Shown here piece after piece: positions 1-20,000 of a stretch of 20,000 nucleotides of DNA. The DNA is from Xylographa opegraphella. Its lineage: Eukaryota. The notes under the pieces were generated by a model. The model saw only the letters and a list, made by a program, of their open reading frames with translations, searched no databases and was not told the DNA's origin. The stretch's first letter is position 1. Each line of letters begins with the position of its first letter. Location of the stretch: the NCBI GenBank assembly GCA_022813865.1, contig JALDZX010000023.1, positions 307,375 to 327,374 on the forward strand, given 5' to 3'. The translations under genes and the position numbers were made by a program.

Positions 1-1232
1 AATGCCGCTGCCACCACTGCTTCATTCTCCATTGGATTCATACTACAGGTTGAATAGACGACACGGCCCCCTGCTTTCAGCATCTGTATTGCGCGAAACA
101 GGATCCGTACTTGGGTTGGAAATAATCCGATCGCGTTTCCAGGGTTCCAATCTCTCCACACGTTGACATTTTTGCGACAAGTCCCATCACCAGAACATGG
201 GACGTCTGCTAGAATACGGTCGAACTTAAGATACTTTCCTTTGGCAATCGCGCCATGTGGTGTGGGGTCGGACGGTAGCTTGATCGAGGGATATATGGTT
301 GCGTCGTGATTTGTAACGATAAGATTTGGGGAATTCAGCCTCTTCATCTGATGTATCAGCAAATGCGCCCTCTTGTAGTCGATATCATTCGCTATGAGTA
401 AGCCAGTGGTCCTGCCATCATCTGACCAATCACCAATCCGCTCTTCTTCCTGAATCTCAAGCTTGATCTCATTACCGTCAGAACTTATCTCACGGCCATC
501 CTCTTTCTTGATCTCGCGAATGATCTTCCTCGTGCGAGCTTCCTCTCCGCCATGTACCATCTCGATAAGCTGAGCCGACTTACTTCCTGGTGCAGCACAA
601 AGATCCAGCACCGTCATTCCAGGGCGAATGTCCATTAACAGCGGCGGGATCATGCTCACAGCTTCTTGCCTGCTGATATTCCCTACACTAGTTTCGGATA
701 CTAAAAACTTCTGGAATGAGGAGAAGGGTCCAAAGCGCCGGACTACAGCCTTGGGGGTGGTCATTTGCCATCCCAAGTCGTCCGGATACCAAGGTAGCGG
801 AGCTGGAGGCTCCACTGCTCGGCCTTCATATTGGATGGAAGTGATTTCGGGGATGTAATGATTTTTCAGCCTCTGTTGGACCGGAATAGCATGCCTAAGA
901 AATCGGTTTAGTCGCAGCTTATACCCGGCAGACACCGATCAGAACACACCCTTTCGAGCCTGTGAAGCGAAAACTGTTGGGCAGTTCTCTTTTCAACGCC
1001 GCCCAAAATTCGGATCGCTCTTCCGGCGGTACGATTCCCAAGTCATTATAGTATTTCTCGTAGAGCTCGTTTTGTTTTGGGACTTCCTGATAATCCGCTC
1101 TTTCTGGTCGTTGGCCTCCTTTGCCTCCTTTGCCTCCGCCTCGCCCACGTTGGAACTATCGAGTGTCAGAGATGTCACTGGCTGTCAGCAAGTCCAGGAC
1201 GTACTAACTCTCTTGCCCCCACGTCTACCCAT
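1..1232 (-). CDS. NCL1: tRNA (cytosine-5)-methyltransferase Ncl1/Trm4 (NSUN2 family), 5' part; runs off the left edge. Exons 1232-1209, 1155-950, 894-<1
   Basis: Manual spliced translation: MGRRGGKR|FQRGRGGG...ELPNSFRFTGSKG|HAIPVQQRL...GNISRQEAVSMIPPLLMD...VLDLCAAPGSKSAQL...IANDIDYKRAHLLIHQ...FDRILADVPCSGDGTCRKN...GGRVVYSTCSMNPMENEAVV. Contains SAM-binding motif I and both catalytic Cys motifs (PCSGDG, STCS). Introns GTTAGT..CTGAC..TAG (1208-1156) and GTGTGT..CTAAC..TAG (949-895). Confidence 0.96.
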
Positions 1233-1958
1233 CTTCCTGCTCAACGTGCACGTGGTGTCTGTTTTTTATCGTGACGGTTCAAAAGCTCATGGAGCTCTGA
1301 CTGGCTTTGATAGTCGAGCCCTCAAGCGGGGCTTTTCTCGGGCCGAGTCTTAGTCCGCCCACGATATAGCTGGTCTTGCTCAGGCGGGTTTTACATTCAT
1401 TCAGTATCTTCCAAAAAAAAATAACATAAAAAGCAGGTAGTTTAAGCCTGACATTATGCATCGTTTCTGCTATTTGAGAATAAATAAGACTATCACTTCG
1501 TTTTGTAAAATGGACGAATTTCGCTGGGTTGCTTAATACTCGGTGTCCCATTCGCACCCAAAACACCATCTTTGTTTATCACAGGTTGCTGGCATAAGGT
1601 AACACTTGATCATTCATCGGTGATGCATAGCGGCTATTAACGGATGCTCGTCTATTCGTGAGACAAATTTCGAGCCTATGGGATATGGTATGATGGTTCG
1701 AGTTCGGTATCTGATCCGACACGAACTACGCGAACCCCGCAGATCACTACAGGTCATGCTTCTGTCTCTGCGCACCTACTCCGTTGGGAGAAGGATCGGA
1801 GGATTCCACCCCCGTTTAAATCTGTCCTCGTGCTTGGGCCGTCCTTCTTCATTACAAACTGCTGCCTGTTGAAAGGAAATAGCTAGAGATATTGTATCGC
1901 TGCTCAACCGTGTACATATTGATTTGACCGTGAACGAGCGATTACAACCGCCTGCAAT

Positions 1959-2984
1959 ATGCCTCCTCCATCTGCCACAACCACAGAGGCGTATACCAAT
2001 GGTGATGCGAAACCTTCAGCCATGGCTCCCCACGAACCAGGCTTATCGGAAACCAAGGCAAAGGTCCAGATGCCGAGGTTCCCAGGGCCGCGAAAGTTCC
2101 AGGACAAGTACGAAGAGCGAGACTACCTGAAGGGCCGCTTGGCTGCTGCGTTCCGTATTTTCGGGAAATATGGATTCGATGAAGGTGTGGCCGGGCACAT
2201 TACAATGCGAGATCCTGTTGACCCGACCACTTTCTGGGTCAATCCGTTCGGTGTGGCATTCAGTATGATGCGGAAGAGCGATTTGATCCAGGTCGATCAC
2301 AGTGGAAAAGTCATCGATGGTGGAGAAGTCAGACTTCTCAATGCCGCTGCTTATATGATACATGCTGCCATTCATTCGGCCCGTCCTGACGTTTTATGTG
2401 CTTGCCACAGCCACAGTATATACGGGAGGTCATTCTGCGCCTTGGGCAGGCCCTTGGATATCATTACACAGGATTCATGTGCTTTTCATAATGTCGGCCA
2501 GCCTGTTGACCGATGATTGCAAGCGCTGACAGTCTCTTTAGGATCATGTTCTCTACACCGCTTTCAATGGCATAGTCTTGGCCGAGAAAGAGGGTCTTGA
2601 TATTGCAGCCTGTCTGGGAAACAAGAAAGCTGCTTTACTCCAAAACCATGGTCTCTTGACTGTCGGTGCGACTATCGAGGCGGCCGTGTTCTGGTTCATC
2701 AGTCTGGAGAAGTGCTGCCATGCTCAGCTGATGGCGGATGCAGCTGCCGGCGGAAGAGGGGGCGAGACGAAGAAGATTGGCGACGAAGAGGCGGCTTACA
2801 CATATAAGACGATTGGGACACCACTAGCAGGTGTAAGATAACCCCCTACCTGGCGAGCATTCGGCCCATGCTCTGGCTTCTTGTACTGATGAGCAATACT
2901 AATTCTGCGGGTGTGTAGTGGTTCAGCGCCAAACCGGAGTTCGACAAGATGTACAAGGCGGAAGGCGACGAGTTTTTACAATAA
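1959..2984 (+). CDS. Class II aldolase/adducin head-domain protein (Mug14-like). Exons 1959-2492, 2542-2832, 2919-2984
   Basis: LAAAFRIFGKYGFDEGVAGHITMRDP, FWVNPFG, IHAAIHSARPDVLCACHSHS and LLQNHGLLTVG are typical of the family, including the Zn-binding His residues. Splicing joins AFHN|DHVLY and PLAG|WFSAKPEF...LQ*. Confidence 0.92.
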
Positions 2985-3484
2985 ACAGATAGGAGTCTGT
3001 TCGATCGTCCAGCATGAAATGTTTGGCAACATGGGGGATAGGAAGGAACGGCGAAGGGTGCACCCAGAATGCTCAAGGACTGTAAAAAAAAATGACTATA
3101 AAATACTTTACATATCCCTAACTGGGCTCGGTTCTGCATTCGGGGGATCTGAGAGACTCGATGTATGAGTGATTAGGTCACAGGCATGAATGGCCACAGA
3201 AGCATCTCCATGTGCATAAAGGTAGGTCGAGTGTGGAGTTCGGGTCAGTGCACGGCTACCCGAAGGCCAGTACTGTCAGCGTCTTTCCGAATCAGATTGC
3301 TGAGAAGCGCGCTATGGTCGAGAAGATCATTGCATACAATCTGGAACCCTAGACACCGTCAAAGTTTTCGAGATTTACTTCCCTATATCATCAGTAAGTA
3401 GCAGAAGCAGCGAGTAGAACGTGTCACATGTCAGGGCACTCGAATAGGGTATCAAGCGCCAAGCCGCAAGGGGGCCTGCAACAG

Positions 3485-3490
3485 CCTCGG
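3485..3490 (+). promoter_or_regulatory. CCTCGG, candidate FarA/FarB (Ctf1-type) fatty-acid response element
   Basis: Exact CCTCGG about 140 bp upstream of the carnitine carrier ATG. This is the core site known from fatty-acid utilisation promoters in Aspergillus. A hexamer alone is weak; support comes from the context. Confidence 0.5.
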
Positions 3491-3629
3491 TCCAGCGGGC
3501 AGCCTTGTGTGTGTCCAGGTCCTAACGCCGGGGTTCCGAGAGTAGGTCATAAGCTTCTTGTGCCTTTGATTTGCGCACGATATTTGGACCATTGATCTGC
3601 CTGTACTCGCGTGCGTCAGGCTTAGAGTA

Positions 3630-4775
3630 ATGACCGCTTCGTCGTCCTCGTCTTCGACGCCGACACTGCCGTCTACGGAAGAAGTCAAAACCGAAGTCGT
3701 CGCGGCCACCAAATCCACTCTCTCGGGGCTCCGCTCTCTGGCTGCGGGTGGGGTCGGCGGGATCTGCGCGGTCCTCGTGGGGCATCCGTTCGACTTGGTG
3801 AAAGTACGATTACAGACCGCGGACAAGGGCGTGTATACGGGAGCCACTGATGTTGTGCGGAAAACGGTAGCCCGGGAAGGGCTGGTCAGGGTTAGGAGTG
3901 CGGTGGCAGGCATTGCTTCTATTGCTAATCCACTTGACGGCAGGGACTCTATGCGGGCGTCTCAGCGCCGTTAGTCGGAGTGACTCCTATGTGTATGTGT
4001 CTCTGCCATCGGTGCCCACGGATTTGGCTAACATTGAGACAGTCGCTGTCAGCTTCTGGGTTAGCAGCCCAAGCACCCTACCTCGATGCTCCTGTGTTAA
4101 CTGCGGGAATGTCAGGGTTACGATGTTGGCAAATCCCTCGTCCGCTCATTCTCCCCCGCCACCACTGCCAACCAACAATTTACTATTGCACAAGTCTCAG
4201 CGGCGGGCTTCTTCTCGGCAATACCGATGACGTTGATCACGGCTCCATTCGAGCGAGTCAAAGTCCTCCTACAAATCCAAGGTCAAAAGCAACTGGCACC
4301 TGGCGAGAAGCCGCGGTATTCTGGCGGATTGGACGTGGTCAAGCAGCTTTATAAGGAAGGGGGCATACGCAGTGTCTTCCGTGGTAGTGTTATGACCCTA
4401 GCCAGAGACGGGCCGGGGAGCGCGGCATACTTCGCGACGTATGAGTACGTCAAGCGAAGGATGACTCCGAAAGACGCAGCTGGAAACCCATCCGGAGATC
4501 TCAGTCTGACCGCGGTGATGACTGCCGGAGGAGCCGCTGGCGTAGCCATGTGGATTCCTGTCTTCCCGATTGACACCGTCAAGTCGAGATTGCAGAGTGC
4601 TGACGGTCGACCGACCATTGGCGGGACCATCAGCGGCCTATATCGCAGCGGGGGATTCAAAGCCTTCTTCCCTGGCATAGGACCTGCAATGGCACGAGCG
4701 GTACCGGCGAACGCAGCAACATTCTTAGGAGTCGAATTGGCGCACAAGGCAATGAACAAGATGTTCGACTCATGA
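3630..4775 (+). CDS. CRC1: Mitochondrial carnitine/acylcarnitine carrier (SLC25A20/Crc1/AcuH). Exons 3630-3890, 3944-3992, 4043-4059, 4116-4775
   Basis: Three mitochondrial-carrier signatures (PFDLVKVRLQ, PFERVKVLLQ, PIDTVKSRLQ) plus carnitine-carrier-typical GVTPMFAVSFWGY, RDGPGSAAYF and RAVPANAATFLG. All three introns are GT..AG with branch-point-like motifs. Confidence 0.95.
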
Positions 4776-5044
4776 GGGTTTGCTGATAACTTGCGCTGTA
4801 TATTTCTCTGCCTGTATTGCTGTAAGGACCAGGCAAAGGCCAGTCAGTATAAAGTAGTGGTCCGGTCACGACGACGGGCTTGGGGGTTACAGAAAAAGAA
4901 TGGGGAAGGGGCTGCCAAAAAGGGATGTTTGGTAGTTGTTAGCATAGATAGCGTACTGTGAACAATATTGAATAATTCAGCTGTGACGGAGACACTCAAT
5001 GGCTCGATGCCAGTGCCTGTGATCCTAGAGAGCATGTAGCTAGT

Positions 5045-5050
5045 TATATA
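5045..5050 (+). promoter_or_regulatory. TATA-like box in an AT-rich patch, possible promoter of the candidate ncRNA
   Basis: TATATA in an AT-rich island (5040-5100) about 55 nt upstream of the outermost predicted helix. It could equally be part of the CRC1 3' end signal. Confidence 0.3.
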
Positions 5051-5104
5051 GATAATACTAACTACACGTGGACTACCTTACCTTAGTATTAAATTAGTAC
5101 ACAC

Positions 5105-6880
5105 AACGGCTCCAAAAGAATAACAAGCAGCCATCGGGGTTTCACCACGAGCGAAGCACACGCATCATCTGGGGTACAGCCATGCACCCCGACATGACAT
5201 GAGAATGCGGAGGCGAGCACGCACGGTCGGCAAGCCACCAGCTGTGCGGGTAACGACCTCACTGGCGCGCTTGTACGTAGTGGCTCTCGGGCCGCTCAGC
5301 ATCATCGACGGAAAGGATGGTGGAGAACGCCACCGCTGGCAAAGATCGATGCGCATCGCCGAATCGTCTGGACGTTCTGGGATACTCATTATTATTCCGA
5401 CACCCAGACCTCCAATGCGTCGGAGATTTCTGCGAGCACGAGGCAGTTGATACAGGGGAAAGGGGGCAAGGGCGCCCCCTCCCTCCCTCCCTTTCGAAGA
5501 TCACAATGAGACGGGAATTTTCTGGACCACTACAATACTGACAGACGGTCCGAGTTGAATCTTCGCAAAGCGGAGGTTACCAGGATCGTGCTTAACCCTA
5601 AGCGGTGGTGGGTTTGCCATGCATGAAAAATGTTCCGTCGGAGATGCAGAGACAAGGGAGGAATCATTGTGACGATTGACTGGCAGCACATGTCTCTTCG
5701 GGGACTCACCCCTGACCATGGACCATGCTCTCAGAAGACACCGTATCTTGATCAGTTAGTATGCCTGAATCGACATCAACTCGACCGTAGGGCAAGGCCC
5801 GTTGAGTGTCAGAGAAGTTCCAACACCCCGACTGAAAGCTGTCCGAGAATGCTGGAGCCGTGGATTACGCCCCTCCCACCGCAGCCTCAACTCAGCCTCT
5901 GTAAATGTTTCAAGAATTGTTTTCAACCCATGGTAGGAGCTGATAGCCAGACGATCATGGACAGCTACGACAAGCTGAAAGTCCGGACTCTCTGCTGTGC
6001 TCGGGCTGCGAAATGGCTGATATTCGGACGACAGGGCAATCAATCGTCGATACGATCCGCGTGGCATTATCAGATCCACAACCATGCTACTTTCCTGAGT
6101 GGATGGTCTCAACATCCATGGTACAGGAAAATTCGACAGCGCAGATCCATTGCCCCATTGAGAAACAACAACTAGTACGAGAAGCCTTCAGCTCAGCGCG
6201 AGGCCGCCGCACCGCGTGATAACCACCTATTATCGATAACAAAGCGCTATTCGACCGGTGCCCAGGGAGAGATTATGGCCCCCTTAATGGCACGATTCCG
6301 GAGACAGGAGACAGGGCGACGACAAGCATCGAAGTGCCTGGTCAGGAGCTTCCCAGCTGTTAACGATGAGGGAAACCCTGCCCGCGATGTTGTTCAACAA
6401 CGGTACGGAGTAGCTGCGGCACGAACTAGTGCCGATTATCCCGGGGGAAATAATGGCCCGGCGACGACTCGGTCGCTTAAAAAGGCTCGATTGGTCGTAG
6501 CGCCGTCCTGCGGCAGGTCCAAAAGCCGGGACGGCCCCGCATTGGCTGCCGGCCTTGCATCGGACTGGGTTTGCCAACAGTCGAGGCATACCCCAAGCTT
6601 CGATATATCCCATATATTCCGTATGTGATATTGGAACTATGACACCCGAATTGACAAGGGCCAACTTCTCCATGGCGGCCTACGTTAGTGTCACAGATGC
6701 TGGACGTGTGCTCAGACCGCTGTCACGATGCAACTGGCCTGTCGGTGGGAACTTCCGTACGGTCCAAGGACGAACACTACCCCAGAGCGCACGATGGGTG
6801 TGTACACATGGCACGGACTCGCATGGACTCGCAGGAGCACTTAAAGACACGCTGGTAGCCAGTTATTTTTCAGCTTGAAA
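5105..6880 (+). ncRNA. Candidate telomerase RNA (TER/TR); ends approximate
   Basis: Template TAACCCTAA at 5593-5601. Stem-loop 5545-5589 lies 3 nt upstream (template-boundary position). Helix 5518-5541/6491-6525 encloses the core, preceded on the 3' side by an A-run (6477-6490). Further nested helices: 5204-5214/6534-6543, 5170-5181/6585-6595, 5152-5157/6597-6602, 5116-5124/6862-6870. No credible protein in the interval, and the length (~1.8 kb) suits filamentous-ascomycete TRs. Pseudoknot and CR4/5 not resolved. Confidence 0.6.
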
Positions 6881-7019
6881 ATCAAGCATTGAGGGTTGAG
6901 ACAAAATCATTGATCAACGATTGGTCCTATCGGAGCAACGCTGCTCAGCTTGATTCCCTACCTGGACTCTGTGTATCTCTCTCTGCTCGTAACGGCTTTC
7001 GACGCCGGTCGTCTGCTCG

Positions 7020-8528
7020 ATGGCAGACTTCGATGCCGGTGCTCCAAAGATACACACCTACATTCCGCCCGATACGATCAAGGTCAGCCTTCCTTCCCTG
7101 GCTCTCTGATGCCAACCCTCTTTGCTGAGCCGCTGCTGATGCTCGATATCAGGGCACAACGGCCGCGACACTCGTGTTAGCGACTGCCGTTGCTGTGGGT
7201 AGGACCATCGTCCGCTACCGCCGGTTCAAGCGTCTCTACGTAGACGATGCCTTCCTCGCCATCGCCGTGGCAGCCGCGATAGCCGGGGCTGGCGTTTTCT
7301 ATGCCGCCCTTGACGGTGTCTTCATCGAGGCCGAGACCGCCGCGGGGCTCGCTCCCATCACTCCAGACTTCCCCAACATCTTTGCCACGACCAATACCAA
7401 AATCGATGTCGTCGTCAGCCTCTTCTGGCTCAGCGTTTTCGCCGTCAAATTCTCCTTCTTGTCGTTCTTCCATCGGCTCATCGTTCATTCGCGCCGTCTG
7501 AGAATTTGGTGGTGGGTCTGTGTGGTGATATCCGTACCGCTGACGATCGCCAACATCATCGTTCCCTGGCTCGTTTGCCCGTCCTACAAGCCCATTGGCA
7601 TCCGTAAGTCCGCCAAATCCTCAGCGGGCTTTTGACGTACCGCGATTGGCTGAGGATATGGTTGGCTAAATTCAGTCGTGTAGAGGAATGTGCCACACCG
7701 AAGAATGTCAAAGGATCAACGATCACCCTCGAATATGGCTTTACATTCGACATTGTTACCGATCTCCTGGGTGAGTTCGCCCTTTGTCTTTCACCGAAGC
7801 ACAACCCTTGCAATCCAGTTATCTTGGCGCTTTCCTTCCGTCTCTTTCCAGACTCGCTGACCACTCGGTTTTCTGTTGCCACAGTGATCTCCATACCCAT
7901 CATCCTGCTCCACAACTCTCGCTCCCTTTACCTCCGGCAGAAACTCATCCTTGGCTTCATGCTGTGCCTCAGTATATTCCTCATCATCATCTCCATCTTC
8001 CGCTTCATCAGCACCCAGCCCGGCATCTCCGGCGTGTGGGCGTACATCTGGTATCTCTACTGGGGCGATATCCAGGCCTCCGTGGCAATCATCCTGGTGT
8101 CGGCGACCGTGTTCCGGTCCCTCTTCGTCTCCGAGCATTCGGGCAACAAGCGAGCGCCCAGGATGAACAATCAGTTGAAGTCGTGGTCCCCGGACGGTTC
8201 GCCGACGACCGGTCAAAGTCCGGCCGGCTTCTCGCCCAAGCGCTGGTTTTCACGCTTTTTGTCGAGATCGAGTCGGAAGTCCGACATGCAGCAGGACCAG
8301 ACCAACTGGAGAACCAACCCCCTGCCGGGTATTCAGCACGCGGCGACGATGACGGGGGTGAGGACCATGATCTGGGAGAACGGAAGGGCGACGCAAGGCT
8401 CGTTCGAGGGCTGGAAGGATGACTCCATATCCTCGATCGGGAAGCCGTCATCACATCTAAACGCCTCGGGCGAAATGCCGGGGAGCATGAACGAGAAGGA
8501 GAGAGCCAATTACGATAGTTATGTATGA
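7020..8528 (+). CDS. PTH11-like (fungal rhodopsin-domain) integral membrane protein, no CFEM. Exons 7020-7082, 7153-7603, 7684-7770, 7885-8528
   Basis: R..VR..RFKRLYVDDAFL, WLSVFAVKFSFLSFFHRLI, CP...C, DIVTDLL|VISIPIILL...L..RQK...F.L....IIISIFR and W..IQASVAII..S...FRSLF are hallmark PTH11-family motifs. About 7 hydrophobic segments and a low-complexity cytosolic tail. The first exon (MADFDAGAPKIHTYIPPDTIK) is inferred from frame and splice sites. Confidence 0.88.
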
Positions 8529-8741
8529 ATGTCCCACGGTGTGAATGTACTCGCATACACAATAGCGAAGCAAGTACTTCTCTGGAGGCAGTTTCTGGTG
8601 TTTTCCCAAGGTGCACAACTTGAGTTGTGGCACCGTGCAGTTTCCGATTGTAGATAGCGGTGGTAGCACATAGCATGAAATACTTGTATAATTGTCCCCG
8701 TGTTCCGCATCATTTCCTGAGCTATCGAGGGCTTGCGAAAA

Positions 8742-11129
8742 TCACAGGACCCATCCTTCATCATCCCTCGGAGCCTGCCTAGGCTTCGTCCTCCTGGAAG
8801 CCCACCAAGTCCTTTCGGCCATGGCGGTCGCGATGTGCGCTTTTCCAGCAAGTTTGCTCCGTGGACGTCTGCCCCGGGTGCCTTTCCACAGCCGACCAAG
8901 GCTGCCGATCCTCAGGAGCGCGTACAATGGTAGATACCACTCCGAGGGCCGCACGCTTTCGTGTTTGGGCTTGAAGACTTCAAAGCGCTTCCCGCGCTCA
9001 CGCCACGGTGCCGCGTCATCGGACTTCATGGCGCGGATGAGGTGCCGTTTCTGAGAATTGTAGAGCGCGTGTGAGCTTTGGACGATGGTGTTTATGTTCA
9101 AGACCACGAGATAAGTGGCAATCCCGACGGAGAGAATTGTTGGTAGCAAAGCGTTGGAAGGTTGGGTTGTAGAAAAGAGTGACTGCCGGTAAAAGCGTCA
9201 GTGGAGCCTTTGTGATCGCATCCGATGCTAGAACCTGTACATACGGCGTTTCGATATGGTACGGGAATCCTGGTGGCCGTGGAGGCCAACAGAAAAAGAA
9301 CGGACAGGCACTTACCGTGCAAAAAGACAACGGTAGAAAAAATATGCTGACAAAGGTTAATAACTTGACGTTCTCGCCAAGCCGAGTCGACGCTCTGCTC
9401 TCGATGACGGCGCTCGCATTGAAAAGCTGCACGCGTAAGCATAAGAGTAGACTTTGGGACCGAGAGTACTCACTGCATCACGGAGAGCTATCGTAGATGC
9501 AAGCTTCTGTCTGAAGTATTGCCGCTGATTCTCGAGAACCCGACATTGCTGTTCAGCAACTCGGTATTGCACCAGATCGAGCTCCGACAATGCGTTGCCC
9601 CGAAGCAAGATCTCGATACGAGCTTTCTTCCAGAGAGTCCATTGAGTGAGATTGTCCGTAATACTGATCTCGAACTCGGATAGACAGTCAATCGCCCAGA
9701 AGTATCTTCGGGATCTTGAAAAGGCTCCGTCATCAAAGAGCAAGTTATCATGCTGTGCCGGCTGCATCAATGAGTCCCCGCTGTCAAGGATATACTCAAA
9801 GAAGGTTTGGAAATCGGTCCATCTATCGCTGATTCTTTGCAACCCTTGTCCTATCAAGTTCATTTCAGCACCAAGCTTCGTCAAACGGCCAACGAAGTGA
9901 CCTGAGATATGTTTGTCCTCAGCAGAGATTGCGGTCATTGGGAAAGAAGTGTTACTTTGATCGAAGAAATGCCCTGGGCAAAGAATTAGTATGGTCCAGT
10001 GGCCTACCGTAGAATGGATATCCACGCCAAGCTCCGTGCTTGTGTGCGCTGAAGAAAGACCGTACAGCTATCCTTTGCTCAGCGTGCCTCGAAGGACTTG
10101 TGGGGGCGCCGACTTACTGTATAGGAGCATTTCCTGAATGAGCGTTCCAAGGGATCGTCGTACAGAGGTCCATGTCGCCAAAGCTCGTGATAGTATCTCG
10201 GCTCCTTGACAATTTCGTAGAACGTGGTAGTGAACCCCAGCGTCTTATCGTTATATGGATTGACTGAGATGTTGCGGCCCTTATTCTGTAGATGAGTATT
10301 GATTGCGCTCCACAAGCCAGGATTACCGCCGGTTTGATCGAAATAGGGTATCGGTGCCTTGAAGCCTTTTACCTTCGCCGCGGTATCTGGGTTGATAGAG
10401 TCGCCAGTGGTCATGCCCTGAAACAATCTGAAAATGTTAATATTGCCACGAAGGCACATAATGTAACGCGTACATAAGTCTCGACCACGGCGCACTGGAG
10501 CTTTCAACCAGATCCGGAACCAGCAGCTCATTCCCGACGGCCTCGTCTCCCAAGCGATACAGTATGTGATGGTTCTGATGGTCAAAGTCAACAACCAGGA
10601 AGTCATTTCCTCTGCAGGTTCGCAAAGCGTTGTCGAACTCGCGCGCTGCATTCAATCTGGGCAACGAGTAGTGAGGCCGAAGTTGGTGGAAGTACTCTGC
10701 CGCAACTGGATCTCGGTTCTCCAGGAATGATTCAGACCCATATCTGGAAAAGGACAAAGGTAGGCGGCTGTCACCCGGTATCTTGCACCAGTCGCCAAGA
10801 TAAGTATGCAGGAATTTCGACAATTCATCATCGAGATGTCCATCCAGACGATCAAGATTCCAGTCCCGATACGAGATCTTATTATTCTTTTTCGAAGCTG
10901 GCGGAAAGCTGGGTTGTCTCAAAATGGGCACAATGTCTGTTTCAGAGACGGTTGCGGCATCGATGGGAACATCAAACCGTGCAGATTCATGTGTGGCAGG
11001 ATTTCCATTGACTATAGTAATCAATCGTTGAACTTGCTCATCCTGCCGTGCAAAATTGTTTTCAATCCGCTCGAGGACCGCGAGTATGCTGGCCAGAAGC
11101 GCATTGGACGGCGATTCAGAATCCGGCAT
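8742..11129 (-). CDS. Uncharacterised fungal protein with a CorA/Mg-transporter-like C-terminal two-TM region. Exons 11129-10474, 10427-10118, 10067-9474, 9426-9316, 9182-8742
   Basis: Five exons splice in frame (PWSRLI|LFQGMTTG, KCSYT|LYGLS, ALRDA|LFNAS, SFCT|SLFST). LFDDGAFSRSRRYFW, a long helical stalk and LFNASAVIESRASTRLGENVKLLTFVSIFFLPLSFCTSLFS followed by a second TM resemble fungal CorA-like C-termini. Confidence 0.82.
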
Positions 11130-11842
11130 CAAGCAGGTGGCAGCATGGATGCTCAAGTTGCCTCATAGATATATATACACTTCGAAAGCACAAGCAATAT
11201 ACAGAAGAAAAGCATACAGATCGTACGGAACATGAAATCAGGAAGGTGTCGCTGCAGTCGGAAGCACCGAGATCTTCTATCAGCCGCCTTTGTACTACTA
11301 TGCTTGTGTGGCTGTGCTGGACACCACCAATATATCTACTGCGCCTACGACTCATGCAAGAACCAGTCACAATCGACTGGATCGCTGTTCCGCTCGACAC
11401 GAGGCAAGAGCCATAAAGCTCACAGCTGTAAGTTTGACAGCGCCATGTGATTGACTTAGAATTCATTATACTGTCCGCCTTTGCTGAAAGCATGGATTGA
11501 GGTAACCACATAGAATGAAGCTGACGAACAATATTGCCTAAATACAGAAAGTATTCTTAGATTACTCTAGACACTCTCCAAGTACCCTTGAAGAATTTTT
11601 CAAGGATTCTTTACAGAGATTAAAGTATTCTCAAAGGCCCCCCAGCTCGAGTATACAGTCTAGACATCGGCCTTGGACCTTTCGACTAGATCCCAATATA
11701 GCGGCGGAAGCGCAACGCCATCCCGCATTCCACCTCAAGTTGTTGCCGCCTCCCAGCAAGTAACTAGGTCCTCAACTTTTGTTCTCTTCTAATTAGCCAT
11801 TCGGTCTTTCAACAACAATTCTTTCTTCGTGCGGTGATCACA

Positions 11843-12674
11843 ATGGCAAAGGGTGAAAACACGAAAAAGGCCGCCGGCAACGCCAAGGTAGTTTCTACTG
11901 ACTTCACTCGGTAGAATCCGCTGACCAGATTTCCCAAGAAAGCTGAAGTAGCAGCACAGAAGGCCGCAGCCGAGTCATCAAAGAAGGCTGCTTCAGAAGA
12001 TGCAGAATGGAGCAAAGGCGCCAAATCGACAGCGAAGAAGTGCGATACCCTCCCTTTCCTCAGTCTCGCTTGCCACTCTTTCATCCCCGAGCCTCCGTCC
12101 CGCTGTTCATACACAAAAGTCTGACCAATTTCTTACGTGCTCTTTGCTCTATAGGGAACAAGAGGCTGCCAAACGTGAAGAAGCAGCCCGTAAGAAGGCT
12201 GAGAAAGATGCACTTCTTGCCGAAGAAGAGAAAAACGCTCGTGCCGCCCCCAAAAATGCCAAAACTGCCGTGAAGAAAACGAATCGCGGTCTCGACCTCT
12301 CCCAGCTCGACGATGAAACCCCTAGTACAAAAGCGGCACCCGCCCTCAACGCCTCGAACATAGACGATGCCCTCGACGCCCTATCGATCACGACCGGAAA
12401 CCCCAACGCCCAGCAGGTCGACCGACATCCGGAAAGGAGATTCAAGGCCGCGTATGCAGCCTACGAAGCAAGGAGGCTGCCCGAATTGGAGACCGAGATG
12501 AAAGGACTGCGAAGACAGCAGCGCATGGAGGTTGTGCGGAAGGAGTTCGAGAAAAGCCCGGAAAACCCGTTCAATCAGGTCAGCGCAAGGTTCGACAGTA
12601 CAAAGGATGAGGTGCGGCAAATAAAGGCGGACGTGAAGAACAGCGTGGAGGGAAGACTGGGGAGCGGATCTTGA
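11843..12674 (+). CDS. Lso2/CCDC124/Oxs1-family (DUF1014) protein. Exons 11843-11887, 11939-12039, 12155-12674
   Basis: MAKGENTKKAAGNAK|KAE...EDAEWSKGAK, a charged coiled coil, ASNIDDALDAL, VDRHPERRFKAAYAAYE..RLP and F.KSPENPFNQ are the conserved CCDC124 motifs. Confidence 0.93.
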
Positions 12675-13565
12675 GCGAATCTCGAGCGAGTCCAAGGCGA
12701 GGATCAGTATTCAACAGCAGTAATGGTTCCTGGATAACCAGAAAGCACCGTTCCATGCGGGGAGAACCATGAGAACGTGTTGTTTGGGAGAGGTGGGTGG
12801 TACGGCCATATATAGACTGCATGATTCTATCGCGACGGCAGTATTTCTCTAACCGACGTCGGATCTGGTACCTCGATAATCATCCTCTTGCGTCTGTGCT
12901 GAAGGGTGTGGTACGCTTCTAGTACTTGACATGAGGCTCTTTTACCTCAGCTACCAACTCTAGCTATGCACGAATGCCAATGAATTGGTGAGACGCAACC
13001 GTGGGGGGCGAATATGCAGGTAGCCGTGGCAGAGCGATACATATGGTATCAACCTCCTATACAATGCCAAATGCAGTTTAATTACAGAATAAATATCATT
13101 ACGCTTACACATATATGTCAAATTCTTCTTACAGCGCTATTACGCCTGTTGGAATGCCACACTGCATGCCTATCACCGTTTTCATTGGTTGAGACGAGAG
13201 AAAACTGGAAGGTCACATTATTTCATTCTGCACCTAGCCGGTTCGTAATCGTGGTATGCAACATCGTATTGCCACATGTTGGTTTTAGACAGACTGCTCT
13301 CAACAAATGGCACGGGAGAAGCGAGAGTATTGTGAAGTTATATCATAATGACTATAAAGTCTCTGAAATGACCATCTATGGATCTTAACCTGCACCCTGA
13401 CACTTTTGATCCATTATGCAAGATGATGATGATACAGCGGCAACAGATCTGCTAGTAGAGCTAGATGCCTCCGGAGTGTTCCGCGAAACTGCGAATTAGG
13501 TTGGATGCCGCCCGCGATGTGAAAATAAGACTCAAGATGACTACCACTTATTCGGACGCGTGATT

Positions 13566-15323
13566 CTAATCATCTGCCTTGTCTTCCAAAGACGCCTTCT
13601 TCAGATCCTCGCTGACGTCTGCTTCGGCGTCTTTCTCCTGTGCCAATTCCGCCACCGCCGATGCATCTCCATTTATGGACTGGTTCGCAGTCGCAGGTTT
13701 CTTCGCTGTGTCATGGGTTCGACGATTATTGGTTCTCGACGAAGACGAGGCGGGAGTAGGGTTCTCTTCAGCTTCGGCTTCAAGACGGTCAATTTCAGCT
13801 TGAGCTTTGGCGATATTCTGAGCTTATGTTAGCGTATTACCACTAGATCATAGAGATAAGCAGGGACTTACTTCTTTGGTCTTCTTGTCTTGGTCTTGCT
13901 TCCAGTGATCGAGTTTGGCCTTTAGCTTTTCAACAACAGCTGCCACACCAGTCTGGTTCATTGGTGGCTCTACGTTGACCTTGGCTAGCTCTTCAATAAC
14001 TCCCATACTCAGATTGTATTTGCCTTCGGTGGCCGCAGGTAGAGCGGGGGATGCTGTTCCGTTCGGTTTCCGGGCCTTCTTACCCTTCTTCCCGCCAGTG
14101 CCCATGAAGTATGTGTCGTCTCGATCTTCTTTCTTGGATACCCTGGTACCCGGAATGCTGGATTCCTCCACGGTCCGCTGAGGCTCAGCGGCAAATCCGC
14201 TTGGCCCGCGTAACGACTTTGTTGCAGCTGGTGCAGAGGGATCAAAGTACCGAATCAATCCTTCAGCCGTCAATATCTCGTCCATATATGCAGGTTCACT
14301 AGCCTCCTCCAGTTTCTTATCGGCAATTTTCCTCCGCTTTTCCTTTTGATATGCGTCGCGCTCCGCCTTTTGTCGATCCTGCTTCTGTCTCCATAGTTCC
14401 TGTTCATAATCTCGATAAGCTACCCTAGCTTTGTGGTACGCATCTTTGATGTCCCTCATTGCTGAGTATTTCGTTTGCTGATCCGCGTGTAATTTGGTTC
14501 GCTCATCGCGCAGTGAGCTCAGACTCTTATAGGCATCATCTTGCTCTGCTTTGATCTCGTCTAGGGTTTTCGCGATTTCATTGTACTTGTCGCTAAGAGC
14601 TTTTGCTTCCGGGTTGTCAAGGCTCTTCCTAAGTTCGGAGATTTGAGCCTTCACATCGTCAATCCCTTTTTGGGCTTCTTCAAAGCCAGCGAACCCTTTC
14701 TTCTGCTTTTTCAAACTCGAAATTTCTGCCAAAGCTTTCTTCTCGTCCACGAGCTTCATCATTCCGCTCTCAACCTGCTTGTCCAATCGTTGGATCTCGC
14801 GATCAACCTCTTCGACATTCTTGAATGATACACGACTTCGAGCAACTTTCTGTTCTGCTATCCGAGATTTCAATTGAGCATCGAGTGACGTGATCTTGTC
14901 TTGGATGCTACCCCTTGACGACTTGAAGCCAGATTGCTGTTGTCGAATAGAGGCAAGTTCAGCTCTGAGCTCCTGTTGTCTTTTCGCTGTTGGTGAGTCC
15001 TTATCGCGCGGCTTTGTTAGGTCTAATTTCGCCTTGATTGCGTTCTAACATGTCATATATATTAGCATGGAAGCTCAATTCTTTTGGCGGAGGACAGGGA
15101 CAATGCCAAATTCAACAGCGACTGCAGCAGGCATGCGTGGAAGCGGCAAACATACCAATTTCTCCTGTGCGGCAGCATGCTGCTTTTCCGCTTTAGTTAA
15201 CTCGGATTTGTACTTCTCCTCATCTGGCTTCTCGGGTCGTGACTTCTGGGGCTTTTCTGCAGAGTCTGCATTAGTAGTGCCCAGTGAAATGTCGATTGCC
15301 GACGGAGTTGCAACGTCAGCCAT
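13566..15323 (-). CDS. BFR1: Nuclear segregation / mRNP-polysome-associated coiled-coil protein Bfr1. Exons 15323-15156, 15044-13872, 13817-13566
   Basis: RPEKPDEEKYKSEL, V.FKNVEEVDREIQRLDKQVESGMMKLVDEKKALAEISSL, ASEPAYMDEI, YFMGTGGKKGKK and VEPPM....V..VVEKLKAK match fungal Bfr1. Introns GTATGT..TAG and GTAAGT..CTAAC..CAG. Confidence 0.9.
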
Positions 15324-15645
15324 AAGGAGGAATTCGGGTGAGGTCTGTAAGGAGCGGTTGTTGTTGAGTGAGAAAGAAGTTGTGATTGAAGCGCTATGGC
15401 ATTGTAGGGCTGGTATTCGGGTTATTGTTGAATCCACAAGTAAAGAAATAATAACTCATGCTCTTAAAGAATTTCGCAGATGATGGGCGTGGGGAAGGCG
15501 TTCGAAGCTAAATCATACGGAAAGCTTAGTCCGAGAACCCTGTACCACTAGCGGTATTTTTTCAAACTTACTGGAGAAAGCAGTTTTGCTTGTCCGCTTC
15601 ACCCTCACAACTCCTCTTCCAGGCTTCATACCCCTCGTCCGGATC
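15324..15645. promoter_or_regulatory. Compact divergent (bidirectional) promoter region shared by BFR1 and RPB5
   Basis: The two start codons are head-to-head and separated by only 322 bp. Confidence 0.6.
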
Positions 15646-16455
15646 ATGTCTGCCATGGATCTTGACGAGAGACGGAACGACCCCGAGACTGAGCGAGAGC
15701 AAGTCCGCTTATGGCGAGCATGGCGCACAATACACGAAATGTGCCAGGACAGAGTGAATGCGCCTGGCTTTCTACCAGCGGTCAAGATACTGATAGGACT
15801 TGTCTAGGGCTATGAACTATCAGAAGATGAAGTTCGTATATCCCTGGAAGACTTTCGCGCTCAGTATTGCAACGACAATGCCCCAATGTAGGTGACTCGT
15901 ACACACCATACTGAACACAATCAAGCAGCGGCTAAGACTTAGAAAAGACGCCGGAAGCTTACCTTCCAAGCCAACCCTTCAGCACTCATGGTAGAAAAGC
16001 ATGCGTTACTCAATTCCTCAACGCCTACAGTTGGCCCCATTTGGGTCGAATTCTCGAACGACCAGTCTATCGGTGTCAAACAGATGCGGACATTCTGTCA
16101 GCATGTACATTCCAACCACTTCCATTCTGGCATCCTCGTCACTCAAACATCTGTTACGGCCGCTGCCCTCAAGATCATTCCAGCCGTGATGCCCTGCATC
16201 ATTGAAACATTCCAAGAGCAAGATCTACTTGTCAACATCACCCACCATGAGCTTGTGCCCAAGCACGTATTACTAAGTGCGGAAGAGAAGAAGAGACTTC
16301 TGGAACGATATCGCCTTAAAGAAAGTCAGCTTCCGAGAATCCAGACCGGTGATCCAGTCGCGAAATACCTTGGTCTGAGGCGCGGGCAGGTTGTGAAAAT
16401 CATACGGAAGAGCGAGACTGCCGGGCGATACGCGAGTTACAGGTGGGCAATATGA
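15646..16455 (+). CDS. RPB5: RNA polymerase I/II/III shared subunit Rpb5. Exons 15646-15753, 15808-15887, 15948-16455
   Basis: [92 protein letters not shown]. Confidence 0.98.
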
Positions 16456-17414
16456 GGATAGGGTCAAATCGATTCATTGGCGTTTTTTTGGCGGGTTGTC
16501 TATTATCGCCTAGGGGCAGCATACCACGTGAGGTTACGGTCCAAAATGGTGAGGTTGATCACTATTGGAGGGGAGTTGAAGCATCTCGCCCGTGGTGTAG
16601 GTGGAATGAGAGAGGCCTGCAATAGCACGCAATTCTGAGACTACTCGGGGTCAGGAATAGAGGACGCTTGGTGTAGTCCTCAGCTAGCATGCACATCACC
16701 TGCAATACCATTGTCCGTGAAAGTATTTGGAACTAGTACTGGCTCATTGAATTCGTATCGAGCACATACCCCTTTTAGCTATTGTCACCAACAGTCTGGT
16801 TATATACTCCTGCCCGATTTGCTTTCTTTGCATCTGTCTTCACTTTACAGCATTCCTCGGTATTAAGTCATTTATCCAGACCTTTCATAATCTGCCATTG
16901 TGGAAAGACTATGTCTAATGACTACACGAGATAAGACAACATCATATTATTTAATTCAAGACTCCTGGCGCTACAACCTTCACAACCAGGTCTATGATAA
17001 GTTATTGTTAAAAATCAATTCGTAGCCGCTATCGTCACACATTATGGTCGGTCGGTCCAGGGCCGCCGGGTAATTATATATTGGTGGAGGATACGTGTAG
17101 GTGTGGGGTCGAGATGCAGCACAAACTCTGCTGCGGTTCCCCAAAGCTGTGGTTGCGCGGAGCCTTTGACGGGCGTGGGGCTTTGTGAGCATTAGATGTC
17201 CACACGAGTGCTTGAGTCTATAGCAATGCTATTGGTTCTTCGAATGAAGAGACACGACGGGTGGCCGTATGCTCTGAGCATTCACAAATGGACCGATGTC
17301 ATGGTCTACCCTGATACATCTCGTGAGATGACTCTCAAGCGTCGTAAGATATTCTTGCGAGCTAAGCAGAAAGAAGGTGGAATGGGCCACGCAAATGGCG
17401 TCTATTTCTCTTTG

Positions 17415-18982
17415 TCAGGAGTGCACGCCTCGAGTAGCAGGCAACGAGGGACCGGATGTTGATGCTGGCGCACTGAGTAGTCCTCCCACGTCTTCGAGCA
17501 AGTTTCGAGCACCATGAGGAGACCTTTGCCTCCCTGGAGTATTATGCATCAGTGGCCGTAAGGAGTATGTTGCGCTCGATGGATCAGATACGGAGATCGA
17601 GCTTGTTCTTCGTGGTACATCGTCACCAAGCAGGCCCCCCACATCAAAGAATGACATCCGACGGGGAGTCAATACCGAAACATCGCGAGGACTTGGGGGA
17701 TCTTCCCTGGAGATGTGAGTTATCTTGAGATCCGTTTCATCAGATTCCACCGAGTGCCGTTCAGGGAATGTCCAGTTCGGCTGTGCTGGTGATATTATTC
17801 TTGAAGGGGAATTGAGAGGGAGAACAGCAGGCGCAGGTCTGGCACAATTGGACCTTTGACCAGAGAATTCAGGCCCAAGCCGTATTCCCAGATCTCCAAC
17901 CAGGTCGCTATCACTACCCCAGCTCAATGCAGCCCTGGGGCGGTTTGATGCGGTATTAGGACGATCAAGGGCACTCCCCCCACCCGTACTGCCGAACTTG
18001 AACTTCGGCTTTTTGGCACCACGGTCTCTTACGAAGGAGCCGAGTACGAGTGCGTTCGAAACGGCAGCCGCAGCGAGAATTTCGATGGAGGCCAAAAGGG
18101 AACGGAAAGGTTGATCTGAATGACGCTCGATCGTTGCGTACACCCGGTAGATAGTGATTGCGACAAGGATTAATGAAAGGCCGAAAAGCAGGACAAGATG
18201 GATTTTCCTACACATGTCAGAAAAGATTCGGGCAACGGCGAATCACTGGGTACCTACCGCTTCAGCCGCATGTTGGACATCAGAACAATGGGAATCGGAA
18301 AACACACAAGAGCCAGATCGGTGATGCTGTCGGCCACGCCCATGGTCAACAACTGAGCATAGCCTTGACGACAATGAGGACCGGGATCCGGCACTACTTG
18401 CCAATAATGGGAAAAGGGCTGGCATTCGGAAAGAGTAGCGGTGACGACTCCGAGGAAGGTGACGAGTAGAAACCACCTAATGATCTGAAAACCGATCTCG
18501 TATGATCTCTTCCACACCCCTTTGTATAAACGTTTGAGGAACTCGGAGATGGTGAGTTTCGCGATCCAAAGGCTGAACGCTCTGATCAGCAAACAGCCTT
18601 ACAACGTCTCTGCAGGGTCTACCCACAATGCAGCATAGAAAATACGCGCGGCCAAGACCAGCTTACTCCCAATCTCTCGATGATGTATATCGTCGGCCGA
18701 GAGTCCGGTCGTGATCGCATTGTTCGTCCCCCATCGCAAAACCAGGTGAACGAAAGCCATGCGTCCCATCAACGGTATAATGCTCCAAGCCATAATCCTA
18801 TCCTCCATGAACAGTTTTTCCGTCCTCACATAGCGACCGCAAAGGCGGACAATAATGATGACCAGTGCAAAGCCGGTGCACCACCATGACACAAGTAGCG
18901 TGGGGTTATCCTGGATCGAGTTCTGCGCTGGAGGTGGATCTGAGTAGATTTGACGAGACATCAAAGTCCGAGGAATAAACAT
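17415..18982 (-). CDS. PTH11-like (fungal rhodopsin-domain) integral membrane protein, no CFEM. Exons 18982-18627, 18572-18258, 18207-17415
   Basis: NPTLLVSWWCT, R..GRYVRTEKLFMED, IGSKLVLAARIFYAAF|LWIAK, ECQPFSHYWQVVPDPGPHCRQG, ITDLALV.FPIP and EILAAAAVSNALVLGSFVRDRG. Ser/Pro-rich tail. Confidence 0.92.
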
Positions 18983-19470
18983 GGCCGGCAGCGATCAAGC
19001 AGCCACCCTCCACAGGAGGGTGAGTAGATGTAGGGACAAATCAACGCAGTGAGGCTATCGAAATCTCGCGCTCAGGTTTCGCATAGGATATTGTATTCGC
19101 CATGGTAGTGAAATGGCGGGCGCTTGAACCATGCTCAAGTCAAGATAATCGCAGCGTTCCGGTTGTCAGAGTTGAGATTCGAGTTAATCGATAGCTTGTA
19201 CGATGCGCAACAGAGAAACCTTCGAGAGTGCTGTCAACCAACGAGTAGAGTCAAGGTTGGAGGGCGAGAGAGGCCAAGAATACGACGACGGAAGGCTTAG
19301 ATAGAAAGCGTGGGATGAACAGTCGAGCGATTGGACTCACTAGCGACTCGAGACCCAGTCCCCAAGATAAGTGAGCCGGGGCCAAGGCCGATGACCCCCA
19401 AATGGGTCACCGGGACGTGGCTGCAGGTTGTCTTTTGCGGCGGTCGTCGGGGCTCAGTGCCAAAAGCAAC

Positions 19471-19546
19471 CATGTCGGCCAACCGGTTGGAGCGGCGGCG
19501 GGGCGAGACATGTCGGCCAACCGGTTGGAGCGGCGGCGGGGCGAGA
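19471..19546. repeat. Perfect 2 x 38-bp tandem duplication containing the 12-bp palindrome CCAACCGGTTGG
   Basis: CATGTCGGCCAACCGGTTGGAGCGGCGGCGGGGCGAGA occurs at 19471-19508 and again at 19509-19546. Confidence 0.95.
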
Positions 19547-19736
19547 TGGCGGAGAGATATCCATGCAGCGTGTGACTGGTGCATGATTCGGTAAACCATC
19601 CCGAGCGTTTACCTTGTGAAGTTCCCGCGACGGGTACTGAACTTGGTCCACATCACGTTTTATCCCGGCTGCTGATCATCGGCTGCCCTCCTTCATGATT
19701 GTCTCGGTCGATGTAGCCGGGGCACAGCAGACTCGG

Positions 19737-20000
19737 GTTAGTTAAACAAATTTATTGATAAGAACGCTAAGCTACGGAAAAAAGAATTTTCCTATTTTAA
19801 ATTAATTTTTAATAAAATTCGAAAATCACGTCATCAGGTTAACTGTTAAAATTCTCACCTTTACAGGAAATCTTGGGACAGGAGAAATCTGGCCTCGAGG
19901 TTGCTTCTGTTGCTTGGCTTAGAAGCAATCGTAGTTGTTTTTGTTAATTGGTAGAAGCATCACTTGCTGGTAGGCATAAAGGAATACCTGAAGGCTAGTT
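19737..20000. other. Abrupt AT-rich segment, possible end of a degenerate mobile element extending beyond the window
   Basis: Sharp switch from GC-rich to strongly AT-rich sequence at about 19737, with AATAAA on both strands. No diagnostic TIR, LTR or protein motif is visible. Confidence 0.3.

Follow-up and report, generated by a model that had tools for sequence, protein, structure and literature searches.

Xylographa opegraphella is a lichen-forming fungus belonging to the Lecanoromycetes, the principal class among lichen fungi, and a 20,000-nt stretch of its DNA (hereafter the window) raises the question of whether a stable hairpin lying directly 5' of the telomere-like 9-mer TAACCCTAA acts as the template boundary element (TBE) of a telomerase RNA (TER). 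The preliminary description of this DNA had proposed such a role, pointing to the closeness of the helix to the template-like motif and to G-U pairs that would assign both to the + strand. The structure itself, the gap in which it lies and the remaining parts of a telomerase RNA bear on this reading in different ways, and are considered in turn.

The candidate TBE is a two-stem hairpin at 5545-5589 on the + strand, apparent from the sequence as well as from RNAfold. Its outer stem is formed by ACGGUCC (5545-5551) and GGAUCGU (5583-5589), and its inner stem by AAUCUUCGC (5558-5566) and GCGGAGGUU (5570-5578), the latter two being joined by an AAA loop (5567-5569). The linker GCU (5590-5592) connects the helix to the template-like motif at 5593-5601, giving a spacing of 3 nt between the 3' end of the hairpin and TAACCCTAA. 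Stems, loop and linker are thus found in the sequence where they had been placed, and RNAfold reproduces the fold with two additional pairs, G5554-C5580 and U5555-A5579, for a total of 18 as compared to the 16 originally listed. Three of those 16 (G5548-U5586, U5560-G5576 and U5563-G5573) are G-U pairs, which become C-A on the opposite strand.

The predicted stability of the hairpin differs sharply between the two strands. Folded alone, the hairpin reaches -20.0 kcal/mol on the + strand (z -4.47), which none of 200 dinucleotide shuffles matched, whereas the - strand gives only -8.9 kcal/mol (z -0.39) and was equalled by 73 of 200. Likewise, the segment 5540-5605, for which a comparison of both strands with shuffled controls had been suggested, folds at -25.3 kcal/mol on the + strand (z -3.63; 2 of 200 shuffles as good) and at -13.6 kcal/mol on the - strand (z +0.39; 120 of 200 as good). 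The argument that the G-U pairs fix the + strand is consequently borne out, and the C-rich motif, too, would act as a template on this strand. As a background, 12,000 sites were drawn from the window and from 709 kb of fungal metagenome loci, and at 0.78% of them a hairpin domain at least as stable as -20 kcal/mol ended no more than 5 nt upstream. In combination, the shuffle, - strand and background-site results reveal that the + strand bias is real and unusual. The hairpin is confirmed to be present as described, stable, + strand-specific and unusual.

In the predicted fold, hairpin and motif are together surrounded by a 7-bp helix, CCACUAC (5527-5533) with GUGGUGG (5605-5611), which closes a local + strand domain of 85 nt (5527-5611). 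This domain folds at -33.0 kcal/mol with z -4.22, unmatched in 200 shuffles, as compared to z +0.61 on the - strand. A competing pairing, GCGGUGG (5602-5608) with CCACCGC (5877-5883), provides an alternative to the closing helix. When the whole of 5090-6620 was folded, the hairpin was retained in the minimum-energy structure, and the motif bases 5594-5600 had an unpaired probability of 0.70-1.0. A long-range helix around the motif (5295-5313/5633-5651, 17 of 19 pairs) was considered and dropped, because 52 of 100 shuffles equalled it.

Read as RNA, the candidate template corresponds to 1.5 telomere repeats, and it is identical to the 9-nt template of the N. crassa telomerase RNA, 5'-UAACCCUAA-3' (Qi 2013, PMC3592445); TTAGGG telomeres are presumed for the present species. 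The motif cannot extend further 5', since U5592 replaces the C expected in the telomeric register. In the Aspergilli, the TBE is described as a helix closing an arm, which in most cases lies 2 nt away from the template (Kuprys 2013, PMC3603654), and a template-adjacent helix is presented as the common type of boundary in a 2016 review (PMC4993307). With 3 nt here and 2-3 nt in the published cases, the claim that a helix a few nucleotides 5' of the template reflects fungal TBE geometry holds. The 9-mer on its own is not unusual: it occurs once in the window, and shuffling the window produced at least one copy in 14 of 200 trials. These numbers bring in a competing explanation, a chance telomere-like 9-mer beside an unrelated hairpin. 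The hairpin would then be an inverted repeat that arose by accident, or would belong to another + strand RNA, for instance a long non-coding RNA or an mRNA of the upstream carrier gene with a long 3' extension. Some 7% of such windows would be expected to contain the 9-mer, and of 80 further fungal loci, 5 carry it. With hairpins of this class at 0.78% of sites, the two would meet in one window with a probability that, by rough odds, is comparable in magnitude to that of a 20-kb window from a ~30-40 Mb genome containing the one TER gene.

As regards the genomic setting, the motif lies in a gap of ~2.24 kb without recognised gene (4776-7019), delimited by the stop of the carrier gene at 4775 and a candidate ATG at 7020. 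It is the largest in the window, the remaining gaps measuring ~0.8-1.2 kb. Its 5' neighbour is a carnitine-carrier gene, whose exon shows 100% identity to a protein named for Xylographa opegraphella, and its 3' neighbour is a membrane-protein gene with a Fung_rhodopsin domain. Related carrier proteins come from eight further Xylographa species and from Ptychographa xylographoides. The motif is located 0.8 kb past the carrier stop and 1.4 kb before the next candidate ATG, and the gap around it accommodates an RNA of 1.5-1.8 kb. For comparison, published telomerase RNAs measure 1584 nt in A. nidulans (Kuprys 2013, PMC3603654) and 2049 nt in N. crassa (Qi 2013, PMC3592445). The gap, gene-free and of suitable size, would contain a whole RNA gene and in this respect fits. 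On the + strand, ~0.5 kb upstream of the motif, TATATA (5045-5050) and CACGTG (5065-5070) are possible promoter elements, although both are short and expected by chance; a TCACGTG is found in the Aspergilli TER genes, in an alignment block marked 'Promoter?' (Kuprys 2013, PMC3603654). Were the arrangement a coincidence, three features would have to come together: the hairpin, its placement 3 nt from the motif on the right strand, and a position inside the largest gap that leaves 0.5 kb to spare on the upstream side and 1.3 kb on the downstream side. It would also need to produce an 85-nt domain of such low z on the + strand only. Conversely, a sliding-window fold over the gap gave a mean z of +0.13 on the + strand and hence no general excess of structure, which speaks for a coincidence.

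The gap could instead hold a lineage-specific protein gene, for example the open reading frame 5630-6172, with the hairpin and motif serving translational control in its 5' UTR. This frame of 181 aa is the longest in the gap, and its ATG at 5630 falls just past the motif, with hairpin and motif located 29 nt before it. However, when the gap was shuffled 1000 times, 9.3% of the shuffles contained a frame this long, and the translation of the 181-aa frame is rich in Cys, Arg and Trp and resembles a random one. A Pfam search assigned none of six gap reading frames to a family. The 181-aa frame had no match among 1.84 billion protein representatives, and no gene call anywhere therefore matches it. 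For an 84-aa frame overlying the hairpin on the - strand, no candidate was found among the gene calls of other assemblies. We regard a protein gene with a regulatory 5' UTR as very improbable.

A search with the carnitine-carrier protein yielded 80 fungal metagenome loci for comparison. Searching the gap against them with blastn gave a best E of 1.9. Four ORF translations, taken from three neighbouring genes in the window, gave no tblastn match and showed no synteny. Likewise, the exact 21-mer spanning linker and motif had no match in the metagenome and prokaryote contig collections, and no relative emerged when prokaryote genomes were scanned using the downstream protein. Telomere-like 9-mers occur in 12 of the 80 loci, TAACCCTAA itself accounting for the 5 mentioned above, and a comparable adjacent hairpin was found in none of the 11 folded contexts (8 + 3) of these other sites. 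In L006/L018, the 9-mer site falls in the end of a reading frame. L056 and L060 share a conserved non-coding block (67% identity across 505 nt) whose end coincides exactly with AACCCTAACCCT, ~1.2-1.3 kb upstream of their carrier gene; past AACCCTAACCCT, the two loci are not conserved. This pair was considered as a carrier-linked TER and rejected: the conservation stops at the motif, a large convergent reading frame begins 340 nt beyond, and Rfam is blank.

The pattern in L056/L060 resembles an upstream DNA element and not a telomerase RNA, and together with the telomere-like motifs near the carrier gene in other fungi it suggests another possible explanation, in which the 9-mer is a Tbf1-type telobox with promoter or boundary function, the hairpin having no connection to it. 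Such teloboxes (consensus ARCCCTAA) are DNA sites that need no RNA structure and normally lie near promoters. They share the CCCTAA core with the present motif, but neither the strand-specific hairpin nor the location within the gap is readily accommodated by this reading. A site this far past the carrier stop, and 1.4 kb before the next candidate ATG, is remote for a fungal promoter element, and a DNA site would not account for a hairpin that depends on G-U pairs. Moreover, L056/L060 and the other loci are without synteny to the window (tblastn, three neighbouring proteins, four ORF segments). The telobox explanation is accordingly considered improbable.

Returning to the telomerase RNA reading, further domains were sought downstream of the motif with two strict descriptors, both judged by eye to accept the published Aspergilli elements. 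In Pezizomycotina telomerase RNAs, the region 3' of the template contains a pseudoknot (PK1/PK2; CS3/CS4) whose loop is U-rich and forms U-A.U triples, and the three-way junction P5/P6/P6.1 combines a 4-bp P6.1 and a loop of 4-5 nt (N-U-N-G-N) with an adenosine that separates P6 from P6.1. The descriptor for a U-tract triple-helix pseudoknot, which may miss this class, gave no match in 5602-6950, as compared to 3 matching shuffles of 40, and that for the P5/P6/A/P6.1 junction gave none in 5601-6950, with 8 of 30 shuffles matching. A generic junction search returned 3 sites against a shuffle mean of 3.4, i.e. chance level. Under relaxed rules, a weak pseudoknot candidate can be drawn by eye on the + strand at 5893-6168. 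It would consist of PK1, in which CAGCCUCU (5893-5900) pairs with AGGAGCUG (5935-5942) with one mismatch, a U-tract UGUUUC (5905-5910), and PK2, in which UUGUUUUCAA (5917-5926) pairs with UUGAGAAACAA (6158-6168) with G6162 bulged. This candidate fails the strict descriptor, and the relaxed rules yield only alternatives around the U-rich spot 5905-5926; unlike in published fungal pseudoknots, 8 unpaired nt separate PK2 from PK1. A similarly weak + strand candidate for P6/P6.1 spans 6539-6573, with P6 at 6539-6558, the junction AU, and P6.1 as CGGA-cuggg-UUUG at 6561-6573. The corresponding N. crassa P5/P6/P6.1 junction has a 4-bp stem and an N-U-N-G-N loop (Qi 2013, PMC3592445), and the P6.1 candidate holds the only loop of this type with a hairpin before it. 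The P6/P6.1 candidate contains two G-U pairs, lacks a P5, and incurs a penalty of 9 kcal/mol when forced. Aligning the Aspergilli junction, CS3 and CS4 motifs gave scores that were equalled in 170, 200 and 60 of 200 shuffles, respectively. An 11-mer, UGGGUUUGCCA, present at 5610 and 6566 and resembling the Aspergilli block GGUUUGCCAAUGC, is by estimate within chance and was set aside. Against Rfam, in which this fungal group may not be represented, the whole window produced nothing at gathering score, and the segments 4500-8500, 5480-6200 and 6200-6950 matched no telomerase family at E values of up to 10. Weak snoRNA and miRNA matches were below threshold and were taken as chance.

The search for a 3' end led to a comparable result. 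In other Pezizomycotina, the 3' end arises through spliceosomal cleavage, with a U-rich Sm-like site, a 5' splice site AUAAGU or AUACGU and a branch site, and the AUAAGU site blocks the second splicing step. This non-canonical 5' splice site is conserved in 13 of 13 Aspergilli (Kuprys 2013, PMC3603654), but neither AUAAGU nor AUACGU occurs on the + strand of 4700-7300. One possible signal on that strand, at 6581-6626, comprises a 7-bp hairpin (6581-6603), a stretch rich in U, A and C, and a canonical GUAUGU (6621-6626). It resembles the arrangement of hairpin, U-run and 5' splice site described for the Aspergilli (Kuprys 2013, PMC3603654), although without AUAAGU, a U-run or a CURAY branch site, and no CTRAC follows the GUAUGU. 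A second possible signal, at 6851-6870 on the + strand, is a 5-bp hairpin, GCUGG-uag-CCAGU, followed by UAUUUUUC. It is only 150 nt ahead of the candidate ATG of the next gene, and terminator-like sites of this type number 1 here as compared to 1.8 expected in shuffles.

That no further telomerase RNA domains or signals were found agrees with a coincidence of 9-mer and hairpin, an explanation to which we assign appreciable weight, if clearly less than an even chance. For the telomerase RNA reading, the size of the gap and the orientation would, on rough odds, tip the balance in its favour, and the missing domains would return it to about even. We therefore consider it about as likely as not that the hairpin serves as the boundary helix in a so far undescribed telomerase RNA from a lichen fungus. 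The part of the preliminary description concerning the TBE is supported in its geometry, template match, strand and placement in the largest gap, but the identity of the RNA as a telomerase RNA is left without the expected pseudoknot, P6/P6.1, AUAAGU or Rfam match. A more particular version, in which the template and boundary hairpin lie inside the 85-nt domain, P6.1 and the pseudoknot are absent or strongly altered, and 3'-end formation uses a canonical GU splice site or some other mechanism, unlike in the described filamentous-fungal telomerase RNAs, appears unlikely.

As in the Aspergillus and Penicillium telomerase RNAs, a stable arm-closing helix lies 2-3 nt 5' of a CCCUAA-containing template within a long ORF-free gap, and the arm is short, as in A. 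aculeatus (PMC3603654). Unlike the Aspergilli elements as given in that paper, the helix here is a simple 45-nt hairpin, with no sequence likeness and no 3' strand UUGGGAA, and the CS3, CS4, junction, U-run with AUAAGU, and GCUAACU blocks were not found here. The N. crassa RNA has the same 9-nt template, a TBE adjoining the template and the same size class of 1.5-2.4 kb, but of the core features described for it, i.e. two core-enclosing helices, PK1/PK2/PK2.1 and a P5/P6/P6.1 junction (PMC3592445), none is established here. In the budding and fission yeast elements, ciliate helix II and echinoderm P1.1, the same logic applies, in that a local 5' helix limits copying; as reviewed, those elements were established by mutation and read-through assays (PMC4993307), whereas the present hairpin is known from sequence and folding. 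The ciliate element furthermore acts via a protein-binding sequence at the base of its stem (PMC4993307), and none is known for the present hairpin.

Transcription of the region, use of the motif as a template and a boundary set by the helix are inferences made under the telomerase RNA reading. An RNA polymerase II transcript of ~1.5-1.8 kb would start at ~5080-5150 on the + strand. The telomerase reverse transcriptase would align the telomere 3' end on UAA (5599-5601) and copy CCCAAU, from 5598 back to 5593, resulting in the addition of GGGTTA. Copying is proposed to halt because of the rigid 18-bp helix that starts 3 nt further on, possibly via the helix limiting the single-stranded RNA that can be drawn into the active site, or via the enzyme holding the helix. 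The strand would then realign for the next repeat.

In the full-text literature, no paper was found that contains both 'telomerase RNA' and 'Lecanoromycetes', although the supplementary alignments of Qi 2013 may include lichen fungi, and none that connects Xylographa, genome and telomeres. If true, the present reading would add a gene of the Lecanoromycetes to the telomerase RNAs, and thereby a new member but no new principle, since a boundary helix is the ordinary, expected arrangement. Telomerase RNAs are fast-evolving and hard to find, and each new class helps to separate the universal parts (template, boundary helix, pseudoknot and P6.1) from lineage-specific ones. If genuine, an RNA without AUAAGU and a canonical P6.1 would bear on the origin or change of spliceosomal 3'-end cleavage and of the CR4/5 domain in fungi.

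The segment preceding the 9-mer TAACCCTAA (5593–5601), a candidate telomerase template, had been described as a two-stem + strand hairpin, and both the sequence and the stems claimed for 5545–5601 were confirmed on that strand. The outer stem pairs ACGGUCC (5545–5551) with GGAUCGU (5583–5589) and the inner stem AAUCUUCGC (5558–5566) with GCGGAGGUU (5570–5578) across an AAA loop, and a GCU linker (5590–5592) joins the hairpin directly to the motif. Three of the 16 pairs are G-U wobbles (G5548-U5586, U5560-G5576 and U5563-G5573). The same structure was recovered by RNAfold, with G5554-C5580 and U5555-A5579 as extra pairs. Folded alone, the + strand hairpin reaches −20.0 kcal/mol (z −4.47), a value equalled by none of 200 dinucleotide shuffles; its reverse complement reaches −8.9 kcal/mol (z −0.39), equalled by 73/200. 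The comparison with shuffles proposed for 5540–5605 likewise favoured the predicted strand, with z −3.63 on the + strand (2/200 as good) versus +0.39 on the − strand. Folding further revealed an 85-nt + strand domain (5527–5611), in which a CCACUAC/GUGGUGG helix encloses hairpin and motif (−33.0 kcal/mol, z −4.22, 0/200 shuffles; − strand z +0.61). About 50 nt upstream of the hairpin, the G-rich/C-rich near-palindrome GGGGAAAGGGGGCAAGGGCGCCCCCTCCCTCCCTCCCTTTC (5455–5497) forms another strong hairpin, and the fold window at 5460 gives z −3.09 on the − strand and −1.47 on the + strand.

The 9-mer by itself is not rare: the window has a single copy, 14 of 200 window shuffles contain it, and so do 5 of 80 other fungal loci. 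Hairpin domains this stable (−20 kcal/mol or below) and ending at most 5 nt upstream were found at only 0.78% of 12,000 background sites, drawn from the two strands of the window and of fungal metagenome loci totalling 709 kb. The N. crassa template, given as 3'-AAUCCCAAU-5' in the account of Qi et al. (2013, PMC3592445), is the same 9-mer. The boundary element of Aspergilli is outlined as a short arm closed by a stable helix, mostly 2 nt from the template (Kuprys et al. 2013, PMC3603654), and a local template-adjacent helix is named as the common boundary type in a 2016 review (PMC4993307). The hairpin at 5545–5589 therefore has published boundary-element geometry, in line with the fungal arrangement invoked in the preliminary description. 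By analogy, it may act like the template-adjacent helices of Aspergilli, yeasts, ciliates and echinoderms; as this is the expected arrangement, its interest is moderate.

The motif lies in a gap of 2.24 kb (4776–7019), the candidate telomerase RNA (TER) locus, while the other intergenic gaps of the window measure about 0.8–1.2 kb. Pfam scans of 22 long ORFs placed a NOL1/NOP2-type methyltransferase (3–938, −), a class II aldolase (1923–2513, +) and a carnitine carrier (3570–4775, +) before the gap. Beyond it lie a Fung_rhodopsin-domain protein (about 7020–8528, +, start about 7020–7130), Ccdc124 (11952–12671, +), Rpb5 (15943–16452, +) and a second Fung_rhodopsin protein (17418–18994, −), together with two long − strand ORFs lacking a family assignment (9360–11162 and 13851–15044). 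The mitochondrial-carrier exon in ORF 4101–4775 is 100% identical to a protein publicly named as the carnitine transporter of Xylographa opegraphella, 97–99% identical to those of other Xylographa species and 84–93% to those of other lichen fungi, which places the window in a lichen-forming Lecanoromycete. The gap itself has no sign of a protein gene, since none of its six ORFs has a Pfam family, the longest (181 aa, ATG at 5630) had no match in 1.84 billion protein representatives, and an ORF of at least 181 aa arises in 9.3% of 1000 gap shuffles. A weak C/D-box snoRNA-like match (sR51) on the − strand at 5750–5780, which scored 21.3 bits where the gathering score is 38 and had E 0.06 in a 721-base search, is probably due to chance because it spans only 31 nt.

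Over the gap as a whole, sliding-window fold z-scores average +0.13 on the + strand. A long motif-enclosing helix (5295–5313/5633–5651) was rejected, being equalled in 52/100 shuffles. When 5090–6620 was folded, the hairpin was kept in the minimum-energy structure with pair probabilities of only 0.26–0.41, and bases 5594–5600 were mostly unpaired. Directly after the motif, GCGGUGG (5602–5608) is the perfect complement of CCACCGC (5877–5883), 270 nt downstream (chance expectation estimated at about 0.08); this pairing would create a long closed arm separating the motif from a U-rich spot at 5905–5926, in competition with the local CCACUAC/GUGGUGG helix.

Fungal TERs, as far as the cited accounts describe them, carry further domains. 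In N. crassa, the template-pseudoknot domain comprises a template boundary element, two core-enclosing helices and PK1/PK2/PK2.1, and the P5/P6/P6.1 junction has a 4-bp P6.1 with an N-U-N-G-N loop (Qi et al. 2013, PMC3592445). More generally, P6 and P6.1 are always separated by an adenosine, and spliceosomal cleavage processes all known filamentous-fungal TERs (2016 review, PMC4993307). Aspergilli show CS3/CS4 pseudoknot blocks, a compact junction and a 3' end where AUAAGU and GCUAACU come after a U-run (Kuprys et al. 2013, PMC3603654). Rfam gave no match at gathering score in the whole window, and three sub-searches of it, extended to E 10, brought up no telomerase family. ATAAGT and ATACGT are absent from 4700–7300, where the sole splice-site-like + strand hexamers are GTACGT (5273) and GTATGT (6621). 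The junction and pseudoknot descriptors accept the Aspergilli elements by eye and might miss those of this lichen-fungus class. The strict descriptor for the junction (P5 ≥4 bp, P6 5–10 bp, A in the junction, 4-bp P6.1, N-U-N-G-N or U-N-N-G loop) had no match in 5601–6950 and one in 8/30 shuffles; dropping the loop rule gave three sites against a shuffle mean of 3.4. The only N-U-N-G-N hairpin with a preceding hairpin (6561–6573, candidate P6 6539–6558, + strand) includes two G-U pairs and lacks a P5, and a fold constrained to contain it is 9 kcal/mol less stable than the free one. The strict pseudoknot descriptor found nothing in 5602–6950 and one match in 3/40 shuffles, and relaxed rules gave only alternatives around 5905–5926. 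The best pairing by eye, UUGUUUUCAA (5917–5926) with UUGAGAAACAA (6158–6168), differs from published fungal pseudoknots in requiring an 8-nt gap before PK1. Three conserved Aspergilli motifs aligned to the gap no better than to shuffled sequence. The 11-mer TGGGTTTGCCA, present twice in the gap (5610–5620 and 6566–6576), resembles the Aspergilli block GGTTTGCCAATGC conserved between template and pseudoknot; by estimate, repeat and likeness are within chance.

The exact 21-mer spanning linker and motif had no match in the metagenome and prokaryote collections, and the 80 fungal metagenome loci retrieved via the carrier protein showed no synteny with the window and no similarity to the gap. Two of them (L056:8766–9238 and L060:2173–2650, − strand as aligned) share a conserved non-coding block with 67% identity across 505 nt, whose indels do not come in multiples of three, ending exactly at AACCCTAACCCT about 1.2–1.3 kb upstream of the opposite-strand carnitine-carrier gene. 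The block has no Rfam family, and it was rejected as a TER because there is no conservation past AACCCTAACCCT and a large convergent ORF follows the motif. It is read instead as an upstream DNA element, perhaps telobox-bounded, although it could also be a small RNA of unknown kind; the example shows that other roles exist for telomere-like motifs in fungal gaps. In two near-identical loci, CTAACCCTAACCCTTAA (L006:7273–7287 and L018:11286–11300, − strand) is found 200 nt past the carrier gene, where it ends a − strand reading frame (...PPNPNP stop); this telomere-like motif is therefore coding by coincidence.

For a genome of about 30–40 Mb, one TER gene would fall in a given 20-kb window in about 5–7 cases in 10,000, and the chance of the 9-mer (0.07) with the hairpin in place (0.008) would be similar. 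The unusual length of the gene-free gap, together with the correct strand and the space to either side of the motif, argues perhaps tenfold for a TER, and the pseudoknot, P6.1 and AUAAGU not being found would lower the odds again about as much. As gain and loss offset each other, the prospects that 4776–7019 is a telomerase RNA gene appear evenly balanced; if it is, the hairpin at 5545–5589 is very probably its template boundary element. Three defining features of a Pezizomycotina TER were observed, namely template, adjacent helix and non-coding gap, and three were not found in silico, namely pseudoknot, junction and AUAAGU signal. If genuine, the locus would be a new TER member from the Lecanoromycetes, a class for which a full-text literature search returned no TER, and, if truly devoid of pseudoknot, junction and AUAAGU, it would represent a new TER variant.
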